A stretch of 29,073 bases of DNA from a virus (taxonomy: Duplodnaviria > Heunggongvirae > Uroviricota > Caudoviricetes), in IMG/VR virus record IMGVR_UViG_2778261396_000002. The stretch is one strand, 5' to 3'. The notes beneath the pieces are model-generated. The model was not told the origin of the DNA. It did not search any database and saw nothing but the letters and a program-made list of their open reading frames with translations. Position numbers and translations under genes: made by a program. Position 1 is the first letter of the stretch, and each line of letters begins with the position of its first letter. This document shows positions 1 to 29,073 of the stretch, piece after piece.

Positions 1-107
1 GGCAGCACCTGGCACGGCTGGGACGGAAGTCGCTGTCGTTCTCAAAATCGGTGGAGCTGCATGACAAAGTCATCGGGCATTATCTGAACATAAAACACTA
101 TCAATAA
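1..107 (+). CDS. insB: IS1 InsB transposase, C-terminal fragment (5' end outside window)
   Basis: In-frame translation from position 3 gives [34 protein letters not shown] then TAA at 105-107, the recalled InsB C-terminus. Confidence 0.75.
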
Positions 108-122
108 GTTGGAGTCATTACC
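1..122 (+). mobile_element. IS1 right end (partial; element continues beyond window start); terminal inverted repeat GGTAATGACTCCAACTTATTGAT present as its reverse complement at 100-122
   Basis: Positions 1-122 match the 3'-terminal ~120 bp of IS1 as I recall it (…CAGCACCTGGCACGGCTGGGACGGAAGTCGCTGTCGTTCTCAAAATCGGTGGAGCTGCATGACAAAGTCATCGGGCATTATCTGAACATAAAACACTATCAATAAGTTGGAGTCATTACC); from memory, not database-verified. Confidence 0.85.
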
Positions 123-1571
123 GATGTCAGAATGCTGATTAACCAGGGTATTTCCCGCGTAGTTCCAGATGAACTTAATGGGCACATCCAGTTTATCTTT
201 GCCGCGGACGCCGTCGCGGATTGCCGTCATTTGCGGACCATGATCGATAGCATCTGTCCAGCTGAAGCAGGAGATTGACGTTTTGACCGGATTATCCAGC
301 ACCGGCAGGCGCTCTATGGTAATGGTATAGGTCGACTCACGCGCGCCACTATTTCCGCCGCTGATGCCGACATTGCCCGTCAAAATAGGCAACATAGCAA
401 TAGCGCGTGCAGTCAGCTCGCCGTTTGCCTGGCGTTGCGGCCCCCAGCCCTGGCAGATATAAGCGGGTTTTGCTGTGCCAATTTCACGCGCCAGTTTGAT
501 GATACGGTCTACCGGGATACCGGTAATTTGCGAAGCCCACTGCGGCGTTTTCGCTGTTTTATCGTCACCTTCACCAAGAATATAGGCTTTATAGTGACCA
601 TTTTTTGGTGCATCTGCGGGTAAGGTTTTTTCGTCATAGCCGACGCAGTATTTATCGAGAAAAGGTTGATCAACGAGATTTTCGTTAATCAATACCCAGG
701 CAATCCCCGCAACCAGCGCGGCATCGGTGCCCGGGCGAATAGGAAGCCATTCATCTTCACGACCAGCAGCCGTATCGGTATATCGCGGATCGATAACAAT
801 CATTTTGGCGTTCGATTTCTCGCGCGCTTTTTCAAGAAGATAAGTGATGCCACCGCCGCTCATGCGGGTTTCTGCCGGGTTGTTACCAAACATCACGACC
901 AGCTTGCTGTTTTCAATATCCGTGGTGCTGTTGCCATCATTACTGCCGTAGGTGTAGGGCATGGCACAGGAAATTTGCGCGGTGCTGTAGGAGCCATACT
1001 GATTGAGTGAACCGCCGTAGCAGTTCATCAGGCGTTTGACCGCCGAGGCTGATGGCGAAGAGCGGGTCATATTGCCGCCAACAATCCCCGAAGAGTACTG
1101 AATATATACAGCCTCATTGCCATATTGTTCGACGGTTTTTTTCAGGCTACTGGCGATAGTATCCAGGGCTTCATCCCAGCTAATCCGTTCGAATTTGCCT
1201 TCACCGCGTTTACCCACGCGTTTCATTGGGTAATTCAAGCGATCGGGATGATTAATACGCCGGCGGATGGAGCGACCGCGCAAACAGGCGCGTACCTGAT
1301 GGTTGCCGTACTCATCGCTGCCGGTATTGTCAGTTTCCACCCAGGTCACTTCATTATCTTTAACATGTAGACGAAGTGCACAGCGGCTACCACAGTTGAC
1401 GGAACAGGCACCCCAGACCACTTTTTCGCGGGCCTGTTGTACCGCTGCTGCTGCACTGCGCAGGGTAAACGGCAAAGAAAAACCGCCTGCAGCCAGCGCC
1501 AGAGAACCTATCGCGGTAGATTTAACGAGTGTTCTGCGGCTGATGCCCACCATTCGTTCATATTTGGACAT
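123..1571 (-). pseudogene. ynfE: DMSO-reductase-family molybdopterin oxidoreductase catalytic subunit (YnfE-like), N-terminal 483 codons, interrupted by IS1 at position 122/123
   Basis: ORF 42..1571(-) starts MSKYERMVGISRRTLVKS… with twin-arginine (SRRTLVK) signal and Cys-rich N-terminal cluster; family members are ~800 aa; frame runs into IS1 sequence after …TLVNQHSDI; position next to ynfD. Confidence 0.8.
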
Positions 1572-1769
1572 AACTCACTCCCTGTTCTTTATCGTTATAT
1601 AAAAGTTTATATATTGAATATTTAGCGCGCTAACAATAGAGTGAGTCTACCCATTTTGGGTTAAGAATTATTAATCCATATCAATAGAAGGGTATGAGTA
1701 ATAAGGTGGGATTATGTTGTATGTTCAAATCGCCGGATGTGTCGTATCCGGCGTTCAGTCGATAATGTA

Positions 1770-2075
1770 TTACTGCGGTTCGGCAGGCGCGCCATCCTGG
1801 GTAGACTGCGCGGGAGCAGAGACGTTACCGCTGGTGGTGCGGGTGTAGAGAATTTTATGCGTATCATTAGCACAATGCCCGACGACCTGGGAATCAGGCT
1901 GATCAACCTGGTCATTGGGTACAATACTTAATGTGAAGCTGCTTTCGGGTACGCCATTATTGATAATGCGCTGTGATATATCGCTCTGTATGCGCTCACA
2001 GGATCCCGGCGCGGCGAGTACTGCGGGTGAGGCGAGGGCGAGCAGAAGCGCGGCACAGCAGGTTGAGAGTTTCAT
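1770..2075 (-). CDS. ynfD: DUF1161-type small secreted protein YnfD (101 aa)
   Basis: ORF translation MKLSTCCAALLLALASPAVLAAPGSCERIQ… with signal peptide; start at second Met, preceded by AAGGAG; ORF track 1770..2117. Confidence 0.8.
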   Translation of the reverse strand: MKLSTCCAALLLALASPAVLAAPGSCERIQSDISQRIINNGVPESSFTLSIVPNDQVDQPDSQVVGHCANDTHKILYTRTTSGNVSAPAQSTQDGAPAEPQ

Positions 2076-2182
2076 CATAAGCTCCTTACGCGAAGATAAC
2101 TTCTTTAAGCATAGCATTTAACGTGTAAAGTACTGTATTTGCTACTATGATTGAGAATCATCTCTACTCTCTGGTGACTGTT

Positions 2183-2893
2183 GTGAAATACAAATTACTA
2201 CCATGCTTACTCGCGATATTCCTCACAGGATGTGACCGCACAGAGGTAACACTTTCATTTACCCCTGAGATGGCCAGTTTCTCTAATGAATTCGATTTTG
2301 ATCCGCTGCGTGGTCCGGTAAAAGATTTCACTCAGACATTAATGGATGAGCAAGGTGAAGTGACGAAACGTGTTTCTGGGACTTTGTCGCAAGAAGGCTG
2401 TTTTGATTCACTCGAATTACTGGATCTGGAAAATAATACCGTGGTCGCTCTGGTACTGGACGCCAATTATTACCGTGATGCCGAGACGCTGGAGAAGAGA
2501 GTACGTTTACAGGGAAAATGCCAGCTAGCAGAATTACCTTCTGCCGGGGTGAGTTGGGAAACCGATGATAATGGCTTCGTGATTAAAGCCAGCAGCAAAC
2601 AAATGCAGATGGAATATCGCTATGATGATCAGGGTTATCCACTGGGTAAAACCACGAAAAGTAACGACAAAACATTATCTGTCAGCGCCACGCCATCAAC
2701 GGACCCGATCAAAAAATTAGATTACACAGCGGTTACTTTACTGAATAATCAACGAGTTGGTAATGTAAAACAGAGCTGTGAATATGACAGTCACGCCAAT
2801 CCGGTGGACTGTCAGCTGATCATTGTTGATGAAGGAGTAAAACCCGCCGTCGAACGGGTTTACACCATCAAAAATACAATCGATTATTATTAA
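2183..2893 (+). CDS. ynfC: Lipoprotein YnfC (UPF0257), 236 aa from GTG start
   Basis: ORF 2147..2893; canonical lipoprotein signal (V/M)KYKLLPCLLAIFLTGC begins at GTG 2183; upstream ATG 2147 is an alternative start. Confidence 0.75.
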   Translation: MKYKLLPCLLAIFLTGCDRTEVTLSFTPEMASFSNEFDFDPLRGPVKDFTQTLMDEQGEVTKRVSGTLSQEGCFDSLELLDLENNTVVALVLDANYYRDAETLEKRVRLQGKCQLAELPSAGVSWETDDNGFVIKASSKQMQMEYRYDDQGYPLGKTTKSNDKTLSVSATPSTDPIKKLDYTAVTLLNNQRVGNVKQSCEYDSHANPVDCQLIIVDEGVKPAVERVYTIKNTIDYY

Positions 2894-2895
2894 TG

Positions 2896-3456
2896 CTATT
2901 GTGCGGTCGGCTTCAGGAGAGTCTGACCCGGTGTTTTGTGCTCTGCCAGATACTGATGCTGGAATATACACATGCGAATGGCATTACGATATTGACCATT
3001 AATAAAAAACTCATGCATCAATTCACCTTCAACCGTAAAGCCAAGCTTGCGGTAAATGTGAATCGCTTTTTCATTCTCTTTATCGACGATCAGATACAAC
3101 TTATAGAGATTGAGAACGGTGAAGCCATAGTCCATTGCTAATTTGGCGGCACGGGTTGCCAGACCTTTCCCCTGATACTCCGGGGAGATAATTATCTGAA
3201 ATTCTGCGCGGCGATGTACATGGTTAATTTCCACCAGCTCCACCAGACCGGCTTTTTCGCCGTCACATTCCACCACAAAGCGCCGTTCGCTCTGATCGTG
3301 AATATGCTTATCATACAGATCAGAGAGTTCAACAAAGGCTTCGTAGGGTTCCTCAAACCAGTAACGCATCACACTGGCGTTATTGTCGAGTTGATGTACA
3401 TAGCGTAAATCTTCACGCTCCAGCGGGCGTAGCTTAACACTGTGGGCGCTTGGCAT
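2896..3456 (-). CDS. speG: Spermidine N1-acetyltransferase SpeG (186 aa)
   Basis: ORF translation [41 protein letters not shown]… GNAT fold, matches recalled SpeG. Confidence 0.95.
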
Positions 3457-3490
3457 AACGTGTCCTTACATTCCTTAAATCAATAACAGG

Positions 3491-3832
3491 TTAGGGGGTA
3501 ATAACGCGGCCAGTTCGACGGTCCAGGCAGCGCAAAGTATTTGGCTCCCAGTAGGCATTGATGTTGGCGCTTTGCTCACATTTATCTCGGTTATCAAAAG
3601 CGGCGTCGGCTTTATCCCACTCTTTTTCAGTGCGTTTATTCACTTTCTGGCGCAGATTGCGCGTGTCATTCCATTGCTCTTTTTCCATAGCGGCGTGCTG
3701 GCGGCTTTGTGCACTGTCGCCAGACTCAATCACCAGTTTGTTAGTTTCGGCATGAACAGTTGTGCTCAATGCCAGTGCGCAAGGCAGCAGAAAAGCGAGC
3801 AGGCCGATTCGTTTGCTGAGAGTGATTTTCAT
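3491..3832 (-). CDS. ynfB: UPF0482 secreted protein YnfB (113 aa)
   Basis: ORF translation with N-terminal signal peptide [28 protein letters not shown]; synteny upstream of speG. Confidence 0.85.
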
Positions 3833-3966
3833 AATTCATTCCCTGTATGAATGATTAAAGGTGATTCTACACCATCCACTGCGAACGCAAAACGTACCAG
3901 GAGGGTGTTTATATTGATGATATTATGTCGCCCTATAACTATACATGATGTCAATAAGTGACAAAG

Positions 3967-4293
3967 ATGATTAAAACAACGTTACTATTTTTTGCTACTG
4001 CGCTGTGTGAAATTATTGGATGCTTTCTGCCCTGGTTGTGGTTAAAACGAAACGCCAGTATCTGGCTGTTGCTTCCGGCGGGGATTTCACTGGCGCTGTT
4101 TGTTTGGTTGTTAACGTTGCATCCTGCGGCGAGTGGGCGTGTTTACGCGGCTTATGGTGGCGTTTATGTCTGCACGGCGTTGATGTGGCTGCGCGTTGTG
4201 GATGGCGTGAAACTAAGTCTTTATGACTGGACGGGGGCGTTGATTGCGCTTTGCGGCATGTTGATCATTGTTGCGGGCTGGGGGCGCACGTAG
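3967..4293 (+). CDS. ynfA: UPF0060 inner-membrane protein YnfA (108 aa)
   Basis: ORF 3958..4293 (GTG) contains [26 protein letters not shown]… hydrophobic 4-TM protein; ATG at 3967. Confidence 0.85.
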
Positions 4294-4498
4294 GAACATA
4301 AATCCATTTTATCAATAAGATACGAGGAAGTGTCAGCTGACAAAAGGTATTCTATTTCATCTTTTGTCAACCATTCACAGCGCAAATATACGCCTTTTTT
4401 TGTGATCACTCCGGCTTTTTTCGATCTTCATACTTGTATGGTAGTAGTTCAGCTGCGTAGATTTCATGCATCACGACAAGCGATGCAAGGAATCGAAC

Positions 4499-5713
4499 AT
4501 GAAGATCGTAAAGGCTGAAGTTTTTGTTACCTGTCCGGGGCGTAATTTCGTCACGTTAAAAATCACCACTGAGGACGGTATTACGGGCCTTGGGGATGCC
4601 ACCCTCAATGGACGTGAGCTTTCCGTGGCCTCTTATTTGCAGGATCACCTTTGTCCGCAGCTTATTGGTCGCGATGCGCACCGTATCGAAGATATCTGGC
4701 AGTTTTTCTATAAAGGTGCTTACTGGCGTCGCGGTCCGGTTACGATGTCGGCCATTTCAGCGGTTGATATGGCGCTGTGGGATATTAAAGCCAAAGCTGC
4801 CAACATGCCGCTTTACCAGTTACTCGGCGGCGCGTCTCGTGAAGGGGTGATGGTTTATTGCCATACCACCGGTCACAGTATTGATGAAGCTCTGGATGAT
4901 TATGCCCGTCATCAGGAGCTGGGATTCAAAGCCATCCGCGTGCAGTGCGGAATCCCTGGTATGAAAACCACCTACGGCATGTCGAAAGGTAAAGGTCTGG
5001 CTTATGAACCCGCAACCAAAGGACAGTGGCCGGAAGAGCAGCTGTGGTCGACGGAGAAATACCTCGATTTCATGCCGAAATTGTTTGACGCGGTACGTAA
5101 CAAGTTTGGTTTTAATGAACATTTGCTGCATGACATGCACCATCGCTTAACGCCTATTGAAGCGGCGCGCTTTGGTAAAAGCATTGAAGATTATCGCATG
5201 TTCTGGATGGAAGACCCGACGCCTGCGGAAAACCAGGAATGCTTCCGTCTCATTCGCCAACATACCGTCACACCCATCGCAGTGGGTGAAGTCTTCAACA
5301 GCATCTGGGACTGCAAACAACTGATTGAAGAGCAACTCATCGATTATATCCGCACCACGCTGACCCATGCAGGCGGAATTACCGGTATGCGCCGGATTGC
5401 CGATTTTGCTTCGCTGTATCAGGTACGTACTGGCTCACACGGTCCTTCCGATTTGTCACCAGTCTGCATGGCTGCGGCGCTGCACTTTGATCTGTGGGTC
5501 CCCAATTTCGGTGTCCAGGAATACATGGGTTATTCCGAACAAATGCTCGAAGTCTTCCCGCACAACTGGACTTTCGATAACGGCTATATGCATCCGGGAG
5601 ACAAACCGGGTCTTGGTATCGAATTCGATGAAAAGCTGGCGGCGAAATATCCCTATGAACCTGCTTATCTACCAGTCGCACGTCTGGAAGATGGCACGCT
5701 GTGGAACTGGTAA
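4499..5713 (+). CDS. rspA: Starvation-sensing protein RspA, enolase-superfamily mannonate dehydratase-like (404 aa)
   Basis: ORF 4466..5713; internal ATG 4499 with AAGGAA SD gives [40 protein letters not shown]…. Confidence 0.9.
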
Positions 5714-5724
5714 GGAGTAAGATA

Positions 5725-6744
5725 ATGAAAAGCATATTAATTGAAAAACCGAATCAACTGGCGATTGTCGAACGTGAAATACCCACCCCGTCAGCGGGTG
5801 AAGTACGAGTAAAAGTGAAACTTGCCGGAATTTGTGGTTCAGATAGCCATATTTATCGTGGGCATAATCCTTTTGCGAAATATCCGCGCGTCATTGGTCA
5901 TGAATTCTTTGGCGTCATTGATGCAGTGGGTGACGGCGTGGAAAGCGCCAGAGTCGGTGAACGTGTTGCTGTCGATCCGGTGGTCAGCTGTGGGCATTGC
6001 TATCCGTGCTCTATAGGTAAACCGAACGTTTGTACGACACTTGCTGTATTAGGTGTGCACGCTGACGGTGGTTTCAGTGAATATGCCGTGGTTCCGGCAA
6101 AAAATGCGTGGAAAATTCCTGAAGCAGTGGCCGATCAATATGCGGTGATGATCGAACCTTTTACCATTGCGGCTAACGTTACCGGTCATGGTCAACCGAC
6201 TGAAAATGATACCGTTCTGGTTTATGGTGCCGGTCCAATCGGCCTGACGATCGTTCAGGTATTAAAAGGCGTCTATAACGTTAAAAATGTGATTGTTGCC
6301 GATCGCATTGATGAACGACTGGAAAAAGCGAAAGAGAGCGGGGCTGACTGGGCGATTAATAACAGCCAGACACCGCTTGGCGAGATTTTCACTGAAAAAG
6401 GCATCAAGCCGACATTAATTATCGATGCGGCTTGTCATCCTTCTATCCTGAAAGAGGCCGTAACGCTGGCTTCTCCAGCGGCACGTATTGTATTGATGGG
6501 CTTCTCCAGTGAACCGTCTGAAGTGATTCAGCAAGGAATTACCGGAAAAGAACTCTCTATTTTCTCTTCACGCTTAAATGCAAATAAATTCCCGGTCGTT
6601 ATCGACTGGTTAAGTAAAGGGTTAATTAAACCAGAAAAATTAATTACCCATACGTTTGATTTCCAGCATGTTGCTGATGCCATTAGTTTATTTGAACAGG
6701 ATCAAAAACATTGCTGCAAAGTCTTACTCACTTTTTCTGAATAA
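5725..6744 (+). CDS. rspB: Zn-dependent alcohol dehydrogenase-family protein RspB (339 aa)
   Basis: ORF 5701..6744; ATG 5725 after TAAGGAG gives MKSILIEKPNQLAIVEREIP…; GHEFFGV and GAGPIGL Rossmann motifs. Confidence 0.9.
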   Translation: MKSILIEKPNQLAIVEREIPTPSAGEVRVKVKLAGICGSDSHIYRGHNPFAKYPRVIGHEFFGVIDAVGDGVESARVGERVAVDPVVSCGHCYPCSIGKPNVCTTLAVLGVHADGGFSEYAVVPAKNAWKIPEAVADQYAVMIEPFTIAANVTGHGQPTENDTVLVYGAGPIGLTIVQVLKGVYNVKNVIVADRIDERLEKAKESGADWAINNSQTPLGEIFTEKGIKPTLIIDAACHPSILKEAVTLASPAARIVLMGFSSEPSEVIQQGITGKELSIFSSRLNANKFPVVIDWLSKGLIKPEKLITHTFDFQHVADAISLFEQDQKHCCKVLLTFSE

Positions 6745-6801
6745 TACCAATAACGGCGAGTAAGTAGTACGCATCTTACCTCTTTTTTAGAGATAACCAT
6801 T

Positions 6802-6912
6802 ATGACAATAGAAAAACACGAAAGAAGCACTAAGGATTTGGTGAAAGCAGCAGTATCGGGATGGCTGGGCACTGCGCTTGAATTTATGGATTTCAAGAGT
6901 CATGCGTGTTAA
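6802..6912 (+). pseudogene. ydfJ: 5' fragment of an MFS transporter gene (ydfJ-like) truncated at the prophage junction
   Basis: ATG 6802: MTIEKHERSTKDLVKAAVSGWLGTALEFMDFKSHAC* – MFS N-terminal signature ends 36 codons in, immediately before the integrase gene. Confidence 0.5.
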
Positions 6913-6931
6913 CTATTTGATAAATATTAAA

Positions 6932-8227
6932 TTAATTTTTCATTGCTTCGTTATGGGGCATGGTTGGGGCAAACTCGCTTAACTGTGTATTTAACAAAGC
7001 TACCTGTGCATTATTGTTTTCAGACATCCATTTTCCGTATACCTGAAATACCATTTGCGCATCTGCATGGCCCATCTGGTTTGCTATAAATGCCGGGTTA
7101 GCACCAGCTGTCAGCGACCAGCAGGCATAAGTATGTCTCGACTGATATGATTTTCGATGGCGGAGTCCGGCACGTTTTATCGCTGCGTCCCACATCTGCC
7201 TTATTGAGTCAACGGTAAAATGGTCACCATAATTTTTTACTCTCGCTGACACTTCAGGTTGAAAAACAAAGGTGCATTTTTGTTTTTCTGTTCTGCCATA
7301 CTCTCTGAGGTGAACATCAATGATATGCTCTTTGCTCAGTCTCGTTAATGTCATCTGACTCCGGAGAGCGTCGATTGCTGGCTTAATAAGATGAATGACC
7401 CGATTGGTTCCCGCCTGTGTTTTTGGTACCGTGAAACGGTCTTTTGCTAAATTTCTCCTGATCATCATTGTTCCATTTTTCAGATCTATGTCCTCCCATC
7501 CAAGTGCACACAGCTCACCAGGGCGAACTCCAGTATAAACAGAAACACACCATAAATTTTTTGCTTGCTGATTTCTGCACGCATCGATAAGACGGATAAA
7601 TTCTTCCCGCGAAAGAGGATCCGGAATGGTTCTTGATTCCTTTAATGGCGAGATCCCCTTAAACGGATTATCTGCCAGGTAACCGTTATCAACACCAAAC
7701 TGGAACACGGCGTTAAGATTTGTCATGTAATTATTTACAGTTACAGCCGATCTCCCTGGTTGTGTAACAATATAGTTACTTTTGGGGATCTGGTATCCAG
7801 TCAGTAACTCTTTACGAACCTCCAGTAATTTTTCTTTATTAATCGATGAGGCAAGATTTTTTTCACCGATTATGCTCAGGATATTTTTGATGACGGCACG
7901 GTATGTGTTGAGTGATGTTTTGGCGACTTCAGTTTCTTTCAGTGCCAGAAATTTTTCAGCCAGTTCTTTTATGGTTAAATCTTGTCGGGCCTCACCAAAT
8001 TTTTCCAGATTGCGTGAGGAGGGAAACTGTTTTGCATAGTCGAAAACACCAGTTTTTATTGCGTAACAAACAGAGGAGCGTAGTTCACCTGCAACGCGCC
8101 TGTTTTTTGCTGTGTCAGGAACCCCCAGATTTTCCCTGACTCTTACGTCTTTATAAACAAACCAGATACGTAATTTCCCTCCATGGTTTTCCACGCCTGT
8201 CGGATATTTCATTTCAACTTCTCTCAT
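6932..8227 (-). CDS. intQ: Prophage tyrosine integrase (lambda-type), apparently intact, 431 aa
   Basis: ORF translation; C-terminal catalytic region …RHTYACWSLTAGANPAFIANQMGHADAQMVFQVYGKW… (R..H..Y); alternative start at Met6 (MKYPTG) with better SD. Confidence 0.88.
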   Translation of the reverse strand: MREVEMKYPTGVENHGGKLRIWFVYKDVRVRENLGVPDTAKNRRVAGELRSSVCYAIKTGVFDYAKQFPSSRNLEKFGEARQDLTIKELAEKFLALKETEVAKTSLNTYRAVIKNILSIIGEKNLASSINKEKLLEVRKELLTGYQIPKSNYIVTQPGRSAVTVNNYMTNLNAVFQFGVDNGYLADNPFKGISPLKESRTIPDPLSREEFIRLIDACRNQQAKNLWCVSVYTGVRPGELCALGWEDIDLKNGTMMIRRNLAKDRFTVPKTQAGTNRVIHLIKPAIDALRSQMTLTRLSKEHIIDVHLREYGRTEKQKCTFVFQPEVSARVKNYGDHFTVDSIRQMWDAAIKRAGLRHRKSYQSRHTYACWSLTAGANPAFIANQMGHADAQMVFQVYGKWMSENNNAQVALLNTQLSEFAPTMPHNEAMKN

Positions 8228-8246
8228 TAGTTAGTGTGGTTTTTAG

Positions 8247-8498
8247 TCAAGTAAGATGACGTCTTGGTCTCGCTGATGCCTGGCGCTCAATCCAGCGATC
8301 AATTTCTTCCAGGTTGTAAAAGCATGGACTGTTATCCCATGGCATACCGTCATGAGCGACATGCTTATATTCCCTTCCTTCCATAAACGATTTTTCCCGG
8401 GCCTTTTTTAACGTACCTTTTTTTATTCCTTTCAGCGCAATTAACTGCTCTTCGGATACCCATTTGCCGGGAGAGACAATCATGATTACTTCGCTCAT
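8247..8498 (-). CDS. Putative excisionase/Xis-like small protein (83 aa)
   Basis: Small basic ORF immediately upstream of int on same strand; position only, no recognised motif. Confidence 0.5.
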   Translation of the reverse strand: MSEVIMIVSPGKWVSEEQLIALKGIKKGTLKKAREKSFMEGREYKHVAHDGMPWDNSPCFYNLEEIDRWIERQASARPRRHLT

Positions 8499-8570
8499 CG
8501 ATTTCTTTATCTCTTACATCAGACGAGCGCCGGTTGCAGAATACCAGTCACAACCGGCGACAGTTGAACA

Positions 8571-11042
8571 TTAAGAATCAGCCTGACTCGGGATCAGTTT
8601 TTGCCAGATAACTGAAACGTATTTTGCCTGGTAACGGGCGTCATCAAGTGCATTATGGCGCTCACCTTCGAATGGAATAGCCGTTCTGGCATCGAAGTCT
8701 ATGGCTTTCCCCAGCTCAACGATTGTGCGTACATCGCGATCGTTGTAGTAACGCCACGGGCAGGGGATCCCCTGCCGTTCGTATGAACGGCGCAAAATCG
8801 TGTTGTCGAAGTTGGCTCCATTTCCCCAAACCTGAACAAAAAATTCACCGGAGTTTTCGTCGATAAATTCTCGCAATTGTAACAGTGCATCATCTAACGG
8901 GATTTCATCGGTCATAATGGCAGATTGCGCTTCGCGTGATTGCTTAAGCCACCATTTAATGGTGTCCCGATCAATGACTCCGCCAGCAGTTTCCAGATCG
9001 ATAGTCTTACTAAATTCCGGTCCCATATCTCCGGTTTGCGGATCGAAAAATATTGCACCTATTGAGATGATCGGGGCATCAGGATTTTTTCCCATGGTTT
9101 CAAGGTCGATCATTAGATGGTCACACGTCCTGCTGGTGGATGTGATTTCGTGATGACCGTTCACCTTAATTGGGTGATCTGCCGTCTCGCCAGTTTCATT
9201 ATCGCTATTGTGATGCTGATTGCCGCCAGTGTTCTCCTTGTGTGGATGTTCAGCGCCTTCCATTTCCTCCGGATCATCTTCCTGAACTTCAACCTGATAC
9301 TCTTCATCGAATGTTTCTTGGTATGTTGCGTCGCCCATCACCGCGCCACAATCAGGGCAGTTGCCGCCGCCGGTCTGACCGCAGGCGGTGCAGACTTTTT
9401 CCACTTCCTGTTGCGCTACTGGTTCAGGCTGTTTCGTTTCTGGCTCGTTTTGTAACGCATTTGGACTGTTTTGTTCCGCTTTTTGGTAGTTCCGTTCCGA
9501 TTCATGCTGGTTCTGGTTCACAGAATCGCGGGTCTGGAGCCCCTTAACCCATTTCGGATCATTCGGGTCACTAATCCCTTCAACAAATTCACCACGTGAT
9601 GCAGCAAGCAACTTATCGGCGTCAGGCTGGCTGATATTGGCTGCCTGCATAATTTTGTTTACTTCGTCAGCGGTAACTTTTATCGGCTCTGGTTGTTCTG
9701 AATCTTCAGCGGTATCTACATTTTGCGGTAAGCCCGTGTATGTGCCATTTTTTCGGGCAAAATATTCTTCTTTTGTGATTTCAGTGGCGCCAGCAGCCAG
9801 TGCCTTATCCAGACCAGAGAGTTTGTTTGCGCGACCGTATTTTTCTCCGTCCTTATCTGCGAAGAGGAAATAGAACGGCCCCTCACGCTCTACAGATGGT
9901 TCAGCTTCCGGCGCGGTTTCATTTTTTGGGATATCAGATACCTCAGTTTCCACTGCATCAGTTTGTGTTTCTGATGACTGGAGAACATCAACAGTGCCCA
10001 GGTCTGTTTCTTCATTCTCAAACACGCCCTTTGTCGTCAGGTATTCGCAGATATATTTGTTCAGTGCTACGGGATCTTTGTGAATGTCGATCGGACGCTC
10101 ACGGACAAGGCCAAAAATAGTTTGGCGGTCGTAGCGAAGGGCATCAGGCTGTTTGCGCATTGATGCCGAGATACGCTTCCAGTCTTCGCGGTCGTTGTCG
10201 ATAACTTCTTTTTTTGCCCAGCGATGGATGCTGCCGTCAATGTTTCCGGCATCCACATCACTAGGCCAGAGAGCGTAGGCCAGTTCGTCATCCAGTGTTT
10301 TCCATGTCTGCTTGTATTCGCGATGAATGGCAGCAATGACCGGGCTGATTTTTCCTGTTGAATTTTCAGTGTACTGTTGATTGGCTCTGGCGCGGGCGAG
10401 ATCAACAACAGACGTGTATTTTCCGGTTTCCTTGCGTTCACCTTCGCGACGTTTTTTCCAGATGCGCATCTCTGCCTGAATTTCGGGCCATTTAGCACCA
10501 GGAATACATTTATGCTTAACCCACCCAATGGCGTGCAACTTAAGCTCCGGATACATGGCGTTAACTTCTGGCATTTTCATCAACGCTTCAACGATATGTC
10601 CGTCGAATGTTGCCATGTCTTCCTGCAACAATTCCTGTGCGCTAATAACCATATCAACGGTGATGTTTTCACATGTGTCGAACTTAACCATGACAGCGTT
10701 CTGTACTTCAGGGGCCAGCTTGTCAAAAGTGACGTTCATCGGATCGGATTCAGTCTCAACCGGGACAAAAGAAGCAGACTCCTCATCCCAGCGGTTTTCC
10801 TGCATATATTCAGCATCCCATGAATCGAGGGCAGGGCGGGGTATGCCAGGTTTATCCTCGCAGACAATAAATTTATAAGCGCAGTCCTGAGCAGCCGGAT
10901 AATGTTCCAGGAATTGCCAGTGAAATTTTGCTCGAGCACGGCGTTCGTCGCCAGCTTCAATGGCTGTGGCTACAGCCACAGCGCCTTCTTCCCTTGTTGC
11001 CAGTTCGTCAGGAATAGCGGCGCAAATAAAGACTTTACTCAT
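8571..11042 (-). CDS. ydfE: Large prophage exonuclease: N-terminal domain, acidic linker, CxxC…CxxC zinc ribbon, C-terminal DnaQ-like DEDDh 3'-5' exonuclease (823 aa); full-length counterpart of the K-12 ydfE fragment
   Basis: ORF 8571..11078; start ATG 11042 (MSKVFICAAIPDE…) with GAGG SD; C-terminus has Exo I (MIDLETMG), Exo II (WGNGANFD), Exo III (HNALDDARYQ) motifs. Confidence 0.7.
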   Translation of the reverse strand: MSKVFICAAIPDELATREEGAVAVATAIEAGDERRARAKFHWQFLEHYPAAQDCAYKFIVCEDKPGIPRPALDSWDAEYMQENRWDEESASFVPVETESDPMNVTFDKLAPEVQNAVMVKFDTCENITVDMVISAQELLQEDMATFDGHIVEALMKMPEVNAMYPELKLHAIGWVKHKCIPGAKWPEIQAEMRIWKKRREGERKETGKYTSVVDLARARANQQYTENSTGKISPVIAAIHREYKQTWKTLDDELAYALWPSDVDAGNIDGSIHRWAKKEVIDNDREDWKRISASMRKQPDALRYDRQTIFGLVRERPIDIHKDPVALNKYICEYLTTKGVFENEETDLGTVDVLQSSETQTDAVETEVSDIPKNETAPEAEPSVEREGPFYFLFADKDGEKYGRANKLSGLDKALAAGATEITKEEYFARKNGTYTGLPQNVDTAEDSEQPEPIKVTADEVNKIMQAANISQPDADKLLAASRGEFVEGISDPNDPKWVKGLQTRDSVNQNQHESERNYQKAEQNSPNALQNEPETKQPEPVAQQEVEKVCTACGQTGGGNCPDCGAVMGDATYQETFDEEYQVEVQEDDPEEMEGAEHPHKENTGGNQHHNSDNETGETADHPIKVNGHHEITSTSRTCDHLMIDLETMGKNPDAPIISIGAIFFDPQTGDMGPEFSKTIDLETAGGVIDRDTIKWWLKQSREAQSAIMTDEIPLDDALLQLREFIDENSGEFFVQVWGNGANFDNTILRRSYERQGIPCPWRYYNDRDVRTIVELGKAIDFDARTAIPFEGERHNALDDARYQAKYVSVIWQKLIPSQADS

Positions 11043-11134
11043 TTGTTTTAACCTCATGACAGATTTAAGGATGAACAAATCCCTGCCATTGCTGGCATAT
11101 AAGAATGAAACCGGATATTTATTACGGAACTGTT

Positions 11135-11326
11135 TTAAAGACCTGCCGGGATTTCGATATTATCCTGGTGAATAACTTTATCGACCGGGTAACAGTTACC
11201 GGGAATTTTCTGTTCGGTTGCTGCAGTCATACACTCCTGCATTGTCCTGTGAACACTGACTGCAATATCAACTGGCTCTCCGGAAACAAGAAAAACTGTC
11301 AGAACAAGCACAAATGCTGAATTCAT
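11135..11326 (-). CDS. ydfD: Small prophage protein YdfD (63 aa)
   Basis: Translation MNSAFVLVLTVFLVSGEPVDIAVSVHRTMQECMTAATEQKIPGNCYPVDKVIHQDNIEIPAGL; start overlaps dicB stop (ATGA). Confidence 0.8.
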   Translation of the reverse strand: MNSAFVLVLTVFLVSGEPVDIAVSVHRTMQECMTAATEQKIPGNCYPVDKVIHQDNIEIPAGL

Positions 11327-11511
11327 TGTGCACATCCTTTTGGCATCAGACGTAAACGAGCCAGCATTGAAACAATGCATATTTTATTTAATAGCTCCCG
11401 TTCTTGTTTTCTCTTGTTAATGGCATCTTCAGTAAATACTGGGTTACTGATAGTGACACCAATTTCAAAACAACCTTCAGACGTATTAACGTTTGGTAAT
11501 AACGTTTTCAT
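11323..11511 (-). CDS. dicB: Cell-division inhibitor DicB (62 aa)
   Basis: Translation MKTLLPNVNTSEGCFEIGVTISNPVFTEDAINKRKQERELLNKICIVSMLARLRLMPKGCAQ matches recalled DicB. Confidence 0.9.
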   Translation of the reverse strand: MKTLLPNVNTSEGCFEIGVTISNPVFTEDAINKRKQERELLNKICIVSMLARLRLMPKGCAQ

Positions 11512-11685
11512 TATCGCGTCCTCAACAATGAATTTTGTGATGCAGTGCCTGGTGCCTCCAGGTGACGTTAACCAGTTAACAATTAACGCCGGATACAGAG
11601 AATCCACCCATAACACTGTTTTTGGTTTTAACTGTTCCGCGTGCGCTCAGCCGCATTCACCACATCACAAAATTCACTTTAAAAA

Positions 11686-11738
11686 GGGCGGCAGAGCAGT
11701 CACGGAGTAAAACTGATACCGCCAAACGTCACCAGAAA
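11686..11738 (-). ncRNA. dicF: DicF small RNA (53 nt; ftsZ-targeting)
   Basis: Reverse complement reads TTTCTGGTGACGTTTGGCGGTATCAGTTTTACTCCGTGACTGCTCTGCCGCCC followed by T-run, matching recalled DicF; lies between ydfC and dicB. Confidence 0.85.
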
Positions 11739-12078
11739 ATTGATAACAGAGGGCGTTGCAGCGGGGTTGTCACTTAAGCGTATGGTCAACCTGACAACCC
11801 GGTGTCCTCAACGGGGAAGGAATAACCCCGCCATACTTACCGCCGCGCCATTTCGCGGGTTGCCACAACCGGAAGCGCACGGTCGACGAAAATTTAACGA
11901 CAGGCTATCTATGAACCAGCTACCTCGCCGTGCGCTTTCGCGTTATGGTCTGACTTTTCAGGGAAATATCCTTTCAGTAAACTGTCAGTTCCGGATGCGC
12001 ACCCGTGTCCGGCGCACGCACTCCACCTCACCCGTGGAGAACTCCTTAATTACTAACCTTAGCTTTGTTGATTAGCTA

Positions 12079-12297
12079 CTAACGCGGGTATGTAATCATT
12101 CTGGCAATGCTTAATGCCGCTGCTTTTTCCAGATTGGTGATATCCTGCTCCAGAGCGGACAGATTTTCAGCCTGCTTAGCCCTGGCTTCAGTAGCCCATT
12201 TCAGATCCTGCGCTGCATTAATTTTCTGGCGCATCCACTCATAAAGTTCATCATCGGTATAGTCTGGCGCGATGATGACGGGTTCTCGTTTCTGCAT
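12079..12297 (-). CDS. ydfC: dicB-operon small protein YdfC (72 aa)
   Basis: ORF translation MQKREPVIIAPDYTDDELYEWMRQKINAAQDLKW…; synteny ydfA-ydfB-ydfC-dicF-dicB. Confidence 0.7.
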   Translation of the reverse strand: MQKREPVIIAPDYTDDELYEWMRQKINAAQDLKWATEARAKQAENLSALEQDITNLEKAAALSIARMITYPR

Positions 12298-12326
12298 ACT
12301 GATTCCTCGCGGTGCTGTTTCGCTTA

Positions 12327-12455
12327 TCAGCCGTTAGATTTTGCCGAACTGGAAAGCGCCTGTTTAAATTCGCTGAAGCTGAGAGCTTCTTCGCCTTCGG
12401 CAAGGCCTTCGAAGTATTCTTCGTAAGCCTTTTCCATGATTGTGTCGAAATCCAT
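12327..12455 (-). CDS. ydfB: dicB-operon small protein YdfB (42 aa)
   Basis: Manual translation of minus strand: MDFDTIMEKAYEEYFEGLAEGEEALSFSEFKQALSSSAKSNG*; ATG follows GGTGGGTGAT. Confidence 0.7.
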   Translation of the reverse strand: MDFDTIMEKAYEEYFEGLAEGEEALSFSEFKQALSSSAKSNG

Positions 12456-12456
12456 A

Positions 12457-12612
12457 TCACCCACCTGAATTTCTTTCCAGCCAGCGACGCGCTCCAGATT
12501 CGGTTTTAAACGTTTTGCTTTTGGTATACGTCATTTCGGTGAACGTGCCGTCCTGGTTTGGAAACACGCCACATACCAGAGATTCGTTGTTGCCAAGATC
12601 GATAGTATCCAT
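12457..12612 (-). CDS. ydfA: dicB-operon small protein YdfA (51 aa)
   Basis: Internal Met of ORF 12457..12666: MDTIDLGNNESLVCGVFPNQDGTFTEMTYTKSKTFKTESGARRWLERNSGG. Confidence 0.75.
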   Translation of the reverse strand: MDTIDLGNNESLVCGVFPNQDGTFTEMTYTKSKTFKTESGARRWLERNSGG

Positions 12613-12726
12613 GCTGACCTCATTTCCCCTTAACGCCGGGGTAGCGGAACTGTTTGCTGAGAACACCGTGCGGTGTCTTGATGGAAAATAATTTAGAATA
12701 ACCTAACATGAGAGGCAAGTGTTTTT

Positions 12727-12746
12727 TGTTAGATTGATCTAACAAA
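12727..12746. promoter_or_regulatory. Palindromic operator TTGTTAGAT-TG-ATCTAACAA in dicB-operon promoter region (putative DicA site)
   Basis: Perfect 9+9 inverted repeat between ydfA start and dicA stop; shares TGTTAG…CTAACA half-sites with second site at 13238-13255. Confidence 0.5.
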
Positions 12747-12780
12747 AAGGGTGGGCGCAACTAATCACTTGAAAAGAATG

Positions 12781-13188
12781 TTATTTTATTGATTTATTTT
12801 TACGCGCTTTAAGCATTTCTTCGAAGAGTTTGTTGAAGTTTTCTACTCTTGCGCGCATTTCAGACAGCAAGGCTTCCTGCTCGGAAGATGGAAGAGCATC
12901 GAATAATTCGATCAATTCTTTGTGGTTGGGAGTTAGCTCTGTTTCCACATGAAGTTCTTGTGCAGGCACTGGTGCCTTGTCTTCGTCACCAAACATTAGC
13001 CATGTAGGTGAGCACTTCAGAGCATCCGCTAAAGCAAACAATCGTTTTCCGACTGGCTGGGTTTCGTCTCTTTCCCATTGTGAAATTGTGACGTGAGCAA
13101 CTCCAGCGAGGCGCGCGGCTTCTCGTTGTGTTAAGCGTAATTCTTTTCGTCGCGCCAGAACTCGCTGGCCCAGGGTTCTTGTATCCAT
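12781..13188 (-). CDS. dicA: HTH (Xre/cI-like) repressor DicA homolog (135 aa)
   Basis: ORF translation; HTH LTQREAARLAGVAHVTISQWE; C-terminal …LKCSPTWLMFGDEDK…EMRARVENFNKLFEEMLKAR resembles DicA; N-terminus diverged from K-12 as recalled. Confidence 0.8.
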   Translation of the reverse strand: MDTRTLGQRVLARRKELRLTQREAARLAGVAHVTISQWERDETQPVGKRLFALADALKCSPTWLMFGDEDKAPVPAQELHVETELTPNHKELIELFDALPSSEQEALLSEMRARVENFNKLFEEMLKARKNKSIK

Positions 13189-13210
13189 AGTTAGGTAATT
13201 CTAATTTTTC

Positions 13211-13255
13211 TTGACTTAGGTATCCCGCGCACAATAATGTTAGAAAAATCTAACA
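13211..13255 (+). promoter_or_regulatory. dicC promoter (-35 TTGACT, 17-bp spacer, -10 ATAATG) overlapped by operator TGTTAGAAAAATCTAACA (13238-13255)
   Basis: Sigma70-like hexamers read directly; palindrome immediately downstream of -10; located in divergent dicA/dicC intergenic region. Confidence 0.5.
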
Positions 13256-13269
13256 AGAGGGGGGCTTTG

Positions 13270-13497
13270 ATGCTTAAAGTTGACGCAATTACTTTTTTTG
13301 GCAGCAAAACAAAGCTTGCCAATGCCGCAGGAGTGAGGCTGGCAAGTGTTGCTGCTTGGGGGATACTGGTTCCTGAAGGTCGCGCGATGCGTCTACAGGA
13401 GGCATCTGGCGGGGAGCTTCAGTATGATCCCAAAGTTTATGATGAATATCGTAAGACGAAGCGGGCGGGGCGGTTGAACAATGAAAATCACTCCTGA
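13270..13497 (+). CDS. dicC: Cro-like regulator DicC (75 aa)
   Basis: Internal ATG of ORF 13237..13497: MLKVDAITFFGSKTKLANAAGVRLASVAAWG…EGRAMRLQEASGGELQYDPKVYDEYRKTKRAGRLNNENHS. Confidence 0.85.
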   Translation: MLKVDAITFFGSKTKLANAAGVRLASVAAWGILVPEGRAMRLQEASGGELQYDPKVYDEYRKTKRAGRLNNENHS

Positions 13498-14002
13498 ACA
13501 GGCTCGTGAGGCTCTGGATGCCTGGATATGTCGACCAGGAATGACACAGGAGCAGGCGACGATATTAATCACTGAAGCATTCTGGGCTTTGAAAGAGCGC
13601 CCGAACATCGATGTTCAGCGTGTCACAGATGAAGGTGGCGCGGTTGATCAGCGAGCGCTTGGTGTTAATCGAGTGAAGATATTCGAACGCTGGAAGGCTA
13701 TCGATACCAGGGATAAGCGTGAAAAGTTCACGGCGCTAGTGCCTGCGATTATGGAGGCTATCCGGATTAGTGATTTCAGGTTGTATCGTGAAATTACTGA
13801 CGGAAAAAGCATCACGTGCATGATCGCCGGGTTAAACAAAGAATATGGCGATGTGGTGGAGTCCGGACTGCTTTTTGCTGATCCTGCCGTAGTGGATCGT
13901 GAAACTGACGAACTTATAGAAAAAGCAATTGCTTTCAAGCTTGCGTATCGACAGCAATACCAACAAAAAGCTGGATGGAATTATGAGCCTTCTTTTTGCT
14001 GA
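13481..14002 (+). CDS. YdaT-like prophage protein (cII-position gene), 173 aa
   Basis: ORF translation MKITPEQAREALDAWICRPGMTQEQA…; position directly after cro-like gene; family assignment from memory only. Confidence 0.45.
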   Translation: MKITPEQAREALDAWICRPGMTQEQATILITEAFWALKERPNIDVQRVTDEGGAVDQRALGVNRVKIFERWKAIDTRDKREKFTALVPAIMEAIRISDFRLYREITDGKSITCMIAGLNKEYGDVVESGLLFADPAVVDRETDELIEKAIAFKLAYRQQYQQKAGWNYEPSFC

Positions 14003-14948
14003 ACGCCCACTGGTTATAAACACGCAGCTGGCAATGAAAATTGGCTTAAACGAAGCCATTGTTTTGCAACAACTGCACTACTGGTTGAGAGATACCAACT
14101 CCGGCATGGAATGTGATGGTGTTCGCTGGATTTATAACACAACGGAACAATGGCTGGAACAGTTCCCATTCTGGTCAGAGTCAACGTTAAAGCGCGCGTT
14201 TGCAAGTCTGAAAACGCTGGGGCTTTTGCGTTGTGAAAAGCTCAATAAATCAAAGCGCGATATGACCAATTTCTACACGATCAACTATGGGAGCGAGCTT
14301 TTAGATGGTGGCAAATTGAGCGAATCCATCGGTTCAAAATGCGCCGCTCCATCAGGTCAAAATGACACGATGGAAGAGGTCAAAATGAAACGCTCCATTG
14401 GTTCAAAACGACCCAATGTCATCGGGTCAAAATGGCCTGATGATCTTACAGAGAATACAACAGAGATTACTACAGAGAATAAAAACACTTTTCGTCCGGA
14501 AGCTTCGCAACCGGACCCGCAGACGACTGAACAGGATTTTTTAACCCGGAACTCCGACGCGGTTGTGTTTAGTGCGAAAAAACGCCAGTGGGGTAGCAGG
14601 GAGGATTTGGCGTGTGCGCAGTGGATCTGGGGGCGGATCGTGGGTCTCTACGAACAGGCAGCCAGTGATGATGGCGAGATCATGCGACCAAAAGAGCCTA
14701 ACTGGACTGCCTGGGCCAATGACGTGCGCACAATGCGGATGCTGGATGGCAGAAGCCACAGACAAATTTGCGAAATGTTTGGTCGGGTTCAGCGAGATCC
14801 ATTCTGGGTAAAAAACATCATGAGCCCGTCAAAGCTCCGCGAAAAATGGGACGAACTGGTCATCCGCCTGGGACGTTCACCTGTACAGCGTTGTGTTAAT
14901 CATATTTCTGAACCGGATACAGAAATTCCGCCTGGTTTCAGAGGATAA
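13983..14948 (+). CDS. Phage replication initiation protein (lambda O-like, HTH N-domain), 321 aa
   Basis: ORF 13929..14948; ATG 13983 MSLLFAERPLVINTQLAMKIGLNEAIVLQQLHYWL…; repeated SIGSK peptide motifs encoded by DNA iterons. Confidence 0.7.
   Translation: MSLLFAERPLVINTQLAMKIGLNEAIVLQQLHYWLRDTNSGMECDGVRWIYNTTEQWLEQFPFWSESTLKRAFASLKTLGLLRCEKLNKSKRDMTNFYTINYGSELLDGGKLSESIGSKCAAPSGQNDTMEEVKMKRSIGSKRPNVIGSKWPDDLTENTTEITTENKNTFRPEASQPDPQTTEQDFLTRNSDAVVFSAKKRQWGSREDLACAQWIWGRIVGLYEQAASDDGEIMRPKEPNWTAWANDVRTMRMLDGRSHRQICEMFGRVQRDPFWVKNIMSPSKLREKWDELVIRLGRSPVQRCVNHISEPDTEIPPGFRG
14327..14436 (+). repeat. Five direct iteron-like repeats (core GGT(T)CAAAA(T/C)G, ~23-bp spacing) inside the replication gene – candidate prophage origin
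   Basis: Cores at about 14331, 14355, 14378, 14400, 14424 read directly from sequence. Confidence 0.55.
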
Positions 14949-14988
14949 GTGTTGATTTCAGGTCATGAGGTAATTTTAAGGGGGACTT

Positions 14989-15411
14989 GTGGCAAAAGTT
15001 TTTACACAAGAAGAGCGGGAAAAAATTAAATGGCAGGTGGTGGAACTCGTGCGCCAGAGCGGCCGTGAGACGTTACGGCAACTGGAAGCTAAAACAGGTG
15101 CGACTAGATATCTGATGAGCGTTCTTGCCAGAGAGCTGGTAGCCAGTGGCGATGTATACAACTCCGGCTACGGGTTATTCCCCTCTGAACAGGCGCGTAA
15201 GGACTGGCAAAACGCCCGCAAAAAACTCTCGAGGGCAAAGGTGAAGAAACCTGCTGTGGTTGATCCGGACCTTATCTGGTCATCACCTGACGGAGAAATA
15301 CGTCGCTACGACAGTCGCCTAAACATAATCTGTCGCGAGTGCCGGAAGAGCGAAGTTATGCAGCGCATACTGGCTTTCTATCAGGGTAATTTTCAGGACG
15401 TGGCGCAGTGA
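14989..15411 (+). CDS. Hypothetical prophage protein (140 aa, GTG start)
   Basis: ORF with AGGGGGA SD 4-5 nt upstream of GTG; stop overlaps next gene start (GTGA). Confidence 0.45.
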   Translation: MAKVFTQEEREKIKWQVVELVRQSGRETLRQLEAKTGATRYLMSVLARELVASGDVYNSGYGLFPSEQARKDWQNARKKLSRAKVKKPAVVDPDLIWSSPDGEIRRYDSRLNIICRECRKSEVMQRILAFYQGNFQDVAQ

Positions 15412-15854
15412 GTGCACCGGCAACCATTCTTGATATGTGCTGTGGCAGCCGCATGTTCTGGTTCGATAAGTCTGACGAACGGGCGATATTCAGCGATATC
15501 AGAAAAGAAGGATACACATTACGCAATGGGAGACGCTTGATTATCAGCCCTGACATTATCGCAGATTTTCGTGCATTATCATTTGCAGACGCATCTTTTT
15601 CGATGGTTGTATTAGACCCTCCGCATCTTGAGAGTGTTGGTGATAACGCCTGGATGGGAAAGAAATATGGACGGCTGAATAAAGATGCCTGGCGTGATGA
15701 TTCGCGACAGAGATTTAAAGAAGCCTTTCGGGTGTTGAGGCCGCACGGCGTTCTGATTTTTTAATGGAATGAAACGCAAATACCGGTAAGCCAGATTCTG
15801 GCACTGACAGACAGAAAACCTGTTATCTGTCAACGAACAGGGAAAAAACGATAA
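15408..15854 (+). pseudogene. SAM-dependent (gamma-class-like amino-) methyltransferase remnant with in-frame TAA at 15762-15764
   Basis: Motif I-like LDMCCGSRMF and motif IV-like VVLDPPH; same frame continues after the TAA for 29 more codons; total still short for a DNA MTase. Confidence 0.4.
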
Positions 15855-16026
15855 AACCCACTGGATTATTTTTATGAAAGAGGCATCCAGTGAGTAGATT
15901 CGTAAGGCTACAGATACGTATATCTGAATAATTAAATTCAGTTCTGTAAATAAAATTTAATCCTTAACCGGATGGATTTCTGCACCCTCAGAACATCAGG
16001 AGGCCGCCCGAAAGGGCGGTAGTGAA

Positions 16027-16137
16027 ATGCGAAAGTTCAAAATTATTATTGAAACGGGAATAGCTGGTGGAGATTTTGAGGATGTATTCGAAGTGGACGA
16101 TGACGCAACACCTGAGGAAATTCATGACGGAGCATAA
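16027..16137 (+). CDS. Small acidic ORF (36 aa) preceded by AGGAGG and a GAAA-tetraloop hairpin
   Basis: ATG 16027 … MRKFKIIIETGIAGGDFEDVFEVDDDATPEEIHDGA*; below ORF-track size cutoff; manual translation. Confidence 0.3.
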   Translation: MRKFKIIIETGIAGGDFEDVFEVDDDATPEEIHDGA

Positions 16138-16186
16138 GAAATTTTCTTTAACTACTGCAATTACTCATACCACGAAATAAAAGACG

Positions 16187-16378
16187 ATGAGGAAGAACAA
16201 AGTGGCTGATTTTTGTTCAGCTAAATATAACATCAGTTTTGAAGAGCGGGATGAACTATTAATGGACTATGGTGAGTTACGCGGTGGAAGTGCTGCTGAT
16301 GTCGAATCCTAGCGTGATGACTATGAAGCGGGAAAAACTCCGGTCGAAGCATATTGTGATGAGTGGGGCGATGAATGA
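16187..16378 (+). pseudogene. Small ORF (63 codons) with in-frame amber TAG at 16310-16312
   Basis: MRKNKVADFCSAKYNISFEERDELLMDYGELRGGSAADVES*RDDYEAGKTPVEAYCDEWGDE*; stop overlaps next ORF start (ATGA). Confidence 0.35.
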
Positions 16379-16662
16379 GCGAGATTAATTATCAGGAAGG
16401 GCATGAAACGGCGGGGCAAGCAAAACCAGTGGCATGGCGATATCGCTACGTGAAAAAAGGCGTTACGGACTTTCAGGGGAAGTAGTGGTCTGGTGACTGG
16501 AAATATGTACCGAAAAAAGAGGATTGTAACGACAGGCCGAACTATCAAATTCAGGCCTTATTCACTGCCTCACCAGTCCCAGTTACATCAGAAGAACTGG
16601 TTAAAGCTGTGCACTTTTATGAACAACTAAAACGCGAAAATCCACCAACATCCGGCAACTAG
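16375..16662 (+). pseudogene. Small ORF (95 codons) with in-frame amber TAG at 16483-16485
   Basis: MSEINYQEGHETAGQAKPVAWRYRYVKKGVTDFQGK*WSGDWKYVPKKEDCNDRPNYQIQALFTASPVPVTSEELVKAVHFYEQLKRENPPTSGN*. Confidence 0.35.
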
Positions 16663-16916
16663 ATTAATGGATTAACTATGTCGGTTAAACGACCAGCCAA
16701 CTGAAAAAGCGGAAACCTGATTACAGGTTGCCAGATAAGGCAATGAGCTACCTGGCGCGGAACGGACTGATAAGTATGGGGAATGTTTTACGATGAACCT
16801 TTAGACTAAAGAGTTTGTAACGCTATGTAAGTGATTTTTTCTGGTTTAGATATTTATATGTCCGGCCAAATTGAGGTGTGTTTAAATGTAATTGCACATT
16901 GATTGTAGGAGGAATA

Positions 16917-17096
16917 ATGAAAAACGCATTGCAGTTTTTGTTTGTTGCGTTCTGGTTGTTCGCATCATGTATGCCCATCATCTTCACAGCAAGGTATATG
17001 GAAAAAGTTGATGTTTTGATATTAATATTTGGATATATAAATGCCCTTTTTTTAGGGGTGTTCATGGCGGTCATGTGCATTGAATACTGGCGGTAA
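16917..17096 (+). CDS. Small two-TM membrane protein (59 aa)
   Basis: AGGAGG SD at 16907-16912 then ATG 16917: MKNALQFLFVAFWLFASCMPIIFTARYMEKVDVLILIFGYINALFLGVFMAVMCIEYWR. Confidence 0.45.
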   Translation: MKNALQFLFVAFWLFASCMPIIFTARYMEKVDVLILIFGYINALFLGVFMAVMCIEYWR

Positions 17097-17430
17097 ATAC
17101 AGCGAACTCCATTGGTTTAGTTGGATATTTACTGTGCTGGACAAAAACGGTTTGCGGGGAAATCTTAGTTAAGTAGAATGACTGCGGGTGCTTGAGGCTA
17201 TCTGCCTCGGGCATGGACACCAACGGCAGATAGAGAAAAGCCCCAGTTAACATTACGCGTCCTGCAAGACGCTTAACATTAATCTGAGGCCAATTTCATG
17301 CTAGACACATGTAGGTTAGCCTCTTACGTGCCGAAAGGCACGGAGAAGCAGGCTATTGTTAACACCAAGCTGTAATGTCCCCTTTGAACCATTCTAAAAT
17401 GTCCCCAGACAATTCTCTGGGGGATTTTTC

Positions 17431-18744
17431 ATGATCAAAGAGACTGTTACGATGAGTCATAAGGAACTCCACCGACTTCAGATTATTCAGGAACAAGCTG
17501 CGGCACGCATTGGCATTTCTATTCGGCAGGTTAAACGTCTGGTGCAACGGTATAGAAATGAAGGGCCTTCTGGTCTGGTTTCCCACCGACGTGGAAAGCG
17601 TCCTAATAATTCCTTTTCTACTGAATTCAGAGCAACAGTAATTTCACTCCTCAAAGGCCGTTACGCTGATTTTGGACCTACGTTTGCGTGCGAAAAATTG
17701 CGCGAGATACACGGTTTATCTTTATCCGTTGAAACTCTCAGAAAGTGGATGATAGAAGAGGGGTTATGGCGTGAACGCCGTCGTAAAATTGCCCGTATAT
17801 ATCAACGCCGCATGCGACGACCATCTTACGGTGAACTGATCCAGATTGATGGCTCACCTCATGACTGGTTTGAAAATCGAGGCCCCAGATGTACACTGAT
17901 CGTTTTCATTGATGATGCCACCAGTGCGTTGATGGCGTTGCGTTTTGTGCCTGCTGAAACAACCCGGGCTTACATGGAAACCCTCCGGGGTTACCTTAAT
18001 GATCATGGCGTACCGCTCGCTCTCTACTCTGATAGACACAGTATATTCAGGGTAAATAACCCAGAGCGGGAAGGTGAGCTGACCCAGTTCACTCGTGCGA
18101 TAAAGACACTGGGCATCGAGCCAATCCATGCCAACAGCCCGCAGGCAAAAGGGCGGGTAGAGCGCGCCAATCAGACACTACAGGACAGGCTGGTCAAAGA
18201 AATGCGGCTTCAGAATATCAGTGATATTGAAACAGCAAATGCATGGTTGCCGACCTTTATTGAAGCCTATAACAACCGGTTCGCTACGTCGCCTCGTACT
18301 ACTGATAATGCTCATCTTGATGTGCACCATTCTGAAGAGGAACTGGGTTATATCTTCAGCCTACAGGCGAAGCGCGTTCTGTCTAAAAATCTCACTTTCC
18401 AGTACAAAAGCAGTGCGTTTCAGGTACGCAGTGAGGGCCGGGGATATCGACTTAGGCATTCGGTTGTTACTGTATGCGAGAACTTTGACGGTGAAATTAA
18501 CGTTCTGTATGACGGGAAAGCGCTGGGCTGGGAAAAGTATGTTGATGGCCCGGAGCCTATACCACTGGATGATGAAAAGAGTGTCCATGAACGAGTGGAT
18601 AATGCCCGTATTGATTTACGCTCAAAATACTATGTTAAACCTAAAGCTGACCATCCCTGGCTTACGCGCCGAACGCAAAGTCATCAGCAAGTTAAGCCCC
18701 CGAAGTTACCTAAAAAGAAGCCTGATCCCGATAAAAAAGATTGA
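17431..18744 (+). CDS. DDE transposase, integrase-core (rve) type with N-terminal HTH; ISNCY(IS1202/ISPlu15-group)- or IS481-like (437 aa)
   Basis: ORF translation: HTH (GISIRQVKRLVQRY), DDE-type core (…IQIDGSPHDW…ALYSDRHSIF…ANSPQAKGRVERANQTLQ…); family from memory. Confidence 0.8.
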   Translation: MIKETVTMSHKELHRLQIIQEQAAARIGISIRQVKRLVQRYRNEGPSGLVSHRRGKRPNNSFSTEFRATVISLLKGRYADFGPTFACEKLREIHGLSLSVETLRKWMIEEGLWRERRRKIARIYQRRMRRPSYGELIQIDGSPHDWFENRGPRCTLIVFIDDATSALMALRFVPAETTRAYMETLRGYLNDHGVPLALYSDRHSIFRVNNPEREGELTQFTRAIKTLGIEPIHANSPQAKGRVERANQTLQDRLVKEMRLQNISDIETANAWLPTFIEAYNNRFATSPRTTDNAHLDVHHSEEELGYIFSLQAKRVLSKNLTFQYKSSAFQVRSEGRGYRLRHSVVTVCENFDGEINVLYDGKALGWEKYVDGPEPIPLDDEKSVHERVDNARIDLRSKYYVKPKADHPWLTRRTQSHQQVKPPKLPKKKPDPDKKD

Positions 18745-19140
18745 AACCAAGATCGATTCGGTTGAGTGCATATCCATTCATAGGGTAGATTCTTAAGTCG
18801 CGTTTCTGGTGTTCATTTTCGGGTGGTTTGTTACTTGTTTTACCGGGGATATGCCAGAAACGCGCTGAGTCAGTCTGGGCGGTGCGCGTAATGAGGCGTT
18901 ATGGTAAATAGCCTATGCTAATGTCCGCTAAGAGCAAGAAGCGGAAGTTGGCAGTTTTGTGGACTGTCCCCACAAAAGTGACTACAGAAATAGTTGCAAT
19001 TCATAATTGATCATGGGTTGTCAGTTAAACTCGTGGCGATTTAAATAGACTAATTGGGAGTGCGTCCATTACTTATATCTTGTAATGTTAACTATCAGAA
19101 ATGATACAAAGATAATATGTCTTTAAAGAAAAGGCTGATG

Positions 19141-19166
19141 GCGAAAAGTGGCCCGATGAGGGCCAC
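19141..19166 (-). terminator. Rho-independent terminator downstream of flxA
   Basis: GTGGCCC-GATGA-GGGCCAC hairpin followed by T-run on minus strand. Confidence 0.5.
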
Positions 19167-19180
19167 AATACGGCTGTCAC

Positions 19181-19513
19181 TTAGACGTAAATATCAATGG
19201 TGCCAGCGGTATTTGTATCGTCTTTTTTCTCTTCTTTTTTATCAGGCTGAACTGTCGCGTCTTCATTCTTTTTCTCTGCCTGCTGCCTTAACAACTGCTC
19301 CAGTTGAGCCCAGAGGCTTTCAATTTGCTTCTGTACCAATGCAGCCATTTCTTTTTTCTGCTGTGTCGTCATCCCCTCTTCCGATGAGATTTTCCCAAGC
19401 TTTTCAGTCAGCACCTGAATTTGTCTTGTGATTTTGGCTATTTCTGATGTTCCTTCCGGGGCGGAGTTGTTTGAAATAACGGTTGAGGTATTTCCCTGAA
19501 TTGTGACAGACAT
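19181..19513 (-). CDS. flxA: FliA-regulated protein FlxA (110 aa)
   Basis: ORF translation MSVTIQGNTSTVISNNSAPEGTSEIAKITRQIQVLTEKLGKI… coiled-coil, Lys/Glu-rich C-terminus. Confidence 0.9.
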   Translation of the reverse strand: MSVTIQGNTSTVISNNSAPEGTSEIAKITRQIQVLTEKLGKISSEEGMTTQQKKEMAALVQKQIESLWAQLEQLLRQQAEKKNEDATVQPDKKEEKKDDTNTAGTIDIYV

Positions 19514-19536
19514 AGATTTCTCCTTTTAAAAAAGCA

Positions 19537-19564
19537 CTATCGGCATGCACAAAAAAATCTTTAA
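19537..19564 (-). promoter_or_regulatory. Sigma-28 (FliA) promoter of flxA: TAAA-N15-GCCGATAG
   Basis: Minus-strand sequence TAAAGATTTTTTTGTGCATGCCGATAG immediately upstream of flxA start. Confidence 0.6.
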
Positions 19565-19715
19565 TCGTATTTCTTGTGTCATTAATTGTTTGATGTTCAG
19601 ATTGTTTTCCTCGCGGGCTGGCGCGCCTCAGAAAGTAAAGCTTGTTGACAGGGGTAAACGTTCGGCAATAATTTTCTGCCGCATGCGGGTGTTGCATAAA
19701 ACGTGTTACGTTCCT

Positions 19716-20021
19716 TTATCGACAGGTCAGGTCACCGCTCACCAGCCGACGAGAAAGCAACACTGACATGCTAAAGCAAAAAATAGATGAATAAGTTGAG
19801 TTGTGCATATGTAGCCTGACCGTCACAAAGTATATGGTGTCTGTACCAGTAAGATGATGGCCGGACTCTTTAAAAACGAGCTGACCTGCACAATACAGGA
19901 TGGACTTAGCAATGGCTGCTCCTGGCACAAAGCGGACAGTGATCACCGTTCTTACGACTACTTTCTGACTTCCTTCGTGACTTGCCCTAAGCATGTTGTA
20001 GTGCGATACTTGTAATGACAT
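19716..20021 (-). CDS. ydfV: Hypothetical prophage protein YdfV-like (101 aa)
   Basis: ORF of the recalled YdfV length, divergent from relB; start lies inside relBE operator region. Confidence 0.45.
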   Translation of the reverse strand: MSLQVSHYNMLRASHEGSQKVVVRTVITVRFVPGAAIAKSILYCAGQLVFKESGHHLTGTDTIYFVTVRLHMHNSTYSSIFCFSMSVLLSRRLVSGDLTCR

Positions 20022-20033
20022 TTGTAATTACAA
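20010..20033. promoter_or_regulatory. relBE operator/promoter inverted repeats (TTGTAATGACATTTGTAATTACAA)
   Basis: Inverted TTGTAAT/ATTACAA elements directly upstream of relB start codon. Confidence 0.5.
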
Positions 20034-20045
20034 GAGGTGTAAGAC

Positions 20046-20285
20046 ATGGGTAGCATTAACCTGCGTATTGACGATGAACTTAAAGCGCGTTCTTACGCCG
20101 CGCTTGAAAAAATGGGTGTAACTCCTTCTGAAGCGCTTCGTCTCATGCTCGAGTATATCGCTGACAATGAACGCTTGCCGTTCAAACAGACACTCCTGAG
20201 TGATGAAGATGCTGAACTTGTGGAGATAGTGAAAGAACGGCTTCGTAATCCTAAGCCAGTACGTGTGACGCTGGATGAACTCTGA
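20046..20285 (+). CDS. relB: Antitoxin RelB (79 aa)
   Basis: ORF translation MGSINLRIDDELKARSYAALEKMGVTPSEALRLMLEYIADNERLPF…. Confidence 0.95.
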   Translation: MGSINLRIDDELKARSYAALEKMGVTPSEALRLMLEYIADNERLPFKQTLLSDEDAELVEIVKERLRNPKPVRVTLDEL

Positions 20286-20572
20286 TGGCGTATTTTCTGG
20301 ATTTTGACGAGCGGGCACTAAAGGAATGGCGAAAGCTGGGCTCGACGGTACGTGAACAGTTGAAAAAGAAGCTGGTTGAAGTACTTGAGTCACCCCGGAT
20401 TGAAGCAAACAAGCTCCGTGGTATGCCTGATTGTTACAAGATTAAGCTCCGGTCTTCAGGCTATCGCCTTGTATACCAGGTTATAGACGAGAAAGTTGTC
20501 GTTTTCGTGATTTCTGTTGGGAAAAGAGAACGCTCGGAAGTATATAGCGAGGCGGTCAAACGCATTCTCTGA
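20285..20572 (+). CDS. relE: mRNA interferase toxin RelE (95 aa)
   Basis: ORF translation MAYFLDFDERALKEWRKLGSTVREQLKKKLVEVLESPRIEANKLRGMPDCYKIKLRSSGYRLVYQVIDEKVVVFVISVGKRERSEVY…; 1-nt overlap with relB. Confidence 0.95.
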   Translation: MAYFLDFDERALKEWRKLGSTVREQLKKKLVEVLESPRIEANKLRGMPDCYKIKLRSSGYRLVYQVIDEKVVVFVISVGKRERSEVYSEAVKRIL

Positions 20573-20643
20573 ACCAAAGCATGACATCTCTGTTTCGCAC
20601 CGAAGGTGACACTTCTGCTTTGCGTTGACAGGAGAAGCAGGCT

Positions 20644-20799
20644 ATGAAGCAGCAAAAGGCGATGTTAATCGCCCTGATCGTCATCTGTTTAACCGTCATA
20701 GTGACGGCACTGGTAACGAGGAAAGACCTCTGCGAGGTACGAATCCGAACCGGCCAGACGGAGGTCGCTGTCTTCACAGCTTACGAACCTGAGGAGTAA
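20644..20799 (+). CDS. hokD: Hok-family type I toxin HokD/RelF (51 aa)
   Basis: Manual translation MKQQKAMLIALIVICLTVIVTALVTRKDLCEVRIRTGQTEVAVFTAYEPEE*. Confidence 0.9.
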   Translation: MKQQKAMLIALIVICLTVIVTALVTRKDLCEVRIRTGQTEVAVFTAYEPEE

Positions 20800-20867
20800 G
20801 AGACCCGGCGGGGGAGAAATCCCTCGCCACCTCTGATGTGGCAGGCATCCTCAACGCACCCGCACTT

Positions 20868-20898
20868 AACCCGCTTCGGCGGGTTTTTGTTTTTATTT
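20868..20898 (+). terminator. Rho-independent terminator after hokD
   Basis: ACCCGC-TTCG-GCGGGT hairpin followed by TTTTTGTTTTTATTTT. Confidence 0.7.
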
Positions 20899-21015
20899 TC
20901 AACGCGTTTGAAGTTCTGGACGGTGCCGGAATAGAATCAAAAATACTTAAGTAGCGCGCAGGGATAAGAGGGATGGTCCCTTAAAGGGGAGAGCTAATTA
21001 TCCGGAAGGATTCTG

Positions 21016-21267
21016 ATGATGAACATCGAAGAACTGCGTAAAATTTTTTGTGAAGATGGCCTCTATGCTGTGTGCGTTGAAAATGGAAATCTTGTTAGTC
21101 ATTACCGCATTATGTGTTTGCGAAAGAATGGGGCTGCGTTAATTAATTTTGTGGATGCTCGGGTCACGGACGGATTTATCTTGCGCGAAGGTGAGTTTGT
21201 CACTTCATTACAGGCATTGAAAGAGATCGGAATAAAAGCTGGCTTTTCTGCTTTTTCAGGAGAATAA
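21016..21267 (+). CDS. rem: Prophage protein Rem (83 aa)
   Basis: ORF translation MMNIEELRKIFCEDGLYAVCVENGNLVSHYRIMCLRKNGAALINF…. Confidence 0.8.
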   Translation: MMNIEELRKIFCEDGLYAVCVENGNLVSHYRIMCLRKNGAALINFVDARVTDGFILREGEFVTSLQALKEIGIKAGFSAFSGE

Positions 21268-21333
21268 ACTCATCTACAATCTTGCGCGGGGCTGAACTCC
21301 CGCTGAGTAACACCGTGCCACCGGAGAAAACCG

Positions 21334-21612
21334 ATGGCACGCAACGCAAAATATTACAATTCTGATAATTCGCCCGTTCTTGCCTGCACGCACGGGCGGT
21401 ATTCTCACGCATTCAAGTCTGAATGGTTCCAGCACCCTCCATGCACTGCAGAACAGGCCGAATGGCTGATTCATTCTTACCGCAGGCGCGGGTTCGAGGT
21501 TAAGAAAGCTCTCAGTCTCGACTATCGGCACTGGATAATCTCTGTCAGGCTGCCTTATTCCGAACACCCACCACGTGCGTCCCGCACTTTCCAGCAACGG
21601 ATCTGGAGGTAA
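21334..21612 (+). CDS. Hypothetical prophage protein (92 aa), translationally coupled to ydfU
   Basis: ATG 21334 with GGAG SD; stop TAA 21610-21612 two nt before GTG start of ydfU. Confidence 0.5.
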   Translation: MARNAKYYNSDNSPVLACTHGRYSHAFKSEWFQHPPCTAEQAEWLIHSYRRRGFEVKKALSLDYRHWIISVRLPYSEHPPRASRTFQQRIWR

Positions 21613-21613
21613 C

Positions 21614-22663
21614 GTGCGGGTATTACTTAGACCTGTTCTGGTGCCTGAGCTTGGGCTGGTGGTCCTTAAGCCGGGCCGTGAATCCATACAGATATTTCAT
21701 AATCCTCGAGTGCTGGTGGAACCGGAACCAAAAAGCATGCGTAATCTGCCATCCGGAGTCGTTCCTGCCGTTCGCCAGCCGCTGGCGGAAGACAAAACAT
21801 TGCTGCCGTTTTTTAGTAACGAACGGGTGATTCGTGCTGCTGGCGGCGTTGGCGCATTGTCCGACTGGCTATTACGTCATGTTACATCCTGCCAGTGGCC
21901 TAATGGCGATTACCATCACACTGAAACAGTCATTCACCGTTATGGTACCGGCGCAATGGTGTTGTGCTGGCACTGCGACAACCAACTGCGTGACCAGACA
22001 TCGGAATCACTGGAGCTGCTTGCTCAACAAAATCTGACAGCATGGGTGATTGACGTCATCCGTCACGCAATAAGCGGTACGCAGGAGCGGGAATTATCTT
22101 TGGCTGAATTATCCTGGTGGGCGGTCTGCAATCAGGTGGTGGATGCACTACCTGAGGCTGTATCGCGTCGTTCGCTGGGATTACCAGCGGAAAAAATCTG
22201 CTCGGTGTACCGCGAAAGCGACATCGTACCGGGAGAGCAGACCGCCACCAGCATATTGAAACAACGCACAAAAAATCTTGCACCGTTGCCTTACGCCCAC
22301 CAGCAACAAAAATCACCACAGGAAAAGACGGTGGTAAGCATCACCGTTGATCCAGAGTCTCCGGAATCTTTCATGAAGCTGCCTAAACGTCGCCGCTGGG
22401 TTAAGGAGAAATACACACGTTGGGTTAAGACACAGCCGTGTGCTTGCTGCGGTATGCCAGCCGACGATCCGCATCATCTGATTGGTCACGGGCAGGGCGG
22501 AATGGGAACAAAAGCACATGATCTCTTTGTGTTGCCTTTGTGCAGAAAGCATCACAACGAGCTGCATACGGATACAGTGGCATTTGAAGATAAGTATGGC
22601 TCCCAACTGGAGCTGATATTTCGTTTTATCGATCGCGCGCTGGCAATTGGCGTACTGGCGTAA
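21614..22663 (+). CDS. ydfU: DUF968-family prophage protein YdfU (349 aa from GTG)
   Basis: ORF 21575..22663; GTG 21614 after GGAGG gives recalled length; C-terminal Cys/His cluster (CACCGMPADDPHHLIGHG…CRKHHNELH). Confidence 0.75.
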   Translation: MRVLLRPVLVPELGLVVLKPGRESIQIFHNPRVLVEPEPKSMRNLPSGVVPAVRQPLAEDKTLLPFFSNERVIRAAGGVGALSDWLLRHVTSCQWPNGDYHHTETVIHRYGTGAMVLCWHCDNQLRDQTSESLELLAQQNLTAWVIDVIRHAISGTQERELSLAELSWWAVCNQVVDALPEAVSRRSLGLPAEKICSVYRESDIVPGEQTATSILKQRTKNLAPLPYAHQQQKSPQEKTVVSITVDPESPESFMKLPKRRRWVKEKYTRWVKTQPCACCGMPADDPHHLIGHGQGGMGTKAHDLFVLPLCRKHHNELHTDTVAFEDKYGSQLELIFRFIDRALAIGVLA

Positions 22664-22676
22664 GTGGAGAACGAGC

Positions 22677-23429
22677 ATGAACCTTGAAGCCTTACCAAAA
22701 TATTACTCCCCAAAATCTCCAAAATTGAGCGATGACGCTCCAGCGACAGGCACCGGTTGTTTAACAATTACGGATGTAATGGCAGCGCAGGGGATGGTGC
22801 AGTCGAAAGCACCACTTGGGTTGGCCTTATTTCTGGCAAAAGTTGGTGTTCAGGACCCTCAGTTTGCGATTGAAGGCCTGCTAAATTACGCGATGGCACT
22901 GGATAACCCGACATTGAACAAATTGAGTGAAGAAATCCGGTTACAGATTATTCCTTTCCTCGTGAGTTTTGCCTTTGCTGATTACTCCAGGTCTGCGGCA
23001 AGTAAGGCTCGCTGTGAGCATTGTTCAGGTACGGGATTTTATAATGTATTGCGCGAAGTGGTGAAACACTACAGACGCGGGGAATCTGTAATCAAGGAAG
23101 AATGGGTGAAGGAACTATGTCAGCATTGCCATGGTAAGGGCGAAGCCAGCACAGCGTGCAGAGGGTGTAAGGGTAAAGGGATTGTTCTGGATGAAAAAAG
23201 AACCCGGTTTCATGGCGTACCGGTATATAAGATTTGTGGGCGTTGTAATGGAAACCGGTTTAGTCGTTTACCGACCACGCTGGCACGACGTCATGTCCAG
23301 AAGCTGGTACCAGACCTGACCGATTATCAGTGGTATAAGGGGTATGCGGACGTCATTGGTAAACTGGTAACAAAGTGCTGGCAGGAAGAAGCATACGCGG
23401 AAGCGCAATTGAGGAAGGTGACGAGATAA
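22677..23429 (+). CDS. quuQ: Late-gene antiterminator Q (QuuQ-like, 250 aa)
   Basis: Internal ATG 22677 of ORF 22647..23429: MNLEALPKYYSPKSPKLSDD…; Cys-rich zinc-binding region; position upstream of late promoter/terminator. Confidence 0.85.
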   Translation: MNLEALPKYYSPKSPKLSDDAPATGTGCLTITDVMAAQGMVQSKAPLGLALFLAKVGVQDPQFAIEGLLNYAMALDNPTLNKLSEEIRLQIIPFLVSFAFADYSRSAASKARCEHCSGTGFYNVLREVVKHYRRGESVIKEEWVKELCQHCHGKGEASTACRGCKGKGIVLDEKRTRFHGVPVYKICGRCNGNRFSRLPTTLARRHVQKLVPDLTDYQWYKGYADVIGKLVTKCWQEEAYAEAQLRKVTR

Positions 23430-23460
23430 ATGATTTTTGCTGAAGATGGCGACATGATGT

Positions 23461-23489
23461 TTGCATTTTTCAAAAAATATGGATAAAAT
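23461..23489 (+). promoter_or_regulatory. Candidate late promoter pR'-like (-35 TTGCAT, 17 bp, -10 TAAAAT)
   Basis: Hexamers read directly; lies between Q gene and strong terminator as in lambda pR'/tR'. Confidence 0.45.
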
Positions 23490-23535
23490 TTTTTCAACGA
23501 TGGGCTTTGTATACCCGACGTTAAGAAAAAGTAGA

Positions 23536-23560
23536 AAACCCGCTGATGAGCGGGTTTTGT
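23536..23560 (+). terminator. Rho-independent terminator (tR'-like)
   Basis: AAACCCGCT-GATG-AGCGGGTTTTGTGCTTT hairpin plus T-run. Confidence 0.7.
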
Positions 23561-23706
23561 GCTTTAAATGGGGCAATGGTAATGTTGAATCTCATCCCGG
23601 GACTCATGTCTGTTAACTTATTATTTAGCTGGTGACTTGGTTATTTGCCTGATGTTTAAAATGTTTTCTTCCAGTACAATGTCCCTAAACACAATGAGTC
23701 TGCTTA

Positions 23707-23796
23707 TTATATTATTAGCAGAGCTATTACGGCCAAAGTACAGCATAAGCTTTTAAAGCCAATCAACCAGTCATCAAGACAGACGGGGTTATTCAT
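23707..23796 (-). CDS. Small hydrophobic peptide ORF (29 aa) directly downstream of cspF
   Basis: Minus-strand GGAGAG SD then ATG: [29 protein letters not shown]; manual translation, below ORF-track cutoff. Confidence 0.3.
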
Positions 23797-23850
23797 AAAA
23801 ACTCTCCATGTGTGATCCGATGGGGCCTGAAATTAAAGCTTTAATATAGC

Positions 23851-24063
23851 TCATGAAAGGTAAACATTGGCAGCTGAAGGGCCACGCAGACCATTTATCC
23901 GGCAAAATTCCACGCGTAATCCGGTGGTAATTTCTTCTGCATCGCGGAGATTGAGCGCTGAAACATGAAGCTGGACATCGATACGACCATCGGATGGGGT
24001 GATAAGACCCTTGCCGCTTTTGCCGTCAAAGGTTTTGACAATTCCTGTCATTTTACGGGACAA
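23851..24063 (-). CDS. cspF: Cold-shock-domain protein CspF-like (70 aa)
   Basis: ORF translation [70 protein letters not shown]. Confidence 0.88.
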
Positions 24064-24363
24064 AAAAATTCCTTAATACTGATAACTTGGCGCACTATAC
24101 ACACGTTCCTGAAGAAAGCTATAGTTTTTTGATGGGGTTGAAGATGGCTGGATGTCTAAAATAAACATTGCTTCATATGTTCAACTATGCGTTAATGATT
24201 GCGTCGGTTTGAAGAACAGACGATATACGAAGTAGTTTACTAAAGCAGTTCTCATTTCAGGTGTTATTCACTTATTCCTTCTTTGAGTCTCTCCAATTAA
24301 GTACGAAGTCGTTTCTGTTATGCAAACCATTTATGCCGAAAGGCTCAAGTTAAGGAATGTAGA

Positions 24364-24579
24364 ATGTCAAATAAAATGACTGGTTTAGTAAAATGGTTTA
24401 ACGCTGATAAAGGTTTCGGCTTTATTTCTCCTGTTGATGGTAGTAAAGATGTGTTTGTGCATTTTTCTGCGATTCAGAATGATAATTATCGAACCTTATT
24501 TGAAGGTCAAAAGGTTACCTTCTCTATAGAGAGTGGTCCTAAAGGTCCTGCAGCAGCAAATGTCATCATTACTGATTAA
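24364..24579 (+). CDS. cspB: Cold-shock protein CspB (71 aa)
   Basis: ORF translation [71 protein letters not shown]. Confidence 0.93.
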
Positions 24580-24861
24580 AATTCATCGCTCGTCTGTATA
24601 CGATAACGAAGAAGGCTGATGCCTGAGTAGAGATACGGACAGAGTAGTGAATATTGGATCTCTTTAATAAAAAGTAAGGAGGTCCAATACATGAAACAAT
24701 GGCTAGCATATTTGGCAAAATCTTAATCAGGAAAAGTATGCTAACCATTGTGGTGAAGTGCAGGTTTGCTGCATGAATAGTTTTACAGCAGAAGCTAACT
24801 GCTGGCATGGCAAAACAAAGTGCGTAAGTGGATGACTCCCACAAAAAGCACCACAATCTCA

Positions 24862-24886
24862 AACCCGCTCAGGCGGGTTTTTTATT
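24862..24886 (+). terminator. Rho-independent terminator ~280 nt downstream of cspB
   Basis: AAACCCGC-TCAG-GCGGGTTTTTTATT. Confidence 0.7.
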
Positions 24887-24942
24887 ATCTGCTTTAAATA
24901 TATTATTAAAATATAAAAAATACTTGTTACTAATAAAATCAA

Positions 24943-25113
24943 TCAGGCTACAGCTTTAAGATTTGTCTGGAATACTTTGTTGCAATGAGGGCAGATCAAA
25001 AGGGCACCTTTTTGTACTCTTGAAAAACTGTGTTCTGACTCTTGGGTGCAGTTTGGGCAGGAACATTTAACGAGATAATTACGGCGTGATTTTGAGTTTT
25101 TACGTTCTGACAT
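24943..25113 (-). CDS. Small zinc-ribbon protein (56 aa from ATG 25113; CxCxxC…CxxC)
   Basis: ORF 24943..25164; MSERKNSKSRRNYLVKCSCPNCTQESEHSFSRVQKGALLICPHCNKVFQTNLKAVA. Confidence 0.5.
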   Translation of the reverse strand: MSERKNSKSRRNYLVKCSCPNCTQESEHSFSRVQKGALLICPHCNKVFQTNLKAVA

Positions 25114-25332
25114 AGGCTTTTCCTGTATAAATGGCCGTATACAGTACACTAAATATGAAAACATTTCTCGTATTATTATTTTATATATGACTTTCTTTCA
25201 AAATAATTACCCACATTTTTAATGTGTATGTTTTTTTAGCGCCGTTGAGAACAACGTGTGCTGTCAAAACTACCCCGTAGACTCCGATCTTTTCAAACAT
25301 ATTGCACCATCCGTGTACATCGGGGTGAGGAT

Positions 25333-25548
25333 ATGAAATCAATGGATAAGTTAACAACAGGTGTTGCCTATGGCACATCGGCGGGTAATGCTGGTTTCTG
25401 GGCATTGCAGTTACTCGATAAAGTAACTCCGTCACAGTGGGCTGCAATCGGTGTGCTGGGTAGCCTGGTTTTTGGCCTGCTGACGTATCTGACAAATCTT
25501 TATTTCAAGATTAAAGAAGACAGGCGTAAGGCTGCGAGAGGAGAGTAA
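25333..25548 (+). CDS. essQ: Class II holin EssQ (S21-like, 71 aa)
   Basis: Internal ATG of ORF 25258..25548: [71 protein letters not shown]. Confidence 0.85.
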
Positions 25549-25552
25549 TCCA

Positions 25553-25860
25553 ATGACTCAAGACTATGAACTGGTTGTGAAAGGAGTCCGTAATTTTGAG
25601 AATAAAGTTACGGTAACTGTAGCCTTACAGGACAAAGAACGCTTTGACGGTGAAATTTTTGACCTGGATGTCGCCATGGACCGTGTTGAAGGAGCTGCGC
25701 TGGAGTTTTATGAGGCAGCAGCCAGAAGGAGCGTCCGGCAAGTCTTCCTGGAAGTAGCAGAAAAATTGTCAGAAAAAGTTGAGTCTTATCTGCAGCATCA
25801 GTACTCCTTTAAGATTGAAAATCCTGCCAATAAGCACGAGCGTCCTCATCATAAATATCT

Positions 25861-25864
<4 letters not shown>
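25553..25864 (+). CDS. ydfR: Prophage protein YdfR (103 aa)
   Basis: ORF translation MTQDYELVVKGVRNFENKVTVTVALQDKERFDGEIFDLDV…; between holin and lysozyme. Confidence 0.75.
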
Positions 25865-26888
<1,024 letters not shown>

Positions 26889-27250
26889 GGTAATATTAAA
26901 TCGGAACATTTACATCGCGGAATGTAAAATTTAAATAAAAAGGACTCTTCCATGAGCCAAAATTCCTGAAATCTTAAGGGTAAGATAAAAGGTCTTAATC
27001 AGAATGACACGTTTTATTAATAAATAAAGCTATTCTTTCATTGCTGTGTTTTTCTTTACAAAAGTAATCCTTGCTATGGGTGGTTAATCATGCGTTAATG
27101 GTGTTCTGGTTTGTTACAAATTTATCTGAAGCAGTCATTGTTATAATTTTATTATTTGTACCTCTTGAGATTTCCTTGTTGGTTTTTCTCTCTGATATTT
27201 TTTTTCGGACCATTCTGCCCAAGGGCTAATTTCTTCAAAAGGTAATAATT

Positions 27251-27463
27251 ATGTCTAACAAAATGACTGGTTTAGTGAAATGGTTTAACCCTGAAAAAGG
27301 TTTTGGTTTCATCACGCCGAAAGATGGCAGCAAAGATGTGTTTGTCCATTTCTCAGCAATTCAGAGCAACGATTTCAAAACATTAACTGAGAATCAGGAA
27401 GTTGAATTTGGTATTGAGAACGGACCTAAAGGTCCTGCCGCTGTTCATGTAGTGGCGCTTTGA
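27251..27463 (+). CDS. cspI: Cold-shock protein CspI (70 aa)
   Basis: ORF translation [70 protein letters not shown]. Confidence 0.93.
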
Positions 27464-27662
27464 GGTAGACAATATTACAAACCATATTCACTTTAGATGC
27501 CCGTGTTGTCATGGTTCCCAGTATAGAACATCATCTTTTGATGTTTCTGACATGAATCCTTTCGGGGCAAAATGTATCTTTTGTAAATCAATGATGATTA
27601 CATTTGATAATATTTCACAATACTTAAATGCCAGCCGTCTGTCGTTGGATTTAAAAAAGTGA
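27453..27662 (+). pseudogene. Zinc-ribbon ORF (paralog of 24943-25113) lacking canonical start; open frame begins inside cspI 3' end
   Basis: Frame open from TAG at 27450-27452: …HFRCPCCHGSQYRTSSFDVSDMNPFGAKCIFCKSMMITFDNISQYLNASRLSLDLKK*; first in-frame ATG (27552) lies after first Cys pair. Confidence 0.35.
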
Positions 27663-27668
27663 AAATGA

Positions 27669-27690
27669 AGGCTCCTTCGGGAGCTTTTTT
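27669..27690 (+). terminator. Rho-independent terminator of the cspI transcript
   Basis: GCTCC-TTCG-GGAGC followed by TTTTTT. Confidence 0.7.
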
Positions 27691-27734
27691 GCTTGGTGTC
27701 TATTCGATGGATACTCACATACTACGGTAACATC

Positions 27735-27965
27735 ATGAAAAAAATCATAGTTTTTTTTAACTCTGAACCAGCAGTGGTAGTGCCAGCGATGACTGGAGTT
27801 AACACCATCATGCGTGAATATCCAAATGGCGAAAAAACACACCTTACTGTAATGGCCGCAGGGTTTCCATCTCTGACCGGAGATCATAAAGTCATTTATG
27901 TAGCCGCGGATCGACATGTTACTTCAGAAGAAATTCTGGAAGCAGCAATAAGGCTCTTGAGTTGA
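27735..27965 (+). CDS. Hypothetical small prophage protein (76 aa from ATG)
   Basis: ORF 27693..27965 (TTG); internal ATG 27735: MKKIIVFFNSEPAVVVPAMTGVNTIMREYPNGEK…. Confidence 0.45.
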   Translation: MKKIIVFFNSEPAVVVPAMTGVNTIMREYPNGEKTHLTVMAAGFPSLTGDHKVIYVAADRHVTSEEILEAAIRLLS

Positions 27966-28136
27966 TTTGATGCTATTGCATTGATAATTCAGGAAAATTC
28001 TCTTTGTCTGTTTGTGTAAAATTTAGACTATCGTATGTTGATTATTGCGATGTTTCATCTTATCTTTTACACGTTTGCACCATATAATCGACTTACTGTG
28101 TAACTGGAAAGTCATAACAGACTAAAAGAGGAAATG

Positions 28137-28310
28137 ATGAATATTGAAAACTTAAAAACAAAAGCAGAAGCAGATATTTCTGAATATATAACAAAAAAAA
28201 TTATTGAACTTAAGAAAAAGACCGGGAAAGAAGTTACCAGTATTCAGTTTACCGCACGGGAAAAAATGACGGGTCTTGAAAGCTATGATGTCAAGATTAA
28301 TTTAATCTGA
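28137..28310 (+). CDS. gnsB: GnsB-like protein (Gns family, 57 aa)
   Basis: Manual translation MNIENLKTKAEADISEYITKKIIELKKKTGKEVTSIQFTAREKMTGLESYDVKINLI*; alternative ATG at 28134. Confidence 0.8.
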   Translation: MNIENLKTKAEADISEYITKKIIELKKKTGKEVTSIQFTAREKMTGLESYDVKINLI

Positions 28311-28338
28311 TGTATTCAATAATAAAATTTATCCATAA

Positions 28339-28360
28339 ACCTCGTTTTTACGGGGTTTTG
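28339..28360 (+). terminator. Rho-independent terminator after gnsB
   Basis: CCTCGT-TTTT-ACGGGG hairpin (one G-U pair) followed by TTTTGTT. Confidence 0.5.
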
Positions 28361-28461
28361 TTATATTTGAATGGTTCCGAATATCTAAATCACAATTGTT
28401 GATGGTTTTTATTAAACCAATGCAGTCCGGCTCAGGAGTGAGAGAAGCCGGACGTTATGGT

Positions 28462-28872
28462 TTAGCGTGGTAAGATCTGTGTAGTTTTCTGGATGCTTTC
28501 AGTAAATAGTAATGAATTATCAAAGGTATAGTAATATCTTTTTTGTTCGTGGATATTTGTAACCCACCGAAAAACTCCTGCTTTAGCAAGGTTTCTTCTG
28601 TATTCCTGAAATGTGATCTCTCTGGATTTCAGCTTATTAGAGGTCGTTTCTATAAGATGCCTATCCTTTGAAAATTTGACAGACACAATGTTTTTTAGGC
28701 CCTTTAATAACACTGTATTATCATTTTTTAATACAATATGAACATTCTCTGTGGCTAAATAGTAAATGTAATGTGAGACATTGTGACGTTTTAGCTCAGA
28801 ATAAAACCATTGATAGTTTAAATCGTTTCGAACTTTATCAAATATTTGTTTAAAAATGACTACCTGATCCAT
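28462..28872 (-). CDS. ydfO: DUF1398-family prophage protein YdfO (136 aa)
   Basis: ORF 28462..28887; internal Met gives [65 protein letters not shown]…. Confidence 0.8.
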
Positions 28873-28929
28873 AGATAAACCTTCCATGTGATATGAGGGG
28901 GCGTAGTCTGCACGATTATCTAAATTGCT

Positions 28930-29073
28930 TCAATCTGGTCTGACCTGTTTTCTGAGCAATTCAGTAATGTCACTCTTTTCTTTGTTTGCTTCAGAAGAAA
29001 CTCTTTTTTCTGAGCACAGTCTCCGGCGGCAGGCTTCAATGACCCAGGCTGAGAAATTCCCGGACCCTTTTTG
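28930..29073 (-). CDS. 3' part of a prophage ORF (YnfO-like); start lies beyond window end
   Basis: Minus-strand frame open from window edge: …KGSGNFSAWVIEACRRRLCSEKRVSSEANKEKSDITELLRKQVRPD*. Confidence 0.4.
   Translation of the reverse strand, partial: QKGSGNFSAWVIEACRRRLCSEKRVSSEANKEKSDITELLRKQVRPD

What the first reader, a model, noticed from the sequence alone, without database searches (positions are those of the whole stretch)
17097..17430. Hairpin-dense non-coding segment upstream of the transposase gene
About 330 bp without a credible ORF contain several perfect stem-loops. One is a 9-bp stem CTATCTGCC/GGCAGATAG (17198-17206 / 17225-17233). Another is a GCGTC-CTGCAA-GACGC hairpin flanked by 9-bp direct repeats TTAACATTA (17247-17281). 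A third is a CGTGCC-GAAA-GGCACG tetraloop hairpin (17327-17342). This could be a structured RNA (sRNA, transposase leader or antisense control element) or the terminal structure of the insertion sequence.
Basis: seen in the sequence. Interest (0 to 1): 0.5.

Follow-up and report, generated by a model that had tools for sequence, protein, structure and literature searches.

The report
Orphaned hok/Sok leader cut by transposon
The hairpin-rich stretch is the stranded front half of a known toxin-antitoxin RNA switch (hok/Sok), cut off from its toxin gene hokD by a 3.3-kb transposon that carries the classic relBE genes and that repeatedly lands on this same spot in other bacteria.

Summary
All three hairpins are real and sit at the stated coordinates. 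They are not a transposase leader or an IS end. [quoted passage not shown]

The leader contains:
- the hok promoter;
- the 5' stem-loop;
- the mok start codon at 17298;
- the antisense Sok gene, minus strand, about 17306 to 17230.

In other prophages this same leader runs directly into hokD. Here it stops after the "AT" of the hok ATG. A 3274-bp element (17357-20630) is inserted there. It has TGT...ACA inverted ends and a perfect 15-bp target duplication, GGAGAAGCAGGCTAT, at 17342-17356 and 20631-20645. hokD follows at 20644.

The element carries an ISEsa1-type transposase, flxA, ydfV and relBE. Related copies elsewhere keep transposase + relBE + ends, swap the cargo, and sit at the same nucleotide of at least 19 different hok leaders.

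The feature itself belongs to a known kind and is probably a decaying relic. The cause of its orphaning is a hok-targeting, relBE-bearing transposon that also explains the K-12 relBEF operon. I found no report of this in the searchable literature.

The parts
17152..17179 (+). hok promoter: -35 TTGCGG (17152-17157), 16-nt spacer, -10 TAGAAT (17174-17179); transcript start about 17186
   Evidence: The -10 aligns with TATAAT/TAGAAT in 11 hok loci, with A17175, A17178 and T17179 invariant. The start is inferred from position 1 of the Rfam model. Promoter activity was not tested, and the consensus scan did not call it.
17186..17356 (+). Truncated hok mRNA 5' leader (tac/ucb region, mok translation start, Sok target, hok Shine-Dalgarno and 'AT' of the hok ATG)
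   Evidence: Rfam RF01794 at 104.1 bits (gathering 59), E 7e-23, full model 1-157. It is 92-98% identical to leaders that run straight into hokD/hokW in L002-L004 and phage 933W.
17187..17244 (+).
   Evidence: Inverted repeat I5. It is in the consensus structure of 10 leaders, with 5 pairs kept through changes on both sides.
17230..17306 (-). Sok antisense RNA gene (5' end about 17306, 3' end 17230-17236; 71-77 nt), overlapping the mok SD and AUG
   Evidence: Mapped by alignment from annotated sokC and sokB of K-12 and from the 71-nt sokW of phage 933W. All three place the 5' end at 17305-17306.
17240..17290 (-). Sok terminator hairpin followed by UUUUCUCU.
   Evidence: -26.6 kcal/mol on the minus strand against -16.8 on the plus strand. 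It forms in the minus-strand MFE. The stem is conserved in 10 loci with 4 compensatory pairs. hokD/hokW-type loci carry an 18-20-nt insert that lengthens it.
17313..17341 (-). Inferred Sok promoter: -10 TAACCT (complement of 17313-17318), 17-nt spacer, -35 GTGCCT (complement of 17336-17341; TTGCCT in intact loci)
   Evidence: Inferred from its position relative to the mapped Sok 5' end. The A->C change at 17341 alters the first base of the -35; IAI1 and intact loci keep A. The consensus scan did not call it.
17298..17375 (+). Truncated mok reading frame (MLDTCRLASYVPKGTEKQA + IVNTKL*), ending at a TAA inside the transposon's left repeat
   Evidence: In intact L004 the same ATG opens a 70-aa Mok-HokD in-frame ORF. 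mokW of 933W starts at the homologous base.
17327..17342 (+). GAAA-tetraloop hairpin just upstream of the hok SD. On the other strand it overlaps the spacer and -35 of the inferred Sok promoter.
   Evidence: Read. It is in the MFE fold and in the consensus structure of the leaders as a 3-pair stem.
17342..17356 (.). Left copy of the 15-bp target-site duplication GGAGAAGCAGGCTAT (hok SD to 'AT' of the ATG)
   Evidence: the repeat finder D6: perfect 15-mer at 17342-17356 and 20631-20645. It is present once in the uninterrupted loci L002-L004.
17357..20630 (+). 3274-bp ISEsa1-family transposon: left repeat, transposase, flxA, ydfV, relB, relE, right repeat
   Evidence: It is absent from the otherwise collinear loci L002-L004. 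The ends match at 22 of 30 positions and read TGT...ACA. Sister elements of 2261-7694 bp have the same ends and the same relBE.
17357..17406 (+). Left terminal inverted repeat TGTTAACACC... with two ATGTCCCC boxes at element positions 19-26 and 43-50. The right end mirrors this with GTGTCACC and GATGTCAT at the same positions.
   Evidence: (D3). The layout matches IS1202-family ends as described in PMC10132070 and in 10.1101/2022.12.17.520857.
17402..17423 (+). Terminator-like hairpin followed by a T-run. Its 3' arm contains the GGGGGA that would serve as the transposase SD, 7 nt before the ATG at 17431.
   Evidence: 8 pairs, 5 G-C, then ATTTTTC. A role as a shield against read-through from the hok promoter is inferred.
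17431..18744 (+). Transposase, 437 aa, ISEsa1 type. It has a 9-codon in-frame deletion after 17490. The annotated 'ydfW' (18595-18744) is its C-terminal 49 codons.
   Evidence: NCBIfam NF033594 at 456 bits (cut-off 250). It is 97.9% identical to 'IS1202-like element ISEsa1 family transposase' on plasmids. The deletion is seen against L014/L015 and the 3301-bp copies.
19181..20021 (-). Variable cargo of this copy: flxA (19181-19513) and ydfV (19716-20021)
   Evidence: Annotation of the identical locus L001. Sister elements carry other genes in this position.
20046..20572 (+). relB (20046-20285) and relE (20285-20572): the conserved right-hand module of the element
   Evidence: RelB and RelE are at least 92% identical and sit about 60 bp from the right end in every complete element found. 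The 713-bp right module is 93-99% identical across elements.
20601..20630 (+). Right terminal inverted repeat ...CTTCTGCTTTGCGTTGACA
   Evidence: The same sequence ends the elements in L012, L014, L015 and L024.
20631..20645 (.). Right copy of the 15-bp target duplication. It supplies the SD and 'AT' of the hokD start codon.
20644..20799 (+). hokD (relF) toxin ORF: the 3' half of the split locus
   Evidence: Pfam HOK_GEF at 82.9 bits. It is the same protein accession, WP_000813254.1, as the HokD that directly follows the leader in L002 and L004.
20825..20862 (+). fbi-like 3' element complementary to the leader's 5' end (17186-17213)
   Evidence: Duplex of -35.2 kcal/mol; 7 of 500 shuffles reach it. 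The naming follows the R1 hok mRNA model and is my own knowledge.

Best explanation
Window 17186-17356 is the stranded 5' regulatory half of the prophage hokD/Sok type I toxin-antitoxin locus.

In the intact ancestor, the + strand gave the hok mRNA: promoter at 17152-17179 and a folded leader. mok translation started at 17298 and was needed for translation of hok at 17355. Sok pairs with the mok start region, blocks toxin synthesis and marks the duplex for RNase III.

An ISEsa1-family transposon (17357-20630) then inserted between the T and the G of the hok ATG and duplicated the 15 bp GGAGAAGCAGGCTAT. The promoter, leader, mok start and Sok gene stayed on the left. The hokD ORF, with a regenerated SD and ATG and with the 3' fold-back element, ended up 3.29 kb away behind the transposon's own relBE genes. 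That is the relBEF operon known from K-12.

The hairpin region therefore no longer controls a toxin. It can at most yield a Sok RNA and a short hok-leader transcript that runs into the transposon end, where a terminator-like hairpin (17402-17423) sits in front of the transposase gene.

Shown here: the identity of the RNA elements, the split, and the insertion with its duplication. Inferred: promoter activity, present-day transcription, and the read-through barrier.
For: Identity of the RNA elements:
- Rfam RF01794 full-length hit at 104.1 bits against a gathering score of 59.
- 92.2% identity over 217 nt to phage 933W, where sokW, mokW and hokW are annotated at the homologous bases.
- hokW-sokW is experimentally a type I TA (PMC8621323).
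- Sok ends mapped from sokC and sokB agree with the sokW mapping.
- Compensatory changes support the 5' stem (5 pairs) and the Sok terminator (4 pairs) across 10 loci.
- The terminator hairpin is 10 kcal/mol more stable on the Sok strand.

The split:
- Three uninterrupted prophage loci match the window to 17356 and resume at 20630, overlapping by 15-16 nt. There the leader is followed at once by the same HokD protein, then by rem in L004 and ydfU/DUF968 in all three.
- Perfect 15-bp direct repeat.
- Inverted ends match at 22 of 30 positions and read TGT...ACA.
- The leader's 5' end is complementary to a segment just downstream of hokD.

The mobile element:
- Complete sister elements with the same ends, transposase and relBE, but different cargo, sit in other hok loci. 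Direct repeats are 15 bp (IncHI2-type and IncFII-type loci), 16 bp at one site and about 13 bp in Kluyvera.
- One copy in the opposite orientation abuts the reverse complement of the same 15-mer (L023).

Decay:
- K-12 has deleted window 13761-18559.
- This lineage has a change in the inferred Sok -35 and a 27-bp deletion in the transposase.
- Many strains carry further IS insertions in this stretch.
Against: - No expression data were available, so whether Sok or the leader is still made here is unknown.
- The sigma-70 consensus scan called neither promoter. Both assignments rest on alignment to annotated relatives.
- The 5'/3' complementarity is only moderately better than shuffles (7 of 500).
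- RNAalifold on the + strand recovered the 5' stem and the tetraloop stem but not the middle hairpin, which shows up only on the minus strand.
- The region is 100% identical in several hundred genomes. That reflects shared ancestry and says nothing for or against function.
Confidence: 0.9

Rival explanations
1. The orphan is kept because it is useful. A free-standing Sok gene acts in trans as an antidote ('anti-addiction') against hokW/hokD-type toxins of incoming or co-resident lambdoid phages and plasmids.
For: - The Sok gene with its terminator is structurally complete.
- It is 92-98% identical to the Sok of intact loci.
- Genomes hold a median of 2 and up to 11 matches to the leader region, which include other hok leaders, so targets probably co-occur.
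- sokW supplied in trans counteracts HokW (PMC8621323).
Against: - K-12 lost the whole segment without known consequence.
- This lineage carries a substitution in the first base of the inferred -35.
- No signal of selection could be measured, because the copies are nearly clonal.
Confidence: 0.15
2. The hairpins are a cis-regulatory leader of the transposase: an attenuator or translational control element, or a binding site for an antisense RNA that controls transposition.
For: - The hok promoter points into the element, so a read-through transcript would carry these hairpins upstream of the transposase ORF.
- Antisense control of transposases is known, for example in IS10 (my own knowledge).
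Against: - The element's repeat starts at 17357.
- Copies of the same transposase gene elsewhere have other leaders or unrelated flanks (13 of 37 flank clusters are not hok).
- The hairpins are conserved in loci that have no transposon at all.
- A terminator-like hairpin lies between them and the transposase ATG.
Confidence: 0.03
3. The segment is the terminal structure of the insertion sequence, or sequence that the IS picked up and carries along.
For: Many plasmid copies of ISEsa1 show a hok-leader piece next to the left repeat. At first sight this looks like a shared IS end.
Against: - Those leaders differ from one another (about 74-93% identity) right up to the junction, while the IS end is identical.
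- The leader here is contiguous with about 650 bp of prophage sequence shared with uninterrupted loci.
- The target duplication lies outside the repeat.
Confidence: 0.02

Closest known systems
hokW-mokW-sokW of Stx phages 933W / Sp5
   Same: The leader is 92.2% identical over 217 nt. sok, mok and hok start at the homologous bases. Both sit in the early/nin region of a lambdoid prophage, and both have the extended Sok terminator. The system is experimentally a type I TA and aids phage release (PMC8621323).
   Different: Here the toxin ORF is not attached. The locus is cut after 'AT' of the hok ATG, and mok ends after 25 codons in the transposon end.
hok/sok (parB) of plasmid R1 and Rfam family RF01794
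   Same: Same architecture: 5' stem-loop, mok start inside the Sok target, antisense Sok with a terminator hairpin, a tetraloop hairpin before the hok SD, and complementarity between the 5' end and the 3' region. Full-length Rfam match.
   Different: The leader belongs to a chromosomal/prophage subfamily in which mok is in frame with hok. The Sok terminator has an 18-20-nt insert. This copy is incomplete. The Rfam model is written in the sense of hok mRNA, so its '+' hit does not give the strand of Sok.
hokD (relF) of the E. coli K-12 relBEF operon
   Same: It is the other half of the same locus. The HokD ORF at 20644-20799 is the protein that follows this leader in uninterrupted prophages. 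K-12 matches the window at 99.9% from 18560 onward.
   Different: K-12 has deleted 13761-18559. It therefore shows neither the leader nor the left end of the transposon. By my recollection of Pedersen & Gerdes 1999 (not in the searchable library), hokD was described simply as lacking its upstream regulatory elements.
K-12 hokA, hokC and hokE loci flanked by IS150/IS186
   Same: These are chromosomal hok loci associated with insertion sequences. IS186A lies next to hokC.
   Different: Those IS sit downstream of the reading frame (my own knowledge, and for hokC). They are unrelated to ISEsa1. They show no common insertion nucleotide in the SD-ATG interval and bring no TA module.
ISEsa1 and the IS1202 family (ISfinder; Harmer & Hall 2023; Siguier/Chandler preprint 2022)
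   Same: Transposase of NCBIfam ISNCY_2 type, 97.9% identical to plasmid 'ISEsa1 family' proteins. TGT...ACA ends with a second conserved box near position 20. A long duplication, as in the ISTde1 subgroup (15-17 bp).
   Different: ISEsa1 is listed as 1609 bp with 15/22 TIR and no detectable TSD. Here complete units are 2.3-7.7 kb and end in relBE plus a distal repeat. Most have 15-16-bp duplications. No duplication fits a 1.6-kb unit in 167 loci. The family's known targeting is to XerC/D (dif-like) sites by the 5-bp subgroup only, whereas this element targets the hok SD-ATG.
Tn3-family transposons with integral toxin-antitoxin modules; Tn7-type site-specific insertion
   Same: A TA pair is a fixed part of a transposon next to an end. 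Insertion is site- and orientation-biased into a sequence found mostly on mobile DNA. These are resemblances recalled from memory.
   Different: The transposase family is different, the target is different, and no accessory targeting protein is evident. Nothing was tested here beyond sequence anatomy.

Membership tests
[quoted passage not shown] | hok mRNA leader matching the curated covariance model (RF01794) above its gathering score | tested here: met
   104.1 bits against 59, model 1-157 complete, E 7e-23.
[quoted passage not shown] | Conserved leader secondary structure supported by compensatory changes | tested here: met
   5' stem: 5 pairs with changes on both sides among 10 loci. Folding z-score -4.66.
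[quoted passage not shown] | Antisense Sok gene on the opposite strand, overlapping the mok SD/AUG and ending in an intrinsic terminator | tested here: met
   Mapped from annotated sokC, sokB and sokW to 17306 -> 17230/17236. A hairpin followed by UUUUCUCU on the minus strand. 4 compensatory pairs.
[quoted passage not shown] | mok reading frame that overlaps hok or is fused to it | tested here: not met
   The start codon at 17298 is conserved, but the frame ends after 25 codons at a TAA (17373-17375) in the transposon repeat. The intact relative has a 70-aa Mok-HokD frame.
[quoted passage not shown] | Hok/Gef toxin ORF directly downstream of the leader | tested here: not met
   No Hok ORF follows 17356. 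The HOK_GEF ORF lies at 20644-20799, beyond the 3274-bp insert. The window therefore holds a split locus, not a complete one.
[quoted passage not shown] | 3' fold-back element complementary to the mRNA 5' end | tested here: inconclusive
   17186-17213 pairs with 20825-20862 at -35.2 kcal/mol, reached by 7 of 500 shuffles. The partner now lies on the far side of the insert.
[quoted passage not shown] | Sok RNA is expressed and represses toxin synthesis | not testable with these tools
   No transcript data. The inferred -35 is TTGCCT in intact loci but GTGCCT here.
   For 17097-17356: the repeat begins at 17357 and the target duplication (17342-17356) lies outside it. For 17357-17430 the feature is met.
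ISEsa1-type element (IS1202 family) for the insert 17357-20630 | DDE transposase of the ISNCY_2/ISEsa1 type next to the left end | tested here: met
   NF033594 at 456 bits (cut-off 250). 97.9% identity to annotated ISEsa1-family transposases. It carries a 9-aa deletion, so activity is doubtful.
ISEsa1-type element (IS1202 family) for the insert 17357-20630 | Imperfect terminal inverted repeats, TGT...ACA, with a second box near position 20 | tested here: met
   22 of 30 positions match. Boxes ATGTCCCC / GTGTCACC lie at positions 19-26 and again at 43-50.
ISEsa1-type element (IS1202 family) for the insert 17357-20630 | Direct target duplication, and an empty site known elsewhere | tested here: met
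   Perfect 15-bp repeat. The 15-mer is single in L002-L004. Sister copies have their own 13-16-bp repeats.
ISEsa1-type element (IS1202 family) for the insert 17357-20630 | Size and content as listed for ISEsa1 (1609 bp, transposase only, no TSD) | tested here: not met
   The units bounded by repeats and duplications are 2261-7694 bp and always include relBE. No duplication fits a unit of about 1.6 kb in 167 loci.

The most novel reading that the evidence does not exclude
The hairpin region is the footprint of an unrecognised site-specific transposon family. In this family an ISEsa1 transposase at the left end and the relBE toxin-antitoxin pair at the right end bracket exchangeable cargo. The element homes to the 15 bp from the Shine-Dalgarno sequence to the start codon of hok genes, which lie mostly on plasmids and prophages.

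Three things would follow:
- The textbook E. coli relBEF operon is a chimera of a transposon and its target.
- The 'missing' hokD regulatory half survives 3.3 kb upstream in non-K-12 strains.
- ISEsa1 as catalogued (1609 bp, no duplication) is only the left module of the real element.
Probability: 0.75. Interest if true: 0.7.

Novelty: new member of a known kind. Interest (0 to 1): 0.5.

Why it matters
For the finding itself, an unannotated structured segment now has an explanation. RefSeq lists no feature under it. It is a hok/Sok leader with a probably intact Sok gene but no toxin attached, and should not be read as a new sRNA or an IS control element.

The context has three wider consequences:
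- It explains a long-standing oddity: hokD (relF) sits without its regulatory region behind relBE.
- It places one of the most studied toxin-antitoxin pairs, relBE, inside a mobile element whose ends and target can now be stated to the nucleotide.
- It gives a candidate natural system for sequence-specific insertion into plasmids and phages, with a defined 15-bp target.

The context also suggests that one addiction module (relBE) spreads by disabling the regulation of another (hok/Sok).

Tried and rejected
- A permissive Rfam search (E up to 10) of 16600-19200 gave only the sok hit, a meaningless snoRNA match and a weak reverse-strand echo.
- The sigma-70/terminator scan of 17000-17500 found no promoter. 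Its only terminator-like site is inside the transposon end.
- The upstream 72-aa ORF (16878-17096) has no Pfam match. It was not pursued.
- I first suspected a conventional IS of about 1.6 kb ending near 18950-18990. The right ends of plasmid copies proved heterogeneous, with no duplication. No 15-nt repeat fits a 1.6-kb unit in 167 loci. I dropped this idea in favour of the distal repeat at 20601-20630.
- RNAalifold on the + strand did not recover the middle hairpin. It appears on the minus strand.
- Literature searches for sokD/mokD, and for ISEsa1 together with hok or relBE, found nothing relevant. One search failed on a syntax error.
- Pedersen & Gerdes 1999 is not in the searchable library, so statements about it rest on my memory.

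Full report
**1. Observation**

The 9-bp stem is 17198-17206 / 17225-17233. The GCGTC-CTGCAA-GACGC hairpin (17257-17272) lies between two TTAACATTA copies (17247-17255, 17273-17281). CGTGCC-GAAA-GGCACG is at 17327-17342. The repeat finder extends the first stem to 20 nt per arm (I5).

As RNA, 17186-17357 folds to -64.5 kcal/mol against -46.1 +/- 4.0 for shuffles (z -4.66). The opposite strand of 17225-17330 gives z -3.9. The ORF list shows nothing credible.

**2. What it is**

A gathering-threshold Rfam scan of the whole window gives a full-length match of family RF01794 ('sok') at 17186-17357, + strand, 104.1 bits against a threshold of 59 (alignment). The model ends in GGAG...AUG, so it is written in the sense of the hok mRNA. 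It does not tell the strand of Sok.

The window is a Qin-type lambdoid prophage of E. coli. It contains DicF, two cspA-type leaders, flxA, relBE and hokD.

Searching the 334-nt interval against 5,426 complete E. coli genomes shows two patterns. The whole interval occurs in 511 genomes. In other genomes only bases 1-260 match, at about 84-98%, and there they lie directly upstream of genes annotated hokD or Hok/Gef.

I fetched three such loci. The leader is followed at once by HokD, with the same protein accession as the HokD of this prophage in two of them. rem follows in L004, and ydfU/DUF968 follows in all three.

BLAST of these loci against the window matches up to 17356 and resumes at 20630, with a 15-16-nt overlap. 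The hairpin region and hokD (20644-20799; Pfam HOK_GEF) are therefore two halves of one locus.

**3. Anatomy of the leader**

I aligned 11 leaders: this one, three intact prophage loci, K-12 hokC and hokB, and five plasmid or chromosomal loci. The alignment shows an invariant -10 (TAGAAT, 17174-17179) and a nearly invariant 5' end, GGGTGCTTGAGGC, from 17186.

Annotated antisense genes map onto the window consistently:
- sokC and sokB of K-12 map to 17230-17306 and 17230-17305 on the minus strand.
- Phage 933W is 92.2% identical over 217 nt. Its annotated 71-nt sokW, mokW start and hokW start fall at window 17236-17306, 17298 and 17355.

The two TTAACATTA copies are the arms of a long stem that pairs through G-U on the minus strand. 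The segment folds to -26.6 kcal/mol on the minus strand against -16.8 on the plus strand, and is followed by UUUUCUCU.

Across ten loci the terminator stem keeps four pairs through double changes. The hokD/hokW type carries an 18-20-nt insert that lengthens the stem. The 5' stem has five such compensatory pairs.

The tetraloop hairpin precedes the hok SD. On the other strand it overlaps the position expected for the Sok -35. Intact loci and IAI1 read TTGCCT there, while this window reads GTGCCT because of A->C at 17341. That same change creates the two outer pairs of the 'perfect' stem.

The mok frame opens at 17298 and, in intact loci, runs in frame into HokD for 70 aa. Here it stops after 25 codons.

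The leader's 5' end is complementary to 20825-20862, just beyond hokD (-35.2 kcal/mol; 7 of 500 shuffles). This fits the fold-back pairing of hok mRNAs known from R1 (my own knowledge).

**4. What split the locus**

A perfect 15-bp direct repeat, GGAGAAGCAGGCTAT, lies at 17342-17356 and 20631-20645 (D6). It is single in the uninterrupted loci.

Between the two copies lie 3274 bp. The ends are TGTTAACACCAAGC... and ...GCTTTGCGTTGACA. They match at 22 of 30 positions as inverted repeats, read TGT...ACA, and have matching internal boxes at positions 19-26 and 43-50.

The first gene is a transposase:
- NCBIfam ISNCY_2 at 456 bits.
- 97.9% identical to plasmid proteins named 'IS1202-like element ISEsa1 family transposase'.

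The annotated ydfW is the in-frame C-terminal 49 codons of this transposase. Then come flxA, ydfV, relB and relE.

K-12 MG1655 is 99.9% identical from 18560 onward but has deleted 13761-18559. It therefore lacks the leader, the left repeat and most of the transposase.

**5. The element elsewhere**

I scanned three collections with the 26-nt left end. Together with loci already held, this gave 167 loci with usable flanks.

Findings on complete copies:
- 63 loci have the conserved right end within the DNA held.
- Complete copies measure 2261-7694 bp.
- All of them carry RelB and RelE at 92% identity or more, about 60 bp from the right repeat.
- The middle differs: flxA-ydfV here; an IS110-type element, a cytochrome b and a CDF transporter in a 6093-bp plasmid copy; two membrane transporters and a LysR regulator in a Kluyvera copy.
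- The transposase module is conserved only to window 18939-18960, about 1.6 kb, and the relBE-end module from 19911-19918.

ISfinder's ISEsa1 is given as 1609 bp, TIR 15/22, 'no TSD detected' (Harmer & Hall 2023). In my sample no 15-nt repeat fits a 1.6-kb unit (0 of 167). Of 76 loci with at least 3.4 kb of downstream DNA, 54 have the distal repeat. I conclude that the catalogued IS is the left module of a larger transposon. This is an inference from anatomy; transposition was not observed.

**6. Target choice**

The left repeat abuts a hok leader after the AT or ATG of the hok start in many different loci. The flanking leaders differ from each other right up to the junction, whereas the element end is identical.

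Rfam confirms full-length hok leaders ending at the repeat in seven loci, six of them distinct leader sequences.

I clustered 162 left flanks at 95% identity, which gives 37 groups:
- 19 groups have a hok-leader HMM hit.
- 5 more carry the GGAG...AT target without the full leader. These include a tandem arrangement (right repeat, 15-mer, left repeat; L100) and one copy in the opposite orientation whose flank is the exact reverse complement of GGAGAAGAAGGCCAT (L023).
- 13 groups are unrelated sequences.

Independent duplications are:
- GGAGAAGCAGGCTAT (Qin);
- GGAGAAGAAGGCCAT (IncHI2-type and IncFII-type hok loci);
- GGAGATGTATGGGTCC (16 bp);
- GATGTTAGCCATG (13 bp, Kluyvera);
- GGATTCACGACGGAT / GGATTCACAGCGGAT (a non-hok site).

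Hok leaders occupy a negligible share of these genomes, so this points to target specificity. Both published treatments of the IS1202 family report targeting only for the 5-bp subgroup, at XerC/D sites. Neither links ISEsa1 to hok or relBE. My searches found no paper that does, and no 'sokD'.

**7. How it works now**

The hairpins belong to a regulatory unit that has lost its toxin. If its promoters still fire, the locus makes a Sok RNA and a short hok-leader transcript. That transcript would run into the transposon end, where an 8-bp hairpin plus T-run (17402-17423) also sequesters the transposase SD. The barrier role is inferred.

hokD keeps an SD and an ATG only because the duplication regenerated them. 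It is co-transcribed with relBE in K-12 (PMC3598666).

Signs of decay are:
- the -35 substitution;
- the 27-bp in-frame deletion in the transposase;
- the K-12 deletion;
- frequent secondary IS insertions in other strains.

A trans-acting protective role for the orphan Sok is possible, because sokW works in trans. It is untested.

**8. Verdict**

Its interpretation is partly right: this is a structured antisense-control RNA. It is wrong in linking that RNA to the transposase or the IS end. The feature is a member, incomplete and unannotated, of a well-known family.

What is new lies in the cause of the orphaning. A relBE-bearing ISEsa1-family transposon with a 15-bp duplication homes to the hok start region. 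This also accounts for the relBEF operon of K-12.

Noticed in passing
window 17402-17423 (+): An 8-bp G+C-rich hairpin followed by ATTTTTC lies inside the transposon's left end. Its 3' arm contains the likely transposase SD, 7 nt before the ATG at 17431. It looks like a shield against transcription entering from outside, here from the hok promoter.
   Followed up: partly
window 17490/17491, inside the transposase gene: This copy lacks 27 bp (9 codons, ES.NRHITQ) in the N-terminal HTH region compared with the 3301-bp copies (for example E. coli IAI1, L007) and with plasmid copies. The transposase here is probably inactive.
   Followed up: partly
window 17341: An A->C change is specific to this lineage (also in strain W5-6 and a Shigella flexneri genome). 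IAI1 and all intact hok loci have A. The change weakens the inferred Sok -35 (TTGCCT -> GTGCCT) and lengthens the tetraloop stem by two pairs.
   Followed up: partly
window 18595-18744: The annotated small protein YdfW is simply the last 49 codons, in frame, of the ISEsa1-type transposase ORF. In K-12 it is all that remains of that gene.
   Followed up: yes
window 13761-18559, compared with K-12 (L005): K-12 MG1655 has a 4.8-kb deletion here. It removes replication-region genes, the hok leader, the left target repeat, the left transposon end and most of the transposase. This is why the transposon cannot be recognised in K-12.
   Followed up: yes
window 20625-20630 and 17371-17376: The right tip of the element is a perfect outward-facing -35 (TTGACA). 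The left end has TGTAAT at element positions 15-20. If the ends are joined in a circular intermediate with a 2-4-bp gap, they would form a strong junction promoter, as proposed for other IS1202-family members.
   Followed up: no
L100 (metagenome contig OLJC01000099.1), about 11690-11755: A right end, then a single 15-mer GGAGAAAAAGGCTAT, then a left end. This is either two elements in tandem sharing one target copy or a product of recombination. It suggests the duplicated 15-mer can itself be hit again.
   Followed up: no
L146 (viral contig) and L012 (Enterobacteriaceae MGYG-HGUT-00110): Complete elements sit at non-hok sites. L012 has a 15-bp repeat with 2 mismatches. L146 shows only a 6-bp repeat (CGCCTT). 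A second duplication length for the same element would be unusual and is unexplained.
   Followed up: no
L006, L031, L033, L080, L096 and others: A recurrent alternative junction, GGAG(A/T)TGTATGGGTCC, lies next to the left end. In L033 it is duplicated as a 16-bp repeat around a 7694-bp element, and the sequence beyond it is not a typical hok ORF. It also occurs behind two different upstream contexts, so recombination between elements has probably shuffled flanks.
   Followed up: partly
L027 (Kluyvera sp. STS39-E) 6628-6741 (-): There is an Rfam isrO (RF01397) hit at 58.8 bits directly against the left repeat of an element at a non-hok site.
   Followed up: no
L178 (Escherichia phage PhiR42_1 from ECOR13, PV340562.1): A 48.7-kb record deposited as a complete phage genome carries the same orphan leader (100% identical), followed by transposase, flxA, ydfV, relBE and a hok-type gene in the same order. 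A full-length Qin-type phage with this insertion may still be inducible.
   Followed up: no
window 11686-11737 (-), 24203-24595 (+), 27105-27490 (+): Other Rfam hits in the window are the DicF antisense RNA (76.7 bits) and two cspA-type thermoregulator leaders (154 and 113 bits). These are expected parts of a Qin-type prophage.
   Followed up: no
window 16878-17096 (+): A 72-aa strongly hydrophobic ORF ends one base before the finding. It has no Pfam match, but the DNA is conserved upstream of intact hokD loci (L002 matches from 16710).
   Followed up: no

What the first reader, a model, noticed from the sequence alone, without database searches (positions are those of the whole stretch)
17376..18975. 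ISNCY/IS481-like transposase with undefined element boundaries
The 437-aa transposase has an HTH plus rve-type DDE core, but I could not find convincing terminal inverted repeats. Instead, similar direct motifs (AATGTCCCC… at 17376 and 17402; …TGTCCCCACAAAA at 18963) flank the gene. The element apparently replaced the helicase-loader/nin portion of the prophage, since flxA follows directly.
Basis: partly seen in the sequence, partly recalled or inferred. Interest (0 to 1): 0.4.

Follow-up and report, generated by a model that had tools for sequence, protein, structure and literature searches.

The report
Transposon carrying relBE, inserted in hok
The transposase gene is the left part of a 3.3-kb transposon that also carries flxA, ydfV and the relBE toxin-antitoxin genes; it sits exactly at the start of a hok toxin gene, as its relatives do in many plasmids and prophages, and this explains the origin of the E. 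coli relB-relE-hokD operon.

Summary
The 437-aa HTH+DDE transposase is real and belongs to the IS1202 (ISNCY) family, ISEsa1-like.

- **Ends.** The left end is at 17357 (TGTTAACACC...). The right end is at 20630 (...GCGTTGACA). The two 26-bp ends match 19/26 as inverted repeats, and this is the best such match in the window.
- **Target duplication.** A 15-bp direct repeat, GGAGAAGCAGGCTAT, flanks the 3274-bp unit.
- **Content.** The unit carries tnp, flxA, ydfV, relB and relE.
- **Target.** It splits a hok/sok locus: the leader lies at 17186-17356 and the hokD coding sequence at 20644-20799.
- **Empty site.** More than 1100 E. coli records hold the uninterrupted site with one copy of the 15-mer, in the same prophage type. 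Nothing was replaced.
- **Relatives.** Elements of 3.3-12.8 kb share the architecture IRL-tnp-cargo-relBE-IRR; one carries nickel and chromate resistance genes. They sit at the same position in at least 28 different hok leaders, same orientation, with site-specific 14-17-bp duplications.
- **This copy.** It lacks 9 aa of the HTH and is probably non-autonomous.
- **E. coli K-12.** It keeps only the right 2.07 kb (ydfW to relBE).

Hok targeting and the true boundaries appear undescribed in the searched literature.

The parts
17186..17356 (+). Orphaned hok/sok leader (mok/sok region of the hokD locus), cut off from its toxin gene by the insertion
   Evidence: Rfam RF01794 'sok' scores 104 bits at 17186-17357. 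The same leader is contiguous with hokD in empty-site genomes.
17342..17356 (.). Left copy of the 15-bp target-site duplication GGAGAAGCAGGCTAT (hok Shine-Dalgarno plus AT of the ATG)
   Evidence: Identical to 20631-20645. Present once in the empty site L021.
17357..17382 (+). Left terminal inverted repeat (IRL), TGTTAACACCAAGCTGTAATGTCCCC
   Evidence: The point where 43 different left flanks converge. Matches the reverse complement of 20605-20630 at 19/26.
17400..17423 (+). Second subterminal TGTCCCC motif (17400-17406) and a terminator-like hairpin (17402-17423) with a T-run, just before the tnp ATG
   Evidence: A role in blocking read-through from the hok promoter is inferred.
17431..18744 (+). 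IS1202-family (ISEsa1-like) DDE transposase, 437 aa, with an alternative start at 17452. It lacks 9 aa (QESINRHIT) of the N-terminal HTH because of a 27-bp deletion at about 17487/17488. D140, D201, E244 and Q251 are present.
   Evidence: RefSeq names intact copies 'IS1202-like element ISEsa1 family transposase'.
18745..18949 (+). Conserved non-coding tail of the left module. It contains an 11-bp perfect inverted repeat (18799-18809 / 18854-18864) and ends in palindrome P1 (core 18923-18946, GTCCGC-N12-GCGGAA).
   Evidence: Homology among cargo variants stops at 18945-18949.
18950..19917 (.). Variable cargo segment of this variant: flxA (19181-19513, minus strand) and most of ydfV (19716-20021, minus strand)
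   Evidence: Other variants have other genes in this position. FlxA matches Pfam PF14282.
19914..19937 (.). Palindrome P2 (GGCTGC-N12-GCGGAC; consensus GTCCGC-TTCTGGCACAAA-GCGGAC), marking the start of the conserved right module
20046..20572 (+). relB (20046-20285) and relE (20285-20572), a type II toxin-antitoxin pair present next to the right end in every complete copy examined
   Evidence: RelB matches Pfam PF04221. A 100%-identical stretch in another E. coli genome is annotated with protein accessions that are also the ones annotated in K-12. relBE lies next to the IRR in all complete copies.
20605..20630 (-). Right terminal inverted repeat (IRR); read on the minus strand it is TGTCAACGCAAAGCAGAAGTGTCACC
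   Evidence: Best match to IRL in the whole window at 19/26; 0 of 200,000 random pairs reach that score. Right junctions in 91 loci are followed by a hok SD and coding sequence.
20631..20645 (.). Right copy of the 15-bp target-site duplication
20644..20799 (+). hokD (relF) toxin coding sequence, separated from its leader by 3274 bp and now downstream of relBE

Best explanation
Window 17357-20630 is one 3274-bp transposon of the IS1202 family, a 'transporter IS' related to ISEsa1.

**Structure (shown).**
- It has 26-bp imperfect terminal inverted repeats with TGT...ACA termini.
- It encodes one DDE transposase.
- It has a variable cargo slot, here holding flxA and ydfV.
- It has a constant relBE toxin-antitoxin module next to the right end.

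**Insertion (shown).**
- It inserted by transposition into the hok/sok locus of a Qin-like prophage.
- It duplicated the 15 bp that hold the hok ribosome-binding site and the first two bases of the start codon.

**Targeting (geometry shown, mechanism inferred).**
- Family members insert at this same position in many different hok loci. The upstream edge of the duplication lies next to the conserved hairpin of the hok leader, and the downstream edge 14-17 bp further on.
- The left end always faces the leader.
- I infer that the transposase, alone or with a host factor, recognises a feature of the hok leader DNA and makes staggered cuts 15-16 bp apart.

**Consequences.**
- The toxin gene is cut off from its mok/sok control region (shown).
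- In K-12, hokD is co-transcribed with relBE as the relBEF operon (from the literature). In the window it lies directly downstream of relBE.
- The element brings its own addiction module to the plasmid or prophage whose hok system it disrupts (inferred).

**This copy.** It carries a 9-aa deletion in the HTH and is probably immobile unless helped in trans (inferred).
For: **Ends and duplication**
- IRL and IRR match 19/26. This is the best such match in the window, the next best is 17/26, and 0 of 200,000 random pairs reach 19.
- Identical 15-mers lie at 17342-17356 and 20631-20645.

**Empty site**
- The joined flanks match as a single piece at 99.2% identity, and 1119 E. coli records hold a match covering at least 80% of them.
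- Locus L021 is the same prophage type and has one copy of the 15-mer. It has no tnp, flxA, ydfV or relBE.
- The window is collinear with L021 on both sides.

**Movement as a unit**
- The same 3.3-kb unit, 98-99% identical, sits in an IncF hok locus (L003), an IncI pnd locus (L004) and a non-hok site (L139). Each hok site has its own matching duplication.
- Of 68 loci with both ends in view, 54 have a perfect 15/15 duplication. Several others have 16 bp.

**Target**
- 28 of 43 distinct left flanks (145 of 163 loci) are hok leaders.
- The Rfam sok model ends at or within a few bases of IRL in 16 of 20 representative loci.
- Right junctions are followed by at least five different Hok proteins.
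- In L026 the DNA downstream of the cut is not hok, yet the insertion is at the usual position after the leader hairpin with a perfect 16-bp duplication.

**Architecture**
- The conserved left module (17357-18949) and right module (19918-20630) bracket different cargo in at least 6 variants.
- One variant is a 12,843-bp element with ncr and chr metal-resistance genes.

**Family**
- NF033594 scores 456 bits.
- The DDE motif, the DD pair and the Q at E+7 fit the published IS1202 signature (bioRxiv 10.1101/2022.12.17.520857).
- A 15-17-bp duplication is a known subgroup trait (same preprint; PMC10132070).
Against: - No transposition experiment exists. Activity is inferred from population polymorphism.
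- 11 of 43 left-flank types are not hok. One complete copy (L139) has only a 6-bp flanking repeat.
- hok leaders are conserved for their own RNA function, so conservation at the target does not by itself identify what is recognised.
- The ISfinder entry for ISEsa1 is reported as 1609 bp with 15/22 inverted repeats and no target duplication (PMC10132070). A shorter autonomous form may therefore exist that I could not inspect.
- No Cronobacter (the ISEsa1 source genus) locus matched the exact left-end pattern.
- The window copy has a damaged HTH.
Confidence: 0.85

Rival explanations
1. A conventional ~1.6-kb ISEsa1 insertion sequence (about 17357-18940) sits next to unrelated prophage genes. flxA, ydfV and relBE are prophage DNA, not part of the element.
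For: - ISEsa1 is listed as 1609 bp with a 439-aa transposase (PMC10132070).
- The conserved left module from IRL to the end of the GAGC motif is 1606 bp in intact copies.
- The ORF read from its second Met is 439 aa.
- Homology among variants breaks at 18935-18949.
Against: - No inverted repeat and no duplication exists at that right boundary.
- PMC10132070 itself reports no detectable target duplication for ISEsa1.
- Empty-site genomes lack the whole 3274 bp, not just 1.6 kb.
- The duplication flanks the 3274-bp unit.
- The whole unit recurs at other hok loci with new duplications.
Confidence: 0.07
2. The segment spread among hok loci by homologous recombination or gene conversion between related hok sequences, or hok association reflects selection for insertions that disarm a toxin. 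On this view there is no targeted transposition.
For: - hok loci share 70-90% identity, so recombination between them is conceivable.
- Hybrid flanks exist (L107, L142, L168).
- Disrupting a toxin gene is plausibly tolerated or favoured.
Against: - Junctions fall within a 3-4-nt window in 28 divergent leaders.
- Flanks differ right up to the junction.
- Each site has its own duplicated 14-17-mer. This is what staggered cutting produces; neither recombination nor a shared att core would give it.
- Orientation is nearly constant: 28 direct hok flanks against 1 inverted.
- Selection alone would allow insertions anywhere in the 150-bp coding sequence.
Confidence: 0.05
3. The element is a fusion of two older units: a ~1618-bp IS (TGTTAAC...GCGGACA) and a ~0.72-kb relBE-bearing non-autonomous unit (TGTCCGC...GTTGACA). 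Cargo is trapped between them. Palindromes P1 and P2 are relics of the inner ends or sites for cargo exchange.
For: - P1 and P2 sit exactly at the two homology breaks.
- Their arms are GTCCGC/GCGGAC with 12-nt spacers.
- They are inverted relative to each other, with spacers matching 8/12.
- Each contains TGT.../...ACA and the AATGTCC motif also found in IRL.
- There is exactly one P1 and one P2 per element with an intact junction.
Against: - The inner 'ends' match IRL poorly (11/26 by direct reading).
- The alignment of the region after P1 to the IRL reverse complement is not above shuffles.
- No copy of either half alone with its own duplication was seen.
- This explanation concerns origin and is compatible with the main one.
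Confidence: 0.25

Closest known systems
IS1202 family (formerly the ISNCY IS1202 group), including 'transporter IS' such as ISKpn21 and the ISTde1 subgroup with 15-17-bp duplications
   Same: - HTH + DDE transposase with the family signature (DD between D1 and D2, Q at E+7).
- About 26-bp imperfect inverted repeats starting TGT.
- An unusually long target duplication (15-16 bp).
- Passenger genes are allowed.
   Different: - The cargo slot is large and variable (0.7 to about 10.5 kb), with a constant relBE module at the right end.
- The target is the hok leader/SD junction, which has not been reported for any member in the papers read.
ISAjo2/ISAba32-type IS1202 members that insert 5 bp from the XerC arm of dif/pdif sites
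   Same: - Oriented, position-specific insertion with IRL next to a recognised DNA feature carried mostly by plasmids.
- The same site can be hit more than once (tandem arrangement in L093).
   Different: - No dif-like sequence lies next to IRL here (direct reading).
- The duplication is 15-16 bp, not 5 bp.
- The recognised feature is a type I toxin-antitoxin leader.
ISEsa1 (ISfinder; 1609 bp, IR 15/22, no target duplication, Tnp 439 aa)
   Same: - RefSeq labels intact copies of this transposase 'ISEsa1 family'.
- The transposase length and the left-module length agree with the entry.
   Different: - Here the functional ends are 3.3 kb apart and a 15-bp duplication is present.
- The ISfinder sequence itself could not be compared.
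IS150/IS186 insertions beside hokA, hokC and hokE of E. coli K-12, and the 'rearranged' hokD locus (Pedersen & Gerdes 1999, recalled from memory); relBE 'integrated into hokD' (PMC6379469, citing Ramisetty & Santhosh 2016)
   Same: - Chromosomal hok loci are inactivated by mobile DNA.
- It was already known that relBE had been inserted at hokD and came from plasmids.
   Different: - The vehicle, its ends, its duplication, its recurrent hok specificity and its other cargo were not described in the literature I could search.

Membership tests
IS1202 family | Transposase with N-terminal HTH and DDE core, two conserved D between D1 and D2, and Q seven residues after E | tested here: met
   NF033594 scores 456 bits against a cut-off of 250. 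Pfam finds HTH and rve_3. D140, D161-D162, D201, E244 and Q251 were read from alignment A3. The signature is as described in bioRxiv 10.1101/2022.12.17.520857.
IS1202 family | Imperfect terminal inverted repeats of about 23-29 bp beginning 5'-TGT | tested here: met
17357-17382 against 20605-20630 matches 19/26 with TGT...ACA termini, and is the best match in the window.
IS1202 family | Target-site duplication of a subgroup-typical length (3-6, 15-17 or 27-28 bp) | tested here: met
   15 bp in the window. 54 of 68 loci have a perfect 15-mer and others have 16 bp. The empty site has one copy.
ISAba32/ISAjo2 subgroup (dif-targeting) | IRL lies 5-6 bp from the XerC arm of a dif-like site, with a 5-6-bp duplication | tested here: not met
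   The 30 nt left of IRL is the hok leader hairpin and SD. There is no match to the XerC/XerD arms listed in PMC10132070 Table 8 (direct reading). The duplication is 15 bp.
ISEsa1 (ISfinder entry) | Nucleotide identity to the ISfinder reference, and its stated ends (1609 bp, IR 15/22) | not testable with these tools
   ISfinder is not available. Indirect evidence: the RefSeq product name, a 439-aa ORF from the second Met, and a left module of 1606-1620 bp. No IR was found at that right boundary.
ISEsa1 (ISfinder entry) | Intact transposase | tested here: not met
   The window copy lacks QESINRHIT in the HTH relative to 446-aa copies.
[quoted passage not shown] | Leader with mok/sok elements directly upstream of a Hok/Gef coding sequence | tested here: not met
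   Both parts are present: Rfam sok at 17186-17357 and hokD at 20644-20799. They are separated by 3274 bp, and are contiguous only in empty-site genomes.
relBE type II toxin-antitoxin | Adjacent RelB antitoxin and RelE toxin genes | tested here: met
   RelB matches PF04221 at E = 1e-32. An identical stretch in another E. coli genome is annotated WP_000534858.1 (RelB) and WP_000323025.1 (RelE), the same accessions as in K-12.

The most novel reading that the evidence does not exclude
There is a family of IS1202-type transposons that home to hok toxin genes. They recognise the hok leader DNA and cut at a fixed distance from its hairpin. This replaces the plasmid's or prophage's type I (hok/sok) addiction control with the transposon's own relBE. 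New cargo, including nickel and chromate resistance genes, is taken up between two dedicated palindromic sites (P1 and P2). On this reading ISEsa1 has been mis-delimited, and the textbook relBEF operon of E. coli K-12 is the stump of such a transposon.
Probability: 0.45. Interest if true: 0.75.

Novelty: new variant of a known kind. Interest (0 to 1): 0.6.

Why it matters
- **An open point in IS classification.** ISEsa1 and its subgroup were set apart because no target duplication could be found (PMC10132070). With the correct right end there is a 15-16-bp duplication, as in the ISTde1 subgroup.
- **A second target specificity in the IS1202 family.** dif/pdif targeting was known. A toxin-antitoxin leader carried by plasmids and prophages is new, and it offers a tractable system for studying how a DDE transposase picks a site at a fixed distance.
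- **The origin of the relBEF operon.** It gives a concrete mechanism for why hokD in E. coli K-12 lacks mok/sok and is co-transcribed with relBE. It also identifies ydfW/ydfX-flxA-ydfV-relBE as a decayed transposon.
- **Clinical plasmids.** The same vehicle carries metal-resistance cargo on Klebsiella and Enterobacter plasmids. Annotation pipelines currently miss this because they call only a 1.6-kb IS or a pseudogene.

Tried and rejected
- **Inverted repeats inside 17376-18975.** None found.
- **A vestigial right IR just after the left module (18950-18990).** The local alignment to the IRL reverse complement scored 13, against a shuffle mean of 12.9. Rejected.
- **Right end derived from a hok leader.** I tested similarity between the hok leader and the IRR-proximal 150 nt. 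The score was below the shuffle mean. Rejected.
- **A dif/XerCD-like site next to IRL, as in ISAjo2-type relatives.** None by direct comparison with the arms in PMC10132070 Table 8.
- **A junction promoter on a circular intermediate.** TTGACA at the IRR tip and TGTAAT in IRL would lie 29-30 nt apart with a 15-bp spacer. Not a sigma-70 spacing, so rejected.
- **tnp driven by the hok promoter.** A terminator-like hairpin with a T-run sits between IRL and the ATG. Not favoured.
- **The 27-bp difference from ISEsa1-type copies lying in the C-terminus.** The RefSeq 'missing C-terminus' note suggested this. The alignment shows it is in the N-terminal HTH.
- **TGTCCCC motif enrichment.** Three copies against 2.25 expected. 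Not significant as a count.
- **My early reading of 'one-ended' events with a fixed right flank.** This was superseded once the true right end was found.
Full report
**1. What is at the coordinates**

The ORF at 17431-18744 (+) encodes 437 aa. Pfam finds N-terminal HTH domains and a weak rve_3 core. NCBIfam gives 456 bits against NF033594 'ISNCY family transposase' (cut-off 250), with only sub-threshold similarity to IS481, IS21 and IS3.

Near-identical DNA occurs in 1166 of 5426 complete E. coli genomes. In RefSeq it is labelled either 'IS1202-like element ISEsa1 family transposase' (1341-bp form) or 'ISNCY family transposase' pseudogene plus 'ydfW' (1314-bp form, as in the window).

TGTCCCC occurs three times in the window, against 2.25 expected.

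**2. The left end**

Rfam places a hok/sok leader (RF01794, 104 bits) at 17186-17357, directly against the element.

I aligned the window with plasmid copies. I then extracted 169 loci that carry the left-end sequence from genome, metagenome and viral collections.

All contexts converge at window 17357, TGTTAACACCAAGCTGTAATGTCCCC. Upstream of that point there are 43 different flank types.

**3. The right end**

Sequence identity among copies drops at 18935-18949, but nothing there resembles an inverted repeat or a duplication.

The clue came from plasmids that share far more of the window. Their homology stops at 20648, two bases into hokD. Reading those junctions showed three things:
- Every copy ends in ...GGTGACACTTCTGCTTTGCGTTGACA (window 20605-20630).
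- The 15 nt after that end repeat the 15 nt before IRL.
- The repeat differs from site to site: GGAGAAGCAGGCTAT in the window, GGAGAAGAAGGCCAT in IncF hok, and TGGAGGGGCTATGAT in IncI pnd.

In the window the two 26-mers match 19/26 as inverted repeats with TGT...ACA termini. This is the best match to the IRL reverse complement anywhere in the 29 kb, and the next best is 17. None of 200,000 random pairs reached 19.

Both ends also carry a TGTC motif at positions 20-26 and about 44-50.

**4. The empty site**

I joined the two flanks with a single copy of the 15-mer. The joined sequence matches as one uninterrupted piece at 99.2% identity, and 1119 E. coli records hold a match covering at least 80% of it.

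One such genome (L021) has the same prophage backbone: Cro/CI, YdaT, DUF977, DUF7167, then hokD, rem, ydfU, Q. Its hok leader and hokD are contiguous, it has one GGAGAAGCAGGCTAT, and it has no tnp, flxA, ydfV or relBE.

The window is collinear with L021 on both sides, with a 16-nt overlap at the junction. The insertion is therefore clean, and no prophage segment was replaced.

**5. The element is a family with a fixed architecture**

Complete copies are 3274, 3301, 4237, 4487, 4600, 4655, 6093, 7694 and 12,843 bp long.

All share two modules:
- A left module, window 17357 to about 18949: IRL, tnp and about 200 nt of non-coding DNA.
- A right module, window 19918-20630: relB, relE and IRR, 96-99% identical between copies.

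Different cargo lies between them:

| Variant | Cargo |
|---|---|
| Window | flxA and ydfV |
| Other variants | cytochrome b561-like protein plus a cation-efflux protein |
| Other variants | YdcZ-type exporters plus a LysR regulator |
| Other variants | a hydrolase plus a LysR regulator |
| Other variants | an AAA-type kinase |
| CP032294 | about 10.5 kb with ncrABCY nickel and chrAB chromate resistance genes |

relBE lies next to the IRR in every complete copy examined.

The window-type 3.3-kb unit occurs at 98-99% identity in four places:
- the Qin-like prophage (the window);
- an IncF plasmid hok locus (L003);
- an IncI plasmid pnd locus (L004);
- one non-hok site (L139).

This shows recent movement of the whole unit.

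**6. Target specificity**

- By a profile built from Rfam-validated leaders, 28 of 43 left-flank types (145 of 163 loci) are hok leaders.
- Three more flank types carry the hok SD 15-mer preceded by the end of another element. One flank type is an inverted hok.
- In 16 of 20 representative loci the Rfam sok model ends at or within a few bases of IRL.
- Right junctions are followed by at least five different Hok proteins: HokD, R1-Hok-like, PndA-like and two others.
- Measured from the first G of the SD, the junction lies 14 nt (3 types), 15 nt (14), 16 nt (10) or 17 nt (1) downstream. Where both ends are known, this distance equals the duplication length. The upstream cut is therefore fixed next to the conserved leader hairpin (GCCGNAAGGCA), and the stagger varies slightly.
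- Orientation is constant, with IRL always facing the leader.
- In L026 the DNA downstream of the cut is foreign and encodes no Hok. The element still sits at the usual position after the leader hairpin with a perfect 16-bp duplication. This points to a determinant in the leader rather than in the duplicated sequence or the coding sequence.

The site-specific, non-identical duplications argue for staggered-cut transposition. They argue against homologous recombination and against an integrase-type shared core.

**7. State of this copy, and E. coli K-12**

Relative to 446-aa copies, the window transposase lacks QESINRHIT in the first part of the HTH. This is a 27-bp deletion at about 17487/17488. 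The catalytic D140, D201 and E244, the DD pair and Q251 are intact. I infer that this copy cannot bind its ends well and is non-autonomous. About a third of the both-ended loci carry this allele.

K-12 has lost window 13761-18559. That deletion removed the hok leader, IRL and most of tnp. What remains is the last 185 bp of tnp (annotated ydfX'/ydfW), flxA, ydfV, relBE, IRR, the duplication and hokD.

relBE and hokD (relF) are known to be co-transcribed in K-12 (PMC3598666).

**8. Comparison with what is known**

The IS1202 family has been defined with three subgroups by duplication length: 3-6, 15-17 and 27-28 bp. Members include passenger-carrying 'tIS', and the short-duplication subgroup targets dif/pdif sites (PMC10132070; bioRxiv 10.1101/2022.12.17.520857).

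ISEsa1 is listed there as 1609 bp, IR 15/22, Tnp 439 aa, 'no TSD detected', and was placed in a separate subgroup for that reason.

The left module here is 1606-1620 bp in intact copies, and the ORF from its second Met is 439 aa. I therefore infer that the listed ISEsa1 corresponds to the left module only. I could not inspect the ISfinder sequence, and no Cronobacter locus matched my exact left-end pattern.

PMC6379469, citing Ramisetty & Santhosh 2016, already states that relBE integrated into the ancestral hokD ORF and came from plasmids. Neither that paper nor any other paper returned by my searches names a transposon, its ends, or hok targeting. The library does not cover subscription journals fully, so novelty is probable rather than certain.

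**9. Unexplained features**

- **Palindromes at the cargo boundaries.** The two homology breaks that bound the cargo coincide with two 24-bp palindromes, inverted relative to each other, one of each per element:
  - P1 is GTCCGC-TAAGAGCGAGAA-GCGGAC.
  - P2 is GTCCGC-TTCTGGCACAAA-GCGGAC.
  - They may be cargo-exchange sites, extra transposase sites, or relics of inner ends.
- **L139.** One complete copy lies at a non-hok site with only a 6-bp flanking repeat.
- **L093.** An IRR-like end, 15 bp and IRL lie in series. This could be two elements in tandem or a circle-like junction.

**10. Verdict**

The observation of a transposase without nearby inverted repeats is correct. The proposed boundaries and the 'replacement' idea are wrong.

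The feature is a 3274-bp IS1202-family transposon that carries relBE and is inserted, with a 15-bp duplication, at the start of hokD. It is one of a family that inserts at this position in hok loci of plasmids and prophages.

The structural claims are well supported by sequence comparison. Target recognition through the hok leader is inferred. Transposition activity and the role of P1/P2 need experiments.

Noticed in passing
window 18923-18946 and 19914-19937; L007, L008, L022, L026, L075, L095, L098, L154: Two 24-bp palindromes (GTCCGC-N12-GCGGAC), inverted relative to each other, sit exactly at the two boundaries of the variable cargo in every element variant. Both are slightly degenerate in the window copy. 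Their function is unknown.
   Followed up: partly
L093 11689-11755: An IRR-like end, a 15-bp hok SD sequence and IRL lie in series. This is either two elements in tandem at one hok site or a circle-junction-like arrangement. The upstream element lacks relBE and has a different small antitoxin-like gene with a palindromic operator next to its end.
   Followed up: partly
L139 1345-4645: A complete 3301-bp element lies at a non-hok site and is flanked by only a 6-bp repeat (CGCCTT) instead of 15-16 bp.
   Followed up: no
L053 5528-6780; L073: Another IS (393-aa HTH+DDE ORF, opposite orientation) ends in ...GAACTTACACA directly against the hok SD 15-mer. The hok SD region seems to be hit by more than one kind of IS.
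   Followed up: partly
L007 about 2272-3800 (also L026): An IS110-family element (412-aa DEDD transposase, PF01548/PF02371) is inserted in the spacer of palindrome P1. This explains one of the apparent 'right flank' types.
   Followed up: partly
L022 (CP032294.1 81257-94099): A 12,843-bp family member on an IncFII/IncR Enterobacter plasmid carries ncrABCY (nickel) and chrAB (chromate) genes between tnp and relBE. It is inserted in the plasmid hok with the duplication GGAGAAGAAGGCCAT. The same cargo junction is seen on Klebsiella plasmids (L005, L006).
   Followed up: partly
window 13761-18559, compared with L170 (E. coli K-12): K-12 has a 4.8-kb deletion that removed prophage genes, the hok leader, IRL and most of tnp. 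K-12 ydfW is the last 49 codons of this transposase.
   Followed up: yes
window 17402-17423: A terminator-like hairpin (8-bp stem) with a T-run lies immediately upstream of the transposase start codon, overlapping the second TGTCCCC motif.
   Followed up: no
window 18799-18864: An 11-bp perfect inverted repeat (CGCGTTTCTGG / CCAGAAACGCG) with a 44-nt spacer lies in the conserved non-coding tail after tnp.
   Followed up: no
window 19645-19672 (+): The best promoter-like site in the element (TTGACA-16-AATAAT, 11/12) lies between flxA and ydfV and points towards relBE.
   Followed up: no
window 17341: The base just left of the duplication is C in the window lineage (77 loci) but A in empty-site genomes and in most other hok leaders. 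It is unclear whether this is a lineage polymorphism or a trace of the insertion.
   Followed up: no
window 11686-11737 (-), 24203-24595 (+), 27105-27490 (+): Rfam finds DicF RNA and two cspA-type thermoregulator 5'UTRs, consistent with a Qin-like cryptic prophage backbone.
   Followed up: no

Follow-up and report, generated by a model that had tools for sequence, protein, structure and literature searches.

YnfS, a conserved 29-residue small protein encoded directly behind cspF in Qin-type lambdoid prophages

AcrZ, MgrB, MgtS and YohP are small inner-membrane regulatory proteins of Escherichia coli, and Ldr, Ibs, TisB and ShoB are type I toxins. The 29-residue protein YnfS, the subject of the present analysis, shares with AcrZ, MgrB, MgtS and YohP, as well as with C-tail-anchored proteins, a length below 50 aa, a single hydrophobic helix-like segment and the lack of an enzymatic domain. 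A further point of comparison is provided by YnfQ/YmcF and YnfR, which are encoded, like YnfS, by small ORFs right behind csp genes (directly downstream of cspI and cspG) and emerged from the same screens. No sequence similarity links these proteins to YnfS, and YnfQ is a CxxC...CxxC zinc-ribbon-like protein, whereas YnfS is a hydrophobic-tailed peptide. YnfR is cold-shock induced, as is its neighbour (PMC6001520).

YnfS is already a known and experimentally confirmed small-protein gene product of Qin, the cryptic lambdoid prophage of E. coli K-12. Chromosomally SPA-tagged YnfS, with the same coordinates and sequence as discussed here, was among 36 proteins detected by immunoblot (VanOrsdel et al. 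2018, PMC6001520), and was also positive in tetracycline-inhibited ribosome profiling (PMC6001520). The tag was placed at the C-terminus, where it would mask the tail. Retapamulin and Onc112 profiling subsequently gave 'strong start peaks' at ynfS, although the level of the tagged protein was low (Weaver 2019, bioRxiv 10.1101/511675). Both the protein and the initiation peaks were seen in ordinary LB cultures (PMC6001520; 10.1101/511675). A genuine translated small protein is thus documented by several published methods, and the retapamulin start-site mapping that had been proposed as a check on the ORF turns out to be available and positive. Beyond these reports, ynfS is counted among the uncharacterised Qin genes, and the sole remark on its expression found in the literature mentioning YnfS is that its RNA drops upon fluoride treatment.

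The window, i.e., the whole stretch of DNA analysed here, comprises 29,073 nucleotides of a Caudoviricetes virus (IMG/VR record IMGVR_UViG_2778261396_000002). The ORF and its surroundings are organised as follows:

23851 to 24063, minus strand: cspF (b1558), which precedes ynfS in the presumed two-gene operon (NCBIfam NF012007 CspF, 160 bits; annotation)
23797 to 23850, minus strand: 54-nt spacer between cspF and ynfS, with no terminator-like hairpin (sequence and terminator scan)
23802 to 23807, minus strand: Shine-Dalgarno sequence GGAGAG, read from the sequence and followed by TTTTT and the ynfS ATG (N5)
23707 to 23796, minus strand: ynfS coding sequence, 29 codons plus a TAA stop (ORF list; translation equal to b4750 / YNFS_ECOLI)
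23525 to 23558, minus strand: G+C-rich hairpin of ten pairs with a T-tract, the first terminator-like site downstream of ynfS (terminator scan)

The start codon occupies 23796-23794 and the TAA stop 23709-23707, with a second TAA right behind it. A sequence-only reading of this DNA had described a 29-codon minus-strand ORF opened by GGAGAG-N5-ATG, 55 nt past the cspF stop and ending in a hydrophobic tail. This layout is as claimed, the A of the ATG being the 55th base past the cspF TGA (23853-23851), so that the spacer itself measures 54 nt; the tail is equally borne out, as the final 14 residues are apolar and include neither charged nor strongly polar residues.

It is practically certain that the ORF is ynfS. 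The window matches the K-12 Qin prophage with 100% identity, as checked over 501 bases around the ORF, for which MG1655 and many further E. coli strains are identical, and the translation of NC_000913.3 1642122-1642211, annotated as ynfS (b4750, 'protein YnfS') between cspF and the Q-like antiterminator gene ydfT, is identical to the 29 residues encoded in the window, with equal position and strand relative to cspF and ydfT. There is accordingly no difference between the K-12 protein and the product of the window ORF. The peptide scores 80.9 bits (cut-off 27) against the 29-position Pfam family PF23697 'YnfS', matching residues 1-29 of 29, and the cluster to which it belongs bears the UniProt name YNFS_ECOLI; for Citrobacter forms, the same model gives 37.2 and 32.3 bits. 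A family-library search found no YnfS model in NCBIfam or PHROGs. The alternative raised earlier, that the ORF might simply be an unannotated small protein, therefore falls away: it is ynfS/b4750 in NC_000913.3, is labelled a hypothetical protein by the RefSeq PGAP pipeline, and has its own family in Pfam.

As a sequence-only pattern, a Shine-Dalgarno sequence followed by a short ORF is not above chance in the window: GGAG-N5-9-ATG opening an ORF of 20-50 aa occurs 4 times, against 4.06 +/- 2.0 in mononucleotide shuffles, and ynfS is the only one of the four instances with a hydrophobic tail. What raises the ynfS ORF above this background is the conservation of its frame across genera, together with the published translation data. 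A scan of species-representative genomes for CspF relatives yielded 30 loci, and orthologues of YnfS were found in four Citrobacter species, with a peptide identity to K-12 of 52-59% and a nucleotide identity of 55-68%. All four keep the ATG, GGAGAG at N5-N6 and exactly 29 codons, and start 55-65 nt past the csp stop. The proposed frame is the only one open in all six orthologue sequences, every other frame being interrupted by stops, and it is also the frame with the highest peptide identity. Nei-Gojobori dN/dS ratios are 0.12-0.32, with synonymous sites saturated. Eleven positions are invariant (M1, L7, D9, W10, L11, G13, K15, S16, C18, T20 and L26). Conservation is concentrated in a polar/interface core and less so in the 14-residue tail, which varies in sequence yet is apolar in every orthologue. 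Since a first scan of viral contigs returned identical E. coli copies only, it was used for linkage rather than for family breadth, and a degenerate motif scan was added; all 27 of its matches on viral contigs have an intact 29-codon ORF, a Shine-Dalgarno sequence and a cspF-type gene just upstream. The natural variants listed are, without exception, 29-aa missense forms.

These data bear on two readings in which the peptide itself would be irrelevant. In the first, ynfS is translated and its product is functionless, translation serving to protect the cspF 3' region (e.g., from Rho or RNases) or representing noise. The roughly four ORFs of this kind expected by chance, the low level of tagged protein despite strong initiation peaks, and the lack of a known phenotype would all fit. 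However, the dN/dS values, the 11 invariant residues, the exact 29-codon length across genera with stops in all other frames, and the missense-only variation make this reading very unlikely, since purifying selection on the peptide implies that what counts is the product, beyond its being translated. In the second, function resides in an RNA (an sRNA derived from the cspF 3'-UTR, or a structured element), with the ORF present by coincidence. Here, ynfS would sit towards the 3' end of the cspF transcript and ahead of a terminator hairpin, a position typical of 3'-UTR sRNA sources. Yet no Rfam family matches the ynfS region, the fold of the cspF-3'/ynfS RNA is not significantly more stable than that of shuffled sequences (z = -1.68), for which reason no RNA element is claimed, and the comparison of Escherichia with Citrobacter reveals a conserved reading frame between unconserved sequences, as neither the remainder of the spacer nor the DNA downstream of ynfS is alignable between the two genera. 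An RNA function is thus extremely improbable. We conclude with high confidence that YnfS is a real, selected protein.

Several annotation irregularities were encountered within the family. Some Citrobacter annotations extend the N-terminus to 48 aa (P0017, P0019 and P0020) or 39 aa (P0023 and P0025); these are probably mis-called starts, because the conserved Shine-Dalgarno sequence directly precedes the internal ATG. The same clusters hold two unrelated long proteins, P0013 (291 aa) and P0021 (601 aa), which look like clustering artefacts.

The sequence-only reading had also suggested that a peptide of this form could be membrane-active in the manner of a type I toxin. Under this reading, YnfS would damage membranes and would normally be checked by an antisense RNA. 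YnfS is indeed a short, prophage-encoded peptide with a hydrophobic segment, like HokD and other type I toxins, and hokD, a genuine type I toxin gene, lies only ∼3 kb away in the same prophage. In addition, sigma-70-like hexamers on the plus strand (23686-23715) might, in theory, drive transcription of an RNA antisense to ynfS (and cspF). These hexamers are weak (9/12), however, in a stretch whose scan returned 6 promoter-like sites against 3.6 expected, and they have no counterpart in the Citrobacter loci. Rfam reports no family over the ynfS region at E <= 1, the sole strong match nearby being the cspA thermoregulator on cspB. An antisense RNA antitoxin was accordingly not found in silico, either as an Rfam match or as a conserved antisense promoter, a search that an undescribed RNA could escape. 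The mode of expression is also different: type I toxins are made from stand-alone, translationally silenced mRNAs, whereas ynfS is a second cistron with a consensus-like Shine-Dalgarno sequence, translated from the chromosome in unstressed LB cultures with strong initiation peaks.

The hydrophobic segments of YnfS and HokD also differ. HokD has a 20-aa apolar run near the N-terminus followed by a polar domain, whereas the uninterrupted apolar run of YnfS spans 14 aa and is located at the extreme C-terminus. The best 19-residue window of YnfS includes Lys15, and its summed Hessa score ranges from -1.0 (K-12) to +3.8 (Citrobacter), compared with -4.7 for HokD, i.e., a far weaker hydrophobicity, in a rough estimate that applied no position weighting. 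Furthermore, it is mainly the polar/interface core, and not the tail, that is conserved. A toxin of this type is therefore very unlikely. No overexpression toxicity test of YnfS was found in the full-text literature mentioning 'YnfS'. Separately, a 39-aa antisense ORF is present on the plus strand (23637-23756); it is not conserved in the Citrobacter loci.

Co-transcription with cspF, which had also been proposed, is very probable. The terminator scan finds the 54-nt spacer free of terminator-like structures and places the first hairpin (23535-23558, within the site 23525-23558) ∼150 nt beyond the end of ynfS; ynfS is, moreover, invariably linked to cspF. All of this argues for a shared transcript. 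We infer that the hairpin is the operon terminator. The minimum-free-energy fold contains this hairpin, which is turned towards the 3' side of Q (ydfT), a gene of the opposite strand. Phage Tritos and E. ruysiae have kept it intact despite their deletion of ynfS. Situated between the 3' end of Q and ynfS, it could terminate transcription from both sides.

The pair points against its neighbours. Whereas Q, cspB and the lysis genes occupy the plus strand, cspF-ynfS lies on the opposite strand between Q and the lysis genes; this arrangement suggests expression from a separate promoter in the lysogen, with Q-dependent late transcription reading the pair in antisense. Other elements of the region include a cspA thermoregulator (RF01766, 154 bits) at 24203-24595 on the plus strand, a known element that covers the 5' UTR and coding region of cspB; Rfam gives no such match for cspF. 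In the interval between ydfU and rem, a K-12 strain record (NZ_CP032667.1; positions 5489-5767 of locus L001) carries a 92-aa hypothetical protein annotated by PGAP (WP_012304870.1) that is unannotated in NC_000913.3.

Genomic neighborhood analysis reveals a strict association with one type of csp gene. The distance from cspF to ynfS is 54 nt in 80 of the 80 IMG/VR loci with a K-12-type peptide, and this spacing holds even where 1.9-2.5 kb are inserted between ynfS and Q. Among the loci from species-representative genomes, a YnfS-like frame follows 9 of 10 cspF-type genes (those whose Csp is nearer CspF than CspH) and none of the cspH-type genes. Conservation behind cspF and cspH homologs had been suggested as a check; it holds for the former and fails for the latter. 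The region downstream of K-12 cspH has no ynfS counterpart because homology stops at the csp stop codon. Loss affects both genes in phage Tritos and E. ruysiae, where cspF carries a 1-nt frameshift and a deletion of 258 bp has taken away ynfS along with the final codons of cspF. In Citrobacter sedlakii, the cspF-type gene directly adjoins icd, and the DNA that would otherwise follow it is absent.

As for distribution, ynfS occurs in 1412 of the 5426 complete genomes of E. coli and in the cultured temperate phages PhiR42_1, HannyBb, PhiR63_1 and 2H10. A tblastn search against plasmids gave weak matches only, in E. coli and Klebsiella records, plus one chance match. One of the plasmid-collection entries, a 9.5-kb Klebsiella oxytoca record (NZ_CP069920.1), has a YnfS-like 29-aa ORF annotated as a hypothetical protein at 5344-5430; this 'plasmid' is possibly a phage fragment. 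In Citrobacter braakii ATCC 51113 (∼1390-2870 of locus L012), ynfU-cspB-cspF-ynfS is kept as a four-gene unit between two seemingly non-phage ORFs, of 232 aa and 545 aa, and the block may thus move or persist independently of the prophage.

Taken together, ynfS is very likely the second cistron of a cspF-ynfS transcript, encoding a selected, possibly membrane-associated small protein that is co-expressed with CspF. It is translated from its own strong Shine-Dalgarno sequence, and the transcript would end at the hairpin ∼150 nt downstream. Pointing against late transcription, the pair would behave as a lysogen-expressed 'moron' of Qin-type lambdoid prophages. An invariant core, L7-x-D9-W10-L11-x-G13-x-K15-S16-x-C18-x-T20, with a tail behind it that varies yet is apolar throughout, would suit a C-terminally anchored or membrane-interface protein. 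Judged from the sequence, the chances of membrane association appear evenly balanced: a helix crossing the membrane would normally need a longer apolar run, and, in contrast to the small membrane proteins and C-tail-anchored proteins that YnfS resembles, its apolar segment falls below the length of a canonical transmembrane helix, with Citrobacter orthologues scoring marginal or negative. By analogy with other bacterial small membrane proteins, YnfS, made together with CspF, might act by binding a larger partner, a suggestion we regard as tentative. Reading the invariant residues as a helical face or a lipobox was abandoned, since this would over-interpret three clades.

Another reading involves the product of the neighbouring gene. 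CspF and CspH form an aromatic-poor, divergent Csp clade whose function is listed as unknown. Describing cspF as a 'cold-shock gene', as in the sequence-only reading, is loose, given this divergent clade and given that cspF mRNA goes up in long-term stationary phase, where deletion of cspF has no phenotype. A rival to the general explanation holds that YnfS is a dedicated partner or modulator of CspF, not necessarily membrane-bound, and that the two-gene unit acts on host RNA metabolism. The strict linkage to cspF-type and not cspH-type genes, the fixed 54-nt spacing and the joint loss are in line with this idea, although a simple operon of unrelated morons would show equal linkage. CspF, moreover, has no known activity; when it was overexpressed, the RNAs tested, which other Csps do influence, were unaffected.

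A faint analogy is offered by cspI and ynfQ, which in K-12 are distinct genes with 10 nt between them. In C. sedlakii NBRC 105722, both parts form a single ORF of 130 aa (1814-2206 of locus L011, minus strand): residues 1-62 are a CspI-like cold-shock domain (71% identity), and residues 69-130, in the same frame, are a YnfQ-like CxxC...CxxC zinc-ribbon (69% identity). Only one genome shows this fusion, which may have arisen by deletion or reflect a faulty assembly. On balance, the partner/modulator reading is unlikely, though less so than a toxin. Slightly more doubtful still, and likewise resting on analogy, is its specific form, in which cspF-ynfS would be a two-component prophage module with YnfS as the dedicated partner of CspF, e.g., a membrane tether or gate.

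The sequence-only reading recovered, from the DNA letters alone, a small protein that had needed tagging and specialised ribosome profiling to establish. If the two-component module were true, it would explain why ynfS accompanies cspF-type genes and never the chromosomal cspH, and would parallel CspI-YnfQ; the C. sedlakii fusion, if real, hints that csp-adjacent small proteins work with their Csp. Beyond what was known, the present analysis adds selection on the peptide across Escherichia and Citrobacter, the linkage to cspF-type and not cspH-type genes, their joint loss, and the arguments against a toxin, which together provide a rational starting point for the study of the YnfS/CspF pair.

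What the first reader, a model, noticed from the sequence alone, without database searches (positions are those of the whole stretch)
24580..24886. Long structured 3' region of cspB with an 11-codon ORF behind a near-perfect SD and a degenerate zinc-ribbon frame
The cspB transcript has no terminator until 24862-24886. Within this ~280 nt, TAAGGAGGT-N7-ATG opens MKQWLAYLAKS* (24691-24726). In another frame, a Cys-rich stretch without a start codon (…HCGEVQVCCMNSFTAEANCWHGKTKC…) resembles the zinc-ribbon ORFs near cspB and cspI. This suggests either a regulatory mini-ORF/sRNA or a remnant of a csp plus zinc-ribbon gene pair.
Basis: seen in the sequence. Interest (0 to 1): 0.45.

Follow-up and report, generated by a model that had tools for sequence, protein, structure and literature searches.

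The report
Conserved structured RNA behind phage cspB
The ~300 bases after the cold-shock gene cspB in the E. coli Qin prophage are a conserved, heavily folded RNA domain that travels with phage and plasmid csp genes and matches no Rfam family or searched paper; the 11-codon ORF and the Cys-rich frame are by-products of its helices.

Summary
The window is the late region of the E. coli K-12 Qin prophage. The SD-ATG pair is no more than chance. The Cys-rich frame has no similarity to YnfU or YnfQ.

What is really there is a composite structured 3'-UTR RNA on the + strand:
- hairpin H1, with a conserved internal loop;
- hairpin H2, whose 3' arm is the "SD";
- long hairpin P1, which carries the mini-ORF;
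- a four-way junction (P2 to P5);
- a bidirectional terminator.

Homologues lie directly after csp genes in lambdoid prophages, phage-plasmids and chromosomal islands of at least nine enterobacterial genera. About 95% of cells are paired, and 11 core pairs plus 9 H1 pairs show compensatory changes. The junction is about as conserved as the csp coding sequence. One strand (AUUGU) covaries with two mutually exclusive partners, which suggests a bistable fold.

Published Term-seq shows an abundant RNA 3' end at 24692/24694, inside the mini-ORF start codon. There is no Rfam family and no paper in the library searched.

The most likely role is a cis-acting 3'-end, processing and stability module of the csp mRNA, possibly responsive to temperature or Csp protein. 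That function is inferred, not shown.

The parts
24364..24579 (+). cspB coding sequence. The element starts right after its stop codon.
   Evidence: ORF list; RefSeq annotation of K-12; the Rfam cspA thermoregulator model covers 24203-24595.
24581..24652 (+). H1, a long hairpin. Its conserved core is 24592-24640: basal stem GUCUGUAUA/GAUACGGAC, internal loop CGAUAACGAAGA / UGAGUAGA, and apical stem GGC/GCC at 24614-16 / 24621-23.
   Evidence: MFE fold. RNAalifold on 15 sequences gives 14 pairs, 9 of them with compensatory changes. The internal-loop sequence is conserved in four of the five clades.
24652..24689 (+). H2 hairpin (UAUUGGAUCUCUUUA / UAAGGAGGUCCAAUA).
   Evidence: Inverted repeat I3; MFE fold. 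Variants within the Qin clade keep the pairing: GGAGG->GGAGA turns a U.G pair into U-A, and C->U changes in the 5' arm turn C-G pairs into U.G. The sequence is not conserved in other clades.
24692..24694 (+). Dominant in vivo RNA 3' end (K-12 coordinates 1641226/1641224, minus strand). It lies 5-7 nt after the core H2 stem (which ends at 24687) and inside the mini-ORF ATG.
   Evidence: Term-seq table of Adams et al. 2021, PMC7815308, supplement 1, on three sheets; column legend.
24691..24726 (+). 11-codon ORF MKQWLAYLAKS*. It overlaps the 5' arm and loop of P1 and is judged non-functional as a coding unit.
   Evidence: Translation. Allele variation is non-synonymous or nonsense. It is absent in other clades and in deletion variants.
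24696..24751 (+). P1 hairpin (arms 24696-24713 and 24734-24751). Its outer 5 bp, ACAAU 24696-24700 with AUUGU 24747-24751, compete with the outer part of P2.
   Evidence: Inverted repeat I1, 18 nt, 89% complementary; pair counts on alignment A3.
24747..24857 (+). Four-way junction. P2 is AUUGUGGUG 24747-55 with CACCACAAU 24849-57. P3 is 24758-63 with 24769-74. P4 is 24786-91 with 24799-804, with loop AAGCUAA at 24792-98. P5 is 24828-31 with 24839-42. The joining segment AAAGUGCGUAAG at 24817-28 is identical in all recovered members (11 of its 12 bases were part of the search pattern).
   Evidence: Inverted repeat I5; RNAalifold. Pair counts: 94.9% of cells paired, 11 pairs with both-side changes, 0 of 500 shuffles reach this. 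Covariance-model hit 24682-24859, 158 bits.
24861..24886 (+). Intrinsic terminator hairpin plus U-run. It is also used from the opposite strand by ynfU, whose 3' end lies at 24858 on the - strand.
   Evidence: Terminator scan. Term-seq lists a plus-strand K-12 3' end at 1641060, which is window 24858 on the - strand.
24943..25113 (-). ynfU, a convergent zinc-ribbon gene. It is a frequent but not obligatory neighbour of the csp-RNA unit.
   Evidence: Annotation; Pfam PF23499; neighbourhoods of related loci.

Best explanation
The segment 24580-24886 is the RNA-level 3' domain of a mobile csp cassette. It is neither a coding region nor a gene remnant.

**Architecture.** Transcribed with cspB, it folds into H1, H2, P1, a four-way junction (P2 to P5) and a terminator.

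**Most likely function (inferred).** I think it works in cis on the csp mRNA.
- The transcript is cut or trimmed in the single-stranded linker between H2 and P1. This leaves a cspB RNA whose 3' end is capped by the H1/H2 hairpins and is therefore stable.
- The downstream P1 and junction domain, together with the bidirectional terminator, insulates the strongly inducible csp promoter from the convergent ynfU gene and, in prophages, from the lysis genes.

**Possible switch (inferred).** The strand AUUGU (24747-24751) can pair with either the 5' ACAAU (extending P1) or the 3' ACAAU (closing the junction through P2). The domain is therefore probably bistable. Temperature or the RNA chaperone encoded just upstream could shift the balance and so modulate processing.

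**What is shown.** Conservation, structure, covariation, linkage to csp genes, and the in vivo 3' end.

**What is inferred.** The nuclease step, the stabilising and insulating role, and the switch.

**Confidence.** The figure given covers the whole statement. That this is a conserved structured RNA and not a coding feature I hold at about 0.9. The specific cis-acting processing and stability mechanism I hold at about 0.4.
For: **Locus.** Qin prophage of K-12.

**Homologues.**
- The element lies directly after csp genes in phage-plasmid Cyrano, phage PHB10 and more than 100 IMG/VR contigs.
- It is also found in 29 species-representative genome loci spanning Escherichia, Shigella, Enterobacter, Kosakonia, Kluyvera, Phytobacter, Superficieibacter, Raoultella, Leclercia, Atlantibacter and Pseudescherichia.
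- There is one copy per locus.
- It is present in 79 of 80 phage contigs that encode a near-identical CspB. The 80th contig ends just after the gene.

**Structure.**
- z = -6.9.
- RNAalifold gives 33 pairs, 9 of them compensatory.
- The curated structure on 25 distinct sequences has 94.9-95.5% of cells paired and 11 pairs (43 cells) with both-side changes. No shuffle in 500 reaches this.
- Slid controls give 19-55% paired and at most 3 such pairs.
- H1 has 9 of 14 pairs with compensatory changes.
- The + strand fits better than the - strand: 94.9% against 91.8% overall, and 100% against 88% for P3.
- Nucleotide identity of the junction to K-12 is 72-83%, against 69-80% for the csp coding sequence.

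**Alternative helices.**
- Columns 79-83 covary with both columns 23-27 and columns 188-192.
- In K-12 the two folds are nearly iso-energetic, -49.2 against -48.7 kcal/mol.

**Expression.**
- Term-seq lists a strong 3' end at 24692/24694 on three sheets: 604,404, 1,233,565 and 2,464,295 reads.
- This is comparable with sroA (976,436) on the same strand in LB at OD 0.4.
- No minus-strand (K-12) 3' end is listed at the terminator.

**Context.** csp 5' leaders are already known to be conformational switches responsive to temperature and Csp protein (review PMC12360218).
Against: - No experiment links the element to mRNA stability, insulation or temperature.
- The strict conservation of unpaired sequences (loop AAGCUAA, AAAGUGCGUAAG, the H1 internal loop) points to specific recognition by a protein or RNA. 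A generic stabiliser or terminator would not need that.
- Members outside the Qin, Cyrano, u57 and L132 clades lack a canonical terminator, so insulation cannot be the universal role.
- At 37 C the junction-plus-terminator species was not detected by Term-seq. The conserved core may therefore act only transiently or only in the cold.
- The covariation comes from about five clades. Each compensatory pair reflects few independent events, and the tool's shuffle control does not correct for relatedness.
- All homologues were retrieved with exact-match patterns (26 or 22 fixed bases). This inflates apparent invariance and restricts the known range.
- In most other clades one of the two alternative folds is favoured by 2-12 kcal/mol.
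Confidence: 0.5

Rival explanations
1. The four-way junction (with or without P1 and the terminator) is the functional unit and acts in trans. It would be a 3'-UTR-derived RNA that binds or titrates a protein or another RNA. Candidate proteins are the cassette's own CspB or CspF, the zinc-ribbon YnfU, ProQ, Hfq or a ribonuclease. The csp gene would merely supply transcription.
For: - The unpaired segments of the junction are the most conserved parts, and the junction is as conserved as the coding sequence.
- The junction is kept in natural deletion variants that lose H2 and P1.
- In K-12 it ends in a terminator with a U-tail, as in known sRNAs.
- The loop core AGCU is self-complementary, so a kissing interaction is possible (seen directly in the sequence).
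Against: - No 3' end at the terminator appears in Term-seq at 37 C.
- No complementary target above chance was found in the window, and there is no complementarity to the cspB 5' UTR or coding sequence.
- Many members lack a canonical terminator.
- YnfU is absent from several loci that have the RNA.
- No binding data could be obtained.
Confidence: 0.25
2. The mini-ORF MKQWLAYLAKS is translated and acts as a regulatory leader-type ORF. Ribosomes on it would melt P1 and shift the fold.
For: - A strong SD with 7-nt spacing is present.
- The ORF overlaps the 5' arm of P1, so translation would in principle favour the P2-closed fold.
Against: - The SD-ATG pair is at chance frequency, and the SD is sequestered in H2.
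- The ORF is confined to one clade.
- Six of six substitutions are non-synonymous or nonsense, including a stop at codon 4.
- It is deleted in L142, L176, L177 and L199.
- The main 3' end cuts its ATG.
- It is absent from the searchable Ribo-RET ORF table.
Confidence: 0.04
3. The region is a decayed protein-coding gene. It would be either a zinc-ribbon partner of csp on the + strand, or the 97-aa ORF on the - strand (24569-24862) that some phage records annotate as hypothetical.
For: - A Cys-rich open frame exists.
- Open frames over the same stretch are called in PHB10, PhiR42_1 and HannyBb.
- Real zinc-ribbon genes (ynfU, ynfQ) sit next to csp genes.
Against: - There is no similarity to YnfU and no Pfam family for either frame.
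- Indels between clades are not multiples of three, and start and stop positions differ.
- Substitutions follow base-pair compensation, not codon structure.
Confidence: 0.02
4. The conserved hairpins act at the DNA level, for example as a single-stranded DNA structure used in replication, recombination or transposition of the mobile elements that carry them.
For: - The element occurs only on mobile DNA.
- IS200C, IS1 and another IS element are found inserted in or next to it in some strains.
Against: - Position and orientation are fixed relative to a csp coding sequence in very different replicons.
- G.U pairs favour the transcribed strand.
- The strand is transcribed and yields a defined RNA end.
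Confidence: 0.03

Closest known systems
cspA-family 5'-UTR thermosensor and Rho switch (Rfam RF01766, cspA thermoregulator; leader switches reviewed in PMC12360218)
   Same: It belongs to the same mRNAs. It is a long structured UTR with alternative conformations. Temperature and Csp proteins are the natural inputs.
   Different: It lies 3' of the coding sequence rather than 5'. The Rfam model stops at 24595 and does not cover it. It shows no sequence similarity or complementarity to the cspB leader. No output such as an RBS or a Rho site has been identified.
3'-UTR-derived small RNAs of enterobacteria, such as CpxQ, SroC and MicL (class recalled from my own knowledge)
   Same: It lies between a stop codon and the mRNA's terminator. 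The transcript is processed within the 3' UTR. Conserved unpaired segments could serve as seeds.
   Different: It is much larger, about 300 nt with a four-way junction. The abundant species keeps the upstream part rather than the terminator-proximal part. Many members have no canonical terminator. Hfq or ProQ binding is unknown.
Phage mRNA 3' processing and retroregulation hairpins, such as lambda sib and the T7 RNase III sites (recalled from my own knowledge)
   Same: It is a structured element downstream of a phage-borne gene that sets the mRNA 3' end and hence stability. P1 is an 18-nt near-perfect duplex.
   Different: Involvement of RNase III or RNase E was not tested, because no usable nuclease data could be retrieved. 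The junction has no counterpart in those signals.
Riboswitch or RNA-thermometer type bistable RNAs
   Same: It has two mutually exclusive helices that share one strand, and both are maintained by compensatory change.
   Different: No ligand pocket, expression platform or Rfam family was found. It is located in a 3' UTR. Few independent substitutions support the switch.
Short regulatory ORFs and leader peptides
   Same: An SD, an ATG and a short ORF overlap a helix arm.
   Different: The ORF is not conserved, not under purifying selection, dispensable, and truncated by the main RNA end.

Membership tests
Rfam RF01766 cspA thermoregulator | Match of the covariance model over the segment | tested here: not met
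   The model matches 24203-24595 only (154 bits). Nothing in 24596-24886 reaches E <= 1 except a spurious Trp_leader hit on the terminator. The result is the same in five divergent loci.
Any Rfam 15 family | A cmscan hit at or near the gathering score | tested here: not met
   The best hits over the element are Trp_leader at 21.7 bits (gathering score 41) and STnc370 at 32.4 bits (gathering score 54), both driven by the terminator.
3'-UTR-derived sRNA | A discrete stable RNA that shares the mRNA's terminator 3' end | tested here: not met
   Term-seq lists no 3' end on the cspB strand at about 24882-24886. The dominant end is at 24692/24694. Only 37 C conditions were available.
3'-UTR-derived sRNA | Binding to Hfq or ProQ and a conserved seed with identifiable targets | not testable with these tools
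   RIL-seq and CLIP supplements were not held. No target above chance was found in the window.
Leader-peptide or regulatory small ORF | ORF and SD conserved among homologues, with purifying selection | tested here: not met
   The ORF is found only in the Qin clade. Six of six changes are non-synonymous or nonsense. It is deleted in four natural variants.
Leader-peptide or regulatory small ORF | Evidence of translation initiation | tested here: inconclusive
   It is not in the searchable text of the Stringer et al. Ribo-RET supplement. The Weaver et al. supplement is not held. There are no cold-shock data.
YnfU (PF23499) and YmcF-like/YnfQ (PF23641) zinc-ribbon proteins | Sequence similarity, paired CxxC knuckles, and an ORF with a start codon | tested here: not met
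   BLASTP finds no alignment at E <= 100. There is no Pfam hit at E <= 1. The frame has no ATG, and it is broken in other clades.
Intrinsic (Rho-independent) terminator | A GC-rich hairpin followed by a U-run | tested here: met
   The stem at 24861-24880 has 8 pairs, 5 of them G-C, followed by TTTTATTATCT. In vivo use is documented only for the opposite strand, with the ynfU end at 24858.
Bistable (switch-type) regulatory RNA | Two mutually exclusive helices, each supported by covariation | tested here: met
   Pairs 26-80 (UA 11, AU 9) and 27-79 (CG 18, UA 6) compete with pairs 79-192 (GC 16, AU 7) and 80-191 (AU 15, UA 8) on alignment A3. Only about two independent substitutions support each helix.
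Bistable (switch-type) regulatory RNA | A signal-dependent change of fold with a defined regulatory output | not testable with these tools
   Only computed energies are available: K-12 gives -49.2 against -48.7 kcal/mol at 37 C.
tRNA or tmRNA-like gene | A cloverleaf recognised by ARAGORN | tested here: not met
   ARAGORN finds 0 genes in 24300-25100. The joining segments are much longer than in tRNA.
RNase III processing signal | A duplex of about two helical turns that is cleaved in an rnc-dependent way | tested here: inconclusive
   P1 has 18-nt arms that are 89% complementary. Cleavage data could not be obtained.

The most novel reading that the evidence does not exclude
The element could be a 3'-UTR counterpart of the csp 5'-leader switches. 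It would be a bistable RNA carried by phage and plasmid csp cassettes, whose P1/P2 helix exchange is driven by temperature or by the RNA chaperone encoded immediately upstream. The exchange would decide whether the transcript is cut between H2 and P1, releasing or destroying a conserved four-way-junction RNA that binds a specific partner. That would add a new regulatory layer to the cold-shock response and to prophage-host interplay in the best-studied bacterium.
Probability: 0.2. Interest if true: 0.75.

Novelty: new member of a known kind. Interest (0 to 1): 0.55.

Why it matters
cspB is a textbook cold-shock gene in E. coli K-12. Decades of work have focused on its promoter, 5' leader and coding region.

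This analysis shows that its 3' region is a roughly 300-nt RNA domain with a four-way junction. The domain is conserved as strongly as the protein, is spread on phages, phage-plasmids and islands across enterobacteria, and is processed in vivo at a defined site. That gives a concrete, testable object: a possible missing layer of csp mRNA control, or a phage-borne functional RNA.

It also has an annotation consequence. Several "hypothetical protein" calls over this stretch in phage records, and the tempting SD-plus-mini-ORF, are most likely artefacts of RNA helices.

Tried and rejected
- **Zinc-ribbon remnant.** Rejected by BLASTP and Pfam and by frame-breaking indels.
- **Minus-strand 97-aa ORF.** No Pfam family and not conserved in frame.
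- **Mini-ORF.** Rejected as a conserved coding unit.
- **Related element after cspI or cspF, or elsewhere in the window.** The covariance model, run without filters, finds only 24682-24859.
- **tRNA-like gene.** ARAGORN is negative.
- **Pairing or similarity with the cspB 5' UTR or coding sequence.** Smith-Waterman scores are below the 95th percentile of shuffles. The 8-nt match between the cold box and H1 that I saw by eye is therefore treated as chance.
- **Targets complementary to the invariant loop and joining sequence in the window.** At chance level.
- **Independent promoter for the junction.** No promoter-like site on the + strand lies between 24126 and 25180.
- **Literature.**
  - No paper mentions a cspB 3' UTR element or contains its conserved sequences.
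  - Supplements for RIL-seq, RNase III mapping and the Weaver Ribo-seq study are not held, and several papers could not be opened.
- **Widening the family through a Csp protein alignment.** This returned only near-identical Qin-type loci.
- **Resemblance of the H1 internal loop to loop-E, sarcin-ricin or UAA/GAN motifs.** This is only a recollection and was not tested.
Full report
**Locus.** The window matches the Qin cryptic prophage of E. coli K-12 at 99.9% identity. Window position x corresponds to NC_000913.3 position 1665918 - x on the minus strand. I checked this against sequence strings in a published table. The local gene order is:
- quuQ/ydfT, 22647-23429 (+)
- ynfS (-)
- cspF, 23851-24063 (-)
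- cspB, 24364-24579 (+)
- the finding, 24580-24886
- ynfU, 24943-25113 (-)
- essQ, ydfR, rrrQ, rzpQ
- cspI, 27251-27463 (+), then ynfQ and ynfR

Neither RefSeq record annotates anything between cspB and ynfU.

**Observation check.** The sequence features exist where stated.
- TAAGGAGGT lies at 24675-24683, followed by 7 nt and ATG at 24691. The ORF reads MKQWLAYLAKS*.
- The Cys-rich frame is open from 24707 to 24835 and has no ATG.
- The one canonical terminator is at 24861-24880 plus a T-run.
- The fold of 24580-24890 is far stronger than chance, -105.2 against -71.1 +/- 4.9 kcal/mol, z = -6.9.
- An AGGAGG-N4-10-ATG motif is expected about once in a window of this size and composition, so two occurrences mean nothing.

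**Relatives.**
- blastn finds the segment in 1716 of 5426 complete E. coli genomes, nearly always at 95% identity or more.
- It also finds it in a few lambdoid phages.
- The 3' half matched, at about 75-82% identity, an unannotated spot in the 108-kb phage-plasmid Cyrano and a spot in phage PHB10. In both cases it lies just downstream of a csp gene.
- A looser pattern over one genome per species gave 29 loci. They are from Escherichia, Shigella, Enterobacter, Kosakonia, Kluyvera, Phytobacter, Superficieibacter, Raoultella, Leclercia, Atlantibacter and Pseudescherichia, plus one bin labelled Veillonella that is identical to E. coli and probably contaminated.
- In every case the element follows a csp coding sequence on the same strand, starting within a few bases of the stop codon.
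- Contexts differ widely: lambdoid late regions (Qin, Superficieibacter), SSU5-like phage-plasmids next to hicAB, dnaE or recombination genes, and islands next to umuC or an efflux pump.
- The usual companions are a divergent cspF-like gene upstream and, often but not always, a convergent ynfU-like zinc-ribbon gene downstream.
- Of 80 phage contigs encoding a CspB at least 96% identical to the query, 79 have the element. The remaining contig ends right after the gene.

**Architecture (+ strand, window coordinates).**
- H1, 24581-24652. The basal stem has a completely different sequence in each clade yet stays paired. The internal loop is conserved as CGAYAACGAWGA / UGAGURGA. A short apical stem covaries (AGGC/GCCU, AGGA/UCCU, GGC/GCC with GNRA loops). 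RNAalifold gives 14 pairs, 9 with compensatory changes.
- H2, 24652-24689. This strong hairpin has the "SD" as its 3' arm. Its sequence is clade-specific.
- P1, with arms 24696-24713 and 24734-24751.
- A four-way junction, closed by P2 (AUUGUGGUG 24747-55 with CACCACAAU 24849-57). It contains:
  - P3 (GUGCAG/CUGCAU);
  - P4 (CAGCAG/CUGCUG, loop AAGCUAA);
  - P5 (GUGG/CCAC);
  - joining segments that are identical in every recovered member, notably AAAGUGCGUAAG at 24817-28. Part of that identity was imposed by the search pattern (see Caveats).
- The terminator.

**Pair statistics.**
- On 25 distinct sequences, 94.9% of 850 cells form standard pairs.
- Eleven pairs (43 cells) changed on both sides, and no shuffle in 500 reaches any of these values.
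- Sliding the partners by 1-3 columns drops pairing to 21-55% and leaves 0-3 compensatory pairs.
- The + strand fits better than the - strand (94.9% against 91.8%; P3 100% against 88%; H1 87.6% against 82.3%). This agrees with the orientation relative to csp and with the transcription data below.
- The junction is 72-83% identical to K-12 across clades, against 69-80% for the csp coding sequence. After removing the 22 bases fixed by my search pattern it is still roughly on par with the coding sequence.

**Two competing helices.** The strand AUUGU (24747-51) can pair with ACAAU at 24696-24700, which extends P1. It can also pair with ACAAU at 24853-57, which forms the outer half of P2. Both options are maintained across clades:
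- K-12 has ACAAU / AUUGU / ACAAU.
- The u57 clade has ACAAC / GUUGU / ACAAC.
- The Kosakonia type has AUAUC / GAUGU / ACGUC. Here the two partners differ from each other, so this is not simply a direct repeat.

In K-12 the two folds are computed at -49.2 and -48.7 kcal/mol. In other clades one fold is favoured by 2-12 kcal/mol. I read this as suggestive of a bistable RNA, but only a couple of independent substitutions support each helix.

**The mini-ORF and the Cys-rich frame.**

Mini-ORF:
- It occurs only in the Qin clade.
- Its alleles are MKQWLAYLAKS, MKQWPAYLAKS...AIT...VIT...AKP and MKQ-stop. All six substitutions seen are non-synonymous or nonsense.
- SD variants (GGAGA, GGCGG) occur, and the G->A change improves H2 pairing.
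- Four natural variants (L142, L176, L177, L199) have lost H2, P1 and the ORF while keeping H1 and the junction.

Cys-rich frame:
- It has no similarity to YnfU and no Pfam family.
- It is interrupted by 1-2 nt indels in other clades.
- Its Cys codons are the UGC triplets of the P3 and P4 arms.

The covariance model R1 built from the core finds one hit in the window (24682-24859, 158 bits) and nothing near cspI or cspF.

**Expression.** The curated Term-seq table of Adams et al. 2021 (PMC7815308, supplement 1) gives the following.
- An "orphan" minus-strand 3' end at 1641226 (window 24692) or 1641224 (window 24694) appears on three sheets, with 604,404, 1,233,565 and 2,464,295 reads.
- Minus-strand values in that table appear to be on their own scale, with a minimum of about 23,469. 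On that scale the site is comparable with sroA (976,436) and above the dapD terminator (242,146) in LB at OD 0.4.
- The end lies 5-7 nt after the core H2 stem (ending at 24687), in the short single-stranded linker before P1, and inside the mini-ORF start codon.
- No end on that strand is listed at the predicted terminator.
- An end on the opposite strand at 1641060 (window 24858) shows that the same hairpin terminates ynfU.
- The same paper reports Rho-dependent termination within the cspB 5' UTR and ORF.

So the region is transcribed at least to 24694 and yields a defined, abundant end at 37 C. The fate of the junction part is unknown, and no cold-shock data could be consulted.

**Most likely mechanism.**
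- *Shown:* this is a conserved RNA structure, physically tied to csp genes, with a defined in vivo 3' end between H2 and P1.
- *Inferred:* the transcript is cleaved in or trimmed back to the H2-P1 linker. The cspB RNA is then capped by H1 and H2, which should protect it from 3' exonucleases.
- *Inferred:* the P1, junction and terminator part insulates this inducible promoter from ynfU and, in prophages, from the lysis genes.
- *Inferred:* the P1/P2 exchange could tune this with temperature or Csp concentration. This would parallel the known behaviour of csp 5' leaders (review PMC12360218).

The main weakness is that generic stabilisation or insulation does not explain the strict conservation of unpaired sequences. 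The chief rival is therefore that the junction is a trans-acting or protein-binding RNA.

**Comparison with known systems and novelty.**
- No Rfam 15 family matches the element in the window or in five divergent loci.
- No paper in the searchable library mentions a cspB 3' UTR element or contains its conserved sequences.
- It resembles, in different respects, the csp 5' leaders, 3'-UTR-derived sRNAs, phage RNase III or retroregulation hairpins, and bistable riboregulators. It fails or cannot be tested on the defining features of each (see the membership table).
- I therefore file it as a new family within the known kind "conserved structured UTR RNA", with function unproven.

**Caveats.**
- All homologues were retrieved by exact patterns, so the invariance of the pattern bases is by construction and the true phylogenetic range is unknown.
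- About five clades carry the covariation signal.
- The shuffle control ignores phylogeny.
- Expression evidence comes from one study at 37 C.
- Subscription-journal literature could not be searched.

Noticed in passing
window 23460-23562 (+): Just after quuQ there is a promoter-like site (TTTGCA-18-TAAAAT, 23460-23489) and a hairpin at 23535-23558 followed by UUUUGUGCUUU. Term-seq lists an abundant 3' end at K-12 1642356 (-), which is window 23562. This looks like the short late-promoter leader transcript of Qin, the analogue of lambda PR'-tR' 6S RNA. If so, the cspF-cspB-ynfU cassette sits between tR' and the lysis genes.
   Followed up: partly
window 24858 (- strand) and 24861-24886: The ynfU transcript ends at 24858 according to Term-seq (K-12 1641060 +). 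The hairpin after the cspB element is therefore a bidirectional terminator, and it is documented in vivo only for ynfU.
   Followed up: partly
window 24538-24540: In cspB the window has CCT (Pro) where K-12 MG1655 and all relatives examined have GCT (Ala) (..ESGPKGP.. against ..ESGAKGP..). This may be the single mismatch that keeps all 25 listed hits at 99.9% identity; its position was inferred from the translations, not from the alignment.
   Followed up: no
L142 7550-7658; L176, L177, L199 1803-1911: A natural deletion variant of the element fuses H1 almost directly to P2. It lacks H2, P1 and the mini-ORF, and matches only positions 60-167 of the covariance model. It occurs in Escherichia sp. 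E1V33 and in three phage contigs.
   Followed up: yes
L139 4411-4626 (Raoultella lignicola): The segment joining P3 and P4 carries about seven tandem copies of CCTGAAAG. This shows that the linker tolerates large insertions.
   Followed up: no
hits H1-H5; L081 about 2914-3080: Some E. coli strains have insertion sequences inside or next to the element. IS200C or IS1 lies between cspB and ynfU, and another IS end sits inside P1 in L081.
   Followed up: no
L128 4775-4963; L145 and L130 upstream of the cspF-like gene: In the chromosomal-island versions a second small zinc-ribbon ORF of 56-62 aa (..CPVCGL..CPGCKALF..) lies beyond the cspF-like gene, and a ynfN-like gene follows the RNA. This makes a recurrent set of small zinc-ribbon proteins and csp genes around the RNA.
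   Followed up: no
L132 2941-3070; L004 3788-3989: Rfam STnc100 sRNA hits above the gathering score lie a few hundred bases downstream of the element in a Superficieibacter prophage and in phage PHB10. No such hit exists in the window region 22000-27000 at E <= 1.
   Followed up: no
window 24569-24583 and 24719-24733: The last codons and stop codon of cspB (UUACUGAUUAAAAUU) are 87% complementary over 15 nt to the apical loop of P1 (AAUCUUAAUCAGGAA), which includes the mini-ORF stop codon. I did not find this in other clades by eye, so it may be chance.
   Followed up: partly
window 24569-24862 (-); L005 2490-2765; L006 2490-2729: A minus-strand ORF over the element is annotated as a hypothetical protein in phage records PhiR42_1 and HannyBb. 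It has no Pfam family and is not conserved in frame, so it is probably a spurious gene call over an RNA element.
   Followed up: partly
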